Shown: positions 1-64,000 of the stretch, one piece after another | Numbering within the stretch: the first letter of the stretch is position 1 | Layout of the letters: each line of letters opens with the position of its first letter | Assembly (NCBI GenBank): GCA_964430735.1 | Contig: CAYSFB010000003.1 | Location: forward strand, 194,039-258,038 | Length of the DNA: 64,000 nt | DNA from: an uncultured Planctomycetia bacterium | Lineage (GTDB): Bacteria; Omnitrophota; Gorgyraeia; 2-02-FULL-51-18; JAGOUK01 | Reading direction: 5' to 3' | Notes under the pieces: generated by a model | The model's input: only the letters and a program-made list of their open reading frames with translations | Told to the model about the DNA's origin: nothing | Databases searched by the model: none | Position numbers and translations under genes: made by a program

Positions 1-382
1 TTTCGCGCCGGCGGCGATCGCCCATCCGCTGTGGCTGGCGTACTTTGCGGTCGCGCTCACCGTGACTTTTTCGTGCCTGGGAATGATGGCGGCGCTATGG
101 GCCAACAATTTCGGGATGCTCAGCATCTGGAGCACCTACGTCGTGACGCCGCTGGTGTTTTTGGGAGGGGTGTTCACGCCGGTCGACATGCTGCCCGGCA
201 AAGTGCAGATCTTCGTGCAGTGGAATCCGCTCCATTACCTCGTGAGCGGGGTTCGGTACAGCATCACCGGAAACATCGAAGCCCATCCGTCCGGCTGCAT
301 CGTTTTTGCGGGACTTTTGGCCGTCGGCTCCTTCGCCCTGACGACCCATCTCTTCCGGATCGGATACAAGCTCCGGAGCTAG
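1..382 (+). CDS. ABC-2 type transporter permease, C-terminal fragment (5' end outside window)
   Basis: The ORF runs from the window edge. Its hydrophobic C-terminal TM segments resemble ABC-2 family permeases. Its TAG stop (380-382) overlaps the convergent gshA stop. Confidence 0.55.
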   Translation, partial: FAPAAIAHPLWLAYFAVALTVTFSCLGMMAALWANNFGMLSIWSTYVVTPLVFLGGVFTPVDMLPGKVQIFVQWNPLHYLVSGVRYSITGNIEAHPSGCIVFAGLLAVGSFALTTHLFRIGYKLRS

Positions 383-1749
383 AGCCGGACCAATTCCTCG
401 ACCAACCGCCCTTCGTTCCACGCGGCCAGCATCCCGTCCGCCAGCGTCGTCTGATCTTCCAGAATCATCTGTTCAAGACCCCGGTACCAGCGGTTTTCGG
501 ATTCGCTGGCACGGCCTTCGCCGGTCAAACGGCTCAATCCCTTGCGTCCCAACAGAACGGCCTCCCGGGCCCAGTCCATCATCGGACGCCCGGCCATCGT
601 CCCCTTGGTCCCGTTCTGGGCGGCTTCCGCCAGACCCGCACGTACTTCGTCGGCCGACAGGCGGCCGATCCAGGCGATCGCCTCGTCCAGCGTCTCCGGT
701 GAATACAAAAGCGCCTTGATCAGCGCTGCGACCGCGAAGCTCTGCGTGCCGGGGAGGCGGTCGCAGCAGCGGATTTCGATGTAGCTCTTGAGCCGGACTT
801 CCGGAAAGAGGAAGGTCAGGTGGCGGTGCCAGTCGTCGATGCGCGCCCGATGCCCCTCGTGGCCGCGCGTCATGAACTCGCGGAAGGTCAGGTCGCCCGT
901 CGGCAACGACTCCCCGTTCCGGTTGATGAAAAAAATCGGGACGTCGAGCGCGTAATCCACGTAGTCCGTGAATTTAAAATCGGGCTTGAAAAAGCAGTCC
1001 GGCAATCCGCAGCGGGCCGGATCGGTCTTGCTCCAGATATGCGAGCGGTAGCTCTTGAATCCGTTCGGCTGGTCCAGCGTGATCGGAGATGCGGCGCAGA
1101 TCGCGGTGAGAATCGGCGTCAGGCGGGCGGACACTCCCAACTTGCGCGCGGCATCGAGCTCGCCTCGGTAATCCACCGAGACCTGAAGGCTCGCGGTCAT
1201 CTTCATCATCCAGTGCGCCAGCTCACCCTTGGCCGCCAGGTAATCCTTCATGATCTGATAGCGGCGTTTCGCGACCCAGCCGACTTCGTCGAGGCGGGCG
1301 GAAGGGCGGACACCGGCGGCGCACCATTGAATACCCCAATCCGGAGTCACGGCCGCCAATTCCTTCAAGTGCTCCTGTTCGGCCGCGTACGCCGCGTCGA
1401 GCGTCACCGCCGGCGGTGTCGACAGCTCCAGTTGGCCGCCCGGCTCGACGCTGATCGCCTCACAGCGGCGGCGGAGCGCGATGATCGTTCCGCCCACGCC
1501 CGCCTCGCCGCCTTCGCGTTCGGCCTTCCAGCCGAACTGCTTCTCGAGCGCTTCCAGGATCGCCTGGATGCTGCGCTCGCCCTCGACGGGAAGCGGCCGC
1601 CCTTCGGCGTCGACCGCAAACTTTTCGAGCTCCAGACCCACGCGCTCGTATGCGAGCTTCTGGGGCGCGAACACCGACAGGAGGTCGGCGGGAATGAGCT
1701 TGGCGTCGGAATAAATCGAAAATGGGGCTGCGGGGGTTGTGCTTGTCAT
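379..1749 (-). CDS. gshA: glutamate--cysteine ligase (GCS2/plant-proteobacterial type gamma-glutamylcysteine synthetase)
   Basis: A 456-aa ORF whose length and overall pattern fit GCS2-family ligases. It lies divergent to glutathione synthetase. Confidence 0.75.
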   Translation of the reverse strand: MTSTTPAAPFSIYSDAKLIPADLLSVFAPQKLAYERVGLELEKFAVDAEGRPLPVEGERSIQAILEALEKQFGWKAEREGGEAGVGGTIIALRRRCEAISVEPGGQLELSTPPAVTLDAAYAAEQEHLKELAAVTPDWGIQWCAAGVRPSARLDEVGWVAKRRYQIMKDYLAAKGELAHWMMKMTASLQVSVDYRGELDAARKLGVSARLTPILTAICAASPITLDQPNGFKSYRSHIWSKTDPARCGLPDCFFKPDFKFTDYVDYALDVPIFFINRNGESLPTGDLTFREFMTRGHEGHRARIDDWHRHLTFLFPEVRLKSYIEIRCCDRLPGTQSFAVAALIKALLYSPETLDEAIAWIGRLSADEVRAGLAEAAQNGTKGTMAGRPMMDWAREAVLLGRKGLSRLTGEGRASESENRWYRGLEQMILEDQTTLADGMLAAWNEGRLVEELVRL

Positions 1750-1779
1750 CGTGTGGGGCTTTGTGTAACCTTAAGCTTC

Positions 1780-2733
1780 ATGAAGCGGTTGAAAATCGGA
1801 TTTTTAATCGATCCCGTCGCGACGATCCAGCCCGCGTATGACACCAGTTTTGCGCTGATGCGGGAATGTGTCCGGCGGGGCCATGCCGTCTTCTGCTGCG
1901 AACTGAAGGACCTGAGAGCCCATCATAACACGGTTGAAGCGCGTCTGACAAAAGGCGATCCCCGGCCCTCGGCCCTGCGCCTCACGGGACCCGCCCGCTG
2001 GACCGACCTCCGGAATTTGGACGCTTTTTTCATCCGCAAAGACCCGCCGTTCGACATGAGTTATGTCTCGGCGCTCTGCCTGCTCGCCTCGCTGCCGGCC
2101 GGACGCCCCTTCCTCATCAACGATCCGGTCGGCATCCTGCTGACCAACGAAAAATTGAGCGCGCTTGCTTTTTCGCCCTTCTGCCCTCCGGGCGCCGCCG
2201 GCTCCACGCCCGAGGCGTTTGCCGACTTCTTAAAAAAGCCGTCGCGGCTCGGCTGGGTGTTCAAACCGCTGTTTTACAAGGGCGGACGCGGCGTCACCTG
2301 GGTCCGGGCCGCCGAGCGGTCACAAGCGGCCGTCGTGATCCAAAAATTGACACGGAACGGAAAAGTGCCGGTCGTCTGCCAGCAGTTCGTCGAGCACGCC
2401 CGGACCGGCGACAAGCGGATCCTGATTCTGAACGGCCGCATCCTCGGAGCGATGAGCCGCATCGCCCGCAAAGGCGAATTCCGGGCCAATTTGTCGAAGG
2501 GGGCGGTCGCGGTCCGGGCCGAAGTCAGCCCGCGCGAGCGCGCGCTGGTGCGCCGGCTGGCGCCGTTTCTGAAGCGACGGGGACTCTATTTTACGGGGAT
2601 TGATGTGCTGTCGGGATTTTTGAGCGAGATCAACGTCACCAGCCCGTCCGGCGCGCCCGAGATCAACGCCTTCAACCGGACCTGCGTCGAGGCTGAGATT
2701 GTGGATTTTGTCGAGGCCCGGATCCGCCGCTAG
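1780..2733 (+). CDS. gshB: glutathione synthetase, ATP-grasp type
   Basis: The N-terminus MKRLKIGFLIDP...SFALM and a C-terminal ATP-grasp region match prokaryotic GshB. The start was trimmed from the 820..2733 ORF to the ATG at 1780 (MKRLKIGF). Confidence 0.85.
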   Translation: MKRLKIGFLIDPVATIQPAYDTSFALMRECVRRGHAVFCCELKDLRAHHNTVEARLTKGDPRPSALRLTGPARWTDLRNLDAFFIRKDPPFDMSYVSALCLLASLPAGRPFLINDPVGILLTNEKLSALAFSPFCPPGAAGSTPEAFADFLKKPSRLGWVFKPLFYKGGRGVTWVRAAERSQAAVVIQKLTRNGKVPVVCQQFVEHARTGDKRILILNGRILGAMSRIARKGEFRANLSKGAVAVRAEVSPRERALVRRLAPFLKRRGLYFTGIDVLSGFLSEINVTSPSGAPEINAFNRTCVEAEIVDFVEARIRR

Positions 2734-3617
2734 ATTCCGCTGAGCCGTCCGCCCTGGTCCACCGCCAGCATGATCACCAGCGCGCAGAGATACACCACGG
2801 ACACCAGGATCACTCCCCTGGCCTTCACGCGGCTGGGCTCATTGACGAAGTCCAATCCCATCCAAAGAAAAACCACGCCGATCACCAGGGCGACGACGAG
2901 ATAAGCGCTTCCGGCCATTCCGATCCAGGCCGGCGCCACCACGGCCGCCAGAAGCAGTGTCCCGCATAAGGCCATCGGCAATTGGGCGCGATGCCCCGTC
3001 GGATCCTGCACGCTGATCATCTTGAAGCCGCCCGCCCGGTAGTCGTCCTCGTAAATCCACGCGATCGCGATGAAGTGCGGAATCTGCCACAGGAACAGAA
3101 TCAAAAATAAAACGAGCGCCTCCAGGCCCAGCGAGCCGCGGGCCACGCCGTATCCCAGAATCGGGGGCAGCGCGCCGCTCACGGCGCCGACATACAACGC
3201 CCACGGCGTCACGCGCTTCAAAGGCGTGTAAGCCAGCACGTAGCTCGCCAGCAACACTCCCGACAAAATGCCGGCCAGCAGTCCAAAAACGCTCCACAGA
3301 TAGATCCAGCCGCCGAACGAACACAGCGCCGCAAAAGCCGCTCCTTCCGCCGGATGCATCCGCCCGGACGCCATCGGGCGGTTCTGAGTCCGCTTCATTT
3401 TGCGGTCGGCGTCCCGCTCCATCCACTGGTTCCACGCGTTCGCTCCCGCCCCGGCCAGCAGCGCTCCGACGCACAGGTGCAGCACGTCCGAAAACGCCGG
3501 ATAATGCGTGAGGCCGATCTGATAACCGGCCATCACCGTGATGAGCGCCATGATCGTCGGGCGCGGTTTGATCAACATCCAGTAATCCCGCAAACGGCGG
3601 GTCAGTGCCTGCAGCAT
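2730..3617 (-). CDS. ctaB: protoheme IX farnesyltransferase (heme O synthase)
   Basis: A polytopic membrane protein of the UbiA family with the CyoE/CtaB pattern (MLQALTRRLRDYWMLIKPR start). The start was trimmed to the ATG at 3617, immediately after the ctaA stop. Confidence 0.85.
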   Translation of the reverse strand: MLQALTRRLRDYWMLIKPRPTIMALITVMAGYQIGLTHYPAFSDVLHLCVGALLAGAGANAWNQWMERDADRKMKRTQNRPMASGRMHPAEGAAFAALCSFGGWIYLWSVFGLLAGILSGVLLASYVLAYTPLKRVTPWALYVGAVSGALPPILGYGVARGSLGLEALVLFLILFLWQIPHFIAIAWIYEDDYRAGGFKMISVQDPTGHRAQLPMALCGTLLLAAVVAPAWIGMAGSAYLVVALVIGVVFLWMGLDFVNEPSRVKARGVILVSVVYLCALVIMLAVDQGGRLSGI

Positions 3618-3619
3618 AC

Positions 3620-4489
3620 TCACGCCCTCTTCCGCTCGGCGCCGGGAGCCCGGGAGGCGGAGGCCAGCGCCATCACCATCGAAAACGCCAGAATCAACGC
3701 GCCGACGGTTTGGTGGGCGGCGGTGATCAGGATCCGCTCCATCGGACGGGACTCCGCCGCGGGGCGCAGCACCGTCCAGACGAACGATCCGTATCCGAGC
3801 GCAATCTGGACGAAAAGAAGCAAGAGCGCGATCGTCGACGCCAGCCGGATCCTGCGGTCGTCCGGATACGCCGCGCGGCTGAGCAGCGCAAGCGCCGCCA
3901 CGCAAGCGGTCACCGCAAAGGCTCCGCCGATATGCTCCACGATTGCCCGGCCGCCGCTGTGGCGCACGTAGGCGCCCAGAAAAAGCTGGATCAGCAGAAC
4001 GCCCAACGCGATGCGCCCAAGATTCTTCTGCAGGCGCGCGGCCGCCGTTTGAGACGCTGCGGCGGAAACGGGGGCGGCCTCGGCGCTCAGCCACCACATG
4101 GCCACGGTCAGCGCGAAAAACGACTGTCCCAGACAGGCATGGAACACCGAAACCGGCAGCGGCAACAGCAATAAAACGGTCAGGCCGCCCAACAACGCCT
4201 GCAGCAGAACCAGCGGGACGCCGATCCAGGCCAGAACGGCGATCGCCCGTGCGACGCCGCGCGCCAGCCAGGCCAGCGCCAGCGTCAGCAGCAGAACGAC
4301 GCCGGCGATCACGCGGTGCGTATGCTCGAACTCCACTCCGTTTTCCATCGGCGGAAACATCATACCGAACGAGAGCGGCCAATCCGGAACGGAAAGACCC
4401 GAACCGGTGCTGGTCACGAGTCCGCCGGCCGCCACGAGGACGAAGGTAAAAATCATCAGGATCAGGGCCATGAGATTAAAACGTTTCAT
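3620..4489 (-). CDS. ctaA: heme A synthase (COX15/CtaA family)
   Basis: A 289-aa polytopic membrane protein with conserved His residues in TM helices. It lies directly upstream of ctaB. Confidence 0.7.
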   Translation of the reverse strand: MKRFNLMALILMIFTFVLVAAGGLVTSTGSGLSVPDWPLSFGMMFPPMENGVEFEHTHRVIAGVVLLLTLALAWLARGVARAIAVLAWIGVPLVLLQALLGGLTVLLLLPLPVSVFHACLGQSFFALTVAMWWLSAEAAPVSAAASQTAAARLQKNLGRIALGVLLIQLFLGAYVRHSGGRAIVEHIGGAFAVTACVAALALLSRAAYPDDRRIRLASTIALLLLFVQIALGYGSFVWTVLRPAAESRPMERILITAAHQTVGALILAFSMVMALASASRAPGAERKRA

Positions 4490-5775
4490 CGTTTTCTCCC
4501 TTGTTCATTTGTCGAAAAAGATTGTTTGGTCCGCGGGCGGCAGATCCGGACACCGACCGCGATCACTTGCAACGAAAGGATGCCGGTCAAAACGAACGGC
4601 AGAGCGGGACCGCGGTCAAAAAGCCACCCGCCCCACGCGGGACCGGTCGCACGGCCGAGACCGGCCATGCCCTGAGCCCGGCCGAGCGCCTCTCCGGTCG
4701 CGCCCGGATCGGCTTCTTTAGAAACCAAGCTCGACAGCGTCGGACCGCAGAGACTCGCGCCCAGCGTCATCAACGCCATCATCCAGGCGAATAACGAAAA
4801 ATTCGCCATCCACGGCATCAGCAAAAGTGACGCCGATAGACAAACCGCCCCGGAAACGAACAAGGCGCCTTCCGAAAAACGTTTGAGGAGCGGCCGGATC
4901 GCGCCGCCCTGCACCAGCACGGCCACCGCCCCCATCAGAATATACAACACGCTGATGTGGCGGACGGACAAATGATAATGCATCTGGCAGAACAGCGGAA
5001 ATGCGCCGTACAAACTCGACTGGGCGAAGGCCAGCATCCAGGATGCGGACCAAAGCATCGGGAGCCGCGATCCGCGGGCGGCTCCGCCGAACATCTCCCG
5101 CCAGAATTCCGCCTGCCACAGGGTCGCGGCACCCGATCTCGGCGATTCGGCGGCCGTCCCGGCGGCACCCGACGGACGGTGGCTTTCCGGCAGGTAAAAA
5201 CAGACGAACAAAAAGCTCGCGGCACTCATCGCGGCAGCGAAAAATCCCGGGAGCAGATAAGGCCGTTCCGTAGCGGCGGCTCCCCAAAACGGCTGCAGCA
5301 GTATCGCGGCGATTGCGGGGCCGGCCGCAAATCCGATGCCAAAAGCAGCTCCGATCAAACCCATCCCCTTCGCACGATCTTCCGGCGCGGTGACGTCGGC
5401 CACATAGGCCTGGGCCGCGGCGATATTGCCGCCCATGAGCCCGGCGGCCAGCCGCGAAACGAACAAAAGCCAGTACGTGTGCGAAAAAGCGAAGACCAGA
5501 TACGCCGCGGACGCGCCCAGCGTCGACAACAGCATCACCGGCCGGCGCCCCACCCGGTCCGACCAGCGACCCCACAGCGGCGAAGCAATCATCTGGGCGA
5601 TTGAGTAAATGCTGAACAAAAATCCGGTCTGAAACGCGTTCGCACCCAGGTCCTTCGCATAAAACGGGAGCAGCGGCAGCACGATGCCGAAGCCGATGAG
5701 ATCGACGAGAACGACCAGAATCACCGGCATCAGTCGGGCCGTTCCCCGGGCCGAAGCCCCGCGTGCGTCAGTCAT
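4486..5775 (-). CDS. MFS transporter
   Basis: It has 12 predicted TM segments and MFS signatures (GRWSDRVGRRP). The start ATG at 5775 sits 3 nt after the helicase stop, and its own stop overlaps the ctaA start. Confidence 0.75.
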   Translation of the reverse strand: MTDARGASARGTARLMPVILVVLVDLIGFGIVLPLLPFYAKDLGANAFQTGFLFSIYSIAQMIASPLWGRWSDRVGRRPVMLLSTLGASAAYLVFAFSHTYWLLFVSRLAAGLMGGNIAAAQAYVADVTAPEDRAKGMGLIGAAFGIGFAAGPAIAAILLQPFWGAAATERPYLLPGFFAAAMSAASFLFVCFYLPESHRPSGAAGTAAESPRSGAATLWQAEFWREMFGGAARGSRLPMLWSASWMLAFAQSSLYGAFPLFCQMHYHLSVRHISVLYILMGAVAVLVQGGAIRPLLKRFSEGALFVSGAVCLSASLLLMPWMANFSLFAWMMALMTLGASLCGPTLSSLVSKEADPGATGEALGRAQGMAGLGRATGPAWGGWLFDRGPALPFVLTGILSLQVIAVGVRICRPRTKQSFSTNEQGRKR

Positions 5776-7843
5776 CGAGCGAAATGATATCGTCACCGTC
5801 GTCACTGCGCGATTCATCCGCCCACCGGGGCTTTTCTTCCTCGACGGCCTCGACGCTCTCGTACAGATGTGACGGCAGCTCCTCAATGAACGGCGACGGG
5901 CGGGCGATCACGAGGCCCGCCTCCCGGTCGTAGCGCGTCATCGGGTGAATCAGATAAAGCTCGTCCTGCGCGCGCGTAACCGCCACGTAGAACAGGCGCC
6001 GCTCCTCTTCGAGCGCGCGCTCCTCGGCCTTGGACTGGTGGTGCGGAAACTGTCCGTCGGCCAGCCCCAATACGAAAACGGCCTTCCATTCCAGCCCTTT
6101 CGCCTGATGGATCGTCGACAATACCAGCTGGTCGTCCGGCTCGGCCTTGGCGGCGGCCTCGGCGCCGAAGCTTTCGCCCCGGAAGTTCTCGCGCAGGGCC
6201 AGATCGCTCAAAAAAGCGGACAGCGACTTGTACGTATGGGCAAAATTCACGAGCTCCCGCAAATCCTCGATCCGGTCGCGCGCGTTGTCGAAGCGGACCA
6301 GAACTTCCTTGGAATATCCGGCGTCCAGAATCTTCTGGATGAGGAGGTCCGGATGCGCCGCGTCCTTAGGATCGCCGATCTTTTTCATCAGGCTTTTGAA
6401 GGATTCGACTCCGGCGCGGGCGCGCTTGTTTGCCTTGAGGCCGAAGCCGTCCGAGACGAGACGCGCCTGCTCCCCTTGAGCGTTCAGGTTGGCCAGGTAT
6501 TCCTCGTGCAGCTTCTCTGCGATTCCGGGTCCGATCCCGGGATACATCGTCAGCGCGCGTGTCCAGGAGACCGAATCCTTCGGGTTCTCAAGGACCTTGA
6601 GATACGAGAGAACATCCTTGATATGCGCCTGCTCGAAGAAACGCACGCCGCCGCGCAGCACGTAAGGGATCTGCCGGCGGGAGAGCTCCATTTCGAGCTC
6701 CGCGGCCTGATAGCGCGCGCGGAACAGCACGGCGATCTCGTCGAGCCCGACCCCTTCTTCGGTGAGCTCGAGGATCTTCTGAGCGATGAAGGTCGACTGG
6801 TCCTTGAGGTCGCGGACCTTGATCAACTCCGGCAGTTTGGAGGAGTCGCGGACGCTGGCGAGTTCCTTGACGAACTGGCGCAGGTTGTTGCGGATCGATC
6901 CGTTCGCGAGCGACAGAATCTCGGGAGTCGAACGGTAATTGGTGAGAAGCTTGAAGATCCGGACGTTTTCGTGGCGCTTCGGAAACCCGAGGATGTTCTG
7001 CACCTCCGCGCCGCGAAAGGAATAAATCGACTGGGCGTCGTCGCCGACCACCAGCAGGTTGCCGTGTCGCTTCGACAAAAGCTCGACCACCGTGTTCTGG
7101 AGCGGGTTGATGTCCTGGTACTCGTCGACGAGGCAGTACTTGAACTGGTCCGAAAGCCGGTCCCCCGTCTCCGGATGCTCCTTCATGAGCCGGATCCAGG
7201 TGAGGATCAGATCGTCGAAGTCGAGACTGTTGGATTCCCGCTTGCGCCGTTCGTATTCCGAGGCGATCGCGCGGAAGCCGTCTTCGAGATGGGAAAAGTA
7301 CGGATAACGCTCCTCCAGAACCTGGCGCAGCGTCTTCTGGGTGTTCGCGGCATAGGACAATGCGCCGTGCACGACGCCGGCCTGAGGAAATCGCAGATCG
7401 GTCGGCTTGAACGGAAGGCTGGCGTAGCAGGACTTGAGCAGGGTCCGTGAATCTTCCTCGTCGAGGATGCCGAATCCGTTCGGCAGGCCGAGGACGGCGG
7501 CATTCTGACGGAGGATGCGGTGGCCGATGTGGTGGAAAGTTCCGCACCACAGCCCCTGCAGCGAGCCGCCCAGATGACGTTCCATGCGGTGGCGCATTTC
7601 GGCGGCGGCTTTATTGGTAAAGGTGACGAGCAGGATGCGATCGGGAGAGACGCCGCTTTCGAGCAGATAGAGCACGCGGTAGATGAGCGTGCGGGTCTTG
7701 CCGCTGCCCGCTCCGGCCAGCACAAGACTTTTGCCGTCCGCTCCGCGGACGACGTCCAGCTGTTCGCGGTTCAGCTCGGCTTCATAATGGATCTTGAGCT
7801 CCCGGGACGCCGAGACGCCCTGGAGCACATACTTGCGGGTCAT
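5768..7843 (-). CDS. UvrD/PcrA/Rep-family ATP-dependent DNA helicase
   Basis: It carries Walker A (GAGSGKT) and the full SF1 helicase motif set over 692 aa. The start was trimmed to the ATG at 7843 (MTRKYVLQG), overlapping the upstream gene's stop. Confidence 0.85.
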   Translation of the reverse strand: MTRKYVLQGVSASRELKIHYEAELNREQLDVVRGADGKSLVLAGAGSGKTRTLIYRVLYLLESGVSPDRILLVTFTNKAAAEMRHRMERHLGGSLQGLWCGTFHHIGHRILRQNAAVLGLPNGFGILDEEDSRTLLKSCYASLPFKPTDLRFPQAGVVHGALSYAANTQKTLRQVLEERYPYFSHLEDGFRAIASEYERRKRESNSLDFDDLILTWIRLMKEHPETGDRLSDQFKYCLVDEYQDINPLQNTVVELLSKRHGNLLVVGDDAQSIYSFRGAEVQNILGFPKRHENVRIFKLLTNYRSTPEILSLANGSIRNNLRQFVKELASVRDSSKLPELIKVRDLKDQSTFIAQKILELTEEGVGLDEIAVLFRARYQAAELEMELSRRQIPYVLRGGVRFFEQAHIKDVLSYLKVLENPKDSVSWTRALTMYPGIGPGIAEKLHEEYLANLNAQGEQARLVSDGFGLKANKRARAGVESFKSLMKKIGDPKDAAHPDLLIQKILDAGYSKEVLVRFDNARDRIEDLRELVNFAHTYKSLSAFLSDLALRENFRGESFGAEAAAKAEPDDQLVLSTIHQAKGLEWKAVFVLGLADGQFPHHQSKAEERALEEERRLFYVAVTRAQDELYLIHPMTRYDREAGLVIARPSPFIEELPSHLYESVEAVEEEKPRWADESRSDDGDDIISLDD

Positions 7844-9483
7844 GCCGCGGCGGCGGGACCGGAGAGAGAAAATCCGCTCAGCGTGTCGCTCAGACGCCGC
7901 GCGATCTTCTGGGCCATCTCGATCTCGGAAGCTTCGAAGGTCTTGTGGTACGTCAGCGTCGAAAGATTCAGGACGCCGATCGGTGTCGAGTGACGCCACA
8001 GCGGAATGCAGGCGATGGACTTGACGGACATTCCGGAGCGCTCGTCCTCCTTCATCCGCGACACACAGATCGTTTTGAGGTCCTTGAGCGACATTCCGGC
8101 GAGTCCTTCGCCCATCGCGAACGTGCGCCCCGAAAATGGATAGACCCGGTAACCCTTGGCGGCGAAGGTGCGCAGACGTTTTTCTCTCGGGTCCAAGATC
8201 ATGAGCGAGGCGCGCTCGACGCCGGTGAGGTCCAGGAACACGTTGAGGTAGCGGTCCAGGGACTCCTCCCACTGCGTCGTGCGGTCCGGCGATAGTTCTT
8301 TTTCGATCGCCGCGACGAGCTTGGCGTGCTTTTGATTGCGCAAAAAATTCTGAAGACCGAACACGGTTGCGCTCAGGGATTTGACGAGGCGCTCGGCCAG
8401 CTTGACGCGCTCGGACGTGAGATGCGCCCCGGCCGCCGAGGCCATCCAGACGAACCCGATCGACTCTTCGTGGAAAGCGAGCGGGAAAAACACGTATTCC
8501 CCCGCCTGCGGAAGGCGCGACGCGGCAAAAATCGACTCGAGCGCCTCGCGATTGTCGCGGCGGACGACCTTTTTAAAGGGCTGCTCAAAAAGACTTTCGC
8601 GATGGTCTGGCAGCAGAATCGAAAGCCGGCACTCGCTCACGAGCTCAGCGCGGACGGCCGAGCGGTCCTTGCGCGGCGCGTAGAGCCGGAGCTTGGTCTT
8701 GCGCTCGTCCAAAAGGCCGCAAAAAACTTCGCATTCCGGATGCAGCCCCTTGAGCGCCGACTTGAAAAAGATCCCCAGCGCCGTCGCGATATCCCGCGCA
8801 TGCTCGAGGCGGCGGGCCAACTCGTACACTTCGCGATATCCGGTTCCGGTGTCGCTGAGCTTGCGGTTGATCCGGGAAACGGCCTGATCGAGCTCCGTGA
8901 AACGCTGTGAGCTCACCGAAAAGAGGTCCTTTTCGAGCCCTTCGATCTGACGGCGCATGGCGTCGTTTTCTTTGCGCGCTTCGGCGGATTTGAGCTCCCA
9001 CTGCCGCTGGACGTCACGGAAATACGCCATCGCCATGACGGAGCTGCCGAACTGCGCCAGCTCGTCAAACGCCAGCACCATTTCCGCCGGAAGCGGCGCG
9101 CCGTCAAAGTCCGACAAACACCGCACACAGGCTTCGCGGAACAGATGGACGCACAAGAGCACTTCTTCAAAAGGGGTCGAGAGCTCGAAAAAAACACGCG
9201 CCGATTTCTGAAGCTCCTCGGCGAAGCGGTCCATATCCCGCTCCTGCAGACACTCGAGGTAGCGGCGGGCCAGCGGATCCAGGACGCGGCGGACACGGGA
9301 TTGCGTCAGGTACGGGCGGTCCTGAAAATGATCGAGATAGCGGCGGATCCAGGAATCCGCGACACGGTCCGGATCGCTGCCGAGCCGTCCGATCGCCCGC
9401 TCGAAATCCTCGCGAGCGACAAAACTCCCGATCCGGGAGTGGAGCGCGAGGACCTGATTCGAGACGTCGGCAATTTTCATCAT
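7840..9483 (-). CDS. GAF domain-containing protein with N-terminal sensor-like region and coiled coil (no output domain)
   Basis: A 547-aa protein with two GAF-like regions in its C-terminal half. It is translationally coupled to the helicase by an ATGA overlap. Confidence 0.55.
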   Translation of the reverse strand: MMKIADVSNQVLALHSRIGSFVAREDFERAIGRLGSDPDRVADSWIRRYLDHFQDRPYLTQSRVRRVLDPLARRYLECLQERDMDRFAEELQKSARVFFELSTPFEEVLLCVHLFREACVRCLSDFDGAPLPAEMVLAFDELAQFGSSVMAMAYFRDVQRQWELKSAEARKENDAMRRQIEGLEKDLFSVSSQRFTELDQAVSRINRKLSDTGTGYREVYELARRLEHARDIATALGIFFKSALKGLHPECEVFCGLLDERKTKLRLYAPRKDRSAVRAELVSECRLSILLPDHRESLFEQPFKKVVRRDNREALESIFAASRLPQAGEYVFFPLAFHEESIGFVWMASAAGAHLTSERVKLAERLVKSLSATVFGLQNFLRNQKHAKLVAAIEKELSPDRTTQWEESLDRYLNVFLDLTGVERASLMILDPREKRLRTFAAKGYRVYPFSGRTFAMGEGLAGMSLKDLKTICVSRMKEDERSGMSVKSIACIPLWRHSTPIGVLNLSTLTYHKTFEASEIEMAQKIARRLSDTLSGFSLSGPAAAA

Positions 9484-9863
9484 GATTCGGAAGGAGGTGC
9501 GGCTGGCGCTTCGGTCTTGGGCTTTGGAGGATCGAGCACGAATTCGGGCTCGATAATGGGCTTGTTGTTCTGGGTCAAAGCGAACGGAAACGTGACGATC
9601 TCAAATAGACCGACGGCGGTCCTTTGGACGGCGCGGCCGGTGCCGTGCACCAATCCCCAAGTCGCGGCGGCGCCGATTCCGTGCTGATGACCGATCTCCT
9701 GAACTCCGTTGGGAATTTCGAGCCAGCCCAAGCCTGTATTGGCTGCGCCGCGGCGCAGCCGCTTGCCCATCAGGTCCAGAGCGGGCTCCTGCTTTGGCTC
9801 GTCGGCCTGTGCGACCGCCGGAAGCATGAGCAGCACAATGAGAAAAAAAGCCGCCTTCTTCAT
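9480..9863 (-). CDS. small secreted protein (signal peptide), hypothetical
   Basis: It has an N-terminal signal peptide (MKKAAFFLIVLLMLPAVAQA). There is a 4-nt overlap with the downstream gene. Confidence 0.45.
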   Translation of the reverse strand: MKKAAFFLIVLLMLPAVAQADEPKQEPALDLMGKRLRRGAANTGLGWLEIPNGVQEIGHQHGIGAAATWGLVHGTGRAVQRTAVGLFEIVTFPFALTQNNKPIIEPEFVLDPPKPKTEAPAAPPSES

Positions 9864-10516
9864 CCGCGCGGTCCGGACGGCATATCCGGATCCTCCCCAC
9901 CTTCTTCGTCTTCGTCCGGATCCATTGAATCGTCTTCCAAGTCATCTTCCTCGTCCTCGGCATCCTCGCCCATTTCGTTCGCGTCGGGCCCCAGGATAAA
10001 ATCCGCGTCCTTTTTCTTGCCGGGCGAAGCTTCGAGCTGCTTGAAAAATTCTTCGGCGGTCATCGTCTTCAGCTCTTCCTTGAACTTGTCGACTTCTTCC
10101 TTGCTGATGGGTTTTTCGACCGTAGGGCACTTCTCCATCACCTTGGGATCGATGAAAATGGGCGATTTGGTGCGGACCGCGATGGCGAGAGAATCCGAAG
10201 GCCGCGCGTCAATCACGAAGGTCTTGCCCTTCAATGCGAGCGTGATCTCGGCGTAATAACTGTTGTCCTTGATGTCGGTGATCGTGACGCGTTCGACGGT
10301 GACGCCCAGGTCGGCGAACATGTTGACGATCAGGTCATGCGTGAGCGGCCGCGGAAACTTTTCGCCGTTCATTTCCAGGGCGATCGCATTGCCTTCGCTG
10401 ACGCCGATCCAGATGGGAACGAGACGGGTTTTTTCGACGTCCTCAAGAACGACGACGTATTGGGGCAGCGGGAACAGGGAGACGAGCGACGAGATAAAGG
10501 CTTGCTTCATGCTCAC
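9860..10516 (-). CDS. bifunctional nuclease family protein (BFN/DUF151) with polyacidic C-terminal tail
   Basis: A DUF151-like core (LVPIWIG...EAxAIA) is followed by a D/E-rich tail. Confidence 0.65.
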   Translation of the reverse strand: MSMKQAFISSLVSLFPLPQYVVVLEDVEKTRLVPIWIGVSEGNAIALEMNGEKFPRPLTHDLIVNMFADLGVTVERVTITDIKDNSYYAEITLALKGKTFVIDARPSDSLAIAVRTKSPIFIDPKVMEKCPTVEKPISKEEVDKFKEELKTMTAEEFFKQLEASPGKKKDADFILGPDANEMGEDAEDEEDDLEDDSMDPDEDEEGGEDPDMPSGPRG

Positions 10517-11628
10517 TCAATCTCGATCACCGAATCAATTCCGCCGAACGGGTTGGGCTCCGCGAGGTTGTTGGAAGGGTCGGCCATCCACTTGCCGTCG
10601 ACGACGAACTTGTAACGGTAACGGCCGGGCTCAAGGATGAGACGTTTCTGCCACGCGCCCTTCCCCTGGTCCCAAAGCTTCGATGATTCGTCCAAGCGCC
10701 AGTTATTAAAGTCGCCCACCAAATAAACCTGACGCGCACTGGAAGAGTTGATCACAAAGTCGCGGACCCGCGAGCGGGAATCGTAGCGCGCGGAACCGTC
10801 GCCGATCTCGGGACGTTTGAGCCCCGCCTCGCCGAGCTTGCCGGCGATTTCGCGCGCCAGCGCGTCATAGTCCTCTGCCGCGCGGGAGCGGGGGTCGTGC
10901 ATGCGCACGGGGATGCCGGCCTGCTGAGACTCGCGGCAGGCGACGTTTTGGCGAATCGACGTTTCGAAGAGATTGTCGCGGAACGCGTCGCGAACGCGGC
11001 CCATCATGTCTTTGGCGAACCGGCTGCGCAGATCGACCATCGTGACCAGCGCAAACACGCGGGGCGCGTACTGCATCTTCACGCGGATCAATTCGATCAT
11101 GCTGAGGAGCTTCGCGACGCCGAACAGCGCGAAGGATCCCAGTTCCACCGGAACGAGCGCGAGATCGGCTGCAAACAGTGCGTTGAAGGTCAAAAATCCC
11201 AAGCTTGGCGGACAGTCGAGAATGATGTATTCGTATGGGAACACCATGTTCTCGAGCACTTGCTTGAGCTTGCCGACGGCCTGGTCCTTTTCCACAAACT
11301 CCTGCTCGATGGTCGAGAGAAGGACGTGTCCGGGGGCGACGTCGAAGTTTTCGGAATACGGCTGGATGATGTTCTCGATGAACTGCTTCTGGTCGGAACG
11401 GTCCGAAAGGACGTTGTAAATCGAGGCGGTCAGGTAATCGGGCTTGAGCCCCAAACCGATCGACGCGTGAGTCTGCGGATCCAGATCGATGAGAAGCGTG
11501 CGGCGGCCCTGAGCAGCCAGAGATGCGGCCAAATTGATCGCGGTCGTCGTCTTGGCGCACCCACCCTTCTGATTCGTGACCGCGATGATCATGGGGTTTA
11601 TCCGGCGTTCGTCTCGGACGGAATCCAC
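10513..11628 (-). CDS. ParA/MinD-family ATPase fused to C-terminal CBM48 (AMPK-beta glycogen-binding) domain
   Basis: - The N-terminal region has a deviant Walker A (KGGCAKTT) and a ParA Walker B (ILDCPPSLG).
- The C-terminus (VYLVGDFNNW...YRYKFVVDGKWMADPSN...SVIEIE) matches the AMPK-beta GBD/CBM48 consensus.
- The start is ambiguous: GTG at 11628, or ATG at 11592 (MIIAVTNQKGG). Confidence 0.8.
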   Translation of the reverse strand: MDSVRDERRINPMIIAVTNQKGGCAKTTTAINLAASLAAQGRRTLLIDLDPQTHASIGLGLKPDYLTASIYNVLSDRSDQKQFIENIIQPYSENFDVAPGHVLLSTIEQEFVEKDQAVGKLKQVLENMVFPYEYIILDCPPSLGFLTFNALFAADLALVPVELGSFALFGVAKLLSMIELIRVKMQYAPRVFALVTMVDLRSRFAKDMMGRVRDAFRDNLFETSIRQNVACRESQQAGIPVRMHDPRSRAAEDYDALAREIAGKLGEAGLKRPEIGDGSARYDSRSRVRDFVINSSSARQVYLVGDFNNWRLDESSKLWDQGKGAWQKRLILEPGRYRYKFVVDGKWMADPSNNLAEPNPFGGIDSVIEIE

Positions 11629-12461
11629 TGGACGTTACGGATCAAGATCGTTGCATCGGCGGAGTTTCCGGTGCGCTGGCTTCCAAATTCGATGCGCAAC
11701 TGCTGGATCGCGTTCGGATTGAAGAAACGACTCGGCTCGAAGTCGATCACGGCCGGCTGCCAGTCGGTGGATACGCCCCCCTCAAACGGCACGATCGGCT
11801 TCCAGTTGAGGCTGGTGTTGCCGTTGGCGTCCTTGAAGACGATTTCGAACTTCTCCCCGCCCTTCATGCCGCGTGCCTCGAAGTACAGGCGCTTGCCCAG
11901 AGCCGGCAGCGGCGGATTAAAATTTGCGTGCGCGTATGCAAGACCGGAGACGGACGAGTTGGTCAGCACGAGTTGCTGCTTCTCTCGCGTGCTGCGCAGC
12001 AGGGCCGCGCCCGAAAAAATAAAATCGGACGGGGACATCGGAAGCGCTTCGGCGATGGCGGCCCGGGCCGCGGGACGCCCGGCGTCCGATGGGGCGGCGG
12101 CCGCAACCGCGCCGGAATCCGGCTGAGGGACAGCCGAGTCCATGATCCGGATATCCACCGCGATGCGCTTGGTCGAAAAAAGGGCAAATGCCGAAAGGGC
12201 CAGCGCGAGCAGCGTGATCACCCACGGCAGGAAATAGGAGCGCGACCGGTCCACGATGCGCACCACGGTCGGCGCGTGAAACGGTGCCTGAGGATCCTCC
12301 GCAATCTGCTGCTTAGGGTTCTGAAAATAGACGTCCGCCAGCTGCTCATGAATTTCGCGGCGGGCGGAACGGTCGGACTGCGAGGCCGGTGATGTCTGCG
12401 CCGCCTCGATGCCCGTTGGGGTGCCGAATCTTTTTTGAAGCGAATCGATGATTTTGCTCAC
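11598..12461 (-). CDS. single-pass membrane protein, hypothetical (cytoplasmic N-term, periplasmic C-terminal domain)
   Basis: A 287-aa protein with one TM helix (FLPWVITLLALALSAFALF). It is co-directional and adjacent to, or overlapping, the ParA-CBM48 gene. Confidence 0.45.
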   Translation of the reverse strand: MSKIIDSLQKRFGTPTGIEAAQTSPASQSDRSARREIHEQLADVYFQNPKQQIAEDPQAPFHAPTVVRIVDRSRSYFLPWVITLLALALSAFALFSTKRIAVDIRIMDSAVPQPDSGAVAAAAPSDAGRPAARAAIAEALPMSPSDFIFSGAALLRSTREKQQLVLTNSSVSGLAYAHANFNPPLPALGKRLYFEARGMKGGEKFEIVFKDANGNTSLNWKPIVPFEGGVSTDWQPAVIDFEPSRFFNPNAIQQLRIEFGSQRTGNSADATILIRNVQWIPSETNAG

Positions 12462-12491
12462 GTAAAAATACCTTCTTGAGAGCGGTGAAAA

Positions 12492-12731
12492 TTATTCGGT
12501 CAGGAGGTTGTGCCTGCGCAGCACGTCCTCGGCAGCCAAAATTGCTTTTTTTAAATCGCCAAAATGCGTCACGTTGATCGAAACCCCCTTGCCGGTGGGA
12601 ACCTTCTCTTCCCCATCCTTGGCCGCCGCGAAGACCCGGATATCAACGAGGTCGTAGCCCTTGAACTCTTTGATCTGGACCCGGACTTCCTCAAATTTGT
12701 TCTTGGGGAATTTGGCCACGCATTCGTCCAT
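12492..12731 (-). CDS. PC4/p15-family ssDNA-binding transcriptional coactivator-like protein
   Basis: The pattern KFEEVRVQIKEFKGYDLVDIRVF...PTGKGVSI fits bacterial PC4 homologs. The start was trimmed to the ATG at 12731. Confidence 0.6.
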   Translation of the reverse strand: MDECVAKFPKNKFEEVRVQIKEFKGYDLVDIRVFAAAKDGEEKVPTGKGVSINVTHFGDLKKAILAAEDVLRRHNLLTE

Positions 12732-12773
12732 ACGACGGGTACCTGCTTTTACTGCGGTTTGGGAGAAAAACAA

Positions 12774-12891
12774 CCTGAGACAGGCTATTAATTGGACTCA
12801 GTATAGCACGGGAAGCGGTTTTGCCGTAAATGCAAAAATATATAAATAAAGAGTAACAGGGATAAAGGGAGGAAAGCCTTAAAACAGGCGG
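12774..12891 (-). promoter_or_regulatory. putative sigma70-like promoter for the PC4-like gene (minus strand TTACGG-18nt-TATACT)
   Basis: On the minus strand, the -10 TATACT lies at 12800-12805 and the -35-like TTACGG at 12824-12829. The gap is AT-rich. Confidence 0.4.
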
Positions 12892-14079
12892 TCAGCGGCG
12901 GTCGGGAGCGGTTTCGACTTCGATGGCGGGCGCCTCGTCCGCGGACGCGACCCCGTCCCCCGCCAGCCCCTTTTGGCGGCGGATTTCGTCGATCTCGTCC
13001 AGCGGCCGCTCCAGCTGTTTACGCCGGGTGGTGCTCAGATCCTGATACTCTTTTTGAGCGGCATCGATTTTTTTTCCGACATTTTCGAGCTTTTCCAAAA
13101 ACAACCCCCACTGCTTTTTAAACTTCGATAAGAGGGTCAGGATTTCGTTGGAGGTCTGCTCGAGACTGAAGTTGTCGACGGCTTGGCGGATGACGGCCAG
13201 GACGGCAAACAGCGTCACCGGCGAACAAAAAACCACGCGTTTGCGCAAACCCTCGTCCAGAAGACGCGGGTCCTGCTCATGGATAAACGCGTAGATCTGC
13301 TCATTGGGCACGAACAACAGCACGTAATCGAGCGTTTTCTGCTCGGGGTTGATGTAGTCGCGCGTCGTCACTTCCTTGATCTTGGCTTTGACGTCGCGTA
13401 AAAAGTCCGACTTGAAGCGTTCCTTTTCGCTGTCCACGCCCGCCTCGAGGAATCGCACGTAATTGTCGTACGGAAATTTGACGTCCATGTTGAGGCGCAG
13501 GCTCTTGGGGAGCAAAAAAGTGATGTCGGGCGTCGAACCGATTCCGGCGATGCTTTTCTGCTTCTGGTAATTCACGTTCTCGACAAAGCCGGCCATCCGG
13601 AGCACGTCCTCCGCCATCCGCTCGCCCCACTGCCCCCTCGCCTTGGAGCTGGCCAGCGCCTCCTTGAGGAGGTGCGTCGTCTGCAGGAGCTGCCGGGTCT
13701 GCTCGCCGGCGCTCTGGAGCTGGCTGGTCAGCTGCCCGAATTTGTCTTCGCGGTCCTTTTCGAGCGTCTGGACGAGGCGCGAAACTTTTTCGAGCTCCGC
13801 GTTCATCTGGGCCAACCGCTGGTCGATCAGTTCTTTTTTTCCCTCCAGCTCGCGGGACGCGTTCGCGCGCTCGCCCTTCGACTGGGACTCGGCGAGCTTG
13901 AGCAGCTCGCCGGTCGATTGGGACAGCGCCTTGAGGGACAAATCTCCGATGGCCGGGGTTAGATTGCGCAGCAGGTCGTCGCTGATGGCTTGAACGGACT
14001 TCTGGCGGGAGGACAGGACAAAATAGATCAGGGCGGCGCCGACGGCCATCCCCAGCAGGAAAAACCCCGCTTCGATCAC
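12892..14079 (-). CDS. rmuC: DNA recombination protein RmuC
   Basis: An N-terminal TM segment is followed by a long coiled coil and a conserved RmuC C-terminal domain. Confidence 0.85.
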   Translation of the reverse strand: MIEAGFFLLGMAVGAALIYFVLSSRQKSVQAISDDLLRNLTPAIGDLSLKALSQSTGELLKLAESQSKGERANASRELEGKKELIDQRLAQMNAELEKVSRLVQTLEKDREDKFGQLTSQLQSAGEQTRQLLQTTHLLKEALASSKARGQWGERMAEDVLRMAGFVENVNYQKQKSIAGIGSTPDITFLLPKSLRLNMDVKFPYDNYVRFLEAGVDSEKERFKSDFLRDVKAKIKEVTTRDYINPEQKTLDYVLLFVPNEQIYAFIHEQDPRLLDEGLRKRVVFCSPVTLFAVLAVIRQAVDNFSLEQTSNEILTLLSKFKKQWGLFLEKLENVGKKIDAAQKEYQDLSTTRRKQLERPLDEIDEIRRQKGLAGDGVASADEAPAIEVETAPDRR

Positions 14080-14489
14080 CGCAGGCCGGCCTTCCGTTCG
14101 GTGAATTTCATCTGAAGCTCGTAGACGAGCGTGTTGAGCGAGTCTTCTTCGTCCTTGGACAGGTTGCCCTTGGTTTTTTCCTGAAGCGAGGTGAGAAGAT
14201 CGATAAAGGCCTTGGCCTGCGGAAGATTGACCTCCGCCATGCCGGTCGCGGGACTCTCCATTTCGCCGAGGGCCAGATACGCCTGCATCGCGAGCATTTG
14301 GAGAAGACTCATGAACTGTTTGCTCGTGGCGGGAGCGGGTGCCGCGTCGCCGGACCCGGAGGACTTGCCGCCGGCCGGCGTTTTGGGTTCACGCGCGAGC
14401 GCGGCCGTTTCGAGCCGCTGACGCTCCTCTTCGATCTGCTGCTTCCAGGCTTCGTCGACTTTTTTCTCAGGAAAACGGAAGTCGCTCAT
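14076..14489 (-). CDS. DUF1844 domain protein
   Basis: The FMSLLQMLAMQAYLALG motif is typical of DUF1844. It has 4-nt overlaps with both neighbours. Confidence 0.55.
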   Translation of the reverse strand: MSDFRFPEKKVDEAWKQQIEEERQRLETAALAREPKTPAGGKSSGSGDAAPAPATSKQFMSLLQMLAMQAYLALGEMESPATGMAEVNLPQAKAFIDLLTSLQEKTKGNLSKDEEDSLNTLVYELQMKFTERKAGLR

Positions 14490-17143
14490 TTTGATTGCTC
14501 CTTGGCGGAGGGCGCCACGACCAGCCCCACGCTGCGGTCGGGGTTCACGAAGTCGCGGATCACGGCCTCCACATCTTCTTTGCGGACCGCGCGGATACCG
14601 TCCGCAAAACGGTCCATCTCCTCGAATCCCAGTCCCAAAATTTCGTCAGTCACCGCTTCCTGAAGCACGGCGGAGCGCGATTCCATCGCCTGCTCATGGT
14701 TGCCGATCAATTGCTCACGCGATTGGCGGATTTCGTCTTCGGTGACGCCGCCGGATCGGAGGCGGGCGGCTTCCTCAATGAGCAGCTCCAGGGCTCGAGG
14801 GCCCTCGTCCGGCTTCACGCCCGCATAAAAAACGAAATGTCCCGGATCGACTCCCAGCTGCACCGCCGAATTGATGACGTACGACATCCCATGAACGCCG
14901 CGGATGTTCTGATACAGGCGTCCCGCGCTTCCGCTCATCACGGCGTTGAGGACCTGAAACGCATACCGGCGAGGGTCGTCCAAACGGACCGACGGAAACG
15001 CCAGCATCGCGACGGACTGCTCCCGCTTCAAGACTTCCGAAAGACGCTCCGCCTTGTCAAACGTCACCGGCGTGGCATACGCCGGCGGCGCGACCGCCGA
15101 CTCGCGGGGAACGCGGCCGAGCTTCTGCTCGAGAATTCGGCGGACTTCCTCCGCGCGCACGTCACCGGCGACGCCGAGCACCATCCGGGAAGCGGCCAGG
15201 CGGTTTTTATAAAACTCGAGCGTGCGGTCCCGCGTCAGTCCGGCCAGCGATGCTTCCGTGCCGTTCGGACTCTGATGATAGGGGTGTTCGCGATAGATCG
15301 CCTCGGAAAGAGCCCGTCCGGCCGCGTTATAGATGTCTTCTTTTTCGCCGAGAACGACCTGGAGCTGATCTTCGCGCGCCTTGTCCCACTCGCCGGCGGC
15401 AAAAGCGCTCTCCGTGACCATCTCCGCCGTCAAATTCAAAAAGTCCTGCCGGTGCGCGCTCAGGGCCGAAAGGGCGATTCCGAAGCTGTGGTGTCCGGCA
15501 AAGGAGCCCGCGTCCCCTCCCCAATCCGCCAGCTGATCGGCGATCGCCTGCTGGTCCCGGCGGCGGGTCCCCCGCAGCAGAAGCTCCGCCGCCAGGGACG
15601 AAACGCCGCTGTCGGCGGCCGTCTCTTCGATGACGCCTCCACGAAACGAGACTTGGGCATAAACCATCGGAACCGAGGGGTCCTCCAGAACCAGCACCCG
15701 AAGGCCGTTCGAAAGCGTCAGCCGCTGGATCGGCGTGCGGTCAACGGTTGCGGCGGCCGCGGCCGAGGACGGCGCGGCGGCGGCCTCTTCGGGCAGCAGA
15801 CGGACTTCGTTCAAACGGTCCATGTTGAAGTAGCGTTGCGCGGCGCGCTGCACGTCGGCGGCCGTCACCCGCTCGACCAGCCGGATGTACTGCTCGGAGT
15901 AGCGGCTGTCCCCGGTATAAATCTCGCTCGTGACCAGATCATGCGCCAGCGCGTTGTGGGACTCCCATCCGTGGTAATGGCGCGCCAGCGTCTGCTGTTT
16001 GGCGCGGCGCACTTCCGGGTCGGTGGGGGGCGATTTTTTCATCGCCTCGAGAATGGCGAGGATCGAATTCCGCGCCGCGTCGACGTCCTTGGGCAGGCAC
16101 AGGGCGTCGATGTCGAAGATGCCGGCGTCCCGCAAATTCGTACTGGAAGCGCTGACTTCGAGAACCAGACGCTCTTTTTCCTTCACCTGCTGGAAGAGGC
16201 GCGAGCTTGCGCCGTCGCCGAGGATCTGCGCCAAAACGTCGAGCGCCGGGGCATCCGGGTGGGTCAACGGAACGCCGGCGAAGCCCAGCTCCAAACGCGC
16301 ATGCTGGGCGGGTCGGCGAACCGTCGATCTGCGCGGCGAAGCCTGAGCCGGTTCGGCCTCCCGGACCGCGAGCGGATCGACGGAGCGCGGCTCGCGGCCG
16401 AAGCGGTCGCGGACCCATTGCTCGGCCTGGACGGGATCCACATCCCCCACGACACACACGACCATCTGGTTCGGCGTGTAGCGGGTCTTGAAGTAACGGC
16501 TCAAATCCTCACGGGTGGACGACTTGAAAATCTCGGGGTAGCCGATGATCGGATGGCGGTAGGGGTGGCGTAAAAAAGCGAGCTCCCAGAGCGACTGCAG
16601 CGCCTTGCGGGAAAGGCGGTCTTCGTTCATCCGCTGCTCGGCGAGGATGACCTGGCGCTCTTTTTCGAGTTCGGTCGGGTCGAAGAGCGGGTGAAACGAC
16701 GCGTCGTACATCAGGTCGATCGCGGCTTCCGCATGACGCGCGAGCGCCGTCAGATAAAAAACCGTGTTGTCGTGGGACGTGTAGGCGTTGATGTAGCCGC
16801 CCATTTCGCGAACCTGGCGCTCGATCGTACCCTTGTCGCGGGTCGGCGTTCCTTTAAAGAACATGTGCTCGACGAAGTGGGAAAGACCCATTCCCATCCA
16901 TTCGGTCTCATCGGCGGATCCCGAACGGACCGCCACGTAAACGGCGACCGTCGAGGCTTTATGGGAGGGTAATACGAGAACGACGCAGCCGTTGTCGAGA
17001 ACAGTGCGGCGGAGCTGCGTGTAAGGACCTTCTCCGGCGGACAGGGCCGCGGCGGAGCTGGCTGGCTTGGAGGCGAACAACGGCGTCAGAGTCATGAAGA
17101 AAACAAAACCGCAAAGCGCCCATGCGCTTTTGGAACGCGGCAT
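14486..17143 (-). CDS. M16-family zinc peptidase (pitrilysin-like, two tandem M16 units) with signal peptide
   Basis: It carries the inverted zinc motif HFVEHMFFKGT (HxxEH). Two M16 halves span 885 aa. Confidence 0.85.
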   Translation of the reverse strand: MPRSKSAWALCGFVFFMTLTPLFASKPASSAAALSAGEGPYTQLRRTVLDNGCVVLVLPSHKASTVAVYVAVRSGSADETEWMGMGLSHFVEHMFFKGTPTRDKGTIERQVREMGGYINAYTSHDNTVFYLTALARHAEAAIDLMYDASFHPLFDPTELEKERQVILAEQRMNEDRLSRKALQSLWELAFLRHPYRHPIIGYPEIFKSSTREDLSRYFKTRYTPNQMVVCVVGDVDPVQAEQWVRDRFGREPRSVDPLAVREAEPAQASPRRSTVRRPAQHARLELGFAGVPLTHPDAPALDVLAQILGDGASSRLFQQVKEKERLVLEVSASSTNLRDAGIFDIDALCLPKDVDAARNSILAILEAMKKSPPTDPEVRRAKQQTLARHYHGWESHNALAHDLVTSEIYTGDSRYSEQYIRLVERVTAADVQRAAQRYFNMDRLNEVRLLPEEAAAAPSSAAAAATVDRTPIQRLTLSNGLRVLVLEDPSVPMVYAQVSFRGGVIEETAADSGVSSLAAELLLRGTRRRDQQAIADQLADWGGDAGSFAGHHSFGIALSALSAHRQDFLNLTAEMVTESAFAAGEWDKAREDQLQVVLGEKEDIYNAAGRALSEAIYREHPYHQSPNGTEASLAGLTRDRTLEFYKNRLAASRMVLGVAGDVRAEEVRRILEQKLGRVPRESAVAPPAYATPVTFDKAERLSEVLKREQSVAMLAFPSVRLDDPRRYAFQVLNAVMSGSAGRLYQNIRGVHGMSYVINSAVQLGVDPGHFVFYAGVKPDEGPRALELLIEEAARLRSGGVTEDEIRQSREQLIGNHEQAMESRSAVLQEAVTDEILGLGFEEMDRFADGIRAVRKEDVEAVIRDFVNPDRSVGLVVAPSAKEQSK

Positions 17144-17153
17144 GACCCGGCGA

Positions 17154-17336
17154 TTACGTGCGCTTCGAGGTCGTACGGCGGGCCGTGCGGTTTTTGCGGC
17201 GCTTGATCTCGCTCGGTTTTTCGTAATGCTTCTTCGCGCTCAGGGTTTTGAGAATCCCTTCGCGTTCAATTTTTTTCTTAAAACGACGCAGCGCGCGCTC
17301 GAGAGGTTCGTTCGGACCAACATCAACTTGTGACAT
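17154..17336 (-). CDS. rpsU: 30S ribosomal protein S21
   Basis: A 60-aa basic protein with the bS21 pattern (LRRFKKKIEREGIL...KKHYEKPSEIKRR). Confidence 0.9.
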   Translation of the reverse strand: MSQVDVGPNEPLERALRRFKKKIEREGILKTLSAKKHYEKPSEIKRRKNRTARRTTSKRT

Positions 17337-17393
17337 GAAATCGGGCTCCTTTCGTGAAGAGTTCGGGCATTATAGGGCAGCGTTACCGGGCTG

Positions 17394-18404
17394 TCAACGC
17401 GCTTGGACGCTCCAGATCAGCGTCGGGCGACCGGCCAAAACCGGACGGCGGACGCGCAGTCCGTTTGCCAACCGCGCCTCCCCCGGCCCGCCGCCGGCGA
17501 GGAGCGCATCCAGCTGCCGGATGTGCTCTCGCCGCAAATGCTGCTCGCGGCGCGTCAGCGCTTCCGCGATCCGAAAATAGACCGGGACGCGGATCGGCGG
17601 CGGAAGCGCCGCGAGTTTGCCGGCCTCCACCTGAGCCTTCCCGCGCGAGAATCGGACCGAGCGCTTTAAAAAACGTTCCGCCTGCACACCGGCCCACGCC
17701 CGCCATTCGCCGGCGTCCGCCGCCAGGTCCGCGAGGTGTTCGGCGGTGCGCGGGTTGAGCTCCCGGATCAACGCGGGCAGCACCGTGCCGCGCACCCGAT
17801 TGCGCACAAACTTCCGGCTCGCGTTCGAACGGTCAGTCCGGTACCCGGAACCGGCGCGCTTCAGCGCCGCCAGAATATCCCGCTTCGAAATTCCCAAAAG
17901 CGGACGGATGATCCGCACGCCGTCCTGCATCCGTTCCGAGGGAATCGACGCCAGCCCCCAAAGTCCGCTGCCGGACGCCAGCCGCATCAGAACCGTTTCG
18001 GCCTGATCGTCCGCCGTGTGCCCGGTCGCGAGGCAGTCGAATTTTTTGCGCCGGGCGAGGCGGATGAGTGCTTCGTAGCGCGCGCGGCGGGCGGCCTCCT
18101 CGACCGACTCCCCCTCAGCCGCCGCGCGGCGCTTCACGTCGACCCGCAGCGGAAAAAAATCGATCCCCTCCCGTTCGCAGAACTTCCGGACCCAACGCTC
18201 GTCGGCGGCAGCGGAAGGGCGCAGTCCGTGGTTCACGTGCGCGGCGGCGATCCGCAAGGACCGGCCGCGCCGAATCGCGCGAAGCAACAGCGCCAGGGAG
18301 ACGGAGTCCGGGCCTCCGGACAAGGCGATCAGAACAGATGAGCGGGAAGAAAAAAGCCGACCAGAACGGTCGGCTTCGTGAAAAAGATTGAGGAGGCGCT
18401 TCAA
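17394..18404 (-). CDS. tilS: tRNA(Ile)-lysidine synthetase
   Basis: It has the PP-loop SGGPDS and the TilS pattern. The ORF-track start at 18578 overlaps the upstream gene by 170 nt with low-complexity sequence. The likely start is the in-frame TTG at 18404 (LKRLLNLF...), 4 nt after the upstream stop. Confidence 0.7.
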   Translation of the reverse strand: MKRLLNLFHEADRSGRLFSSRSSVLIALSGGPDSVSLALLLRAIRRGRSLRIAAAHVNHGLRPSAAADERWVRKFCEREGIDFFPLRVDVKRRAAAEGESVEEAARRARYEALIRLARRKKFDCLATGHTADDQAETVLMRLASGSGLWGLASIPSERMQDGVRIIRPLLGISKRDILAALKRAGSGYRTDRSNASRKFVRNRVRGTVLPALIRELNPRTAEHLADLAADAGEWRAWAGVQAERFLKRSVRFSRGKAQVEAGKLAALPPPIRVPVYFRIAEALTRREQHLRREHIRQLDALLAGGGPGEARLANGLRVRRPVLAGRPTLIWSVQAR

Positions 18405-18408
18405 CGCA

Positions 18409-18810
18409 TCAATAGACGAAAACGTACGTGGCTTTTCGATTGGTCTTGTCGTACTCGACGTCGATTTCGACGCCGGTCTTAAGGGCTGAGGAGTCGAGGT
18501 CCTTTTCGCCGTTCGTGATCTCGGTCTCGCTGTCGACGGTGAGATCGATTGTGTTTTCGGCAGGATTGCCGGCGTCATCCAGATAGACCTTCACCTGCAG
18601 TTTACCGGTCGCGGCGTCGAAGGAAGTCGTCTCGCCCGACGCGAATTCCAGATTGTCGAGGTTATCCAGATTGTCTTCGGCCGGGGCGGCGGAAGCAGCA
18701 GCCGGGGCTGCCGGTGCGACAGGGGCATCTTCCGCGTGAGCGGCGCCGGTCCAAACGGTCAGAGTCATCCAGAGCACCGCACCCATCACCCAGCGATATT
18801 GATTCTTCAT
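18409..18810 (-). CDS. secreted hypothetical protein (signal peptide, PA-rich linker)
   Basis: It has a signal peptide (MKNQYRWVMGAVLWMTLTVWTGAAHA). Confidence 0.45.
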   Translation of the reverse strand: MKNQYRWVMGAVLWMTLTVWTGAAHAEDAPVAPAAPAAASAAPAEDNLDNLDNLEFASGETTSFDAATGKLQVKVYLDDAGNPAENTIDLTVDSETEITNGEKDLDSSALKTGVEIDVEYDKTNRKATYVFVY

Positions 18811-18831
18811 CGACCTACCCCCTGTTTGAAT

Positions 18832-19065
18832 TTAGGCGCCGTCGTTGCCGATGGCTTCGACGGGGCATCCCTGCATGGCTTCCAGGCACTGCGCCTCCTC
18901 ATCCGGAGTCGAGGCCTGTTTCTTGACGTATGAGTAGCCGCCGTCCTGATTGCGGTCAAAGTTATTCGGCGCCGTCTGACGGCACAAGTCGCAGTCGATG
19001 CACTGACTGTCGACATAAAATTTTCCGGCAACGTTCTCTTTGTATCGGTTCGCCAAAACAGCCAT
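18832..19065 (-). CDS. 4Fe-4S ferredoxin (single-cluster type)
   Basis: The cysteine motif CIDCDLC...C is in a 77-aa protein. Confidence 0.8.
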   Translation of the reverse strand: MAVLANRYKENVAGKFYVDSQCIDCDLCRQTAPNNFDRNQDGGYSYVKKQASTPDEEAQCLEAMQGCPVEAIGNDGA

Positions 19066-19147
19066 TTAAAGTCTCATCCTTTTGCTGAAGATTGTGTTGG
19101 ATTTTATCATAATTGATTAAACGTATTCAAATAATATCAACGAAACG
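19066..19147 (-). promoter_or_regulatory. AT-rich putative promoter region upstream of ferredoxin gene
   Basis: The minus-strand reading contains TTGAAT and TATGAT/ATAAAAT-like hexamers in an otherwise GC-rich context. Confidence 0.3.
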
Positions 19148-19723
19148 TCAAACCTGGACCACTTCGCGCACTTCCGGAATGAGCATCTTCAGCCGGTTCT
19201 CGACGCCCATCTTGAGCGTCAACACCGAGCTTGGACAAGAGGAACAGGAGCCCTGCATATGCAGCGACACGACCCCGTCCTTGAATCCGTAAAACACGAT
19301 GTCCCCGCCGTCCATCGCGACGGCTGGGCGGATTTCGGCATTGAGAATTTCCTGGATCTTGAGCGAAATCGGATCGTCGCCGGCGCCGCCGGGCATGGCC
19401 ACCGGAGCCTCGGAGGCCGCCTGGGCACCGACCACGTCTTCGACGGTCTCAAGGACGGTGCGGATAGCCCGGGTGCAGCTTTGGGCCATTTCGGCCCACA
19501 GACTTTCGGGCGATTTGGTGACCGTGACGAAGCCCTGACCGATCAGGACGCCCTGCACGCCAGAAATCTCGAACAGCGCGTTCGCCAGCGGAGACGTCCG
19601 GGCCGACGCGGGATCGCGGAAATTGGCGGACCCGGCCGCGATCATTTCGCGGTTCACGACAAAGCGGAGCGTATGCGGGTTGGGCGTGGTCTCGGCGTGG
19701 ATGTGGATGGTGGACTCCGTCAT
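19148..19723 (-). CDS. NifU/Nfu-type Fe-S cluster scaffold (Nfu_N + NifU C-terminal domain)
   Basis: The C-terminal CxxC motif (CSSCPSS) and an Nfu N-terminal domain are present. The start ATG at 19723 overlaps the sufU stop. Confidence 0.8.
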   Translation of the reverse strand: MTESTIHIHAETTPNPHTLRFVVNREMIAAGSANFRDPASARTSPLANALFEISGVQGVLIGQGFVTVTKSPESLWAEMAQSCTRAIRTVLETVEDVVGAQAASEAPVAMPGGAGDDPISLKIQEILNAEIRPAVAMDGGDIVFYGFKDGVVSLHMQGSCSSCPSSVLTLKMGVENRLKMLIPEVREVVQV

Positions 19724-20208
19724 GACTGACCTCCTGCGGGCGGTTGGGGATCCATTTTTTGAAGCGCCTCGTCCAGCGCGTGCCACACGAGCGTCGCGCA
19801 TTTGACGCGGATCGGATATTTTTTGACTCCGGCAAAAATGTTCAGACTTCCAAGAAGCGCCTCGTCATCGGCGGACAGCGGCTCGTCGCCGGTCACCCGT
19901 TTGAGAAAAAGTTTCTTGATCCGGCGCGCTTCGGCCGGCGTCTTCCCCTTGATCTTCGCGGTCATCATCGACCCCGAAGCCTTGGAAATCGCGCAGCCCT
20001 TCCCGGTAAAGCCGACGTCGCCGATGGTTCCGTCCGGAGCCGCGGCCAGATAGATGTCGTAGTCGTCGCCGCAGAGCGGGTTGTATCCGTGGCAATGCGC
20101 CGCACACGGCTCGATGGCCTTGAAGTTTCTCGGCCGCCGGTTGTGGTCGAGGATCACCTCCTGATACAGGTCTTCGAGCGGCATCCGGGGCGCGTCGGCC
20201 GCGTTCAT
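19720..20208 (-). CDS. sufU: SUF system Fe-S cluster assembly scaffold SufU (IscU-like)
   Basis: It has conserved Cys/Asp ligands (CGDDY...GKGCAIS...C). The start at 20208 overlaps the sufS stop (ATGA). Confidence 0.8.
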   Translation of the reverse strand: MNAADAPRMPLEDLYQEVILDHNRRPRNFKAIEPCAAHCHGYNPLCGDDYDIYLAAAPDGTIGDVGFTGKGCAISKASGSMMTAKIKGKTPAEARRIKKLFLKRVTGDEPLSADDEALLGSLNIFAGVKKYPIRVKCATLVWHALDEALQKMDPQPPAGGQS

Positions 20209-21416
20209 GCAAAAATCTTCCGGGCGCGCTCGACCGCGTCGGCCAGCCGGTCCGCCTCTTCGATCGTGTTGTAAAAAGAAAAGGACGCCCGGACCATGGC
20301 CGGCACGCCGAAGCGGCGCATCGTCGGTTCGGCGCAATGATGTCCGGCCCGCACCGCGACACCGGCCTCGTCGAGCACGGTGCCGATGTCGTGCGGATGC
20401 ACGTCGCCGAGCGTAAACGACAAAAGGCTCGCCCGGCCCGGTACGTCGGTCCGGCCGTAAATCTTCAGATCCGGAATCGCCGACAGACGCGCGGCCGCGT
20501 GATGCAGGAGTTTTTCCTCCTGCGCCTGAATGCGGTCGAGACCGACGCTCTCCAGATACGACAGGGCGGCGGACAAGCCGACGATCTCGACGAACGGCGG
20601 CGTGCCGGCCTCGAAACGCTGCGGCGGCCGGGCATACGTCGTTTTTTGGAGCGTCACCGATTCGATCATATCGCCGCCGAACTGGTAAGGCCTCATGGAT
20701 TCGAGAACGGCGAGCTTGCCGTACAGCACGCCGACGCCGGTCGGGCCGTAGATCTTGTGTCCCGAAAAGCAGTAAAAATCGCAATCGAGGTCGCGCACAT
20801 CCACCGCCAGATGCGGCGCCGCCTGCGCGCCGTCCACGAGCATCGCCGCTCCCGCGGCATGGGCCAGCTTCCCGAGGGTCTTGATGTCATGCGGGATTCC
20901 CAGCACATTGGACACGTGCCCAGCCGCGACGAGAATCGTTCCGGCGCCGATCTGCTTCCGGGCAGCGTCCATATCCAGCATCCCGTCGTCCCGGACCGGG
21001 ATCACGCGGAGCTCAAGCCCCTGCCGTTCGCACAGCGCCTGCCAGGGCACCAGGTTCGCGTGATGCTCGGATTCGGTGATCACGATCGATCCGCCGCGCG
21101 CGGCGCGGTCGGCCGCATAAGTCGACGCGACGAGATTGACCGCTTCGGTCGCGCCTCGGACAAAGACGATTTCCCGCTCCGATGCGGCGTTCAGGAATTT
21201 GCGGCACCGCTCGCGGGTCTCTTCGCAGGCGGCCGTCGCATCGTGGCTCAGACGGTAAACGCCCCGGTGGATGTTCGCGTATTCCGTCCGGTAAAAGCGG
21301 TCCATCCGGCGGATCACCGCTTCCGGCTTCTGAGTCGATGCGGCGTTGTCGAGGTACACCAGGGGCCGGCCGTTCATCTCCGTGCCCAGCATCGGGAAGT
21401 CTTTGCGGACGTTCAT
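20205..21416 (-). CDS. sufS: cysteine desulfurase SufS
   Basis: A class-V aminotransferase with the PLP lysine motif (FSGHKIYGPTG). The start at 21416 overlaps the sufD stop. Confidence 0.9.
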   Translation of the reverse strand: MNVRKDFPMLGTEMNGRPLVYLDNAASTQKPEAVIRRMDRFYRTEYANIHRGVYRLSHDATAACEETRERCRKFLNAASEREIVFVRGATEAVNLVASTYAADRAARGGSIVITESEHHANLVPWQALCERQGLELRVIPVRDDGMLDMDAARKQIGAGTILVAAGHVSNVLGIPHDIKTLGKLAHAAGAAMLVDGAQAAPHLAVDVRDLDCDFYCFSGHKIYGPTGVGVLYGKLAVLESMRPYQFGGDMIESVTLQKTTYARPPQRFEAGTPPFVEIVGLSAALSYLESVGLDRIQAQEEKLLHHAAARLSAIPDLKIYGRTDVPGRASLLSFTLGDVHPHDIGTVLDEAGVAVRAGHHCAEPTMRRFGVPAMVRASFSFYNTIEEADRLADAVERARKIFA

Positions 21417-22642
21417 CGCGCGATCTCCTGAAGGCGCTCGTGCGCGCGCTTCTGTAATTCCTGAACCGCCGCGCCGACCGGAATCTCCTTGAGAAGGTCG
21501 TCGACGAAGCCACGCAACACCAGCGCCGAGGCCGACACCGGATCGATTCCGCGCGTTCGCAGATACAGGAGTTCTTCGAGGTTCATTTGACCGACTGTCG
21601 CGCCGTGATGACATTGGACCTCGTCCGTGTGGATGGCGAGCTGGGGGCGCGCATACGCCCGGGCGTCGTCCGACAGGACCAGGTTCTTGTTGAGCTGTTC
21701 GCTCGAGGAGTGGGGCGCTTCGGGACGGATCGATACCAGACTGTCGTATTCAAAGCGCGCGGAGCCGGCGAGAATACTTTTGAACACCTGCTGGCTCTGA
21801 GTGTGCGGAACACGGTGATCCACGTTCAGATGATGAAAGGCCCGGGACGGTCCGCCGAGCAGAGCGAGACCAAAGAGGTCGGTGGACGCGTTCGCGCCTT
21901 CGAGCGAAACGGAAAGGTCGATGCGGCTCAGATGCGGCCGAGTTTCAAAGCAAAACGCGCGGAACACGCTGTCCCGGTGCTGACGCACGGCGATGTCCGA
22001 CAGATAGACGGACCGCGCGGCGGACGGCCCGATCAACACCAGGTTCAAGGCGGTCTGTTCGTGCAGCTCGATGTCGAGGACCAGGTTGACGAGAGCCTCC
22101 GCGTCGCCGGCAAACGCGCGGCAATCGAGAATCATATCCAGGCGCGATCCGGGATCCAGGGTCACCGATGCGCGCGGATGGATCATGACCGCGGACGCAC
22201 GGGCGGCTTCGGACGGACGGGGCTCGGGCGTGAGGCGCAGCGGTTGAAGCGCGCAGGTGTTTTTTCCGACACGGATATCGACCGCCTGGTGAAAAAGCAT
22301 GGCGTTCAGATGGGCCAGCGGACGGCCCGCCCCGCTCGGACGGAGAGCCGCATCCGGCAAGCGGACTGAATCGGTCCAGGCCCGAACGCGGATATCGGAT
22401 CCTGCCGGAACATCGGTCCGGCAATGGTCCGGCAGCGCGGACCAGGACGGATCCAAAACCGGACCCAAGCCCATGTGTTTCCAGGAATCGTCCCCTGCCT
22501 GCGGCAAACCGCCGGCCGCGAGCACCGCGGAGGCGGCTTCCCGAAAAGCACGCAGCCACGACGGGTCGGCAGATCCAGACGGCAGGGCGCGGCCCCAATC
22601 GGCCAGCGGGCGTTCGGCGGTTTGAGCGGCGGCCACGGTCAT
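21413..22642 (-). CDS. sufD: Fe-S cluster assembly protein SufD
   Basis: A SufB/SufD-family beta-helix protein, positioned between sufC and sufS. Confidence 0.8.
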   Translation of the reverse strand: MTVAAAQTAERPLADWGRALPSGSADPSWLRAFREAASAVLAAGGLPQAGDDSWKHMGLGPVLDPSWSALPDHCRTDVPAGSDIRVRAWTDSVRLPDAALRPSGAGRPLAHLNAMLFHQAVDIRVGKNTCALQPLRLTPEPRPSEAARASAVMIHPRASVTLDPGSRLDMILDCRAFAGDAEALVNLVLDIELHEQTALNLVLIGPSAARSVYLSDIAVRQHRDSVFRAFCFETRPHLSRIDLSVSLEGANASTDLFGLALLGGPSRAFHHLNVDHRVPHTQSQQVFKSILAGSARFEYDSLVSIRPEAPHSSSEQLNKNLVLSDDARAYARPQLAIHTDEVQCHHGATVGQMNLEELLYLRTRGIDPVSASALVLRGFVDDLLKEIPVGAAVQELQKRAHERLQEIAR

Positions 22643-22647
22643 GTTCC

Positions 22648-23445
22648 TTAAGCCTTCGCGGTCGACCCGGCGGCGCGGTTGATCTCGGCGGCGGCCGCTT
22701 CGGCCAGCACCCAGTCGTATCCCCTGGCCTCCAGCTCGAGCGCGAGCTCCTTGCCGCCGGACTTGATGATCCGGCCTCCGGCCAGCACATGCACACGGTC
22801 GGGTTCGACGTAGTTCAGAAGGCGCTGGTAATGAGTGATCATGAGGATGCTTTTTTCGGGTCCGCGCAGCCGGCTGATGCCCGCCGCGACAATTTTGAGC
22901 GCGTCGATGTCGAGACCGGAGTCCGTTTCGTCCAGGACCGCGACGCGCGGTTCCAGCAGCGCCATCTGCAGCATTTCGTTTTTCTTTTTCTCGCCGCCGG
23001 AAAGCCCGTGGTTCACCGCGCGGTTGAAGTATTCCTCGGGAACCTGGACCAGCCGCGCGCGCTCCTTGAGCACCATTTCGAATTCATACGGATCGAGCTC
23101 GTCGAGCTTCCTGGCTTTTTGCCGCGCGTTGTAGGCCATGCGCAGGAACGACGCGTTGTTGACGCCCGGAATTTCGACCGGGTACTGATAGGCCAGAAAA
23201 ACGCCGGCCACCGAACGCTCCTCGGGCTGCATCGCGAGCAGGTCCCTGCCGTCATACACGACGGTTCCGCTTTGGACCGTGTACCGCGGATCCCCGGCGA
23301 GCACCTTGGACAGCGTGCTCTTGCCGGAACCGTTGGGCCCCATGATGGCATGAACTTCGCCCGCCGCGATGGACAGCGTGAGACCGTTCAGGATTTTTTT
23401 ACCGTCGATCGTGACGACAAGGTCTTTGATTTGCAGCAATGCCAT
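22648..23445 (-). CDS. sufC: Fe-S cluster assembly ATPase SufC
   Basis: It has Walker A (GPNGSGKST) and an ABC signature. It lies in a canonical position after sufB. Confidence 0.9.
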   Translation of the reverse strand: MALLQIKDLVVTIDGKKILNGLTLSIAAGEVHAIMGPNGSGKSTLSKVLAGDPRYTVQSGTVVYDGRDLLAMQPEERSVAGVFLAYQYPVEIPGVNNASFLRMAYNARQKARKLDELDPYEFEMVLKERARLVQVPEEYFNRAVNHGLSGGEKKKNEMLQMALLEPRVAVLDETDSGLDIDALKIVAAGISRLRGPEKSILMITHYQRLLNYVEPDRVHVLAGGRIIKSGGKELALELEARGYDWVLAEAAAAEINRAAGSTAKA

Positions 23446-23472
23446 GGCGCTTCTATTCCTTCCGTGAATGGG

Positions 23473-24918
23473 TTATCCGACGCTTCCCTCGAGCTTGAGG
23501 CCCAGAAGCTGGGTTGCCTCGACGGCGAATTCGCCCGGGAGCTCGCGGAACACGTCCTTGCAAAAACCGTTCAAAATGGCCCCCATCGCCTGGTCGGCCG
23601 GAATGCCGCGCTGACGAAAATACAGCAGCTGGTCCTCGCTGATCTTCGACGTCGACGCTTCGTGCTCCAGCTGCGCGTCGCGGTTGCGAACGTCCGTGTA
23701 GGGATAGGTGTTGGCCCGCGCCTTCGGCCCGATGAGGAGCGAATCGCACTGCGTGAAGTTGCGCGCGCCGGACGCGGACGCGTTGATCTGGACCAGCCCG
23801 CGGTAATTGTTGATCGACTGCCCCGCCGAAATCCCTTTCGAGATGATGCGGCTGCGCGTGTTCTTGCCGATATGGATCATCTTGGTCCCGGTGTCGGCCT
23901 GCTGAAAGTGGTTCGTGAGCGCCACGGAATAGAATTCGCCCACCGAATGGTCGCCCATCAGGATGCAGCTCGGGTATTTCCACGTGATCGCGGATCCGGT
24001 CTCGACCTGGGTCCAGGAAATCCGGGACCGGTCGCCCTGGCACTTCCCGCGTTTGGTCACAAAATTATAAATACCGCCCCGGCCCGTCTTGGGATCGCCG
24101 GCGTACCAGTTCTGCACCGTCGAGTACTTGATGTCCGCGTCCTTGAGCGCGACGAGCTCGACGACCGCCGCATGCAGCTGATTCGTGTCGAACTTGGGCG
24201 CCGTACAGCCCTCGAGGTAGCTGACAGAAGCGCCGTCTTCGCAGATGATGAGCGTCCGCTCGAACTGTCCCGAGGACTCGGTGTTGATCCGGAAGTAGGA
24301 CGACAGTTCCATCGGACTCGCGACGCCTTTGGGCACAAACACGAACGATCCGTCCGTGAACACGGCCGAGTTAAGCGCGGCATAAAAATTATCCGTGTAC
24401 GGCACGACCGTTCCCATGTATTTGCGGACGAGGTCGGGATGCTCCTGAACGGCTTCCGAGAACGAGCAAAAAATCACGCCCGCCTCGCGCAACTTGCCCT
24501 TGTACGTCGTCGCGACCGAGACGCTGTCAAAAATCGCGTCCACGGCGACGCCCGTGAGACGCTTCTGCTCGATCAGCGGAATTCCCAGCTTTTCGAAGGT
24601 CAGGCGCAGCTCCGGGTCCACCTCGTCCAGACTCTTGGGCGCGACCTTGGGCTGTTTGGGCTCGGAGTAATAAATGATGTTCTGGTAGTCGATCGCCGGG
24701 TACTCGACGTTGGCCCAATGCGGTTCTTTCATCGTCAGCCAATGGCGGTAGGCTTTGAGCCGGTACTCGAGCATCCAATCCGGCTCGTTCTTCTTTTTGG
24801 AGATCTGGCGGACGGTGTCTTCCGAAAGACCGCGGATAGTCCAACCCGACTCGATGTCGGTCTTGAATCCGTACTTGTAATCCTGCTCGATGATCCGGTT
24901 GAGGGTTTCTTCGCTCAT
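23473..24918 (-). CDS. sufB: Fe-S cluster assembly protein SufB
   Basis: A 481-aa protein with strong SufB similarity throughout. Confidence 0.9.
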
Positions 24919-24934
24919 GTCTGCGGCCCGCCCG

Positions 24935-25369
24935 TTATCGGACGGCCTCCGGCTCGAACTTGTTGTTCAGGATCATCTCAAGCGTCACCGAAGCAAAATA
25001 GCCGTCCAAAAGACTCTTGGCCTTCTGCCACACCGGCTTCACGCCGCAGGCGCAGTAATGGGTGCAGACGATCTGATCGCGCGTCTCGGGTTCGCAAAAA
25101 ACGTCGAAGGTTCCGCCCTCCAGCGCCTCGATCACCTCCTTGAGCGTGATCTCCTCGGGCTTTTTGGCCAGCACGTATCCCCCATGGTTACCGTGCTGAG
25201 CCGACACAATCTTGGCCGCCCGAAGGTTCTGCAGGATTTTTTCGATGTAGGTCGGCGAATATTTTTCGGCTGCCGCGATCTCTTTGATCGTGATCGGCTG
25301 CAAGCCGCCATGCCGCGCCATATAGATGAGGCAGTTCAGGCCATATTCGGTCTTGGTCGTGTATTTCAT
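24935..25369 (-). CDS. Rrf2-family transcriptional regulator (IscR/SufR-like)
   Basis: An Rrf2 HTH ([20 protein letters not shown]) with C-terminal Cys residues. It is the first gene of the suf operon. The start was trimmed to the ATG at 25369. Confidence 0.8.
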
Positions 25370-25460
25370 CCGCTCAGTATATCTAATCAGACTAATTCGG
25401 TCCAGTTTCGGCACCACCCAAGATGTACCGAGGGGGTTGTTAGGTACCGTCAAAAGACGG
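25370..25460 (-). promoter_or_regulatory. upstream region of the rrf2-suf operon (candidate Rrf2 operator/promoter)
   Basis: A 91-bp non-coding gap precedes the first gene of the operon. Rrf2 regulators commonly autoregulate at such sites. Confidence 0.3.
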
Positions 25461-26066
25461 TTAGCGGAGCTGGCGAAGGGCTGAGGTCAGGAGGGCTTGA
25501 AGTTTGGGGCGCAATTCGCGGCAGGCTTTTAAAAAATCATGGTCGGCCTTGGAATCGGCTTCGTCGGAGATGAGCTTGATCACCGAGCATTGAAGACCCA
25601 GCTGCTCGGAGGCCCAGGCCACGGCATAGGCCTCCATGTCGCAGGCCAGTCGCGGATGACGCGCGGCCAACGCGGATCCGGCATAGGGATTCCCTTTGAT
25701 GAAGCGGTCCTGGGTCAGCAGCGTTGCGGATTTGGATCCCGCAGCCAGCCGCGCCGTCTTCAGACGGATCTGGTTCGGAAATTTTTCAAACGGCTCAGCG
25801 CAATAGTCCTGTTCGATCACCAGCTTCGGTTCGATCACGTCCCCGATCCTGAGGCCCGCCAGGCCTCCGGCGAACCCGATGAGCAGCAAGTGTTTCAGCC
25901 GCGGGTGTTTGCGCGCCAGCACGTGGACCGCGCACGCCGCGCGCACTTTTCCCATCCCGGACACGACCACGGCCGCATGCGCCTCGGCCGCCAGCGCCCG
26001 GATCGCCTCGTACTCAAAACGGCTCGGGCATATCACGCCGACCCGGACGGCGGAAACGCGCTTCAT
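25461..26066 (-). CDS. PNP_UDP_1-family nucleosidase (MTA/SAH nucleosidase or futalosine hydrolase-like)
   Basis: A ~200-aa protein with a phosphorylase-family 1 fold pattern. Confidence 0.55.
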   Translation of the reverse strand: MKRVSAVRVGVICPSRFEYEAIRALAAEAHAAVVVSGMGKVRAACAVHVLARKHPRLKHLLLIGFAGGLAGLRIGDVIEPKLVIEQDYCAEPFEKFPNQIRLKTARLAAGSKSATLLTQDRFIKGNPYAGSALAARHPRLACDMEAYAVAWASEQLGLQCSVIKLISDEADSKADHDFLKACRELRPKLQALLTSALRQLR

Positions 26067-26989
26067 GACCGCCTGAGCCGATGCGCTTCGAGGCGGCGTT
26101 CAAAGTCGATCACTTGCAGCGGATGGGTCGAGCGCCGAACCTCCAGGACGTCCCCGTGGCAGAACGGCAGCTGCGCGCGCGTGCCGTCGATAAAGACACG
26201 CCCCTCTTCCATCTTCGAGTGGAACACGAGCGGCGCGCCGGACGCGAGCACCCCGCCCTTGAGCCGGTACGAACGCTTGTGCTTGATGTAGAGTTCCCGC
26301 GGCTGATACTCCAACCGGTCCGAACTGAGCGGCAGATGCCGCCCTCCGGCGGACTGGATCGCGCCGGTCGAACCGGCCGCTGTCGCGACCCAGACACCGG
26401 AGCTGTGCTGCTCTTCGGTGCGGCCGGCGACGGTGATCCGGTAATGACTCATCGCGGGCGGGCTCACATGACAGATCAAAAGATCGTTGAGCGCCCGGAT
26501 TCCGGTGAATTTACCGTTCAGGAACAAGTCCATCCGATGAAGCTTCCGGATCGGACAACGGCCGGACATGGCCGCCTGTAGGATGGCGGCAAAGTCTTGG
26601 CGCGTCGCGGTGCAAAAACGACCGACGCTCACCTTCGGGTTGGAATTGATGCCGATCATGATCTCGTCCTCGGTCTGCGCCGACGCACTCAAAAAAGTGC
26701 CGTCGCCGCCGACGGTTACGACGAGGTCGTAAAGACCGCGCGGAATATCGCGCTTGCGGTCGATCGTACAATACCGGATCTGCATCGCGTCCAGCGCGCG
26801 CTGAACCGACAGGAGCGCCGCGTAATGCGCGTCGTGGGACGCGCGGAACGCGTCCAGCAGCTTGGCGTCGGGCCGCGACCGACGGACAGCGGCGTCCGCG
26901 AGGCGCTTGACGAAGTAAATCTCGTAGACGCTTTTCTTGGCAACAACGAGGACGTTGCGGACCGGATGCGGAAGAGGTGTGTGCTTCAT
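26063..26989 (-). CDS. nadK: NAD kinase
   Basis: It has the GGDGT motif and the NAD kinase domain pattern. Confidence 0.85.
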   Translation of the reverse strand: MKHTPLPHPVRNVLVVAKKSVYEIYFVKRLADAAVRRSRPDAKLLDAFRASHDAHYAALLSVQRALDAMQIRYCTIDRKRDIPRGLYDLVVTVGGDGTFLSASAQTEDEIMIGINSNPKVSVGRFCTATRQDFAAILQAAMSGRCPIRKLHRMDLFLNGKFTGIRALNDLLICHVSPPAMSHYRITVAGRTEEQHSSGVWVATAAGSTGAIQSAGGRHLPLSSDRLEYQPRELYIKHKRSYRLKGGVLASGAPLVFHSKMEEGRVFIDGTRAQLPFCHGDVLEVRRSTHPLQVIDFERRLEAHRLRRS

Positions 26990-27564
26990 CAGTGCAGCGA
27001 AGGCCTCCAGGGCAGACTGATCACGATTTGAGCCTCCTTCTCGAGAAAGTAAGCCAGACGCTCCTCAATCGCGGCGGCGTCATAATATTTTTTGACCAGG
27101 TTGATAAAAACATTTCCGTGCTTCGATTCCGCCAGGTAAAGCCCCCGGTAAAACGCCTTGAGCTCCGGGTCCTGAAGCGCCTTGTAAAGGATGCCGAAGC
27201 GCTCCGCGCCGCGGGTTTCGACGACCGACATGACAATCATCCGGTCCAAAAAACGCTCTTCCGGCGAATTTCGACACAGGGCCATGAGCCGGCTCACATA
27301 AGGATCTTCCGGCATCCGCTCGTTGAGCCGGAGGCCGCGCTTTTCCATCAGGAGAAAGACCTGCTTGAAGTGCCGCAACTCCTCGAGCGCGAGGTTGATC
27401 ATGGGCTTGGCGATGCGGACACGGGCGGGAGATTTGGCGACAAACGTCATGGCGGTCGCGGAGGCCTTGCGCTCACAATCGGCGTGATCGACGAGAAATT
27501 CGTCAAAATTATCGAGGATCACCCGGACCCATCCAGGGTCCGTCGCCGCGCCCAGCGGGATCAT
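26989..27564 (-). CDS. miaE: tRNA-(ms2io6A)-hydroxylase MiaE (ferritin-like diiron)
   Basis: The ILDNFDEFLVDHADCERKA motif matches the MiaE family. Confidence 0.7.
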   Translation of the reverse strand: MIPLGAATDPGWVRVILDNFDEFLVDHADCERKASATAMTFVAKSPARVRIAKPMINLALEELRHFKQVFLLMEKRGLRLNERMPEDPYVSRLMALCRNSPEERFLDRMIVMSVVETRGAERFGILYKALQDPELKAFYRGLYLAESKHGNVFINLVKKYYDAAAIEERLAYFLEKEAQIVISLPWRPSLH

Positions 27565-28133
27565 GCCTTGGCGGGGACTTTGGCGGGGGTTGGGATCGTC
27601 GGCGGAGCAGCCTGATGAAGCGCGCGCTCGGCCTCCGTGATCGAACGCGTCATGTCACGCATCAACGCGAGGTACTCCGGATCGATCTCGAGGCGCGCGA
27701 ACCGGTCGCGCAGCACATCGCGCTTCTTGAACTTGTCGGTCTTGGCCTTGAGGGTTTTGATCTCCCCCAGGAGCGCGCCGTATCCCGGGATGGTTTTGAT
27801 AAAAAGCTGCTCCTCCTCGGGAGTCCATCCGAAGTTCAAAAAGGCCTCTCCGCCCTGATTCCGGACAATGCGGTCCGGCTGAGTATCCCGAAGGTGGTAA
27901 AAAACGATGTTGCGGCGTTCGATGTACGTCAGCTGGAGGTCGCGGTGCGCGGCAAAAAAAGCGGCATATTCAGGCCAGCGGCGGCCGGCGAGCTCGCACA
28001 GGCGGATCTGGAAGACGCGCCGGGCGGAAACGAACTTTTCCCAAACAGGATCCGCCGCATCGGGAGTCCGCGCCTGCGCCGGCAGCATGGTTCCCGCGAT
28101 CAAGAGCAGCGTCAACATTGCGATCCTCTTCAT
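27561..28133 (-). CDS. secreted hypothetical protein
   Basis: It has a signal peptide (MKRIAMLTLLLIAGTMLPAQA). Its stop overlaps the miaE start. Confidence 0.4.
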   Translation of the reverse strand: MKRIAMLTLLLIAGTMLPAQARTPDAADPVWEKFVSARRVFQIRLCELAGRRWPEYAAFFAAHRDLQLTYIERRNIVFYHLRDTQPDRIVRNQGGEAFLNFGWTPEEEQLFIKTIPGYGALLGEIKTLKAKTDKFKKRDVLRDRFARLEIDPEYLALMRDMTRSITEAERALHQAAPPTIPTPAKVPAKA

Positions 28134-28202
28134 AGTGGGCCTCCCCCGTTTGGTGGAATTAGAATAGCGAATGCGGCCGCGCTTGTCCACGGCGCGGATG
28201 AT

Positions 28203-28502
28203 TCAGCGGGACGTCGGGGTCCGGCCGGCTTCGGCGGGCGTGAGCGCCCGGATTTGAAGCGCATGGAGGTCGTTGCCAGATTGTCCGAACCCGAGCGCCG
28301 CGTACACGCGTCGGTGACGCTCCGGCAGCGAAAGCCCCTCGAATTGCGCCGAGACGACGCGCACGGATGCGTGAGTTCCACGGCTCGGCGAACCGGCCGG
28401 CAGATGCCCCGCATGCTGGTGAGAATCGTCGGACACTTCGACGCTCGGGCCGAACGCCTGCTCAAGTCGCTTCTGCCAATCGCGCAAGGCGCCGTCGCTC
28501 AT
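28203..28502 (-). CDS. BolA family protein
   Basis: The BolA fold pattern includes SHQHAGH. Confidence 0.75.
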   Translation of the reverse strand: MSDGALRDWQKRLEQAFGPSVEVSDDSHQHAGHLPAGSPSRGTHASVRVVSAQFEGLSLPERHRRVYAALGFGQSGNDLHALQIRALTPAEAGRTPTSR

Positions 28503-28518
28503 CGGGCGTTTCGGTTGA

Positions 28519-30351
28519 TTATGAGGAGGATTTTCTGGAAAGGACTTTGCGCTCGTTCTCGGTCAAGAAGCGCTTGCGAAGACGGATGTTCTTCGGCGTG
28601 ATTTCGACCAGCTCATCGTCCTCGATGAACTCCAGCGCGAATTCGAGCGTCATTTCTCGCGGCGGCGTCAAGACGATCGCGTCGTCGGAACCCGACGCGC
28701 GCATGTTGGTGAGCTTTTTGCCCTTGATGGCGTTGACGGTGAGATCCTGCCCCTTGTTGTTGACGCCGACGATCATGCCTTCGTACAGGTCGTCATCGGG
28801 CTTCACAAACAGCTCGCCGCGGTCCTGAAGGCCGTTGAGCGAGTACGGAAGCGCGGTTCCGGCGGACTGGGAAATCTGCACACCCCACTGGCGACTGGGC
28901 AGCTCGCCGCGGTACGGCTGATACTCGTAAAAGGTCTGGTACATGATGCCGCTTCCGCGGGTCATCGTCATGAATTCGCTGCGGAAGCCCATGAGCGCGC
29001 GCGACGCGATGAGGAACTCGAGGCGCAGCGTGCCGACGGCGCTCGACTTCATCGAGCGGAGTTCCGCGCGGCGCTGACCGAGGTTCTGCATGATCGCGCC
29101 CTGGAATTCGGGATCGATTTCGATGACGAGCTCTTCGATCGGCTCGCACTTCTTGCCGTCGACTTCCTTATAAATAACCTGGGGGCGCGACACTTCGAGC
29201 TCGTACCCTTCGCGGCGCATCGTTTCGATCAGAATGGCCAAGTGGAGTTCGCCGCGGCCCGAGACCTTGAAGCGTTCGCCGTTGTCGACTTCTTCGACCT
29301 TCATACCCGGGTTCATCATCGATTCGTGCGCCAGACGCTCGCGGATGTGGCGGGAGGTCAGGAACTTGCTCCCGTCCTTGCCGGACAAGGGGCTCGTGTT
29401 GTGCGAAAAATTCATCGAGATGGTCGGCTCGTCGATGATGACGACGGGCATGCCCTCGGGCTTGTCGACCGACGCGAGCGTTCCGCCGACGCGGACCTCG
29501 TCGATCCCGGAGATCGAGACGATGTCGCCGGCGAGGGTTTCTTCGCCTTCGATTTTTTTGAGGCCTTGATACTTCAGAATCTTGGTCGCCCGGCCTTTGG
29601 TGATCGTGCCGTCAGGCGAAATGTAAGCCATTCCCTCGGATTTGCGCAGGCGGCCCCGGAACACGCGGCCGGTGGCGATGCGTCCCACGAAGGAATCGTA
29701 CTCCAGCATCGTGACCTGCATCTGGAACGGCTGGTCGGCGTCGGCGACGGGAGGCGGTACGTGGCGGACCACGGTGTCCAGGAGCGCCTCGAGATTGTCG
29801 GTCTTTTTGTCGGAGTCGTGCGACATCCAGCCTTCGCGGCCGGAACCGTAGATGATCGGAAAATCCAGCTGCTTGTCGGTGGCGCCGAGTTCCACGAAGA
29901 GATCGAAAGCCATGTCGACGACTTCCTGCGGCCGGGCGTTCGGACGGTCGATCTTGTTGATGACGAGGATGGGGCACAGGCCGCGCTCGAGCGACTTCTT
30001 CAGAACGAACTTGGTCTGGGGCATCGGGCCCTCGAAGGCGTCGACGAGCAGAAGCACGCCGTCGACCATCTTGAGAATGCGCTCGACCTCGCTGCCGAAG
30101 TCGGCGTGGCCGGGAGTATCGACGATATTGAAACGTTTGTCTTTGTAAACAAAAGAAGCGTTCTTCGAAAAAATCGTGATGCCGCGTTCGCGTTCGAGGT
30201 CGTTGGAGTCCATGATCGTGGACTCGCCTTCCTTGAACTCGTAAGCGGCGGTCTGCTTGAGCAGCGCGTCGACCAGCGTGGTCTTGCCGTGGTCAACGTG
30301 GGCGATGATGGCGAGATTGCGAACTTCTTCGCGGCGTTTTTCTTGTGACAT
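28519..30351 (-). CDS. typA: translational GTPase TypA/BipA
   Basis: It has the [11 protein letters not shown]1 motif and EF-G-like domains. The start was trimmed to the ATG at 30351 ([25 protein letters not shown]). Confidence 0.9.
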
Positions 30352-30377
30352 AAGCCGGAGATTGTAACACAACCGGT

Positions 30378-30773
30378 CTAGATATGGGCGCGAATTCTCG
30401 CGGCGAGCTTTTCGAGCTCGGACGGGTCGGCGGGCGGACGGGGCTTGTCGAGCGCGATTTCGCCGGGATTCCCCTGCGCCGGGATGAGGTGGACGTGCAC
30501 GTGCCGGACCTTCAGACCGTACACCACCAGGGCAATTTTTTGACACGGAACCTCGGCCTTGAGCGCTGCAGCCACTTTTTTTGAAAAAGCCATGAGCCCG
30601 CTCATCGCCTCGCCGTCCAATTCAAAAAAAGCATCCGACGGCTGCTTCGGAAAGACCACCGCATGGCCCGGGGCGGCCGGCGCGGGCTCGAGAATGGCCG
30701 CGTGTTCGGCGTCCTGAGCCAACCACACGCAGCTTTCGAGGCCGGAGAGCATCTTCGTAAAAATGGATTCCAT
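30378..30773 (-). CDS. HIT family hydrolase
   Basis: It has the histidine triad HVHVHLIP. Confidence 0.8.
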   Translation of the reverse strand: MESIFTKMLSGLESCVWLAQDAEHAAILEPAPAAPGHAVVFPKQPSDAFFELDGEAMSGLMAFSKKVAAALKAEVPCQKIALVVYGLKVRHVHVHLIPAQGNPGEIALDKPRPPADPSELEKLAARIRAHI

Positions 30774-30804
30774 CGCTGTTCTTCCCTGTTATATACTACG
30801 ACGC

Positions 30805-31263
30805 ATGAGCGGACATTCATCCCGATCCATTGGCGGCGTCACTGACCTCAAGGTTCTGCACATCACGCAGGATGGCCGCCCCGTACTCAAAATCGAAGGC
30901 ACGCTCGACGCAACCACGGCGGCCGACCTCGAGACGCGGCTCAAGCCTTTTGTGGACCCTGCCCCTGAGCACCTTTTGTTTGATCTCGGATTCGTCGATT
31001 ACCTCTCCAGCATGGGCCTTTCAGCCGTGCTCAAGACCGCGATCCGGCTCAAGAGCGCCGGATCCGAATGCTGGGTGTACGACCCCCAGCTTTCGGTCCG
31101 CCGGGTTCTCGAAATCGCCAAATGGGACCATCTCATTGCAGACCCGGCCGCGATCCAAGCCCATTTCCCCTTCTTCAGCTACATCAGCTCCGAAGAGCCC
31201 GCCCGAGCCGCCCGTCGGGGCAAATCCACCTCAAATCCGCCGCGCCTTTACGGCGAGCGCTGA
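30805..31263 (+). CDS. STAS-domain protein (anti-sigma factor antagonist-like)
   Basis: A STAS fold pattern (LKIEGTLDATTAADLETRL...LDLGFVDYLSSMGLSAV). The start was trimmed to the ATG at 30805. Confidence 0.6.
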   Translation: MSGHSSRSIGGVTDLKVLHITQDGRPVLKIEGTLDATTAADLETRLKPFVDPAPEHLLFDLGFVDYLSSMGLSAVLKTAIRLKSAGSECWVYDPQLSVRRVLEIAKWDHLIADPAAIQAHFPFFSYISSEEPARAARRGKSTSNPPRLYGER

Positions 31264-32166
31264 CTAAATCCCGACCAGCGCCGCGCCCAGAACACCGGCG
31301 GAATCTCCCAGCCGGTTGCGGACAATCGGTGTTTCGAGTGAATCGCTAAATACTTGCCGTCGGACCGCCTCGATTCCGTCTGTATAGAGCTCATCGATCG
31401 CCGAAAGTCCGCCGCCGAGGATCACCGCGTCCGGATCCAGCACCGCAATAACGTTGGCCAACGACCGTCCGAATCGGTCAAAAAAATCCTTCATCCGCGC
31501 CCGCGCCGCGGGCTCCCCCGCTCGGAACGCATCCACGATTTGCTGTGTCGTTCTGCGCACTCCGGTTTCGGCCGCGAACAAATTTTCGAGCCCGCCACCG
31601 CTGATGAACGTTTCGACGCATCCGCGCGCACCGCAATAACAGACAGGACCGGTTGGGTCGATCGACATGTGCCCCCACTCGCCGGCGATATGCTGAAGCC
31701 CGGAATAAAGCCCACCGTTCAGGAGGATTCCGCCGCCGCAGCCGGTTCCCATGATCACGCCAAAGACGGTCGCGCACCCCTGTCCGGCACCCAGCCGGCC
31801 TTCAGCCAGAACAAAGCAGTTGGCGTCGTTTTCGATCTTGAGCGGTCGGCCGATGAGTCTTGCGAGGTCCGTCCCCAGCGGGCGGCCGTTCAGGCAGGTC
31901 GTGTTGGAATTTTTCAGAAGTCCCGTGCGAAGCGAAACGGCCCCCGGCGTACCCACCCCCAGCGTCGACGCCCCCGGAGCATGTGCCGCCAGCCGAAGAT
32001 ACAACCCACGGATGCGCTGCAGGATATGTTCATACCCGCCTTCGCGCTCCGTATCGATTCGCTCTCGGAAGACTTCGCGGCCGCCGGGCGCGAGCACGAC
32101 GCCCTCGATCTTGGTGCCTCCGAGGTCGATCCCGATGCGACTGGGTGCGGAAGAACCGGCCCTCAT
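31264..32166 (-). CDS. ROK family sugar kinase (glucokinase-like)
   Basis: It has IGIDLGGTK and the ROK zinc motif CYCGARGCVE. Confidence 0.8.
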   Translation of the reverse strand: MRAGSSAPSRIGIDLGGTKIEGVVLAPGGREVFRERIDTEREGGYEHILQRIRGLYLRLAAHAPGASTLGVGTPGAVSLRTGLLKNSNTTCLNGRPLGTDLARLIGRPLKIENDANCFVLAEGRLGAGQGCATVFGVIMGTGCGGGILLNGGLYSGLQHIAGEWGHMSIDPTGPVCYCGARGCVETFISGGGLENLFAAETGVRRTTQQIVDAFRAGEPAARARMKDFFDRFGRSLANVIAVLDPDAVILGGGLSAIDELYTDGIEAVRRQVFSDSLETPIVRNRLGDSAGVLGAALVGI

Positions 32167-32179
32167 AGAACCCCTTTCC

Positions 32180-32704
32180 CTAAACGGCGGCCGGAACGGT
32201 CAGCGCCGCTTCCAGCTCCGCGTATGCGGCGTCGAGCCGCCTGAGCAGGATCTTGAATTCTTCCAGAAACGCGGCCGTCGATGGATCCAGGGGGGCGTCC
32301 GGCGAAACCGACCCTGCGTTCGTCAGATGGTCGGCAAGTGACGTCCGGCTGGATCCGATCCAAAGATGCAGGATTTCGCGGACCCGGGGCCCGCGGTCAG
32401 AGGTCTCTGCAATTTCGAGCATGGATAAAAGGGCGTTGGCGGAACGCAGGGCTTCGGAAAGGCGGTCCTGGGCATCCCAGCGGACCTTGCGCGCGGTTTT
32501 GGCGTAACGCGGAGGTTCGAGCGACGGCGTCTGGAGCTGCAGGATGAGCGCTTCGCCGGCCAGCGCGTGCAACTGCACGCGGAACTCGCCGGCGGCTTCG
32601 GACCAGCCGGCCGCTTCGGAGGCGGCGCGTGCTGCAACGCTTCCGATGAGCACGGATCCGATCAGCGCGGCGCCGGCCGCCGCCATGCCGAACCGCCGCA
32701 TCAT
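32180..32704 (-). CDS. secreted hypothetical protein
   Basis: It has a signal peptide. No recognisable domains. Confidence 0.4.
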   Translation of the reverse strand: MMRRFGMAAAGAALIGSVLIGSVAARAASEAAGWSEAAGEFRVQLHALAGEALILQLQTPSLEPPRYAKTARKVRWDAQDRLSEALRSANALLSMLEIAETSDRGPRVREILHLWIGSSRTSLADHLTNAGSVSPDAPLDPSTAAFLEEFKILLRRLDAAYAELEAALTVPAAV

Positions 32705-32710
32705 ACGAAC

Positions 32711-33193
32711 TTATCCGTGATGATGATGTCCGTGACCGGAGCGGCTGTCGTGCACATGGCCGTGCTCGACCTCTTCCGCGGTCGCGGGCCGGGTCTCCGT
32801 CACCTCGATGTCGAAGTGAAGCTCGATGCCGGCCAGCGGGTGGTTCGCATCCAACCGGACTTCGTCGCCTTCGATCGCCATCACGGCAAAAATAGGGGCG
32901 TCGTCCTCTTCGCCGCCGCGAAAACGGTCGCCGACTTTGGCGGAACCCGGCAACTCGGAGCGCTTCGCGGTCACGACCCAGTCCTCATTGCGTTCGCCGT
33001 AGGCCTCGACGGGAGGGATCACAAATGTTTTTTTGTCACCGGCTTTAAGCCCCTCCATGCGGCGCTCCAAACCGGGAATGATCTGACCGGAGCCCTGGAT
33101 GAACGCGAGCGGTTCCTGGCCGGCGGAGGTGTCGAGGGTCTGCCCCTGCTTATTCTTCAACGTGTAATGAAATGCGGTCACCTGCGCTGCCAT
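32711..33193 (-). CDS. slyD: FKBP-type peptidyl-prolyl isomerase SlyD with His-rich tail
   Basis: An FKBP domain plus an IF insertion, with a C-terminal HGHVHDSRSGHGHHHHG metal-binding tail. Confidence 0.85.
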   Translation of the reverse strand: MAAQVTAFHYTLKNKQGQTLDTSAGQEPLAFIQGSGQIIPGLERRMEGLKAGDKKTFVIPPVEAYGERNEDWVVTAKRSELPGSAKVGDRFRGGEEDDAPIFAVMAIEGDEVRLDANHPLAGIELHFDIEVTETRPATAEEVEHGHVHDSRSGHGHHHHG

Positions 33194-33217
33194 GACGGTC
33201 CTCCTGGTTGAAACGAA

Positions 33218-35332
33218 TCAATGATTCTGTTGTTTGACGAGCGCGTGCAGCTCGGGGACCATGGTCTGAGCCGCCTCCTCGCCCTTGATGATGAGTTCTT
33301 TGGCTCGGTGGAATTCCGCCCAGTGGATTTGCGGCACGCTCGGACGAATCAAGACATCCGCGTCGGTCGCCGTCGCGTTGGCGATCTCGTGCTCCATCGC
33401 CTGGACGGAATTCACCACAATGTCGATGAAAAACGAGTCGAACGAACGCTTCAAACGCTTGCGCGCCCAATAGGCGCCCCTGGACAGGAAGTTCTTTTTG
33501 GCGACCATCGAGTCCCGCGTCTGTTCCAAAAGCTGCAGGAAGCGCCGGCGCTCCCGGATGTCGGACGGAGTCGGCAACACGTCCACGGCGATGATTTTGT
33601 TGACGCCGGCCTCCTGAAGCGGCCGAACCGGCAGCGGGTCCAGAATACCGCCGTCGATCAGCGTCTCGCCGTCGATTTTGACCGGACGGATGATGCCGGG
33701 AATGGCGATGGAAGCCCGCAAGGCTTCCGAAATGAGGCCCGAGCGCATGATGCGCACGCGGCGGTCGTGAATATTGGCCCCGACGATGATGAGCGGGACC
33801 TTGGCTTCTTCGAAGGTCATCCCCTTGAGCTCGCGGTTCAGGTAGCGGCTCAGGCGACGGCCCTTGATAAGGCCTTTGACGGGAAGGAAGTCGATGTCGG
33901 CCAGCGCGGCCAGCCTCGCAGGTGTCATCGAGCCGGCAATCTCCTCCATCTCCATGGCCGATTTACCGATGGCATAAAACGACGCGACGAGGGCTCCCAT
34001 GCTCGATCCGGCGACAAAATCGATGGGGATTTTTTCGCGCTCGATGACTTTGAGCACGCCGATATGCGAAAAGCCCAGCGCGGCTCCGCTGCCCAGCGCC
34101 AGACCGACCAGGTTGCCGGATACCTTACGGGCCAGATGCCGGACCCTGCGCGCGTAGTCCGAGTCGGGCGCCGTCAGCACCGCGATCCGGTCGCCGTGAT
34201 CCTGGTCCGAAAATCCGGACTTGGCCAGCAGATGGCATTCCTTGTCGGCAAAAAGCTCTTTGCGGATGTCGGCCGTCAACGCGAACCCCATCGGCTGGTC
34301 GCCGAGCACAATCTTGATCTTGTCGGGCGCCATGCCGGAAGCGCTTTCGATCTCCGTAATGATTTCGCGGACTTCCGAGGCGGCATGCATCAGATTGCTG
34401 GTGACGATGAACAAATGCTCCGCGTGCGAAACGATTTTGAGGACAGCGTCATCGATCGTCTCGGGAAGGTCCACCACGATGAAGCGGAAGTCGACCGCCA
34501 GCCGGTTCATGAGATGCATCACAAAATCCGGGTGATAGGTGTCCGGCTCGCGCGCGGCCAAATTGAGAATTTTGACACCGGTCTCATGGACGACCATGTG
34601 CTCTTTGAGCGTGCGCTCGAGGTCTTCGCCGAGGTCGGTGAAGTACTGCCGGGGCAGTTGGGGCGTGATCCTCAGCCGGTCGGAGATCGCGCGGCCGGTC
34701 GGACTCATGTCGACCAAGCAGACGTCTTGGGCCGTTTCGGTCTGCAGCGAAACGGCGAGATTCACGCAGAAGGACGCCTGGTCCGGATCGCGGTTGGTGC
34801 TCTGGACCCCGATGATGTCCGTGCGCAAAAGCCTCCGGCCGCCGCCCATGGAGCGCTCGTTTTCTTCCTTGAGACGCCGCGACAACACGCGGCTGATTTC
34901 GAGCGAGACGGTGGCGTTGTGCTCGACGATTTTTTTGAAGTTATCCTTGGAGATTTCGAGCACGAGGCTGTCGGAGCGGGCCGCGACCGTGGCCGAGTGG
35001 GGCTGATCGGCGATGAGCGACATCTCGCCAAAGTAGGACCCCTGCTTCAGATAGACCAGCGTCTGGCGGCGGATCCCCTCGCCTGCGAATACTTCGAATT
35101 TTCCGGAAATGACGATGTAAAAGGACGCGGCTGCGTCGCCGGTTTTAAAGACAACCTCATCCCGCTTCACCTCAACCAAACGCGTCAGTCGGGCGATCGA
35201 TTGGAGCTCCCAGTCCGATAACGCCGCGAACAGCGTGCAACGCTTTAAAAAGTGAAGTCGGTCAATCTTCTGATGGGTTTCGGCGGCGGGCTCGGGATCT
35301 TGCCGGGTGGGCCGGCGGCGGAAGAGGGCCAT
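33218..35332 (-). CDS. cyclic nucleotide-binding domain + patatin-like phospholipase (NTE-like)
   Basis: - A cNMP-binding domain is present (FGEMSLIADQPHSATVAARSD).
- The patatin motifs are present: GSGAALGFSHIG, the GxSxG nucleophile AGSSMG, and the DGG motif IDGGILD. Confidence 0.85.
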   Translation of the reverse strand: MALFRRRPTRQDPEPAAETHQKIDRLHFLKRCTLFAALSDWELQSIARLTRLVEVKRDEVVFKTGDAAASFYIVISGKFEVFAGEGIRRQTLVYLKQGSYFGEMSLIADQPHSATVAARSDSLVLEISKDNFKKIVEHNATVSLEISRVLSRRLKEENERSMGGGRRLLRTDIIGVQSTNRDPDQASFCVNLAVSLQTETAQDVCLVDMSPTGRAISDRLRITPQLPRQYFTDLGEDLERTLKEHMVVHETGVKILNLAAREPDTYHPDFVMHLMNRLAVDFRFIVVDLPETIDDAVLKIVSHAEHLFIVTSNLMHAASEVREIITEIESASGMAPDKIKIVLGDQPMGFALTADIRKELFADKECHLLAKSGFSDQDHGDRIAVLTAPDSDYARRVRHLARKVSGNLVGLALGSGAALGFSHIGVLKVIEREKIPIDFVAGSSMGALVASFYAIGKSAMEMEEIAGSMTPARLAALADIDFLPVKGLIKGRRLSRYLNRELKGMTFEEAKVPLIIVGANIHDRRVRIMRSGLISEALRASIAIPGIIRPVKIDGETLIDGGILDPLPVRPLQEAGVNKIIAVDVLPTPSDIRERRRFLQLLEQTRDSMVAKKNFLSRGAYWARKRLKRSFDSFFIDIVVNSVQAMEHEIANATATDADVLIRPSVPQIHWAEFHRAKELIIKGEEAAQTMVPELHALVKQQNH

Positions 35333-35340
35333 CGTCGGCC

Positions 35341-35706
35341 TCAGACGCCTTCCGCGAGGCGACTGAGATAGGCGTCCAGTTTTTTCCGGTGCGGCGGCGC
35401 GATTTCGAGAAAGAAAATGGCGGTCCGGAAACCCCGCTCGTCCTTTTCATTGCGGACGACGACGCCGGCGATCTTGATGGTTTCGGAACGGGCGGAAGCC
35501 GTTTTGGCGGGCAGCACCAGCGCCATCTCGATTTTGGACATCACCGGCACTTCTCGGCTCGCGCGGCACAATAGACCGGAGGAAGAAATATTGATCACCG
35601 ATGCGGTGATGTCGTAACCGTCGTAGCCGATATTGAATTCAAAGGAGTCAACCAGGCGCGCCGATACGCGGCGCTCGGGAGCAGGCTGACCAGACGGGCG
35701 GCTCAT
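35341..35706 (-). CDS. PilZ domain protein
   Basis: It has RxxxR (ERRVSAR) and D/NxSxxG (NISSSGL) c-di-GMP-binding motifs. The start was trimmed to the ATG at 35706. Confidence 0.6.
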   Translation of the reverse strand: MSRPSGQPAPERRVSARLVDSFEFNIGYDGYDITASVINISSSGLLCRASREVPVMSKIEMALVLPAKTASARSETIKIAGVVVRNEKDERGFRTAIFFLEIAPPHRKKLDAYLSRLAEGV

Positions 35707-35719
35707 GAGCACAGCCCCC

Positions 35720-36067
35720 TCATCCGGGCGGCCAATGCAGCGGACGGCCCGCCAGCAGATGAAAATGCAGGTGCGGCACCGTCTGTCCGCCGTCCCGGTT
35801 GCAATTGCCGACCACGCGATAGCCCGAATCCGCAACGCCGAGCTCGGAGGCCAAACGCGCGAGCTCCGTCAGCATGGAACCGAGCAGCGGGGCGTGCTCC
35901 GGACGCGTGCCGGACAGACTTTCGATATGAAGTTTGGGGATGATCAAAAAATGAATCGGGGCCTGCGGTTGAATGTCGTGGAACGAGATCCAGTCGGAGG
36001 ATTCGCTCAGGATCCTGGCCGGAATCTTGCGCTGCGCGATTTTGCAAAATAGGCACTCCGGACTCAT
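35720..36067 (-). CDS. HIT family protein (HinT-like)
   Basis: It has the histidine triad HLHFHLL. Confidence 0.8.
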   Translation of the reverse strand: MSPECLFCKIAQRKIPARILSESSDWISFHDIQPQAPIHFLIIPKLHIESLSGTRPEHAPLLGSMLTELARLASELGVADSGYRVVGNCNRDGGQTVPHLHFHLLAGRPLHWPPG

Positions 36068-36121
36068 GCGGGGGTGTGGTGAAAACGGGCAGCCCGTCGA
36101 AAACGGGCTGCCCGGAACATT

Positions 36122-36382
36122 TTAAGAAGCTGCTTTTTCGGCTGCGGGAGCCGCGGCGGCCTCCGCCTTCTTTTTCTCTTCGGCCTTCTTCACGGCGTAT
36201 GCCTTGGCGGCCGCCTTTGAGGAGAAGTACTGGCCATTGCGGTAGTACCAGTTCTTGCGCCGGATGCGGGCATTGGTCTGCGCGCAGTTCGTCGGAAGGG
36301 TGTCTTTTTTCTTGGGCTTTTTCTCGGCGCTGTCTTTGGCTTCCGCCATGTTCGTTACTCCTGTTGAGTCCCCGCCGTGCAA
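36122..36382 (-). CDS. small lysine-rich basic protein, hypothetical
   Basis: It has a KNWYYRNGQYF motif and a KA-rich tail. The start may be the internal ATG at 36349. Confidence 0.3.
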   Translation of the reverse strand: MHGGDSTGVTNMAEAKDSAEKKPKKKDTLPTNCAQTNARIRRKNWYYRNGQYFSSKAAAKAYAVKKAEEKKKAEAAAAPAAEKAAS

Positions 36383-36419
36383 GGGCGGGAACGATTGGAT
36401 GGACTCCGTCCGGCCGGGA

Positions 36420-36794
36420 CTAACGTCCGACGGTCCGGTGGAGGTGCTGACTCTTCAGCCAGTTCTGATAAATGTGTTCGAGGATCCGCTCCTGATCGTT
36501 ACGCGAAATCTTGGTGATCTTGACTCCGGCCTTCACGCCGTCGGCCCATGCCACGGTGCCCGTCGCGAACACCGGAAGGTTGTCGCCGGGAACGGACATC
36601 TTAAGCTGCACGGTTTCGCCGCGCTTCACGTCCTTCGCCTCCGAGAGGGCCACGCCGGTCTTCGAGACGTTCTGCGCCAGCACGTTTCCAAAAATCGGGT
36701 TCTGGGTCAGCGTGCGGTATTCGATTTCGATCGGCAGATCGAACCGCTTGGATTTGCGCTTCTCTTCGGCGGCCGTCCGGGCGTCACGAGCCAT
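36420..36794 (-). CDS. PilZ domain protein
   Basis: It has RxxxR (KRKSKRF) and DxSxxG (QNVSKTGV) motifs. Confidence 0.65.
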   Translation of the reverse strand: MARDARTAAEEKRKSKRFDLPIEIEYRTLTQNPIFGNVLAQNVSKTGVALSEAKDVKRGETVQLKMSVPGDNLPVFATGTVAWADGVKAGVKITKISRNDQERILEHIYQNWLKSQHLHRTVGR

Positions 36795-36981
36795 GTTGGA
36801 AAAACCTCAGGATTTCGGTCTTAAAAAAACGGTACTTGTCGCCGATCTTGTGTCCCGGCAAACGGTTCGTCTTCACCAGTTTGTAAAGCGTCTGGCGGCT
36901 GATGTTCAAAAATTCGCAGGTCTCGGCCGTGGATAGGGCTGTTTCGGCGGATTCCGCGGGGGTTTCGAGTAATTTTTCCAT
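36784..36981 (-). CDS. helix-turn-helix DNA-binding protein (excisionase/MerR-like HTH_17 family)
   Basis: The pattern TAETCEFLNISRQTLYKLVKTNRLPGHKIG is a typical HTH_17. Confidence 0.65.
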   Translation of the reverse strand: MEKLLETPAESAETALSTAETCEFLNISRQTLYKLVKTNRLPGHKIGDKYRFFKTEILRFFQHGS

Positions 36982-37119
36982 TAGGGTCCAACATTACAGC
37001 AAAACACCCGAGGGGTTGTCAAGAAGGGTTATTTTTGACAATTTTTGTTAAAAGATAAAACCGCTCGACTCCGAGGGCCTTGTTGAGCGGGAATCGAGCT
37101 GATTTGATATAATGCAAAC
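36982..37119. promoter_or_regulatory. AT-rich divergent intergenic region between HTH gene (minus) and exeA-like gene (plus) with a TTGACA -35-like hexamer
   Basis: This is the only sizeable AT-rich non-coding gap in the region. It contains ttatttttgacaatttttgttaaaagataaaacc. Confidence 0.4.
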
Positions 37120-37932
37120 ATGTACGCGTCCCACTTCGGATTCCACGCGCCGCCGTTCTCCATCACCAGCGATCCCTCGTTTCTTTTCTTCAGCCCCAAG
37201 CACCGCGAAGCCTACGACTCTCTGATGTACGGGATCGAACACCGCTCAGGATTCATTGAGGTCACGGGCGAAGTCGGATGCGGCAAAACAACCCTCTGCC
37301 GAAAGGCGCTCCAGGACCTCCCCCGCACGGTCAAAACCGCCTACATTTTCAACACCAGCGTCACCGAAATCCAGTTTCTTCAAACGCTTCTCACGGATCT
37401 GGGCCTGCCGGTCGAAGGAAAAAACCGCCACGCTCTATTTCAGGAGCTGAACCGTTTTTTGATCCAGGCGCTGGCCAAGGGCGACAATGTCGCACTTTTT
37501 ATCGACGAAGCGCAAAATTTGCCAGTCCGTATTTTGGAAATGATCCGGATGTTGTCCAATCTGGAAACGGACCGGGATAAACTTATTCAGATAATTTTGG
37601 TCGGCCAGCCCGAACTGCGCGATCTCCTCAAACGCAACGATCTAAGGCAACTTCGCCAGCGGATCTCAATCCGCTGCCACCTCGGACCTTTGACTCTGGC
37701 AGAAACCGCCGACTACATCCGCCACCGGCTTGAAGTCGCGGGCGCCGCGCGCCGGGACCTCTTCACCTCCGAGGCGGTCGAGGAAATCTGGCGCCACGCC
37801 CAAGGAGTGCCGCGCGTGATCAATATTCTGTGCGACAAAGCCCTTTTGTCCGTTTACGCCACGGGCCGCCGCGAAGCCGACGGATCCTGTCTTCACCACT
37901 GCATCCAGGAATTGGAAGGAGTCACCTCATGA
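37120..37932 (+). CDS. ExeA/GspA-like AAA ATPase (short form, no peptidoglycan-binding domain)
   Basis: An AAA_22-type Walker A (GEVGCGKTT) with the ExeA pattern FGFHAPPF at the N-terminus. Confidence 0.75.
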   Translation: MYASHFGFHAPPFSITSDPSFLFFSPKHREAYDSLMYGIEHRSGFIEVTGEVGCGKTTLCRKALQDLPRTVKTAYIFNTSVTEIQFLQTLLTDLGLPVEGKNRHALFQELNRFLIQALAKGDNVALFIDEAQNLPVRILEMIRMLSNLETDRDKLIQIILVGQPELRDLLKRNDLRQLRQRISIRCHLGPLTLAETADYIRHRLEVAGAARRDLFTSEAVEEIWRHAQGVPRVINILCDKALLSVYATGRREADGSCLHHCIQELEGVTS

Positions 37933-38420
37933 GCATCATTTCCGAAGCCCTCAAAAAGGCCAACGCCGAGCGCGGGCGTCAATCCTCCGCCCCGACCGGC
38001 GCCGCGCGGCCGGATACCGCGCCGCGCCGCTGGATTTCTTCCCTCGCCATTCTGGCAATTCTGGTTCTTCCGTTCGCGCTGCCCCGCCTGCTGACCGGAC
38101 GTTCGACGGCGGACACGGCTGCGCTGCCCATGGCGGACGCCCCGCAAGCCTCCGCTTCTTCTTCCGGCCTGGCGCAGATGGCGGTCGAATCCCAGCCGAT
38201 GCCCGCATCGGCAGCCGCCGCCGCGGCACCGTCCATTTTGTCGGGCCGCAAACTTCAGGGAATCGTCTGGAGCGAAGACAAGGGATACTATGCGATTTTG
38301 GACAATGAAGTCATCCGCGAAGGAGTCAAAGTCGGGGATTACCGCGTCACCCGCATCACGCCGCTCGGGATCTTGCTGTCCGACGGCGATCGCAGTTTTT
38401 TTATCGAGAAATCGTTCTGA
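37929..38420 (+). CDS. GspB-like single-pass membrane protein
   Basis: It is coupled (ATGA) to the ExeA-like gene. It has one TM helix and a C-terminal conserved segment (GIVWSEDKGYYAILDNEVIREGVKVGDYRV) resembling the T2SS-B family. Confidence 0.45.
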   Translation: MSIISEALKKANAERGRQSSAPTGAARPDTAPRRWISSLAILAILVLPFALPRLLTGRSTADTAALPMADAPQASASSSGLAQMAVESQPMPASAAAAAAPSILSGRKLQGIVWSEDKGYYAILDNEVIREGVKVGDYRVTRITPLGILLSDGDRSFFIEKSF

Positions 38421-38453
38421 CCGGGGACCCGGTCTCGGGCGGGATTTAAAAAA

Positions 38454-39887
38454 CTAACGGACCCGGTCTCCGGCACGGACCGCGCCGGGAACCTTCATTC
38501 CGAACTCATCTCCGCGCTTCACGCACGCCACTTCCACACGATTGATCTGCAACGAGCCGGCCTGAACTTCCAAGTGCGTCTGAGGGCCCTCGATCCGCAG
38601 CATCTCCCCCTTCTTCAGCGTCCCCTTCTCCCAGCGGATGATCGCGACGCCGATCCGGTCAAGATAATTGATGACGGTGCCGCGCGGCTGCGGAGACTTG
38701 ACGGACGGCTTGAACCACGCGCCCAAAAGACCGGGACCATCAGCGGCGGATTTTTTGAACTTTTCGGGCTTGCCCGGCTTTTCCTGCAGCGCGCGGATGG
38801 CCGCGTCGATCATTTCCAGCGGAACATCCGGGTGGATCACGGTTTTTCCAGCGGATTCCACCAGCACGAACCGGTTCTTTCCGACCAGACGCTTTTTATC
38901 GTAGTGCAACGCTTCGAGGATTTTTTTCTTATCGAGCCTGGCCGGAATCGTGACCGGCAGACCGAAGGCGGTCAGAAGCTTTTTTAACCGGCCCGGGAGG
39001 GTCGGATCCTTCAAAAGGCCGGTCCGGAGCGAAAGATCGGCCGCCGCGCACATCCCGATCGCCACTGCGCGGCCATGAGACAGCGCGGAATAACCGGCCG
39101 CGGCCTCCAGCGCGTGCCCGGTCGTATGACCGAAGTTCAAAATGATCCTCACTCCTCGGACGTCGAGCTCATCCCCCGCCACCACCTGCGCTTTGATCTT
39201 GGCTGAAACGGTCACGATTTTCTCGACGGCCGCTTCCTCGCGCGCCAGGACGGCCCCCGCATTTTTTTCGAGCCAAACCAGGAATTTGGCGTCGCGGATC
39301 ACCCCGTATTTGACGACCTCCGCCAGCCCGTCGCGGAATACGGCGTCCGGCAGTGAGGCCAGCAGCCGCGTGTCCGAAAGTACGAATTTGGGCTGATGGA
39401 ATGCGCCAAGCAGATTCTTCCCCTGCGGTAGGTCGATCGCTGTCTTTCCGCCGATGGCAGAATCCACCTGCGCCGTCAGCGTTGTCGGAATCTGGACAAA
39501 CGGGATACCCCGTTTGTAGACCGATGCGACAAATCCGGTGACGTCACCGACGACACCGCCGCCCAGCGCGATCAAAAACACTCCTTTGGACTTCCGGTCC
39601 ACACGGATCACGGCGTCCAGGATCTTCAAAAAGTGCGGAAGGCTCTTGAGTTTTTCGGACTCCAGACGCGCGGGCGCGAGAAACAGTTCATGTGCGATAC
39701 CGGCCGCAGCCAGCGCGGACTTGAGTGCGGGGCCATGGGCCTTCCAGACCGGCTCCTGGGTGACGACGAAGGCGGTTCCGGTCAGTTTGTTTTTGGAGAG
39801 CAGGGTTCCGAGCGAGGCAAGCGCGCCCGAACCGATGTGGATGGAATAAGGACGGCCCTTCAGGCGGACGGGGACGGCCTTGATCAT
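38454..39887 (-). CDS. aroB: 3-dehydroquinate synthase with ~105-aa C-terminal beta-barrel extension
   Basis: The AroB core (MIKAVPVRLKGRPYSIHIGSG...GGGVVGD...HALE) is followed by a tail resembling EF-Tu domain 2 (GTV...GTLKKGEMLRIEGP). The start was trimmed to the ATG at 39887. Confidence 0.8.
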   Translation of the reverse strand: MIKAVPVRLKGRPYSIHIGSGALASLGTLLSKNKLTGTAFVVTQEPVWKAHGPALKSALAAAGIAHELFLAPARLESEKLKSLPHFLKILDAVIRVDRKSKGVFLIALGGGVVGDVTGFVASVYKRGIPFVQIPTTLTAQVDSAIGGKTAIDLPQGKNLLGAFHQPKFVLSDTRLLASLPDAVFRDGLAEVVKYGVIRDAKFLVWLEKNAGAVLAREEAAVEKIVTVSAKIKAQVVAGDELDVRGVRIILNFGHTTGHALEAAAGYSALSHGRAVAIGMCAAADLSLRTGLLKDPTLPGRLKKLLTAFGLPVTIPARLDKKKILEALHYDKKRLVGKNRFVLVESAGKTVIHPDVPLEMIDAAIRALQEKPGKPEKFKKSAADGPGLLGAWFKPSVKSPQPRGTVINYLDRIGVAIIRWEKGTLKKGEMLRIEGPQTHLEVQAGSLQINRVEVACVKRGDEFGMKVPGAVRAGDRVR

Positions 39888-39889
39888 CA

Positions 39890-40207
39890 GCCGACGGTGG
39901 CGCCCGATGCGATGGGCTTGTCGGGGGTCAACAGCACGAGATCGTCTCCGGACTTGGCGGCCAGCAGCATTCCGTGTGATGTGACCCCGCGGATGACGGC
40001 GGGCTCGAGATTCTGGATCACGACGATGTATTTGCCGATCAGAGATTCGCGGGAATAGTGTTTCTTGACGCCGGCGACGATCTCGCGGCTTTCGGCCCCG
40101 AGCTCGATCGTGAGATGCCAGATCCGGTCGGCGCCGGGCACTTCGCGCACATCCAGGATCTTGGCGATCCGAAGCTCGATTTTTTTGAAGTCGTCCAGCG
40201 TGGCCAC
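39890..40207 (-). CDS. tRNA-binding domain protein (CsaA/EMAP-like)
   Basis: The pattern LDDFKKIELRIAKI...IVVIQNLEP fits the tRNA_bind fold. There is no in-frame ATG. The likely start is the GTG at 40207. The upstream region of the ORF is a basic, low-complexity translation. Confidence 0.55.
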
Positions 40208-40257
40208 GGCGGATGTGGGAGAGAGGGTTTTCCGGCGCAGACGCGCCGGAAATCCGA

Positions 40258-40572
40258 CTACTTCTTGGCCTTGGCGTCCTTGGCGGGCGCGGCGGCTTTG
40301 GCGTCCTTGGCGGGCGCGGCGGCTTTGGCGGGTGCGGCAGCCTTGGCACCGGCAGCAGGAGCAGCAGCTCCGGCGGCGGCTTCGGGCGCGGCGGTCTTGG
40401 CGTCCTTCTTGGCCTTGATCTTCATAACCTTGACCTTCGGAAGGTTCATGCAGCCTTTGGTCTCGTCCCAAAGCCCCTTCTTCTGGAGCGCTTCGATCTT
40501 TTCGTAACGCTTCAGAACCGAACGATGACTTCCGCTTGCGGAACCGCTGCCAAAACTGTTGTGCTGCGACAT
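40258..40572 (-). CDS. lysine/alanine-rich repeat protein (histone H1-like tail), hypothetical
   Basis: The C-terminal AKAAAPAKD repeats are encoded by a perfect 27-nt tandem duplication. The N-terminal 50 aa are unrecognised. Confidence 0.45.
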   Translation of the reverse strand: MSQHNSFGSGSASGSHRSVLKRYEKIEALQKKGLWDETKGCMNLPKVKVMKIKAKKDAKTAAPEAAAGAAAPAAGAKAAAPAKAAAPAKDAKAAAPAKDAKAKK

Positions 40573-40594
40573 GACGTACCTCGGGGTGACTGGG

Positions 40595-41278
40595 TTAGAA
40601 TTTGCGTAAATAACTGTCTGGATAAATCCGCTTCAAAGCCCGCAAATCCTTCTGAGCTTCATAGCGGCTGGAATATTCCCCGACGCAAACCACAAAAAGC
40701 GACCCTTGAACAACCATACGAGCCGCGTAACCTTTTTGGGTTAATTGGGCGACTTCGCTTTGGGCGCGGGGCTGACTGCGGTAGGCGACGGCCTGAACAG
40801 TATAGGGCTTTCTGGGGGTGTTTGCAACGGATTTTGGGGCAACGGCTGGAGCCAGCTGCGACTGAGGGCGGGCGGGCGTCGTTTGCTGGGAATACGCCGG
40901 CGCGGTCGTGGTCCGGGTCAGCTGAGACGAGGTCGCCAGGCGCTGATTCGCCGGAACAGCGGCTCCGGGCGTAAACCGGGAGCGCGCGTTCTGCGTCTGA
41001 AAATTCTCCACCTGACGCGACTTCAGGTCCGAAATCTTGCGTGCGATGTCCCGCCGTTCGACGTCCTTGCCTCGCAAAAAACCCATATAAAAAACGACGA
41101 TGAGAAGCACGATGACCACCGCCGCGGTGACCGTGAGGATCTCGAGCGTGACAGTAAAGGTCGGCTCCGCCTGCAGCGATAGCGCCGACTTGATCCGGTC
41201 GCCGGGAGTCTCGCGCGGCGGCGTCTCGAAGAGGTCGCTGGATTCGGTCCGAGGCGTGTGGGTGCGAAAGTCGTCCAT
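40595..41278 (-). CDS. SPOR domain-containing membrane protein
   Basis: It has one TM helix, a Q/T/P-rich linker and a C-terminal SPOR fold pattern (YTVQAVAYRSQPRAQSEVAQLTQKGYAARMV...LFVVCVGEY). Confidence 0.7.
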   Translation of the reverse strand: MDDFRTHTPRTESSDLFETPPRETPGDRIKSALSLQAEPTFTVTLEILTVTAAVVIVLLIVVFYMGFLRGKDVERRDIARKISDLKSRQVENFQTQNARSRFTPGAAVPANQRLATSSQLTRTTTAPAYSQQTTPARPQSQLAPAVAPKSVANTPRKPYTVQAVAYRSQPRAQSEVAQLTQKGYAARMVVQGSLFVVCVGEYSSRYEAQKDLRALKRIYPDSYLRKF

Positions 41279-41304
41279 GGGGGTTTATTCTAACGAAAAA
41301 AGCG

Positions 41305-41970
41305 TCAAAAAGCACCGTCCGAACGCCAAGAAGCCCGGAAGAACGGTTTTTGATTCACGGTGATGAGAAGACTTCCCTTTTCGTACCGGAGCTCAAAATC
41401 AAGACGCGAAGCAAGCGTGCCGCTGTCGGGCAGCGCTTTCCACGCCGCCAGCGCCTTTCGCAGTTCGGCGGGATCGGCGTTTCCGCGAATCTGGGCCGCG
41501 CGGATGCGGCCGGCCGCGTCCCATTCCAGATCCGCGTCCAGCCGCAACTGGGCCGAATTCCAATCCCGGAGCTCCAGTCGGCGGCTCGCGGCAAGCCAGC
41601 GCCCCCGACCTGAATCAAAATGAATGGAGGGCCATTTCGGATTGTTCGGAACGATCCGGATCTGTTCGGCCTCAAAATTCCACTTGCCCGTCCACAGGCC
41701 GCGCAAAAGCGAATGCGTCATCCGAATGCGGCCTGCCTGAATTCCGGCCGGTTTCGCCGGTAGAGCAAGGCCCGTCATCGCCGGCGCAACTCCCGTTCGA
41801 TGGATGGCATCCCAGCGAACTTCCCGGGGCGCACCTTTCGCCGCCGACCACTGGAGCAGCGGAACTGGAGGATAGATCAAAACAAGAAGGGCCGCCCCGA
41901 CGGCGGCCGCAGCGGCCAGAACAACAATCCCGATGCGACTCACCCGCATCCGCGCTAGACCTTCGCCCAA
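41305..41970 (-). CDS. membrane-anchored hypothetical protein
   Basis: It has an N-terminal TM helix (IGIVVLAAAAAVGAALLVLIY). Confidence 0.4.
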   Translation of the reverse strand: MGEGLARMRVSRIGIVVLAAAAAVGAALLVLIYPPVPLLQWSAAKGAPREVRWDAIHRTGVAPAMTGLALPAKPAGIQAGRIRMTHSLLRGLWTGKWNFEAEQIRIVPNNPKWPSIHFDSGRGRWLAASRRLELRDWNSAQLRLDADLEWDAAGRIRAAQIRGNADPAELRKALAAWKALPDSGTLASRLDFELRYEKGSLLITVNQKPFFRASWRSDGAF

Positions 41971-43496
41971 CGTACGCCCTCGTACCGGACCAACCGGACG
42001 ATGCGCCGGCTGGATAACACTTTGTCAAAAGCATCGACGACGATCGGATCAAATTGCGTGCCCCGGTTCCGCTTCAATTCGACCAGGGCTTCTTCGACGC
42101 TCGTTCCTTTTCGATAGGGCCTCCCCCCGACCAGCGCCTCAAACGCGTTCACCACGGCGAGCACGCGCGACCCCAATGGAATCTGCTGGGCTTTGAGGCC
42201 GCTGGGATAGCCTGAACCGTCAAAATTTTCGTGGCTCGCCAGAATGATGGGAGCGACCGGCTTGAGGCTATTGAAGGATTGGACCAGCTTGGCGCCGTGG
42301 ACCGGATGCTGCCGGATCAGCTGAACTTCCGCGCCCGTGAGCTTGGCGGACTTTCGGAGAATCTCGTCGGGCAGCGAGAGCTTGCCCGCGTCCTTGAGAA
42401 GCGTCGCGTAATGAAGGGCCTTTTTCTCATCGTCGCCCATACGGAGGAGCGAAGCGATGCCCAGCGTCATCGCCAGGAGCGTGGTCGGGCGAATCTTCCG
42501 CTGGGGCGAGAAACGCGTGCCCAGGATCTTGGCCAGCGACTGGATCGTCTCAAACGTGACGCGCTTCTGATCCTCGTAAAGCTCGGCGTTCTTGATGGCA
42601 ACCACCGCCTCTTCCGCCAGCGTCATCAAAATGTCCTTGTCAAAATTGTTGAAGCCGTTCGGATCCTTCTTGTTCCGCAGCGTGATAACGCCGATCACGT
42701 CTTCGTCGATCATCGGTACCGACAACACATCTTTGCGGATAACGAGCTTGGCGGTGGCAAACACCCGGCCCTCGAGCCCCTCCCCCGTCCGAAGCTTGCG
42801 GCCGGGCCGGCCCCGAAGCGAATCCCGGGTATTGCCCCGCTCCGTCAGCCGTGTTCCACCCGACTTCCGGTCCAGGCTGTAGATCACGCACTCTTTGGCG
42901 CGGAGCACCTGGGCCGTCAGCACCGCCAGGCGCGCGTACAGATCGTCCAAGCCGCTGATGGTGTTGATCAGCCGGTGGATCGTATGAACCGTCGAAAGCG
43001 CAACCATCCGGGGACGCAGACTCTCGGATACGCGTTTGAGTTCCGCGCCCTGCTGCGTATGAGAGATGACCATCTTGAGGTTTGCGGCCAGGAGCTGGAA
43101 TGCGGGTTTGGAGAGTGTGAGCCTGTCCAAATGCGTGAGGGCGAGCCCATGCCAGCAACCGTTTTCGAATACGAGCGGAATGCAGTGCGTGGACTGCCCA
43201 TGCTGTCCGCAATTCAGATCAAAACCCAGGTGGGTCACATCCGGTCGGCGGGAAATCTGCGCCAGGATCGCCTTGCGGCATGAGAGATCCATCACGCGCG
43301 GATCCTGCCAGACATCCCATGTCCGGCCGTCCATTTCGGCCCACATCCGGCCATTGACCCGCGAAACGGTAAACAGCCACCACAGCGGGCTCCCGAGAAT
43401 GGGAGCGAACAAGGACCTTTGACGTTTGAATTCGGGATGAGCGAGGAGCGATGGCCACAAATCCGCGGGGGCGGAACCGAAGCCGGTCGGCGTCAT
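41955..43496 (-). CDS. GAF domain + HD-GYP c-di-GMP phosphodiesterase
   Basis: It has the HD-GYP motifs (HHENFDGSGYP, HD region) and an upstream GAF domain. The start was trimmed to the ATG at 43496, overlapping the upstream ATPase stop (ATGA). Confidence 0.85.
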   Translation of the reverse strand: MTPTGFGSAPADLWPSLLAHPEFKRQRSLFAPILGSPLWWLFTVSRVNGRMWAEMDGRTWDVWQDPRVMDLSCRKAILAQISRRPDVTHLGFDLNCGQHGQSTHCIPLVFENGCWHGLALTHLDRLTLSKPAFQLLAANLKMVISHTQQGAELKRVSESLRPRMVALSTVHTIHRLINTISGLDDLYARLAVLTAQVLRAKECVIYSLDRKSGGTRLTERGNTRDSLRGRPGRKLRTGEGLEGRVFATAKLVIRKDVLSVPMIDEDVIGVITLRNKKDPNGFNNFDKDILMTLAEEAVVAIKNAELYEDQKRVTFETIQSLAKILGTRFSPQRKIRPTTLLAMTLGIASLLRMGDDEKKALHYATLLKDAGKLSLPDEILRKSAKLTGAEVQLIRQHPVHGAKLVQSFNSLKPVAPIILASHENFDGSGYPSGLKAQQIPLGSRVLAVVNAFEALVGGRPYRKGTSVEEALVELKRNRGTQFDPIVVDAFDKVLSSRRIVRLVRYEGVRWAKV

Positions 43497-45190
43497 GCGC
43501 TGACGGGGAGGGCCGGCATTTCGGCCGGAGCGGCCGGATGGGTATCCGGCAGCCGCACACATTTGGACTGACGATGCAAATCCATCAAAAAGTTGAGCTG
43601 ACGCAGACCAACCACCCAGATGTTCAGGTTTTTGGCCATCAGCTTGGCGTTGGCGTCCATACCGTCCACGTGAATCAGGAGGGTTTTGGGCTTCAGCGGC
43701 CGGCGAGCGCGGGCATCCTCGGCCAAAGACCGGACGTCGGACTCGGTCACCGGACGCGAAAAGGAGCGGATTTCCCACGGGGCACAGACACCGGAAGCCA
43801 TGAATCGCGCGGAATCGGCGGATGCGGTGATGGTCTCAATCTGTTTCAGAACGGGCAGCTGGCGAGAACGGCCGTCCCACTCCACCCGGTCACCCTCAAA
43901 GCAGCCCAGCAATGCGACGATCCGGTCGGCATCCGGCTGCGCGTCCGCCGACAGAAAGCCCTCCAGCTCCTCCTCAAGATCCTTGATGAAGAGGGACGCG
44001 CGGGACGGGGCGTCGACCATGAGCGAAAGGTCGCGGTGACGGACGACCGCCGTCACCCAGAATCGAAACAAAGGATCGGTGAACGAATAAAGGGTTCCGT
44101 TCTTCACAAGGATTTCGTCTTCGGTCAAAGCCGCGAGCTGGCGCGAGCATTCGGCCTGACTGCGGCCGATCTTGGCGGCCAGATCCTTGAGACGGCGGGT
44201 TCCGCGGGCCAGCTCGAACAGCATCTGGCGGTAAGAACCTGTCGAACGCACGTCTGTCCAGCGCGAAAGACGCTTCACGAAGCACTGGTTGAGAATGCCG
44301 TCGGCGTCAAACAACGTCCGCTTGAACGCCGAAAAGATCATCGACCGCGAAATCCGGCCCGTCAGCTGCCGCTCCGTCTCTTCGCGGAGCCTCTGGGTGA
44401 TGACGTTCAGATAGAAGGGGTGCCCGTCGGTCAGCGCGACCAGGAAGCGGCGCGTTGGGGCATCCAGCTCGGCCGGCTCCAAATGCCGCTGGACGAAGCG
44501 GTCGGCCGTCGCAAAGTCGAAGGGCCCCAGATCGATCCGCTCGAAATGCCCGAAGAGAAGCGCCAATTTTTGAGCCAAAATTTCGCGGGACAACCGAACG
44601 GACGAGCTCAGGAGGATGTACTGGGTGTCTTTTTGCACCATGAGACGCTTGCCGAAGATCTGAAACGCGTGTTTGACCGGAAAATCCCCCAGCCGGTGGA
44701 ATTCGTCCAGAATCACGACGCAGCGGCGGCCCGTTTCCCGGTACGCGCAGGACGGAAGCTCCAGCGCCGCGGCATACGCGCGGTCCCAATCGCTGTTTTG
44801 GACCAGGGTCAGCACCGCACGCACTTCGGCAACGGTCCTCGGGCAGACGGTTTGCGCGCGATCCACCAGCGCATCCCAGCTGGCCGCGGCAACGGCGCCC
44901 TCGCCCTCATGCGCGCCGACCAGCGCCTGAAAAAGCAGCGAGTGGCAGAAGTGGTGTAAAAAGGTCTCGATGGTCTGGTGGGTCAGGTCGATGTAAACCG
45001 GGAGCACCCGCCGGTCATGGGCGGAGTGCAGGTAGTGCTGAATGATGGAGGTCTTACCGAGACGTTCTTCACCGATCAGCGCCAGGTTCTGGCGATAACC
45101 GTCCCGGTGGGCATCCACGCGCTTTTTGAGGGTCTCGAGAATCTCTTCGCGGCCGAAGAACAGACTCCCGACGACTGGGTCCGAAAACAT
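43493..45190 (-). CDS. AAA-family ATPase of the Arch_ATPase/DUF234 type
   Basis: A P-loop (GEERLGKTS) and Walker B (VVILDEFH), followed by a winged-helix-like C-terminal region. The start was trimmed to the ATG at 45190. Confidence 0.6.
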   Translation of the reverse strand: MFSDPVVGSLFFGREEILETLKKRVDAHRDGYRQNLALIGEERLGKTSIIQHYLHSAHDRRVLPVYIDLTHQTIETFLHHFCHSLLFQALVGAHEGEGAVAAASWDALVDRAQTVCPRTVAEVRAVLTLVQNSDWDRAYAAALELPSCAYRETGRRCVVILDEFHRLGDFPVKHAFQIFGKRLMVQKDTQYILLSSSVRLSREILAQKLALLFGHFERIDLGPFDFATADRFVQRHLEPAELDAPTRRFLVALTDGHPFYLNVITQRLREETERQLTGRISRSMIFSAFKRTLFDADGILNQCFVKRLSRWTDVRSTGSYRQMLFELARGTRRLKDLAAKIGRSQAECSRQLAALTEDEILVKNGTLYSFTDPLFRFWVTAVVRHRDLSLMVDAPSRASLFIKDLEEELEGFLSADAQPDADRIVALLGCFEGDRVEWDGRSRQLPVLKQIETITASADSARFMASGVCAPWEIRSFSRPVTESDVRSLAEDARARRPLKPKTLLIHVDGMDANAKLMAKNLNIWVVGLRQLNFLMDLHRQSKCVRLPDTHPAAPAEMPALPVSA

Positions 45191-45285
45191 GTATTTTTTT
45201 CTTAAATTCCAGGTAAAAAATCTTTGCGGTATTCTACTGCCGCACCCCACCCCCGTCAATCCCGATAAGCCCAATCCGCCTGTCG

Positions 45286-45351
45286 CCCAACCCAATCTGG
45301 CTTGCCACCCAACCCAATCTGGCTTCCCACCCAACCCAATCTGGCTTGCCG
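45286..45351. repeat. three tandem copies of a 22-bp unit (cccaacccaatctggcttgcca)
   Basis: Copies lie at 45286-45307, 45308-45329 and 45330-45351, with single mismatches. They are followed by the palindrome gcttgccgcaggcaagc. Confidence 0.8.
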
Positions 45352-45400
45352 CAGGCAAGCTAAAGAGTACCACCGCGCACGTACACCCAAACCCAACCCA

Positions 45401-45506
45401 CCGTCTGCTAAGAAGCCGTCAGATGCAAGGCGCGAGGGCGCGCCGTGTAGCGGTAGCTACACAAGCGCCCGAGCAACGCAGCAGATGACGGCTTATTAGC
45501 AGACGG
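45401..45506 (-). other. 26-bp inverted repeat enclosing two internal hairpins, abutting tRNA-Gly 3' end (trailer/terminator-like structured element)
   Basis: Arm ccgtctgctaagaagccgtcagatgc (45401-45426) pairs with gcagatgacggcttattagcagacgg (45481-45506), with 23 of 26 positions complementary. The 54-nt loop contains the ggcgcg/cgcgcc and gtgtagc/gctacac hairpins. Confidence 0.55.
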
Positions 45507-45580
45507 TGGAGCGACCTGCGGGAATCGAACCCGCGTCTCGAGCTTGGGAAGCTCGGGTATTGCCACTATACGAAGGTCGC
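45507..45580 (-). tRNA. tRNA-Gly (anticodon CCC), CCA encoded
   Basis: A manual cloverleaf fold of GCGACCTTCGTATAGTGGCAATACCCGAGCTTCCCAAGCTCGAGACGCGGGTTCGATTCCCGCAGGTCGCTCCA gives a 7-bp acceptor stem, a D arm, a CGAGC/GCTCG anticodon stem with loop TTCCCAA, and a TPsiC arm GTTCGATTC. Confidence 0.85.
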
Positions 45581-45597
45581 AATGGCGAGCCGGGCAA

Positions 45598-46524
45598 TTA
45601 TAGCAGAATCATCTTCCGGTATTCAGCCAACCGCTTCTGGATCTCGGTGGGCTTGAGGGCCGCGAGGCGGTTCACACTGAAGCTCTGGACGTTGAACGAC
45701 GCCACCACGGAGCCGTGGAGCACGGCGTCCCGGACGTCGCGGGGCTTGGGGCGATCAAATCGGGATAAGTAACCCAAAAATCCGCCTGCAAAGGAATCTC
45801 CGGCACCGGTGGGATCCATCACATTGTCGAGCAGGAAGGCCGGGATCGCAAAATGCCCCTGTTTCGTGAAGCAGCAGGCGCCGAACTCCCCGCGTTTCAC
45901 GACCACCAGCTCCGGCCCCAGCTTCATCAGCTTGCGAACGGCCTTGAGCAGATGTGCCTCGCCCGACCACTGACGAATCTCGCCGTCGTTCATCAGGACG
46001 ATGTCGACGTGACGAAGCACACGCTCAAGCGGCTTCGGAGTGGTCTCGATCCAGAGGTTCATCGTATCGCAGGCGACCCATTTGGGCTTGCGAGACTGCT
46101 GCAGCACGCTCCACTGGAGCTCCGGGTGGATGTTGGCCAAAAAGAGATGCGGCGCATGCAGGTGCTGCTTCATGAGAACCGGCTTGAAGGATTGAAAAAC
46201 GTTGAGTTCGGTCTTCACCGTGATCGCGCGGTTCAAGTCCTTTTCGTAATACCCCTTCCAATGAAACGTCTTCCCCTGTTCCATCAGCAGACCGTCGATC
46301 TGGATGCCGAGCTTTTTCAGGAGCTGGATATGCGCCTGGGGAAAATCGTGTCCGACCACCCCGACCAGATGCACCGGGCAGAAAAAACGGGCCGCGGCCG
46401 AGAAATAAACGGCCGAACCTCCGAGCGAGCGCTCGACTTCACCGAACGGCGTTTTGACCGAATCCAAGGCGATGGAACCGACCACCACAAGATCGTTGGA
46501 CCTGCTGCCAGAACGCTTCTTCAC
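45598..46524 (-). CDS. PfkB-family carbohydrate kinase (ribokinase superfamily)
   Basis: It has the PfkB signature DPTGAGDSFAGGFL and an N-terminal VVVGSIALD. Confidence 0.8.
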   Translation of the reverse strand: MKKRSGSRSNDLVVVGSIALDSVKTPFGEVERSLGGSAVYFSAAARFFCPVHLVGVVGHDFPQAHIQLLKKLGIQIDGLLMEQGKTFHWKGYYEKDLNRAITVKTELNVFQSFKPVLMKQHLHAPHLFLANIHPELQWSVLQQSRKPKWVACDTMNLWIETTPKPLERVLRHVDIVLMNDGEIRQWSGEAHLLKAVRKLMKLGPELVVVKRGEFGACCFTKQGHFAIPAFLLDNVMDPTGAGDSFAGGFLGYLSRFDRPKPRDVRDAVLHGSVVASFNVQSFSVNRLAALKPTEIQKRLAEYRKMILL

Positions 46525-47174
46525 GCGTGACTCTCCTGTTTTGCGAGCAATGTTTTAAAGGCCTGGGCCGCCGCGCGGATGTCCGGCGCGTCCTGAACGG
46601 CGCGCACGACGGCGATCCGGCTGGCGCCCATGGCCAAAAGTCCGGGAACGGCGGCGAGATCGATGCCGCCGATCGCAAAAAAAGGCTGTTCGAAGGCGCC
46701 GAGGATGGCGCGGATCTGATCCGGACCGATCGCCCGGTAGTCGGGCTTGGTCGGCGTGGCGAACATCGGACCGAAGCCGAGATAGTCGGCAGCCTCGCGG
46801 GCTGCGGCTTTGGCCTGCTCGGGCGAATGGGTCGACTTGCCGACCAGGAGACCCGATCCAGCCGACCGGCGGGCGTCCGCCACGCTCCAGTCGTCCTGCC
46901 CGACATGCACTCCGTCCGCTCCCGACTCCGCGGCCGCAATTGGATCGTCGTTGACGATAAACAGCGCGCCCAGTTCCTGAACCGCGCGGCCGACGCTTTG
47001 CGCGCGGCGGACGATCTCCCGGGTGGATGCGCCCTTCATCCGCAGCTGGATGATGTCCGCGCCGCCGAGCACCGCTTCCCGGGCCACCTCTTCGGCCGGC
47101 CGGCCCGACGCGCTTTGAGGCCCGAGCACCACGTAGAGGCGCGCGCGGCTAAGCTTTTCTTTTCTCGTAATCAT
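46521..47174 (-). CDS. thiE: thiamine-phosphate synthase
   Basis: TMP-TENI fold pattern (LYVVLG...IQLRMKG...FIVNDD...GADGVHVGQDD). Confidence 0.85.
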   Translation of the reverse strand: MITRKEKLSRARLYVVLGPQSASGRPAEEVAREAVLGGADIIQLRMKGASTREIVRRAQSVGRAVQELGALFIVNDDPIAAAESGADGVHVGQDDWSVADARRSAGSGLLVGKSTHSPEQAKAAAREAADYLGFGPMFATPTKPDYRAIGPDQIRAILGAFEQPFFAIGGIDLAAVPGLLAMGASRIAVVRAVQDAPDIRAAAQAFKTLLAKQESHA

Positions 47175-47562
47175 AAACGCTGAAGCGGATCTTTTTGATC
47201 CGGTCGCTCAGCCGGCCGTCGACCAGCTTGAGCACCTCTTCCAGGACTCTCAGAGATTCCTTGGCCCGCTGGAGGTTGGCAAAATAAACGTCCGAAACGC
47301 CGGAGCGGCGCTTTTCGAGCGCATGCGGCGCCTTGCCCGTATCGGCTGCGATGTCCCGGCCGCCGAGCAGCGAACGCCGCGGCAATTCCTTGAGGACGGC
47401 CGTCACGGCATGACGGAGTGCCCGAAGACGCGCCGCGTCCGTGGTCGAGCGGGTTCCGAAACGCTCGAGGTCCTCACACACCCGGAGCGCTTCACGGGTC
47501 CGGTTGAAGTTGGCGTCCAGTAACGTCCAACACGCGCGCGGAAGCCGTGCGCGGGCGGTCAT
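47149..47562 (-). CDS. hypothetical protein translationally coupled upstream of thiE
   Basis: A 138-aa protein with an LLDANFNRTREALRVCEDLERF motif. The start ATG at 47562 overlaps the rfaE2 stop (ATGA). Confidence 0.4.
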   Translation of the reverse strand: MTARARLPRACWTLLDANFNRTREALRVCEDLERFGTRSTTDAARLRALRHAVTAVLKELPRRSLLGGRDIAADTGKAPHALEKRRSGVSDVYFANLQRAKESLRVLEEVLKLVDGRLSDRIKKIRFSVYDYEKRKA

Positions 47563-48041
47563 TTGGACGTTCCGCGGATTTTGTCGATAATCGAGGTGGT
47601 GGAGCGGCCTTTGACGAAAAGGCCCGAAATGACGCGGCCGCCGCGGGCCTTGACGACGTCGGCGCCGACAATGGTTCCGGTCGACCAATCGCCGCCCTTG
47701 ATGAGCACGTCCGGCTGAACGCGTTCGATGAGCTTTTGGGGCGTGTCCTGGGAAAAAACGACCACGCAGTCGACGGGCCGCAGATTCTCGAGGAGGAGTT
47801 TGCGCTCGGCAAACGGCAGGATCGGACGGCCCGCGCCCTTCAAGCGCCTGACGGACGCATCCGAATTCACGCCGACGATCAAAAAATCCCCGTACGACTT
47901 GGCCTGGTTCAAAAACAGGACATGTCCTGAGTGAACCAGGTCATAACAGCCGTTTGTAAAAACGATTTTTTTGCCGGAACGGCGGGCAGCCGCGATGCGC
48001 TGGAAGGGGTCGGATGCTCGGGTTCCCTTGCGCGCGGCCAC
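47559..48041 (-). CDS. D-glycero-beta-D-manno-heptose 1-phosphate adenylyltransferase (RfaE domain II/HldE C-terminal type)
   Basis: It has the cytidylyltransferase motif VFTNGCYDLVHSGH. Confidence 0.8.
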   Translation of the reverse strand: MAARKGTRASDPFQRIAAARRSGKKIVFTNGCYDLVHSGHVLFLNQAKSYGDFLIVGVNSDASVRRLKGAGRPILPFAERKLLLENLRPVDCVVVFSQDTPQKLIERVQPDVLIKGGDWSTGTIVGADVVKARGGRVISGLFVKGRSTTSIIDKIRGTSK

Positions 48042-48046
48042 GGGAT

Positions 48047-48619
48047 TTATCCGGCGGTGACGGCCTCATCCACCAAACGGCACAGCACGTGGCCGATGGC
48101 GATGTGGCATTCCTGGATATGCGCCGTGCGCTCGACGGGGATCACGACGGCGACGTCGGCCAGCTTGGCGAGTTCGCCGCCCGACCGGCCGGTCATACCG
48201 ATGGTCTTCAGGCCGCGCGCTTTGGCGGCCTGAATGGCGAGGTTCACGTTCTTCGAATTGCCGCTGGTGGAGATGCCGAACGCGACGTCCCCCGCCTGGC
48301 CCAGCGCTTCGATCTGGCGCGAAAAAATCACGTCGAACGAATAGTCGTTGGCGACGGCCGTGAGGATGGAGGTGTCGGTCGTGAGCGCGATGGACGGGAG
48401 GGCGCGGCGCTCTTTTTCGTAGCGGCCGACGAATTCCGCCGCCAGGTGCTGGGCGTCGCTGGCCGATCCGCCGTTGCCAAAAAAAAGGATCTTCTTCCCC
48501 GACTTGGACGCGTCGACGATGATCTTCGCGGCGCGTTCGATCACCGGCAGCAACTCGTCCAGCACGCGGCGCTTGGCCGCGATACTGGCTTCGAGATGCT
48601 CCCGGATGATGTTCTGCAT
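48047..48619 (-). CDS. gmhA: phosphoheptose isomerase (D-sedoheptulose 7-phosphate isomerase)
   Basis: A SIS domain with the GmhA pattern (FFGNGGSASDAQHLAAEF...GISTSGNS). Confidence 0.85.
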   Translation of the reverse strand: MQNIIREHLEASIAAKRRVLDELLPVIERAAKIIVDASKSGKKILFFGNGGSASDAQHLAAEFVGRYEKERRALPSIALTTDTSILTAVANDYSFDVIFSRQIEALGQAGDVAFGISTSGNSKNVNLAIQAAKARGLKTIGMTGRSGGELAKLADVAVVIPVERTAHIQECHIAIGHVLCRLVDEAVTAG

Positions 48620-48639
48620 GTCGCTGGAAGTCCTGTCGT

Positions 48640-49668
48640 TTATCCGAAGAACTTCTGCGCCATCTTGTAGAGCTCCTTGTCCACGACTTTGAGCTTCTTG
48701 GTGGCGTCGGCGATCTTGATGGCGATGATGTCGGTGCCGCTGAGCGCGACCATGTGGCCGTATTTCTTCTGCTTCACAAGCTCCACAGCCTTTACGCCGA
48801 ACCGGGTGCCAAGCACGCGGTCGAAGGCGGTCGGAGAACCGCCGCGCTGAATGTGGCCGAGCTCGGTGACGCGGGTTTCGAACCCGGTGCGCTTTTCGAT
48901 CTCCTTGCCCAGGGTGTGCGAGATGCCGCCCAGGAGCACGTGGCCGAACGCGTCTTTTTTCTGCTGCTTGAGCACGAGGTCCCAGCCCTTGATCTGGGCG
49001 CCTTCGGCGACCACCACGATGCTGAAGCTCTTGCCGCGGGCATGACGCTTCTGGATGGTGCTGATGATCTCGTCCATTGTCATCGAGAATTCGGGAAGCA
49101 GGATCAGGTCGGCACCGCCGGCCAGGCCCGCGTGAAGCGCGATCCAGCCCGCATGGCGGCCCATGACTTCGACGACCATGATGCGGTGATGGCTTTCGGC
49201 GGTCGTATGCAGGCGGTCGATCGCCTCCATGACGACGTTGATCGCTGTGTCGAATCCGAAGGTGTAATCGGTTCCGGACAGGTCGTTGTCGATCGTCTTG
49301 GGAACGCCGACGACCGGGAATCCCTCGGCCGAAAGCTTCGTCGCCACTCCGAGCGTGTCCTCGCCGCCGATCGCGATCAGCGCGTCCAGATTGAGGCCGC
49401 GCCAGTTCTTCTTGAGGTTGGCGAGGGCTTCCTTGTCCTTATAGGGATTGGTGCGGCTGGTTCCGAGAATCGTTCCGCCGCGGTGCAGGATGCCGGTGAC
49501 CGTGGTGAGGTTCAGGTCCATGGGAGGAAGATTGTTCACCAATCCTGCCCAGCCATTGCGAAGACCGACCACTTCGTCGCCGGTCGGAACGGCCGCGCGC
49601 ACGATCGCGCGGATCACAGGGTTCAATCCAGGACAATCTCCGCCGCCGGTCAATACTCCGATTCTCAT
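48640..49668 (-). CDS. 6-phosphofructokinase, probably pyrophosphate-dependent
   Basis: It has the PFK motifs GGGDCPGLN, GGEDT (Asp at the E. coli Gly104-equivalent) and PKTIDNDL (Lys at the Gly124-equivalent). The Asp/Lys pair is the known PPi-PFK signature. Confidence 0.8.
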   Translation of the reverse strand: MRIGVLTGGGDCPGLNPVIRAIVRAAVPTGDEVVGLRNGWAGLVNNLPPMDLNLTTVTGILHRGGTILGTSRTNPYKDKEALANLKKNWRGLNLDALIAIGGEDTLGVATKLSAEGFPVVGVPKTIDNDLSGTDYTFGFDTAINVVMEAIDRLHTTAESHHRIMVVEVMGRHAGWIALHAGLAGGADLILLPEFSMTMDEIISTIQKRHARGKSFSIVVVAEGAQIKGWDLVLKQQKKDAFGHVLLGGISHTLGKEIEKRTGFETRVTELGHIQRGGSPTAFDRVLGTRFGVKAVELVKQKKYGHMVALSGTDIIAIKIADATKKLKVVDKELYKMAQKFFG

Positions 49669-49704
49669 GCTGTCCGCCTTTCTCCCTCGGGTCCGATGGG
49701 ATGT

Positions 49705-51069
<1,365 letters not shown>

Positions 51070-51103
51070 GAAGGGATGGGTTCGCTGCGGTGGCGCCGGG
51101 TGG

Positions 51104-51553
51104 TCAGGCGGCGACCGTAAAAAGAACCTGTCCGAATTCGATCGGAGAGCCGTTCTTCACATGAACCTCGGTGACCGTGCCCCGGATCTCGGATTTGATC
51201 TCGTTCATCAGCTTCATCGCCTCGACGATGCAGATGACCTGTCCGACGTCCACTTTTTGACCGACCTTGAGATACGGCTCGGCGTCCGGAGACGGAGCGG
51301 AATAAAAAGTTCCGACCATGGGTGACTTGATCGTGAGTCCCGGAGCGGCGGCCGGGGCGGCGGGCGCGGCCGGGGCCGACGGTGCGGCCGGGGCGGCGGC
51401 CTGGGGCGCGGACATCATGCGCGGAGCTTCGACCATGATGCTCTCCTGGCCCTTTTTCAGCTTGATCTTGGCGCCGTCCGTTTCCACTTCGACCTCGGTG
51501 AGGTCGTTCTCGTTCATCAGCGCGATCAAGTCCTTGATCTCTCGTAGGTTCAC
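51104..51553 (-). CDS. accB: acetyl-CoA carboxylase biotin carboxyl carrier protein
   Basis: It has the biotinyl-lysine motif EAMKLMNEI with a PA-rich linker. Confidence 0.85.
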   Translation of the reverse strand: MNLREIKDLIALMNENDLTEVEVETDGAKIKLKKGQESIMVEAPRMMSAPQAAAPAAPSAPAAPAAPAAAPGLTIKSPMVGTFYSAPSPDAEPYLKVGQKVDVGQVICIVEAMKLMNEIKSEIRGTVTEVHVKNGSPIEFGQVLFTVAA

Positions 51554-51577
51554 GGTTTCCTCCGGAAAATGTTGGGG

Positions 51578-52144
51578 TTAGGACGCCGAAGCGCGTTCGA
51601 TGTAATTGCCCGTGCGCGTGTCGACTTTGACGACGTCGCCCGGATTGATGAACAGAGGGACCCGGACCACGGCGCCGGTCTCGAGCGTCGCCGGCTTGTT
51701 GCCCGACTTCGCCGTATCTCCGCGCACGCCCGGTTCCGTTTCTTTTATTTCGAGAATCACCGACGCGGGCAACTCAATCGTGAGGAGCTCATTGTCGCCG
51801 TACAGACCGGTGACGTTCATGTTCTCCTTCATATACTGGAGCTGTTCAGTGATCGTGGACTTGTTGATGACGACGTCCTGGTAGTCCTCGGTGTTCATGA
51901 AGTGGATGAGCTCGCCGTCCGCGTACAGGTACTGGAGCTCGTGGCGTTCGAGATAAACGTCCTCGAACATGTCGCCGGAGCGGAACGGCTGCTCGAGCGT
52001 TTGACCGGTCTTGAGGCTCACCAGCTTGGTGCGGATGATCGGCGCGCGCTGCTGCATCTTGACGTGCTGGAACCAGATGACCTGGAATAGCTGGTTGTTG
52101 TACTTGATGACGACGCCGTTCTTAAAGTCGTTGGCACTGATCAT
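51578..52144 (-). CDS. efp: elongation factor P
   Basis: EF-P pattern across the 188-aa protein. Confidence 0.9.
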   Translation of the reverse strand: MISANDFKNGVVIKYNNQLFQVIWFQHVKMQQRAPIIRTKLVSLKTGQTLEQPFRSGDMFEDVYLERHELQYLYADGELIHFMNTEDYQDVVINKSTITEQLQYMKENMNVTGLYGDNELLTIELPASVILEIKETEPGVRGDTAKSGNKPATLETGAVVRVPLFINPGDVVKVDTRTGNYIERASAS

Positions 52145-52159
52145 AAAAAGCCGCCTGCC

Positions 52160-53245
52160 TTATCTTGTAATGGATTGGAGTTTTTTGGGGATTCTGGCGG
52201 TCAAAACTTCGGCGCCCTTGTCCGTGATCAGGAGCATGTCCTCGATCCGGACGCCGAACTGGCCCGGCAAATAGATGCCGGGCTCGACCGTGATGACCAT
52301 CCCGGGCTCCAAAACTTCGGAAGACCGGTGGGAGACGGACGGTGATTCGTGGATTTCGAGGCCCACACCGTGCCCGGTCCCGTGACCAAAAAACTTTCCG
52401 TATCCTTTTTTGTCGATGTAATCACGGCAGGCCAGGTCGACATCCTTCGCCTTGACGCCCGGGCCGGCCTTGCGAATGCCGAGCTCCTGCGCTTGAAGCA
52501 CCGTGTTGTAGATCTTCTGCTTCAAGGGCGGTATTTTACCGGTGAAGAAACAGCGGGTCAAGTCGGAGTGATACCCTTCGTAGACGCATCCCATGTCGAC
52601 CAGGATGAGGTCGTTTTCCCGGACCTTGGTTTCCCCCGTCACCGCATGCGGCATCGACGAATTCGGATCCGCGGCGATAATAATATCAAAAGCGGGCTTC
52701 TGAGAACCGAACATCTTGGTGTCGTATTCCAGCTTGGCCTGAATCTCCCGCTCCTTCATGCCCGGCGCAAGACCCGCCGCCAGACTCTCCATCCCCAGCC
52801 GCATGATGTCCACCGACTGCTTGATCTTGGCAATCTCACCCTTGTCCTTCCGGATGCGCAAAGCTTCGACCGAGTCGTGGACTGCGACAATCGAGGCCTG
52901 GGGACAATTGCGGGACAGCGCGCGATAAAGCGAAAACGAGATCCGCCCCGCTTCCACACCGAGCCGCCGGACACCATGACGGACGCAAATCTCGTTCACC
53001 ATCACGGAATAAGGCTTTTTGTCGCGCAAAACGATGGTAAAGCCCTTGAGCTCGCGCCGAGCCTGCTCCACATAACGGAAATCGGTCAAAAAGTAGCGCT
53101 TGTCCGGGAGGATCACCGCATACGACTCCGTCCCCGTGTAGCCAGTCAGGTACGAGACATTCGGTTCGCAGCTCAGAAAAAAAGCGTCGAGGTTGCGGGT
53201 TTCAAAAATCCGGCTGAATTGCGCTAAACGGGTGGCGGTGTTCAT
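52160..53245 (-). CDS. M24-family Xaa-Pro aminopeptidase
   Basis: Pita-bread fold metal-ligand pattern ([12 protein letters not shown]...[13 protein letters not shown]...EPGIY). Confidence 0.8.
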
Positions 53246-53739
53246 CGGCGTGCTTTTCCCTTCGCCTTGCGGACGGGTTTGGTGGATTTTTGGGAGGCGG
53301 ATTTTCCGCCGATGAGCCGCGCCAGCGCCAGCAGACCGAGCTCGTAGCTCTGGGGTCCGAAGCCGGAGATCTGACCGACCGCGACCGGCGAAACGAGCGA
53401 CTGATGACGGAACGCCTCCCGCGCATAGATGTTGGAAAGATGGACTTCGACGACGGGCAGCTTGGAAGCGGCCACCGCGTCGCGGATCGCGACGCTTGTG
53501 TGCGTGTAAGCGGCCGGGTTGATCAGAATACCGTCATGACGGTCGATCGCCGTGCCGATCTTCGACACGATCTCGCCCTCGTGATTGGACTGAAAAAAGT
53601 CGAGCGTCAGCCCCGTCCCCTTCGCCAGCGCGGACAGGGTCGCGTTGATCGAGGCCAGCGTCGACTTCCCGTAAATCCCGGGTTCGCGGACGCCGAGCAG
53701 GTTCAGGTTCGGCCCATGGATGACCAGGATGGATTTCAT
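53242..53739 (-). CDS. aroQ: type II 3-dehydroquinate dehydratase
   Basis: It has [16 protein letters not shown] and HLSNI, typical of AroQ, plus a basic C-terminal tail. Confidence 0.85.
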
Positions 53740-53748
53740 AGATCTCCT

Positions 53749-54708
53749 CTACGCTGCGGCTTTCAGGTTCTTGAAGCTGAAGTGGTAGTCGTGGCGGATC
53801 AGGTAGACGATCCCACCGATCGCGCTCATCAGCACCAGATAAAACAGATACAGGATCGCAAGCGCTCCGGCGAACTCATGCCCGATGAGCGGCTTAAAAA
53901 AATATTCAAACCCCTTCTCGCGCAGCCCCAGCCCCCCGAAGGACGGCAGCATGCCGAACAGATGCACGAGCGGCGTGCGGATCAGGAGCTGGTGCAGGGC
54001 GACGGAAGTCCCCAAGGCGGTGATGATCCACCAGGTCGACAGGATGCCGAGCACCTGCCCCGCCGCCGCAACGATGCAGATCCTGAGCACAAGCCACTTG
54101 TCGCGCGTGAGTTCGTGCATCGCGTGGTACAGGGCCCCCAACTGCTTCATGCCCGGGATTTTTTTCAGGAATTCCGTGAGGAATGTCAGCCGGGCGACAT
54201 GGTGCTTGTTGAAGATGAGCCAAAGCCCGGCGCAGGCGGCCGCGAGCATGCCGGCGACGATGAACGGGATCCGCGGATCCAGCTCCTTGAGCAGAAAAAG
54301 CACGGCCAGACTCGGAACCAGGATGAACATGAAAAGCCCGAGGATGCGGTCCATGAGACAAGCGCTGAACGTCTGGGTGCGCTTGCCGGTCTGCACCGAC
54401 GCGCAATACGCCTTGACCAGGTCGCCGCCCACGGCCGACGGCAAAAAGTTATTAAAAAACAGCCCGATAAAGGTCAGGTGGATCGCATCCCGGAACGACA
54501 GCGTGAGGCCTTGAGCCCTGAAGACGAGGCGCAGACGCCAGCCCAACAGGAATCCGGCCGTCAACATCAGGACGAATCCGACCGCCAGCGCGGTCGCGTC
54601 AATCCCCTTCAGGGCCGAGACGACCCCGTCAAAATTTCCGCGGAAACTCCAGACGAAAAAGCAAAGGAAGGCGACGCTGACGAGAATTCGGAGGAAGGTT
54701 GAACCCAT
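53749..54708 (-). CDS. lysylphosphatidylglycerol synthase TM region-like (flippase-like) membrane protein
   Basis: A polytopic membrane protein with a UPF0104/LPG_synthase_TM pattern (FFNNFLPSAVGGDLVKAY). Confidence 0.55.
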   Translation of the reverse strand: MGSTFLRILVSVAFLCFFVWSFRGNFDGVVSALKGIDATALAVGFVLMLTAGFLLGWRLRLVFRAQGLTLSFRDAIHLTFIGLFFNNFLPSAVGGDLVKAYCASVQTGKRTQTFSACLMDRILGLFMFILVPSLAVLFLLKELDPRIPFIVAGMLAAACAGLWLIFNKHHVARLTFLTEFLKKIPGMKQLGALYHAMHELTRDKWLVLRICIVAAAGQVLGILSTWWIITALGTSVALHQLLIRTPLVHLFGMLPSFGGLGLREKGFEYFFKPLIGHEFAGALAILYLFYLVLMSAIGGIVYLIRHDYHFSFKNLKAAA

Positions 54709-54714
54709 GGAGGA

Positions 54715-55293
54715 TTAGCGTAACACATTCCGGTCGCATCTGAAAAGAACCTCAAACGCGATGGAAGCGTGCCGGATCGAAGAGGGAAACGGCGGAAACG
54801 GCGCGGCAGCCGTCAACAAGTCCAACGCCGCTTTTTGAACGCCGGAAGGCGTTCCCGGCGGCGTCGAAACCGCCTCGATTTGACCCGCCCTGGAAACAAC
54901 GAAGTGCACGGTGACGTCTTCGGAGGCGGCAAAACCTCGGGAAGCGGCCTCGCGGGCCAAGTGGGCCTTCACTGCCTTGAAATAAACGGAAAAAATGAGC
55001 CCGGAGGATGGGTCGCTCAGCAGACGGTTCGCGGAAACGGCTTCCGGCGCGGATGTCCGGACGCGGACCCGATCCTCCTGTGATCCGGCGGGAGCCGGGG
55101 ACTCGGGGGTCTCAGGATTCTCCGGAACGATTTTGACCCGGATCTCCATGGCCGGCGACCGATAGGATCCGCCATGCGTCCCCCACCCTTTTTCCCAGCA
55201 CACCCAGCCGCCGATCACCGCCCCGTGCAGCAGGACCGAAGCAACCACCGCCGCCGTCAGCGCGCGGAATTCGGGCCGATCATTTTTTTTCAT
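54715..55293 (-). CDS. TonB C-terminal domain-like membrane protein
   Basis: It has an N-terminal TM helix and a proline-rich linker, then a C-terminal domain resembling TonB_C. The start was trimmed to the ATG at 55293, overlapping the upstream stop. Confidence 0.45.
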   Translation of the reverse strand: MKKNDRPEFRALTAAVVASVLLHGAVIGGWVCWEKGWGTHGGSYRSPAMEIRVKIVPENPETPESPAPAGSQEDRVRVRTSAPEAVSANRLLSDPSSGLIFSVYFKAVKAHLAREAASRGFAASEDVTVHFVVSRAGQIEAVSTPPGTPSGVQKAALDLLTAAAPFPPFPSSIRHASIAFEVLFRCDRNVLR

Positions 55294-56162
55294 TCGCTTC
55301 CTACCGTCCAGGGGTTTTCGAAACAGAACCATTCTTCCGGAGCTTCCAGAATCATCGCCTCCACCAGCGCGGTCAAACGCCGGCCGGTTTCCCGCTGTGG
55401 ATCCGGAAGATCCGAAACCGGAGCGTCGATCCGCTCCCAAAACCGCATCACCGGAACGCCGTCCGAACCCCGGCGCAGCGTCCCGCCGACGATCGGAGAG
55501 CCGCAAACGGCCGCCAGACGCGCAGGCCCTTGAGGCAGGCAAGCCGGCTGGCCGAACAACTCCGTCGCAAACCCGCCAAAATGATACCGGCGGTCGGCCA
55601 TGATTCCCAAGATACCACCCTGCCGAAGGACGCGCACGCATTTAATCAGGCCGGAAGAGCCGGCTTCGATCACCTTCAACCCCGTCCGCTCGCGCTGCCG
55701 CCGATACAGCCCCGCCACGCCGGCCGCCGGTGCGTACGCCAGCACCGTGAGCGGATATCCGCGGCTGGCGAGCGCCATCGCGCCCAGTTCCCAACGACCC
55801 GTGTGGGCGCCCGCCAGGATGACTCCTTTTCCGAGGGCCAGCGCGTCGTCAAGATGCTGCTTCCCGACGACCCTCAGGTCCGGAAGGAGCGGTACCGCTT
55901 CCGAACGCGTCTCATACAGCAGGTCGACGCAGGCCCGTCCAAAGTTCCGATAAACGCGCCGGGCGGATTCGCGGATTTCGGGCGAGTCTTCGGGTAGGCG
56001 GCGGAGCGCCGACTGATTCCGGCGAACGAGCGCGCGCTCGTTCTTTTTAAGCGCATGGGAAAGAAAAGAAGCGGTGTCGGCGATGCGGTTTCCGACGGAC
56101 CGGGGTACCAGACGGGAAACGGCGTAAGCGGAAAAGTAGGCGGCAGTCCGCCAGAGGTTCAC
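55290..56162 (-). CDS. lipid A biosynthesis-type (LpxL/HtrB-like) acyltransferase, LPLAT superfamily
   Basis: It has the HX4D acyltransferase motif (GAHTGRWE). Confidence 0.65.
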   Translation of the reverse strand: MNLWRTAAYFSAYAVSRLVPRSVGNRIADTASFLSHALKKNERALVRRNQSALRRLPEDSPEIRESARRVYRNFGRACVDLLYETRSEAVPLLPDLRVVGKQHLDDALALGKGVILAGAHTGRWELGAMALASRGYPLTVLAYAPAAGVAGLYRRQRERTGLKVIEAGSSGLIKCVRVLRQGGILGIMADRRYHFGGFATELFGQPACLPQGPARLAAVCGSPIVGGTLRRGSDGVPVMRFWERIDAPVSDLPDPQRETGRRLTALVEAMILEAPEEWFCFENPWTVGSE

Positions 56163-57136
56163 GAGACCGGCTGCGGAGCGGGAGCGGCCTGTCCCGCCAT
56201 GATGCGGCGGAGCTTATCGAAGGAGTCCTTGGCGTGATACGAGCTGCGGACGAACGGACCGCTCTCGACGAGCTCAAACCCCATCGCTTCGGCTTCCGCG
56301 CGATACGCGTCGAATTCCTCGGGTGCCACGAAACGCTCGACGGGACACGCGGTCCGGTCGGGCTGAAGGTACTGACCCAGAGTCAACATCCGGCAACCGG
56401 CTTTCCGCAAGTCCCCCAGCATTTCGAGCACTTCCCCGCGCGTCTCGCCGAGACCGAGCATCGCGCCGCTTTTGGTGATCCGGCCCGGCTGGTTCTCGGC
56501 CACGCGGCGGATGAGATTCAGGGAGAGATCGTAACCGCCCTGAGGGCGGACGCGGCGATGCACCGAACGGACCGTCTCGATGTTGTGGTTAAAAATGTCG
56601 ATGGGCATCCGGGCGAGCGCGCGGACGGCCCGCTCCTGATCGCGCTTGAAGTCGGGTGTCAGAATCTCGAGGATGAGCCCGGGGTTCCGGCGCCGAAGCG
56701 CGTCGGTGACTTTTTGGAAGTGCTCCAACCCCTCGTCTTCGAGATCGTCCCGGGTGACGGATGTGACGACGGCATGATCCAACCCCAGGCGGGCGACGGC
56801 TTCGGCGAGGTGCTCGGGTTCATTCGGATCGGGGTGAAGCGGCTTGCCGGGGGCGACGGAACAATAATGGCAGTTCCGGGTGCAGCGGTCGCCCAGAATC
56901 ATGAACGAAGCGGTTTTTTGGGACCAGCATTCATTGCGGTTCGGGCAGCGTCCGCTTTCGCAGATGGTCTTGAGACCGAGACCCGAGATGAGCTCGTCGG
57001 TCTTGGCCGCCTGCTGCCCGGCCGAAAGACTTTTGCGGAGCCAAACAGGCAGGCGCGCGGGCTCGGCCCCGAACCGCCGCGTCTCGGGCCGGTCCGGCCA
57101 CTTGGAGGAAGATGCGGCGGCGGCGCTCATCGGCAA
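56159..57136 (-). CDS. lipA: lipoyl synthase
   Basis: It has the radical-SAM CTRNCHYC motif and the auxiliary cluster cysteines CESGRCPNRNEC. Confidence 0.9.
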   Translation of the reverse strand: MPMSAAAASSSKWPDRPETRRFGAEPARLPVWLRKSLSAGQQAAKTDELISGLGLKTICESGRCPNRNECWSQKTASFMILGDRCTRNCHYCSVAPGKPLHPDPNEPEHLAEAVARLGLDHAVVTSVTRDDLEDEGLEHFQKVTDALRRRNPGLILEILTPDFKRDQERAVRALARMPIDIFNHNIETVRSVHRRVRPQGGYDLSLNLIRRVAENQPGRITKSGAMLGLGETRGEVLEMLGDLRKAGCRMLTLGQYLQPDRTACPVERFVAPEEFDAYRAEAEAMGFELVESGPFVRSSYHAKDSFDKLRRIMAGQAAPAPQPVS

Positions 57137-57143
57137 AATACGA

Positions 57144-58238
57144 TTACTTGTTCGTAATCGCCTTCATGCGCGCGATGATCGCGTCGGCCATTTCCTTCGT
57201 GCCGACCGCGGTCGGGTCGCTCTTGGAAGCCTTGAGATCGTAGGTGACGTACTTGTTTTCGGCGAGAATGTCGGAAACGGCTTGATCCAACAGGTCCGCT
57301 TTTTTGGGCTCGTTCATATGCCGGAGCATGAGCACCGCCGAAAGGATGAGCGCGGTCGGGTTCATGCGGTTTTGACCCGCGTATTTCGGGGCCGATCCAT
57401 GAGTCGCTTCGAACACCGCGATGTCATGGCCGATGTTCGCGCCCGGAGCCACGCCCAGACCGCCGATGAGGCCGGCGCAAAGATCCGAAACGACGTCGCC
57501 GTAGAGATTCGGAAGCACGAGCACGTCGTATTCGTCCGGACGCTGGACCAGCTGCATGCACATGTTGTCGACGATGCGGTCGTTGAACTCGACGCGGCCG
57601 GCATACTGCTGGGCGACTTCCTGCCCCGCTTTGAGGAACAGGCCGTCGGTCGCCTTCATGATGTTGGCCTTGTGGACCGCCGTGACCTTCTTGCGGCCGT
57701 GCGACAGCGCGTGCTCAAAGGCATATTTGAAGATCGCCTTGGAGGCGCTGACCGAGATCGGCTTGATGCTGATCGCGGAATCCGGATTAATCTTCTTTTT
57801 GGAGAGCTCTTCTATCGTCTTGATCGCGCTCTTCGCCTCGGGCGTGCCCTCGAAAAACTCGATGCCCGCATACAGATCTTCACTGTTCTCGCGGACGATG
57901 GTGATGTCGACGTTCTTGAAGGGTCCGCGAATGCCGGGATAGATTTTGCAGGGACGGAGGCACGCGTAGAGATTGAGCTCCTTGCGCAGCGCGACATTGA
58001 CCGAGCGGAAGCCGGTGCCGATCGGGGTCGTGATCGGTCCCTTGATCGCGATCTTGTTCTTGCGAATCGAGTTTAGGACGGCTTCGGGCAGCGGGGTGCC
58101 TTCTTTTTTCATCACGCCTTCACCGGCGTCGAGCACTTCCCATTCGATACCGACGCCCGTCGCGTCGACGCAGCGCCGTGTCGCTTCCGCCAGTTCCGGT
58201 CCGACTCCGTCTCCAGGTATCAAGGTGACCTTACGCAT
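57144..58238 (-). CDS. icd: isocitrate dehydrogenase-type (isocitrate/isopropylmalate dehydrogenase family, NAD-IDH-like)
   Basis: It has the motifs [21 protein letters not shown] and GSAPKYAG. The IDH versus LeuB assignment is tentative. Confidence 0.7.
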
Positions 58239-58273
58239 CGTGTGTTCTCCCCCAGATTAGATGTTCGAAAAAA

Positions 58274-59479
58274 TCAGAGCTTGGCGACCCACTCGCGGAT
58301 CCTGCGCATCCCCTCGTCGATGTCCGCGACGGACGCCGCAAAACTCAAACGCACGCTGTCCGGCGCGCCGAAGCTCTCCCCCGGGATCGTCGCGACGTAC
58401 TGTTCTTCGAGCAGGCGCTGACAGAACTGAGCGGGCTTCATGCCGGTTTTTTTGACCGACAGAAAAAGGTAAAAAGCACCCTCCGGAACAAAAGGCTCAA
58501 GTTGAGGAATCTGCTTCGCAAGATTCACGATCCGGTCGCGCTTGGCTTCAAACTGGGAACGCAGATTCGTGACGTAGTCGCTGCCGAAGGCCAGCGCCGC
58601 GATCGCGCCCTTTTGGGACAGCGTCACGGGGTTGGAGGTGGAATGGTCCTGCAGCTTGCCCATCGCCTTGGCCAGCGCGAGGCTCGTCGCGGAGTAACCG
58701 ATGCGGAGCCCCGTCATCGCGTAACTCTTGGAAACGCCGTTCACGATCGCGACGTGGTTCTCCCAGCCCTTGCCGATGAGCTGGGCCACCGAGACGTGTT
58801 CACGGCCGTCGTACACGTAGTATTCATAAATTTCGTCCGATATGGCGTAAAGATTCCTGCGCACCAGCAGGTCCGCGATCGCCTGCAGTTCCTGGCGGGA
58901 CAGGACGGCGCCGGTCGGATTCGAAGGGCTGTTGAGGATGACGAGCTTGGTGCGCGGCGTGATGGCGCGTTCGATAAGATCGGCCGTCAGGTGGTATCCG
59001 TTCTGCGACGTTTCGACGAGAACGGGATTGCCGCCGGCGAGCCACACCATTTCGGGGTAACTCACCCAGAACGGGTTCGGGATGAGGACGTCGTCACCGG
59101 GATTCACCAGCGCCTGGATCAGATTGAAGAGCGAGTGCTTCGCCCCACAGGAAATGACGACCTGGTTGGGATCAACGGTGAGGCCCTGATCGCGCAGAAG
59201 CTTCTGCGCGACGGCGGCCTTGATGTCGGGAGTGCCGGAGGTGGCGGTGTAGCGCGTGAAGCCCTGTTCCAGGGCCTGCGTCATCGCCTTGCGGATGGGT
59301 TCGGGAGTGGCGAAGTCGGGCTCGCCGGCCGCTAGGCTGATCACCGGCTTGCCTTGAGCCTTGAGCTCATTGGCTTTTGCGGTGATGGCGAGCGTCGCGG
59401 ACGGATGGATGAGATCCATCCGCGCGCTCGTCTTGACTTCAGCCGGCTTCAAGGTGCTCACGCGACCCTCCGCCGACAA
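58274..59479 (-). CDS. aspartate/aromatic aminotransferase (class I PLP aminotransferase)
   Basis: It has the PLP-lysine region (SKSYAMTGLRIGY) and the AAT-like fold pattern. Confidence 0.8.
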   Translation of the reverse strand: MSAEGRVSTLKPAEVKTSARMDLIHPSATLAITAKANELKAQGKPVISLAAGEPDFATPEPIRKAMTQALEQGFTRYTATSGTPDIKAAVAQKLLRDQGLTVDPNQVVISCGAKHSLFNLIQALVNPGDDVLIPNPFWVSYPEMVWLAGGNPVLVETSQNGYHLTADLIERAITPRTKLVILNSPSNPTGAVLSRQELQAIADLLVRRNLYAISDEIYEYYVYDGREHVSVAQLIGKGWENHVAIVNGVSKSYAMTGLRIGYSATSLALAKAMGKLQDHSTSNPVTLSQKGAIAALAFGSDYVTNLRSQFEAKRDRIVNLAKQIPQLEPFVPEGAFYLFLSVKKTGMKPAQFCQRLLEEQYVATIPGESFGAPDSVRLSFAASVADIDEGMRRIREWVAKL

Positions 59480-59480
59480 G

Positions 59481-60047
59481 CTATTCCTGGCCCTTGCGCT
59501 TGAAGAATTTCTTCAGATCCTGGACGAAGTTCTTCTTTTTCTCGCCGGACTTTTCGCCATCCTCGCCGCCCTCGGGGGCTTCAGAGGATTCGCGAACCGC
59601 CTTCTTCGAATCGGAAGGAGCTTCGAGCGTTGCGACGGAAGACTTCTCGGCAGCGTCTTTCTTGGCCTTTGCCGGCTTCACGGGCGCCAGCTTCTTGTCG
59701 ACCAATTCCAGAATCGCCATCGGGGCGCCGTCGCCCTTGCGGAAATCCAGGTGCAGCACGCGCGTGTAACCGCCCTTGCGGTTCTTGAACAGCGGTGCGA
59801 GCTCGTTGAAGAGCTTGCCCACCAGCGTGCGGTCGCCGAGGATCTTGAAGGCTTCCCGACGGGAATGCACGGTGTCGGTTTTGCCGAGCGTGATCATCTG
59901 GTCGGCGAGGCCCTGGGCGGCCTTGGCCTTGACGTGCGTCGTGCGGATCCGCTGATGGATCAACAGGTTCTTGACGAGCCCGTTGATGAGCGCGGAACGC
60001 TCGTTGTGATTGCGTTGTAATTTACGGCGGTGTTTACGATGTCTCAC
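59481..60047 (-). CDS. rplQ: 50S ribosomal protein L17 with KA-rich C-terminal extension
   Basis: bL17 core MRHRKHRRKLQRNHNERSALINGL... Confidence 0.9.
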   Translation of the reverse strand: MRHRKHRRKLQRNHNERSALINGLVKNLLIHQRIRTTHVKAKAAQGLADQMITLGKTDTVHSRREAFKILGDRTLVGKLFNELAPLFKNRKGGYTRVLHLDFRKGDGAPMAILELVDKKLAPVKPAKAKKDAAEKSSVATLEAPSDSKKAVRESSEAPEGGEDGEKSGEKKKNFVQDLKKFFKRKGQE

Positions 60048-61052
60048 TTAAGCCTGCTCCGCAAGAGTTTTAAGGCGCTTCGGGTCGAGCTGCATCCCGA
60101 AATGAAGGCCCATGGTTTTGAGAATGTCCGAAATTTCGTTCAGGGATTTCTTCCCGAAGTTCCGGTACTTCAGCATTTCGGCTTCCGAGCGCGAAACGAG
60201 TTCGCCGATCGTCTTGATGCGGGCTTCGCTGAGGCAGTTCGCGCTGCGAACGCTGAGCTCAAGCTCCGCGACCGGCTGGGAGAGCTTGTGGTAGAACGCG
60301 TCTTCCGAGCCGCTCTCGCCGCCGAGGAATTCCGATTCCCCTTCGGGCAGCTGGCCCATGTTGACGAACACGTTGATGTGCTGCTGAAGGATGTTCGCGG
60401 CGTACAGCATCGCGTCTTTGGGGCCGATGCTGCCGTTCGTCCAGACTTCGAGCATCAGGCGGTCGTAGTCGGTGATCTGTCCGACGCGGGTGTCTTCGAC
60501 GTGGTACGCGACGCGCTTCACGGGCGAGAAGATCGAATCGATGGGAATCGTTCCGATCGGCTGATCCGCGCGCTTGTTCTGCTCCGCGATCACGAATCCG
60601 CGGCCGCGGGTGACTTCGAACTCCGCCTTGAACTCGACGTTCTTGGTCAGGGTCGCGATGTGAAGGTCCGGGTTCACGACTTCGATCGTGTCGTCCGTGA
60701 CGATATCCCGGGCGGTGACGTCGCCCTTCTTCGTGACGTGGATCGTCAGGGTCTTGTTCGCGCGGGTGTGCGAGCGAAGGACCAGCTGCTTCACGTTCAG
60801 GATGATTTCCGAGAGGTCTTCCATGACGCCCGGGATGGTGGCGAACTCGTGGTCCGCACCTTCGATGCGGATGCTCGAAACAGCGGCGCCTTCCAGCGAG
60901 GAGAGCAGCACGCGGCGGAGCGAATTCCCGACCGTGACGCCGAATCCGCGTTCGAACGGCTCGGCGATGAATTTCCCGTACATGTCGGTGGCCGACGCGT
61001 CGTCCAGGACCACGCTTTTCGGCATTTCAAAAGAGCGTAAAACAACACCCAT
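60048..61052 (-). CDS. rpoA: DNA-directed RNA polymerase subunit alpha
   Basis: It has alpha NTD and CTD patterns. Its position in the alpha operon is conserved. Confidence 0.95.
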   Translation of the reverse strand: MGVVLRSFEMPKSVVLDDASATDMYGKFIAEPFERGFGVTVGNSLRRVLLSSLEGAAVSSIRIEGADHEFATIPGVMEDLSEIILNVKQLVLRSHTRANKTLTIHVTKKGDVTARDIVTDDTIEVVNPDLHIATLTKNVEFKAEFEVTRGRGFVIAEQNKRADQPIGTIPIDSIFSPVKRVAYHVEDTRVGQITDYDRLMLEVWTNGSIGPKDAMLYAANILQQHINVFVNMGQLPEGESEFLGGESGSEDAFYHKLSQPVAELELSVRSANCLSEARIKTIGELVSRSEAEMLKYRNFGKKSLNEISDILKTMGLHFGMQLDPKRLKTLAEQA

Positions 61053-61079
61053 GGGGAATGACCTCCTCTAATTGGTCGC

Positions 61080-61703
61080 TTATTTCGAGTACAATTCGAC
61101 GATGAGCTGCTCTTCGACGGGGAAATTGATGTCCGTCCGCACCGGCAGCCGCTTCACCTTGGCCGTCAGATCCTTGTCGTTGATCTGAATCCAGTCCTTG
61201 GCCGTCGTATCTTTGATCTCGTTCCAGGTTTCCTGAATCTTCTTCGCGCGTTCGGGCTTCACCTTCAGCTTGATCTCGTCGTCCTGATAAGCCAGGTAGC
61301 TCGGCACGTTGACGCGGCGGCCGTTCACAAAAACGGCGCCGTGGGCGACCATCTGCCGGGCCTGGGCGCGGGTGACCGCGAAACCGGAGCGGTAGACGAT
61401 GTTGTCCAGACGGCGTTCGAGCAGGCTGAGCAGCTCGGCGCCGGTGACGCCCTTGGTCTTGGAAGCGCGTTCGAAGTAATTGCGGAACTGGCGCTCCAGC
61501 ACCCCGTAAATCCGCTTCACCTTCTGCTTCTCACGAAGCTGAAGGCCGTAGTTCGAGGTCTTGCCGCGGGAGTTCTGCCCGTGCTGGCCAGGAGGAAAGT
61601 CGCGCGCGATGGTGCCGGAACGCTTCGAAAGCACGGAGTGCAGGAACAGGTCCATGCCCTCGCGGCGGGTCAGACGGTCTTTGGGGCCGAGTAAGCGTCC
61701 CAT
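61080..61703 (-). CDS. rpsD: 30S ribosomal protein S4
   Basis: uS4 pattern ([16 protein letters not shown]). Confidence 0.95.
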   Translation of the reverse strand: MGRLLGPKDRLTRREGMDLFLHSVLSKRSGTIARDFPPGQHGQNSRGKTSNYGLQLREKQKVKRIYGVLERQFRNYFERASKTKGVTGAELLSLLERRLDNIVYRSGFAVTRAQARQMVAHGAVFVNGRRVNVPSYLAYQDDEIKLKVKPERAKKIQETWNEIKDTTAKDWIQINDKDLTAKVKRLPVRTDINFPVEEQLIVELYSK

Positions 61704-62095
61704 TACACTCTCCTTCTCTTGGGCGGACGGCAGCCGTTGTGCGGGATCGGCGTCACGTCCTTGATCAAAGTGACTTGAAGCCCGGCCGCCGACAGCGCGC
61801 GGATCGCGGACTCACGGCCCGAACCGGGGCCCTTCACCAATACTTCGACGGTCTTCACGCCGTGCTCCATGGCCTTCTTGGCGGCCGCGTCGGACGCGAC
61901 CTGCGCGGCGAACGGAGTCGACTTTTTGGATCCCTTGAATCCCACCACGCCGCAGCTGGACCACGAGATCGTGTTGCCCTTCTTGTCGGTGATGGTGATC
62001 TGCGTGTTATTGAAGCTGGCGAAAATATGAACGACCGCTTCCGTAACCTGCTTGACGACTTTGCGTCTGGCTTTGAACTTCTTATTTTTGGCCAT
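61703..62095 (-). CDS. rpsK: 30S ribosomal protein S11
   Basis: uS11 pattern ([15 protein letters not shown]). Confidence 0.95.
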
Positions 62096-62104
62096 GATGT
62101 TCCT

Positions 62105-62479
62105 TTATTCCTCTTTCTTCTTGGCGCCGACGGTTTTCCGCGGGCCCTTGCGAGTGCGGGAGTTGGTGTTGGTCCGCTGACCGCGCACGGGGAGACCTTT
62201 CTTGTGGCGGGAACCGCGGTACGAGCCGATGTCCATGAGGCGCTTGATGTTCAGCGCGAGCTCACGGCGCAAGTTACCCTCGTGCTTCACTTCTTTGAGA
62301 ATGTAGGTCGAGATGCGCGACACTTCGTCCTCGGTGAGGCTCTTGGCCTTGACGCTGCCGTTCACGTTGACGTGCTTGAGGATCAGGCGCGCCATCGGGT
62401 GTCCGATGCCGTGGATGTAGGTCAACGCGACATCAATGCGCTTTTCCTTGGGAAGTTCGATACCAACAATACGCGGCAT
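62105..62479 (-). CDS. rpsM: 30S ribosomal protein S13
   Basis: uS13 pattern ([26 protein letters not shown]). Confidence 0.95.
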
Positions 62480-62482
62480 ACT

Positions 62483-62596
62483 CTATCCTTGTCTCTGTTT
62501 GTGCTTCGGGTTTTTACAGATCACATAGACGCGGCCTTTGCGGCGCGTAACCATGCAGTGTTCGCAGATTTTTTTAACGCTCGGACGTACTTTCAT
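62483..62596 (-). CDS. rpmJ: 50S ribosomal protein L36
   Basis: It is not in the ORF track (below the length cutoff). Manual translation of the minus strand gives [37 protein letters not shown] with the C..C..C..H zinc ribbon. Confidence 0.85.
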
Positions 62597-62603
62597 GATT
62601 CAC

Positions 62604-62822
62604 CTATTTGGTACGGTAGATAATCCGGCCCCGCGACAGATCGTAGGGCGAGAGTTCCACGTTGACCGTGTCTCCCGGCAAAATGCGGATAAAATGCATC
62701 CTCATCTTGCCTGACACGTGGGCCAAAACTTTATGGCCGTTTTCGAGTTCAATCCGGAACATGGCGTTGGGCAATGCTTCCAACACCTTTCCTTCCACTA
62801 AAATTGCGTCTTCTTTAGGCAT
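62604..62822 (-). CDS. infA: translation initiation factor IF-1
   Basis: A 72-aa S1-like OB fold ([13 protein letters not shown]...). Confidence 0.95.
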
Positions 62823-63564
62823 CTTGCGTGATCAGTTCCGCGCCTGTTTCGGTCACAAGCACTGTATTTTCAAAATGCGCTGAGGGCTTCCCATCGGCCG
62901 TCACGACCGTCCACCCGTCTTTCAAAAGCTTTGTCTCGTGCGTGCCGGCATTGACCATCGGCTCGATCGCAAACGCCATACCGGGCTTGATCTCGGCGCC
63001 CTGGCCCGGCTTACCGTAGTTCGGAATCTGCGGCTCCTCGTGGAGCTGCGAACCGATCCCGTGTCCGACGTACTGCCGGACAATTCCGTACCCGTGCGGC
63101 TTGATCGCCTGCTCGACCGCGTGCGAAATATCCGAAATCCGATTGCCGGGCTTCACCGCGCGGATCCCGGCTTCAAGCGATTCGCGCGTTACCCGCATGA
63201 GCTTGAGCACGGCCGCGTCGACCTTGCCCACCGCGAACGTGCGCGCGGCATCCGCATAAAAACCGTCGACGATCGCGCCGACATCGACCCCGATCACGTC
63301 GCCTTCCTTGAGGACCCGTTTGCCGGGCATCCCGTGAACCACTTCGTCGTTCACCGAGGCGCAGATCGTTGCCGGAAACCCGTGGTATCCCTTGAAGGCC
63401 GGCATTCCCTTTTCGGAACGGATCAGGTTCTCGGCGAACCGGTCCAACTCCGCGGTCGTCACGCCCGGCTTCACCTGGGCTTCGACTTCCTTCAAAAACT
63501 TCGCCACAATTCTTCCGGCGCGGCGCATCCGGTCGAGCTCCGACTTGGACTTGATCGTAATCAT
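62815..63564 (-). CDS. map: type I methionine aminopeptidase
   Basis: M24A metal ligands are present. The start was trimmed to the ATG at 63564 ([20 protein letters not shown]), overlapping the adk stop. Confidence 0.9.
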
Positions 63565-64000
63565 CGTCCGTCCGCCAGCAAGCCGCGAAAAATTTCTTCC
63601 AAATCCCGATGCGTTTCCCGGAACGACCGGTCGCAATCCACTTCGCTGATCAGCCCGGCCTTCCGGTAGTAATCGACCAGCGGCATCGTCTGACGCTCAT
63701 AAACTTCGAGCCGGTGCCGGACCGTCGCCGGCAAATCGTCCGGCCGCTGAACCACGGGTCCGCCGCAGCCGTCGCACACGCCCTGGACCCTCGTGGGCAG
63801 GTTCACCGTGTGATAAATCTTTCCGCATCCCGAGCAAACCCGGCGGCCTTCGATGCGCTGGATCGCCATCTCGTTCGACGTCCGCAGGTAAATCACCCGC
63901 CGGATCGAGCGCCCATTCTTTGCGAGCGCCGCGCCGAATGCTTCAGCCTGCTCCGGCGTCCGAGGAAATCCGTCCAGCAAAAAACCTTTTTTCGCGTCGG
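63561..64000 (-). CDS. adk: adenylate kinase (3' part; 5' end beyond window)
   Basis: It has the LDGFPRT motif and the Cys4 zinc lid (CSGCGKIY...CDGCGG). The ORF continues to the window edge. Confidence 0.85.
   Translation of the reverse strand, partial: DAKKGFLLDGFPRTPEQAEAFGAALAKNGRSIRRVIYLRTSNEMAIQRIEGRRVCSGCGKIYHTVNLPTRVQGVCDGCGGPVVQRPDDLPATVRHRLEVYERQTMPLVDYYRKAGLISEVDCDRSFRETHRDLEEIFRGLLADGR

Follow-up and report, generated by a model that had tools for sequence, protein, structure and literature searches.

ATPases of the ParA/MinD type are the general bacterial means of placing large objects, be they chromosomes and plasmids, carboxysomes, arrays of chemoreceptors, flagella or the divisome, and in the known ParA systems the element that binds the cargo is found on the partner protein and not on the ATPase. 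In McdA/McdB, PomXYZ, PpfA/TlpT and ParC/ParP a ParA-family ATPase is encoded beside a fast-evolving partner; cargo binding falls to the partner, and the ATPase binds nothing but the matrix. Among the carbon stores of bacteria glycogen is the most widespread, and no system that positions or partitions it was found described in the searchable literature. The locus analysed here lies in a window of 64,000 nucleotides (the whole stretch of DNA that was analysed). It resembles the above pairs in its ParA-family ATPase, in an adjacent fast-evolving partner presumed to stimulate the ATPase via an N-terminal peptide, and in a presumed cargo that is a non-DNA cytoplasmic body, but here the putative cargo module is carried by the ATPase. 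Also, its ATPase domain is only 18% identical to McdA. The features are listed below.

10513..11592, minus strand: ParA-CBM48 fusion gene, 359 aa, stop codon at 10513-10515 (ORF list and public gene call)
10831..11592, minus strand: Soj/ParA-type deviant Walker A ATPase domain, residues 1-254 (Pfam, PDB phmmer, Foldseek)
10768..10830, minus strand: flexible linker, about residues 255-275 (AlphaFold pLDDT and alignment)
10516..10767, minus strand: AMPK-beta-type CBM48 beta-sandwich, residues 276-359 (PF16561, PDB matches, pLDDT ~90)
11598..12461, minus strand: partner gene, 287 aa, predicted type-II single-pass inner-membrane protein (ORF and gene call)
12426..12461, minus strand: N-terminal helix MSKIIDSLQKRF of the partner (alignment; M1, S2, K3 and I5 invariant)
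12324..12341, minus strand: LADVYF motif of the partner, residues 41-46, in the predicted cytoplasmic tail (alignment)
12177..12233, minus strand: transmembrane helix of the partner, residues 77-95 (Kyte-Doolittle and model)
11610..12044, minus strand: beta jelly-roll of the partner, predicted extracytoplasmic, residues 140-284 (pLDDT >90, Foldseek)

Both predicted ORFs are present on the minus strand, and KGGCAKTT, ILDCPP, VYLVGDFNNW, YRYKFVVDGKWMADPSN and SVIEIE are all found in the translation. The start codon of the fusion gene is ATG 11592, which is M13 of a 371-aa ORF; it is almost certainly the true start, as the public gene call on identical contigs also places it there and all fusion homologues in the alignment begin M-x-[IV]-I-A, while the longer ORF from GTG 11628 adds 12 residues that are unsupported. 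Therefore the partner gene and the fusion gene are adjacent without overlap, and the overlap claimed in the original prediction turns out to be a gap of 5 nt (TAA-ACCCC-ATG). With so short a spacer between the partner gene and the ATPase gene, co-translation of the two is probable, and a search for terminators gave no signal above the chance level.

The N-terminal part had been predicted to be a genuine ParA-type ATPase, and it is indeed a member of the ParA/MinD superfamily of deviant Walker A P-loop ATPases. Pfam matches AAA_31 (1.2e-49) and CbiA (8e-18) over residues 14-241 of the 371-aa ORF, a phmmer search of the PDB returns ParA 8RAY (1.2e-50) and Soj 1WCV (2.8e-38), and Foldseek gives a target-normalised TM of ~0.9 to Soj/ParA. 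The domain carries KGGCAKT with signature lysines K9 and K14, D36/D38 and the Walker B D126. Residue conservation was counted over 81 fusion sequences or loci, in all of which K9, K14, T15, D36, D38 and D126 are unchanged, which argues for an active enzyme. Family-specific features are C12, H42, TIEQEF and GFLTFNAL, and since C12, H42, Q97, F133 and F136 are invariant the family forms a distinct orthologous group. The ATPases of ParABS systems (M. xanthus ParA 8RAY, T. thermophilus Soj 1WCV and H. pylori Soj 6IUB) share with it the fold at about 37-45% identity, the deviant Walker A with its signature lysine and the equivalent of Soj R189. The fusion differs from them by its C-terminal CBM48, by the Walker A cysteine and the residues Q97, F133 and F136, and by the lack of a ParB/Srx-HTH protein and of parS. 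It also misses the ParA_partition cut-off of NCBIfam (NF041546, 109.7 bits against 180). Assignment to MinD fails likewise (TIGR01968, 51.9 against 212.9; TIGR01969, 65.7 against 201.75), its C-terminus being a CBM, and so does assignment to BcsQ (TIGR03371, 70.4 bits against 157.85). Neither Min nor bcs genes are found within +/-10 kb of the fusion in the precomputed Pfam calls, and no NCBIfam equivalog cut-off is passed. Against the PADLOC defence models the partner has no match, and that of the ATPase is limited to the P-loop, at 18 bits. As to the basic residues, the Soj R189 equivalent is present in 80 of the 81 sequences and position 218 (equivalent to MxParA R238 and HpSoj K230) is K or R in 69, which makes DNA binding by the family plausible. 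In the window protein the equivalents of HpSoj K199 and K247 are K194 and R, but position 218 is Ala (Ala or Ser throughout its clade), and therefore the nucleoid as a matrix is uncertain for this protein.

The linker has pLDDT <50 at residues 256-273, and its length and sequence differ among the homologues, which leaves gaps in the alignment there. The AlphaFold model thus has two folded domains with a flexible stretch between them, as had been anticipated. The C-terminal domain matches AMPK1_CBM (PF16561) over residues 297-370 of the 371-aa ORF, its score of 46.0 bits exceeding the gathering threshold of 26.8. The Pfam families expected in the original prediction were therefore recovered (AAA_31, CbiA and AMPK1_CBM), except that the generic CBM_48 (PF02922) stays at 18.6 bits, below its cut-off of 22.4. 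In the PDB the C-terminal 105 aa match the pullulanase CBM48 5ot1 (1.1e-8) and, at 2.6e-8 or weaker, the CBMs of AMPK beta1 and beta2, and all the significant solved relatives (pullulanase, AMPK beta, LSF1, SEX4) are binders of alpha-glucans. The same beta-sandwich family and Trp-Lys/Arg-Trp-Asn/Asp positions are kept, and as in AMPK and SEX4 the CBM sits with a regulatory or enzymatic domain and not with a glycoside hydrolase; the attachment to a P-loop ATPase is different, and no description of such an architecture was found. The similarity to AMPK beta had been described as nearly residue for residue, which is overstated (~23 of 76 aligned positions, or ~30%, are identical to beta1), yet the functional residues do match. 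The carbohydrate contacts of AMPK beta1 are W100, K126, W133, L146 and N150 (the 1Z0M/1Z0N work), and these align with W298, K328, W335, F349 and D353, which would form the putative alpha-glucan site. Both tryptophans are present in 81 of 81 sequences, position 328 is R or K in 73, and position 353 is N or D in 78 (N in 48, D in 30). It may be noted that this CBM subtype is also abundant in secreted proteins that carry several copies of it, and therefore the fold alone does not specify glycogen granules.

The best 80 genomic relatives all cover query residues 2-359. When the ATPase domain alone was used as query, PF16561 was found in 116 of the 120 best matches, the other 4 being short fragments, and it is precomputed on all 120 of the top full-length homologues. 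The pairing is an obligate fusion and not a chance juxtaposition. Its hosts belong to at least six phyla (Omnitrophota, Planctomycetota, Myxococcota, Thermodesulfobacteriota, Rokubacteria and Gemmatimonadales), so that the search for orthologous fusions proposed earlier reveals a widespread multi-phylum family and no oddity of one genome. In the sources its members go by 'AAA family ATPase' or by 'chromosome partitioning protein' and by no more specific name, and none of the sources gives a functional annotation. No publication on a ParA-CBM48 family was found in the searchable literature, in line with the claim that the system is uncharacterised.

The upstream gene does encode a single-pass membrane protein, as predicted, and in the lineage of the window it is kept beside the fusion, being immediately upstream of it in the window and in the related loci L001-L005 and L015. 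The Kyte-Doolittle maximum for a 19-residue window is 2.27 at residue 77, and the model has a helix at 77-95. The Lys-rich N-side in shorter homologues suggests an N-in orientation. The partner has no Pfam or NCBIfam match, and the search for homologues yielded just 17, which have either no name or that of 'hypothetical protein'. For its jelly-roll the top PDB matches in Foldseek are CBM30, CBM11, CBM4 and CBM16 (E 1e-6 to 1e-4, TM ~0.5), and one homologue has a weak Pfam CBM30 match (19 bits, below cut-off). On the N-terminal side the partner carries an invariant MSKII, modelled as a helix at residues 3-12, which may contact the ATPase, followed by LADVYF, of which L41, A42, D43, Y45 and F46 are invariant. 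The other membrane partners of Omnitrophota, of ~187 aa, carry a related motif LAKIYL and align with the 287-aa protein only moderately (hhalign probability 55%, E 1.2e-4).

A related peptide is more widely distributed than these proteins. In 63 of the 81 loci the adjacent same-strand ORF opens with an N-terminal peptide of this kind (LGRGLEDVSHLFLS or LADVLHYFL), as against 5 of 2967 other (background) ORFs with the same motif patterns, the regexes for both counts having been written post hoc after the data were seen. This ParB-like peptide at the head of the adjacent gene is new. Beyond it the rest of the adjacent protein varies. Peptide-bearing partners from outside Omnitrophota match nothing or, weakly, MinD-like or NucS-like families; their bodies differ from ParB, as does that of the membrane protein here. 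In M. xanthus the pattern L11-x-R13-x-L15-x-x-L18 is required for ParB-ParA binding (PMC12462528), and 'LGRGLxxV' of the partner peptides reproduces it; many members of the family share with ParABS an adjacent gene product opening with an LGRGL-type peptide. The pocket is shared as well, with hydrophobic residues at the positions that receive the ParB N-terminal peptide: V116, L150, L152, L155, L187 and L192 of MxParA correspond to Q97, L131, F133, F136, L168 and M173 in the fusion. The changes Q97, F133 and F136 are invariant throughout the family, as one would expect if a variant peptide had co-evolved with them, and an interaction of peptide and ATPase may be inferred. The LADVYF of the window aligns with the peptides of other phyla (LADVLHYFL, RDLADVLHYFL or LGRGLEDVSHLFLS) and is a candidate ParB-like peptide for binding and activating the ATPase. 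Therefore a ParB-analogous activator is probably present at the window locus. The original prediction that a ParB-like partner is lacking holds for the gene itself, as no ParB lies within +/-10 kb of the fusion in the precomputed Pfam calls, but not for the membrane partner, which bears the motif. Its statement that no centromere-like element is nearby agrees with our search, in which neither a site of the parS consensus with <=3 mismatches nor iterated repeats or iterons were found in the 64-kb window; a second ParA was also not found there.

As for the surroundings, no homologues of glgA/B/C/P/X or malQ/P are present in the 64-kb window, and most related loci also have no glg/mal genes. A GH57 alpha-glucan enzyme, however, is encoded near the fusion in about 20 related loci. 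In a group of 29 Omnitrophota loci it lies (6.6e-67) two genes upstream in the majority, namely 18, and a different GH57 subtype occurs in other arrangements in L013 and L037. The synteny is concentrated in one Omnitrophota clade and therefore represents few independent events. The link to alpha-glucan is drawn because the sugar-binding residues are conserved and GH57 is near these loci. In one study most Omnitrophota MAGs encode glycogen synthesis (PMC8542988). In the window the surrounding genes serve DNA metabolism (RmuC, a PC4-like ssDNA binder, BFN nuclease and UvrD), and part of this synteny recurs in L001-L003. The fusion has no signal peptide and a soluble ATPase, which places it in the cytoplasm. 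To our knowledge glycogen is the only abundant cytoplasmic alpha-glucan, and it is the likely ligand of the CBM48 as judged from the residues above.

We tentatively propose, at somewhat less than an even chance, a switch powered by ATP that would tie glycogen in the cytoplasm to the nucleoid, the membrane or both and would be reset by the ParB-like partner. The first gene product, a Soj-type ParA, would dimerise on ATP like other deviant Walker A ATPases, and its CBM48, on a flexible linker of ~20 residues, would most likely bind cytoplasmic glycogen (alpha-1,4/1,6-glucan). Because a dimer carries two CBM48 modules, ATP-bound dimers would be bivalent for glycogen; in most family members they would also keep the basic DNA-binding residues of Soj, and glycogen granules may therefore be tethered to the nucleoid. 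The window clade has lost one key basic residue, and there the membrane partner may be the main anchor instead. With MinD the proposal shares a C-terminal extension by which the ATP-bound dimer is held on a surface, gaining avidity as it dimerises, and an activator (MinE in that case) that works through a short peptide; it differs in that the appendage is an 84-residue CBM and not an amphipathic helix, MinC and MinE are absent and the sequence is nearer to Soj. The second gene product would regulate the first, its cytoplasmic tail presenting the MSKII helix and LADVYF, a short hydrophobic peptide related to the ParA-binding peptide at the ParB N-terminus. This peptide would dock in the hydrophobic pocket at the dimer interface, trigger ATP hydrolysis and release monomers, and with repeated cycles glycogen granules could become spaced, anchored or partitioned, or their position coupled to the envelope. 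Granule positioning as the outcome would resemble that of PhaM/PhaF, where a storage-polymer granule is tied to the nucleoid for inheritance by the daughters, but those proteins are not ATPases and their polymer and binding domains are unlike those of the fusion. A membrane partner with an extracytoplasmic domain fits granule partition awkwardly. Domain architecture, conservation, the adjacency of a peptide-bearing partner and the catalytic and sugar-platform residues are observed directly. The broader proposal of a hitherto unrecognised multi-phylum glycogen-granule positioning system, with a dedicated ParA-type ATPase and interchangeable partners whose ParB-like peptides reset the cycle, is doubtful, though it has a real chance. 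In it the granule surface may itself serve as an ATP-dependent binding matrix, as the membrane does for MinD, because the ATPase carries the granule-binding module.

The two-gene module is conserved and uncharacterised, and suggests that bacteria may actively organise their glycogen stores; the family offers a concrete, testable candidate for this in at least six phyla. Its design is unusual, in that the ATPase itself bears the module for binding cargo or matrix and a portable ParB-like peptide sits on partners that vary, and could show how ParA systems acquire new cargos. It would also extend to bacteria the AMPK-type theme of a glycogen-sensing module on a nucleotide-dependent regulator. If the broader proposal is true, the Omnitrophota partner, with its outward-facing domain like a glycan-binding one, would link sensing or binding outside the cell to glycogen location inside. 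The conserved peptide motif and the pocket substitutions are ready mutational targets.

Among the other explanations the likeliest, though still unlikely, is an envelope glycan system. Here the ATPase, acting like BcsQ or another ParA/MinD-type organiser of polysaccharide machinery, would, through the membrane partner, place or regulate an envelope-spanning complex for glucan uptake, export or sensing, the CBM48 binding nascent, imported or exported alpha-glucan and the CBM-like periplasmic domain of the partner binding glycan outside the cytoplasm. The jelly-roll of the partner (like CBM30/11/4/16), the frequency of this CBM type in secreted proteins, a TIGR04073 gene downstream in the window and a PEP-CTERM protein in a Pirellulales locus fit such a role, as do many Omnitrophota operons that consist of an Alginate_exp-type outer-membrane porin (3.8e-25), GH57, the membrane partner and the ATPase. 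BcsQ structures are among the Foldseek matches, and BcsQ is likewise an ATPase of the ParA/MinD fold that acts together with polysaccharide machinery in the membrane region. But the ATPase is nearer to Soj than to BcsQ (TM 0.65 vs 0.55, identity 40% vs 19%). BcsQ, at 19-20% identity, has no CBM, and the TIGR03371 score is 70 against a cut-off of 158; bcs genes are absent nearby, and neither a glycosyltransferase nor a synthase adjoins the module. The GH57 proteins examined start without a signal-peptide-like segment, suggesting a cytoplasmic enzyme, and outside Omnitrophota the partner has no recognisable membrane or carbohydrate-binding domain while the CBM48 fusion is still fully conserved.

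Quite improbable is a (second) Soj-like DNA-partition ATPase with a CBM48 that would sense the state of the glycogen store, as it does in AMPK, and link segregation or the control of replication to energy reserves. The nearest relatives in sequence and fold are indeed chromosomal ParA/Soj proteins, the basic residues are largely kept (R189 equivalent in 80/81, K/R at 218 in 69/81), the partner peptide is like the ParB N-terminal motif, and the DNA-metabolism neighbours (partly recurring in L001-L003) and the NucS-like protein after the module in several phyla point the same way. Yet no ParB/Srx or HTH partner is found within +/-10 kb, nor parS or iterons in the 64-kb window, where the partner is a membrane protein and the clade has no R238-equivalent basic residue. 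The ParA_partition score (110 against 180) and the invariant signatures C12, H42, Q97, F133 and F136 also set the family apart, and in a complete Myxococcota chromosome of 6.25 Mb the gene is at 2.73 Mb, perhaps far from the origin. A little more improbable still is that the CBM48-like fold is a module for protein or other ligands that recruits the ATPase to some cytoplasmic structure with no glycan binding. The CBM of AMPK makes protein contacts too, AMPK1_CBM-like folds occur in non-glycogen contexts, weak matches are seen to an NCBIfam T9SS plug (27.7 bits) and to the PDB 'Plug' 6h3j (E 0.27), and the 64-kb window has no glycogen gene. Against this stand two platform tryptophans that never change and K/R and N/D positions kept across at least six phyla, which would not be expected of an unused sugar site; the alpha-glucan binding of all significant solved relatives and the GH57 synteny argue likewise.

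Some minor observations concern the genes beyond the module. A NucS-like protein follows it in several phyla. In the window an exosortase-associated TIGR04073 gene lies two genes downstream of the fusion, and in the Pirellulales locus the fusion is followed by a PEP-CTERM protein.

The ATPase gene and the gene of its membrane partner are two closely packed ORFs on the minus strand of the window. The original prediction took the ATPase as a 371-aa ORF (10513..11628) that initiates at GTG and overlaps the upstream gene. However, all homologues start at the methionine that is residue 13 of this ORF (M-I-I-A-V-T-N-Q-K-G-G), and the public gene call on identical contigs places the start at the ATG at 11592; the fusion is therefore taken as 359 aa. 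The stop of the partner gene (11598..12461, 287 aa) lies 5 nt 5′ of this start (TAA ACCCC ATG), so that the genes abut without overlap. Every motif quoted in the prediction is present in the translation. Scans for terminators and promoters around the operon gave results at chance level only.

The proposed fusion of a ParA-type ATPase with a C-terminal CBM48 was borne out by Pfam, which finds AAA_31 (1.2e-49) and CbiA within the first 250 aa and, over the final ~75 aa, AMPK1_CBM (PF16561) with 46.0 bits (gathering score 26.8); the generic CBM_48 model, also named beforehand, stays under threshold. No NCBIfam equivalog was reached by the fusion (ParA_partition 110 vs 180, BcsQ 70 vs 158, MinD 52-66 vs >200). 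Among solved structures, the ATPase part is nearest to M. xanthus ParA (8RAY, 1.2e-50), T. thermophilus Soj and H. pylori Soj, and the C-terminal part to pullulanase CBM48 (1.1e-8) and the AMPK beta1/beta2 CBMs (2.6e-8 and weaker), with the LSF1 and SEX4 glucan phosphatases as the next matches. Identity to AMPK beta1 is ~30%, therefore the description of a CBM48 consensus matched nearly residue for residue was an overstatement. The residues W100, K126, W133, L146 and N150 of AMPK beta1, which make the contacts with sugar (1Z0M/1Z0N), align with W298, K328, W335, F349 and D353 of the fusion. AlphaFold (31-sequence alignment) gave the two folded domains expected, an ATPase domain at residues 1-254 and a confident beta-sandwich at 276-358 (pLDDT ~90), with a disordered linker at 256-273 (pLDDT <50). 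Foldseek gives the ATPase a target-normalised TM of ~0.9 to Soj/ParA, with McdA, BcsQ, MinD and FlhG/FleN far behind; the whole fusion model returned ATPase matches only.

Orthologous fusions were found, full-length, in several phyla. The protein search returned >120 full-length relatives (355-373 aa), every one with PF16561, under the names "AAA family ATPase", "chromosome partitioning protein", "hypothetical protein" and, once, "Nitrogenase iron protein". With the ATPase domain alone as the query, the CBM is carried by 116 of the 120 best matches and is thus obligatory in this ATPase clade; the remaining four are 239-320 aa long, and two of these are known to sit on ~1-kb contigs. A genomic scan with one genome per GTDB species confirmed at least 592 relatives among the 600 candidate stretches listed. 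In all of the 80 best of these (loci numbered from L001), query residues 2-359 are covered; the majority belong to Omnitrophota and the others to Planctomycetota (Phycisphaerae, Pirellulales), Myxococcota, Thermodesulfobacteriota/Desulfobacterales, Rokubacteria, Gemmatimonadales and Eisenbacteria. The closest relatives of the window fusion among the matches listed are labelled Omnitrophota, which makes this phylum the probable source of the window. On aligning the 80 with the window (81 sequences), the catalytic set K9, K14, T15, D36, D38 and D126 is invariant. At position 328, 73 sequences have R or K; at position 353, 48 have N and 30 have D. The family-specific invariants (C12 in the Walker A, H42, TIEQEF and GFLTFNAL) set the family apart from canonical ParA. 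The nitrogenase name belongs to P0067, a protein on a 1.59-Mb contig, and is a wrong annotation that arises since its P-loop resembles that of NifH.

Of 1.84 billion representatives searched by phmmer with the last 91 residues of the fusion, 9418 proteins matched at E <=1e-3, 1757 of them at E <=1e-10. The top matches (P0138-P0287) have 3-18 tandem copies of the CBM; many have a length of ~480 aa and four copies, and some reach 5000-7400 aa. All five tandem proteins inspected (P0148, P0154, P0142, P0144, P0163) have N-terminal signal peptides. As this CBM subtype is common outside the cytoplasm, the fold alone does not indicate a glycogen granule. The fusion ATPase has no signal peptide; its ligand must be cytoplasmic, and among such alpha-glucans glycogen would be the obvious candidate. 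The subtype has a shared signature (FNNW ... YKF[IV]VDG.W ... DP.N ... GG.NS). Look-up of exact-sequence clusters gave neither names nor accessions.

The upstream neighbour is, as proposed, a single-pass membrane protein without an assigned function: it has no match in Pfam or NCBIfam, and none of the only 17 homologues detected has a functional name. In the alignment M1, S2, K3 and I5 at the N-terminus are invariant, as is L41-A-D-V-Y-F46; a hydrophobic helix is also seen, and the C-terminal domain is conserved. AlphaFold models the tail as disordered apart from two short helices (3-12 and 32-40), and then places a transmembrane helix (77-95), a disordered spacer and a confident jelly-roll (140-284). 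The best PDB matches of the jelly-roll are CBM30, CBM11, CBM4 and CBM16 (E ~1e-6, TM ~0.5); the likeness to CBMs is at the level of the fold only. Neighbours were compared by clustering the ORFs of the 80 loci and the window. The partner cluster (c24) lies directly upstream of the fusion in the window, L001-L005 and L015; its place next to the fusion is conserved in the lineage of the window. In 29 other Omnitrophota loci the same place is held by a single-pass protein of ~187 aa (c3) whose N-terminus reads M-x-K-x-[DE]-I-Y-E-H-L-A-K-I-Y-L-D and which also has a poly-Lys stretch, one TM helix and a beta domain. Compared profile to profile, c24 and c3 align colinearly, with only moderate significance (probability 55%, E 1.2e-4).

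In the remaining phyla, the next gene on the downstream side of the fusion opens with KLGRGLEDVSHLFLS or PRDLADVLHYFLP. The body of the protein that bears this peptide varies by lineage: it may be a degenerate relative of MinD/ParA (AAA_31 38.9 bits in L037), show weak similarity to NucS_C, be a planctomycete protein of 480-560 aa, or lack any recognisable domain. The Q-L-A-D-V-Y-F of the window partner matches the myxobacterial D-L-A-D-V-L-H-Y-F save for a two-residue gap. By two regular expressions, composed after the sequences had been seen, the motif is present in the first 120 residues of an adjacent same-strand ORF in 63 of the 81 loci, as against 5 of 2967 other ORFs; several of the misses are one-residue variants or truncated loci. 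The LGRGLxxV core matches the ParA-binding motif of M. xanthus ParB, L11-x-R13-x-L15-x-x-L18 (PMC12462528). The statement that no ParB partner is nearby thus holds for ParB itself, which was not found in the window, but a ParB-analogous activator is probably present, as the membrane partner carries the candidate ParB-like motif. The positions of the ParB-binding pocket of MxParA, mapped through the 8RAY alignment with the offset taken from the D60A substitution, correspond to Q97, L131, F133, F136, L168 and M173 in the window fusion. Judged by these residues the character of the pocket is kept, with three family-invariant changes, as would be expected if pocket and peptide had co-evolved.

The partners also vary in arrangement. 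Two genes follow the fusion in L013:7122-8742, L037:4476-6219, L045:7180-8668 and ~16-19 more loci (Myxococcota, Thermodesulfobacteriota and some Omnitrophota), namely a degenerate MinD/ParA-like protein headed by LGRGLEDxSHLFLS and a protein of ~220 aa weakly similar to NucS_C. It is the NucS-like protein itself that bears the peptide in Rokubacteria and Gemmatimonadales. Loci without a recognisable peptide-bearing partner exist. A 145-aa protein of unknown family (c76) follows the fusion in three delta/Thermodesulfobacteriota loci (L006:7279-7716, L008 and L009), and a secreted P-domain protein with a PEP-CTERM anchor (c182) in two Pirellulales loci (L054:5470-6201 and L070). Myxococcota have a MerR regulator upstream and an ECF-type sigma factor downstream.

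The equivalent of Soj R189 is present in 80 of 81 sequences, and that of MxParA R238/HpSoj K230 is K or R in 69; R238 is the residue mutated to abolish DNA binding in MxParA (PMC12462528). Residue 218, the R238 equivalent (window codon 10939-10941), is Ala or Ser in the window, L001-L009 and L015, a group that takes in all loci with the 250-300-aa c24 partner, and nearly all others have Lys or Arg. From these residues nucleoid binding seems plausible for the family and uncertain for the window fusion, in which the working surface may have shifted from nucleoid to membrane.

A link to alpha-glucans is seen in the gene order of Omnitrophota of the c3 type, which have an Alginate_exp-like outer-membrane porin (3.8e-25), GH57 (6.6e-67), the membrane partner, the ParA-CBM48 fusion, a small membrane protein and a Lys-rich protein. 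Alpha-glucans are the substrates of GH57 enzymes. GH57 is close to the fusion in 18 loci, and a different subtype occurs in other arrangements in L013 and L037 (opposite strand in the latter). Glycogen synthesis has been reported for most Omnitrophota MAGs of Ace Lake (PMC8542988). When E. coli GlgA/B/C/P/X and MalP/Q were used as tblastn queries, the window and 83 loci gave no match other than the CBM itself, and Pfam on ten more large window ORFs gave SUF, BipA, DHQ synthase, HD-GYP, ROK and PfkB with no glg gene; this is neutral as 64 kb of the genome is covered. The window neighbours are RmuC, a PC4-like protein, a BFN-domain nuclease, an exosortase-associated TIGR04073 protein, a GAF protein and UvrD, part of this order being repeated in L001-L003. 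Those flanking the module are:

9860-10516 and 9480-9863, minus strand, BFN-domain (bifunctional nuclease) protein and TIGR04073 protein, directly downstream of the fusion with overlapping stop/start codons
12492-12773, minus strand, PC4/p15-like putative ssDNA-binding protein (PF02229, 3.9e-12), just upstream of the partner gene

We tentatively favour, at somewhat short of an even chance, a switch that organises glycogen. Dimerisation driven by ATP is a general property of this ATPase class. The dimerised fusion would become bivalent for alpha-glucan, with most members also DNA-competent, and would hold glycogen granules to the nucleoid and/or the partner; the ParB-like peptide of the partner would then trigger hydrolysis and free the monomers, and such cycling would set the spacing of the granules, anchor them or partition them. 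Placed at the C-terminus, the binding module follows a logic like that of the C-terminal membrane-targeting helix of MinD, whereas it reverses that of McdAB-type systems, in which the cargo is bound by the partner. The module could instead serve envelope glucan traffic or sensing, as the putative activator in Omnitrophota would be fixed in the inner membrane with its CBM-like domain facing out. We consider this unlikely. Somewhat less likely again is a DNA-segregation ParA with a glycogen sensor, with which the conserved DNA-binding residues of most members are consistent; a search for ParB, parS, iterons and a second ParA found none in the 64-kb window. Slightly more doubtful still is a non-glycan role for the CBM-like fold, in which W298 and W335 are invariant across the 81 sequences.

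The searchable literature, where prefix matching made some searches noisy, yielded no account of a ParA-CBM48 fusion or of glycogen positioned by ParA; also the databases give generic names and no curated model was met, which agrees with the original view that the system had not been characterised. The parts are all of known kinds, and what is new, as far as we can tell, is how they are combined, how broadly the combination occurs and that variable partners carry a portable ParB-like peptide. We infer all the functional steps, and specialists in bacterial cell organisation would want to test the module.

Other neighbours were also noted. A defence island (RmuC, UvrD, nuclease) was considered and rejected, as PADLOC gave generic domain matches only and none for either core protein. 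Recurrent in Myxococcota are ATP-cone/AAA, VWA, MoxR-like AAA, a PGM/PMM-family mutase, DsbA and an M48 peptidase, none of which is glycogen-specific (the mutase might just as well be GlmM). An M48-family (HExxH) membrane peptidase (c34) lies <2 kb from the fusion in Omnitrophota and Myxococcota (L001:3931-5079, L003:2973-4076, L005 at +1.9 kb, L049:3635-4459 and others), assigned by Pfam only for L049 (3e-33) and by the HEIGHH/HELAHH motif for L001 and L003. Two genes recur downstream of the fusion, at L012:7452-7850 (c4, also in 26 other Omnitrophota loci) and L012:7086-7412 (c7). One product is a 108-aa membrane protein with a weak DUF4870 match under the cut-off; the other, of ~130 aa, has a histone-H1-like Lys/Ala/Pro-rich N-terminus, a small beta-barrel and a KIKGHTTDF motif, and might be nucleoid-associated. 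The BFN-domain protein has a strongly acidic C-terminal tail; its gene recurs in L001, L003 and L043, and that of TIGR04073 in L001. RmuC precedes the PC4/p15-like gene, an order shared with L002 and L003. On dividing the 57 GC3-supported window ORFs strandwise, ~50 were found on the minus strand, including BipA and what appear to be SUF genes for Fe-S assembly, as well as an extended series of short to medium genes at 47.5-62.5 kb.

Follow-up and report, generated by a model that had tools for sequence, protein, structure and literature searches.

The long hairpin that abuts a tRNA-Gly gene in the DNA analyzed here, a stretch of 64,000 nucleotides that is called the window in its entirety, is probably a solo copy, devoid of TIRs, of a MITE/REP-like mobile hairpin repeat situated at the 3′ border of the tRNA gene. 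It is likely to be dispensable for the tRNA, to whose transcript it would contribute at most an incidental trailer hairpin. The family to which it belongs is apparently undescribed and widespread. The features of the locus, in window positions, are as follows.

43493 to 45190, minus strand: ATPase_2/AAA_16 family protein of 565 aa, the downstream gene
45231 to 45259, minus strand: sigma-70-like promoter of the ATPase_2 gene, TTGACG-17-TAGAAT
45262 to 45397: additional DNA on the side of the hairpin away from the tRNA, missing from hairpin-less relatives (from comparison with these relatives)
45398 to 45509, plus strand (the family-model orientation on the window plus strand): the hairpin repeat element, defined by its inverted repeat, its folds and covariance model R1
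45398 to 45426: left arm of the outer stem, 29 nt
45422 to 45437, plus strand: conserved 5′ core GATGCAAGGCGCGAGG, from the sequence, alignments and pair table
45445 to 45462, plus strand: apical hairpin GTGTAGC-GGTA-GCTACAC, the covarying helix 4 of the family, identical in the L170 copy upstream of purB
45470 to 45485, plus strand: conserved 3′ core CGAGCAACGCAGCAGA, from the sequence and alignments
45481 to 45509: right arm of the outer stem, 29 nt, in which 45507 to 45509 are the complement of the tRNA CCA
45507 to 45580, minus strand: tRNA-Gly, anticodon CCC, with encoded CCA (ARAGORN; Rfam tRNA, 63 bits)
45598 to 46524, minus strand: PfkB-family sugar kinase of 308 aa, the upstream gene

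The arms of the inverted repeat that were reported in a preliminary description of this locus, 45401 to 45426 and 45481 to 45506 with 23 of 26 positions complementary, are reproduced with 3 of 26 positions mismatched. A repeat finder lengthens them to 29 nt (45398 to 45426 and 45481 to 45509, 90% complementary, 54 nt between them), and the stem therefore takes in the TGG that encodes the CCA of tRNA-Gly. The last 3 nt of the element overlap this CCA, and the hairpin had been positioned correctly against it. Folding, which had been proposed as a check, gives energies far below those of shuffled sequences on both strands: −80.2 and −77.9 kcal/mol with RNA parameters (z of −12.3 and −11.6), the second value being that of the tRNA strand, and −47.5 and −45.1 kcal/mol with DNA parameters (z of −11.1 and −10.5). 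The hairpin is real and far beyond chance.

Two further hairpins had been proposed within the arms. Both palindromes are present, as ggcgcg-aggg-cgcgcc at 45429 to 45444 and as the apical hairpin, but the branched shape that includes both is the minimum with DNA parameters only. With RNA parameters an unbranched rod is best, by 8.4 kcal/mol over the form with two inner hairpins, and the rod is the fold of 72 of the 89 distinct family copies. A T-shape like that of an AAV ITR was rejected for the same penalty of the branched fold as RNA and because this fold is not the family norm, even though it is the DNA-parameter minimum. Within the window core, G45422 and A45423 form a tandem G.A with G45484 and A45485, and the CGAG at 45433 to 45436 lies opposite the CGAG at 45470 to 45473.

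The tRNA-Gly gene is located 17 nt downstream of the kinase gene, and about 135 nt separate the hairpin from the ATPase promoter. Because this promoter motif is kept in both hairpin-bearing and hairpin-less relatives (L003, L004 and L203), the hairpin can be placed between two distinct transcription units. The stem is followed on the tRNA strand by GGGUUGGGUUUGGGUG, which confirms the lack of a U-tract noted at the outset, and zero terminator-like sites are present in 45000 to 45800. No promoter-like site was found on the plus strand near the hairpin. The element scores 125 bits with covariance model R1, and no second copy was detected within the 64-kb window, including with the model run with filters off.

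The extra DNA at 45262 to 45397 may belong to the same insertion as the hairpin. Between the hairpin and the ATPase promoter there is a tandem repeat (45286 to 45350) comprising 3 copies of the 22-nt unit CCCAACCCAATCTGGCTTGCCA (TRF score of 123), which is rich in G runs on the tRNA strand. This 22-nt repeat is absent from all other loci examined except an identical Logan contig; two Logan contigs match the window exactly at the hairpin locus, and one of them stops inside the tRNA. A different tandem repeat, variable in copy number, lies beside the upstream hairpin of the related loci L210 and L004. Elsewhere in the window, at 40267 to 40347, a 27-nt unit is repeated 2.4 times with 97% matches (score of 121), overlapped by 9- and 18-nt periodicities.

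We fetched orthologous loci from related Candidatus Omnitrophota MAGs with the kinase protein, and these loci occur in empty, filled and doubly filled forms.

L003 and L203 to L209 (kinase identity of 87–89%): no hairpin; the same promoter lies ~30 nt beyond the tRNA
L005 (kinase identity of 85%): no hairpin
The window: one hairpin, directly after the CCA
L004, L210 and L211 (kinase identity of 87%): two homologous hairpins flanking the tRNA in opposite orientations, one stopping 3–4 nt before the tRNA 5′ end and the other beginning right after the CCA

The hairpin is thus absent from the kinase-tRNA-ATPase locus in nine loci of the closest relatives, and none was found in 80 kb of sequence from the closest relatives. 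Gene order on both sides of the hairpin is the same as in the hairpin-less relatives. The history of gain and loss at the tRNA locus is ambiguous. Coding DNA identity to the window is 0.78 for the hairpin-less clade and 0.745 for the L004 clade, with L005 outermost; these values place the window nearest to the hairpin-less clade, such that two events are needed whether the hairpin was gained or lost. Compared with L004, the window copy shows 80% identity to the hairpin upstream of the tRNA, which has the opposite orientation, and only 71% to the hairpin at the same position; identity of the flanking coding DNA is 75%. The lower value for the same-position hairpin speaks against a simple orthologous relationship, although it could also stem from faster decay of that hairpin in L004.

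These comparisons bear on whether the hairpin might be a dedicated 3′ trailer of tRNA-Gly, serving either as a terminator that lacks a U-tract or as a processing or stability hairpin that sequesters the CCA until maturation. In favor of this reading, the hairpin starts from the CCA and base-pairs with these three nucleotides, its tRNA-strand RNA is extremely stable (the −77.9 kcal/mol given above), and no other terminator-like site is present between the tRNA and the next promoter. Moreover, a second lineage carries a hairpin flush to the CCA, and a hairpin in the metagenome contig L109 is flush to a tRNA-Ser 3′ end. Nonetheless, the nine loci of the closest relatives keep the tRNA and the downstream promoter without any hairpin, the same type of element is found at purB (see below), and the U-tract is missing. 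On the tRNA strand, the tandem G.A motifs of the core become pyrimidine-pyrimidine mismatches and the wobbles become A.C mismatches. Between L004 and L210, the copies downstream of the tRNA (B copies) show 5 differences in 97 positions, and both have an outer stem that is rich in mismatches when read on the tRNA strand. A dedicated trailer is improbable on this evidence. The original suggestion that a need for processing or termination is the reason for the hairpin finds no support in the comparison with the same tRNA locus in the nine hairpin-less cases. Likewise, functional readings that include an sRNA are unsupported as the reason for the element, given the purB copies and a wobble bias that favors the strand antisense to the tRNA. 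For the window, the tempting reading of a special tRNA-linked RNA element is thereby removed.

A remnant att site had also been suggested, in which an integrative element would have used the 3′ end of tRNA-Gly for attachment. The hairpin does adjoin the tRNA 3′ end, and compared with L003 and L203 the window locus is longer by ~245 bp, which comprise the hairpin and the repeats. In L109, a hairpin lies between two direct copies of an 18-nt tRNA-Ser 3′ end that are 230 bp apart. Set against this, no copy of the tRNA-Gly 3′ end is present elsewhere in the 64-kb window (a second 23-nt end was sought at up to 3 mismatches), synteny with the hairpin-less relatives is intact on both sides, there is no integrase among the neighboring genes, and the purB copies cannot be att remnants. 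We consider this origin extremely unlikely, and the least credible of the explanations weighed here.

The reading as a copy of a mobile repeat draws on the wider family of elements, which are palindromic hairpin repeats of ~105–112 nt. Three Omnitrophota copies align with 79% column identity and show compensatory change in 16 of 42 predicted pairs. A core search pattern made from these three copies, TCTGCNNCGTTGCT-N30-50-GCGCCTNGNATC, matched at least 120 stretches in metagenome contigs, and model R1 yielded 101 + 56 matches on the retrieved loci. In the 101-match alignment, pairing extends to 89% of cells and compensatory change to 40 of the 42 pairs, values far above those of shuffled and slid controls. 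The family core consists of GATGC.AGGCGCGAG on the 5′ side and CGAGCAACG..GCAGA on the 3′ side, with stems that are unrelated in sequence between subfamilies. The conservation of this core is partly imposed by the search pattern, yet second hairpins detected only by model R1 also keep AGGCGCGAG and GAGCAACG. Two tandem G.A motifs are held within the core, GA/GA next to UGC/GCA, and CGAG/CGAG, and both exist on the (+) strand only.

The members have the properties of dispersed palindromic repeats: they occupy unrelated loci, they are polymorphic for presence and absence, and they keep hairpin potential despite sequence drift. Copies are found at the 3′ and 5′ ends of tRNA-Gly, at the 5′ and 3′ ends of purB and at the 3′ end of tRNA-Ser. 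The preliminary description had held a generic repeat present in many copies to be the opposite of its own interpretation; such multiplicity is evident at the level of the family, in the metagenome stretches noted above, and not within the window, where the element is single. A match to a known RNA family, the other outcome that had been set against that interpretation, was not obtained. At the Rfam gathering threshold only the tRNA was matched in the window and in 14 loci, and in E-value mode the best other matches were plant miRNA models at 23 bits versus a threshold of 124. The core pattern had no match in viral contigs, BLAST with the window hairpin and with a full MITE (L121) had none in plasmids, and an exact 21-mer of the arm had none in a genome collection of species representatives. 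No description of the hairpin family was found in the literature searched.

Two further observations concern individual contigs. On a contig labelled Nitrospinota, a 40-bit model match (L068, 2624 to 2751) is located ~160 nt downstream of a PfkB kinase homologue, with the IS5-like end GGAAGATCTGGCCAAGTCC just beyond it; this match suggests that the family spans phyla. On another contig (L150, 8601 to 11556), a TROVE/Ro60-like ORF of 505 aa lies 370 nt from a double-hairpin MITE and beside a cluster of four tRNA genes, which is a possible Y-RNA neighborhood near a Ro60-like ORF.

Most relatives of the window hairpin are parts of larger units. A pair of IS5-like TIRs of 20–33 bp flanks the hairpin or hairpins in 46 of the 58 loci for which both flanks are present. 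Units with one hairpin measure 160–187 bp and those with two measure 267–318 bp, and in the double units the hairpins are arranged head-to-head, (+)(−), 0–9 nt apart. YTAR, which is the target duplication of IS5 (PMC5009759), borders 18 of the 46 TIR-flanked units on both sides and 13 of them on one side. For example, the L121 unit begins with GGAAGCTCTGCACAAGTCC and ends with GGACTTGTGCAGAGCTTCC between two copies of CTAG, and E. coli IS5, read directly, begins with GGAAGGTGCGAACAAGTCC and ends with CGCACCTTCC between two copies of CTAA; the MITE end matches the E. coli IS5 end at 15 of 19 positions. Because the two TIRs are complementary, automated logos of the 5′ and 3′ flanks gave no information. 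The TIRs are less well conserved than the core.

Several copies per genome are indicated by a number of signs. Among the 80 matches listed, 29 are no more than 150 nt from the end of a contig, and contigs L140, L163, L200 and L117 carry TIRs of the same family at both ends. Breaks also occur at the tRNA-Gly spot itself, where three independent short-read contigs end inside the tRNA (L002, at 5049) or inside the downstream hairpin (L210, at 11333, and L211, at 3991), consistent with an assembly break induced by a repeat or a hairpin. A hairpin repeat would explain why assemblies break at this spot. No IS5-like transposase was found by tblastn with the E. coli IS5 transposase in the 1.43 Mb examined, and TIR searches for an autonomous IS returned only MITE-spaced pairs.

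At the window copy, no IS5-like TIR of the GGAAG... or GAGCC... types is present; the tRNA lies directly on one side, and there is no matching inverted flank. Nor is there a 4-bp YTAR duplication or other direct repeat at its borders. Without TIR or target duplication, an IS5-type mechanism cannot be claimed for this copy. TIRs are also lacking in about one fifth of the sampled loci and in all Omnitrophota copies. All nine solo copies with interpretable context (the window copy, L004-A, L004-B, L109, L170-A, L170-B, L116, L098 and L160) are flush against a gene end, with the 3′ end of the (+) form towards the gene. That of L160 is upstream of rpsL, and that of L109 is at the 3′ end of tRNA-Ser(CGA). 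The repeated tRNA-Ser end in L109 (1460 to 1780) reads GCGGTGACGATGGGATTT, and the interval also holds a partial T-arm copy in inverted orientation as well as a terminator-like hairpin that is bidirectional, an arrangement that looks like the residue of an integration at tRNA-Ser.

The two purB copies show that hairpins of the window subtype occur at a gene of another kind. In metagenome contig L170, which the names attached to its PurB homologues assign to Omnitrophota, hairpins scoring 98 and 91 bits bracket purB and share the apical GTGTAGCGGTAGCTACA with the window. One stops 12 nt before the purB ATG, and the other overlaps the stop codon. Corresponding sites in L213 and L214, whose PurB is 84% identical, are empty, with a purB-purS gap of 10 nt. 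The last codons and the stop of the L170 gene are inside a hairpin arm (1871 to 1885), such that its C-terminus is KKATIR* compared with AKAGK* in L213. Insertion of the repeat thus rewrote the 3′ end of a housekeeping gene. At the 5′ site, comparison of the filled and empty states suggests a short (T)AGG duplication together with 18 additional nt at the gene-distal side. The L109 arrangement prompted us to consider that the palindromes grow by copying their flanks; this was rejected on comparing the second L170 copy (L170-B) with the empty site, since the last codons of purB come from the element.

Substitutions within the stems reveal a difference between the strands. With scoring that was blind to mismatch type and one representative for each of 42 clusters below 80% identity, the outer stems contain 54 G.U-type versus 12 A.C-type mismatches on one strand. 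G.U-type mismatches are in excess in 27 clusters and in deficit in 3, counts that are only partly independent because copies within subfamilies are related. The wobble-favored strand is the (+) strand, which in the window is antisense to the tRNA. The A copies, those upstream of the tRNA, show 2 differences in 108 positions between L004 and L210, both of them swaps between G.U and Watson-Crick pairs, and the spacer beside them shows ~8 in 85 positions together with indels. Along with the stronger conservation of the core and the uniform orientation of the solo copies, the wobble bias and these swaps suggest selection on a single-stranded form, and not just selfish spread. To judge from these sequence patterns, the constraint would act on the (+) strand.

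It is conceivable, therefore, that the hairpin is a strand-specific functional module that acts as RNA or as single-stranded DNA, that has been captured by IS5-type MITEs, and that might also spread alone. Candidate roles would be an orientation-dependent insulator against incoming transcription, or a recognition hairpin for a single-strand transposase of the REP/RAYT-like kind. The core is kept across MITE subfamilies that have unrelated TIRs and stems, and to the compensatory changes, the high fraction of paired cells and the excess of G.U over A.C can be added the presence of both tandem G.A motifs on the (+) strand only. Double units are nearly always (+)(−), so that transcription from either direction meets the (+) form first, the solo copies all turn the same end to the gene they abut, and the A copies of L004 and L210 differ by G.U/Watson-Crick swaps alone. 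Conversely, the window copy has no promoter-like site near it on the plus strand, and the relatedness of copies within subfamilies tempers the counts. Quasi-palindrome correction by template switching is an established mechanism, and it could keep arms complementary without selection. We regard a functional module of this kind as unlikely, though it deserves more weight than the trailer. If true, a module that moves alone to exact gene borders in Omnitrophota would represent a gene-border element of a new class, of which the tRNA-Gly copy would be an example.

The account that we favor is that of a mobile repeat. In most environmental bacteria the hairpin is the internal module of IS5-type miniature transposons, arranged as YTAR, a GGAAG..-type TIR, one hairpin or a head-to-head pair, a second TIR and YTAR, and these units presumably spread by cut-and-paste with a transposase provided in trans. 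In Candidatus Omnitrophota, the hairpin occurs as discrete TIR-less insertions of ~110 bp flush with gene ends, one of which probably landed directly after the CCA of tRNA-Gly(CCC). If co-transcribed with the tRNA, the hairpin RNA would form a very stable trailer, which might be at most an incidental barrier that sets the tRNA apart from the ATPase gene, which has its own promoter. The comparisons above establish that the element belongs to the family, that its insertion is polymorphic, that its relatives have a MITE setting, and that stems covary with a bias towards one strand; how the solo copies move, and any influence on the tRNA transcript, are inferred. Several observations count against a mobile repeat. 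There is one copy in 64 kb and none in the 80 kb of the closest relatives, the window copy has neither TIR nor target duplication, and the 1.43 Mb examined gave no IS5-like transposase. Conservation that is greater in the core than in the TIRs, the 54:12 wobble bias and the uniform solo orientation also weigh on that side.

With the structure, its position and the missing U-tract correct and the functional readings unsupported, the initial interpretation of this locus is partly supported. The finding as submitted is largely explained, and its residual interest lies in features of the family. The family is abundant in soil, sediment and groundwater metagenomes, and neither Rfam nor the searched plasmid and viral collections contain it. 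A family model would aid the annotation of MAGs by reducing spurious ORFs, flagging likely contig break points and exposing false calls of novel ncRNAs. For research on mobile DNA, it would make it practicable to study a conserved structure that MITEs carry as a passenger.

In its behavior the element resembles IS5-derived MITEs, REP/BIME/REPIN repeats, Correia elements and ERIC sequences, and by sequence it belongs to no family found in Rfam or in the literature searched. Like rho-independent terminators and the 3′ external transcribed spacers of tRNAs, the hairpin follows a tRNA immediately, its stem is rich in G+C, and it would lie within the precursor trailer. However, it is 3–4 times as long as a terminator stem-loop, lacks a U-tract and is not conserved with the tRNA. 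Many family copies begin with GCGTTGC and end with GCAAC, and a resemblance to integron attC sites was therefore considered. It was rejected because the GTT/AAC motifs of integron attC have the opposite polarity and because the window copy lacks the motifs.

Correia elements of Neisseria and ERIC sequences of enterobacteria are palindromic repeats of 100–160 bp that form long hairpins, are co-transcribed with their neighbors and vary in presence between strains; Correia elements have conserved termini, a 26-bp TIR and a TA duplication. There is no sequence relationship between these repeats and the hairpin family. Moreover, the termini of Correia and ERIC elements are conserved, whereas in the hairpin family the termini vary and the center is conserved.

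REP, BIME and REPIN elements of Proteobacteria (PMC3116915, PMC2817692 and PMC3733652) share several traits with the hairpin family. They are extragenic palindromes found mostly just downstream of genes, they produce hairpins of ~100 nt when paired and cluster in alternating orientation, and both action as RNA hairpins and mobility have been proposed for them. Indeed, the window element might itself be a REPIN, that is, two inverted REP units that form a long hairpin and are mobilized by a RAYT transposase. It has the appropriate size (~110 nt) and a long imperfect hairpin, it is extragenic and just downstream of a gene, and its relatives cluster in alternating orientation as do BIMEs (PMC3116915 and PMC2817692). 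REP units, in turn, are 20–40 bp long, with a stem of 8–20 bp and an unpaired conserved GTAG or CGTC tag (PMC3733652). No such tag with an 8–9-bp stem, as defined in that work, is present in the window hairpin: the 29-bp outer stem runs into a rod of ~50 bp, and the alignments contain no tag. Furthermore, the conserved part is mid-stem and not at the foot, and the IS5-like TIRs and YTAR duplications of most relatives point to a DDE transposase. A REPIN is thus a very unlikely identity for this element. The family differs from these repeats as a single ~110-nt rod with a mid-stem core and no tag, set in an IS5-type frame instead of associated with RAYT.

A further parallel is with IS5-family MITEs, the non-autonomous derivatives of IS5-group insertion sequences. 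Most members of the hairpin family occur, as these do, in TIR-bounded units of 160–320 bp with CTAG, CTAA or TTAG flanks, without coding capacity and with several copies per contig set. The window copy and the other Omnitrophota copies differ from them in having neither TIR nor YTAR duplication. What the hairpin family has in common throughout is its internal hairpin core, and not its TIRs.
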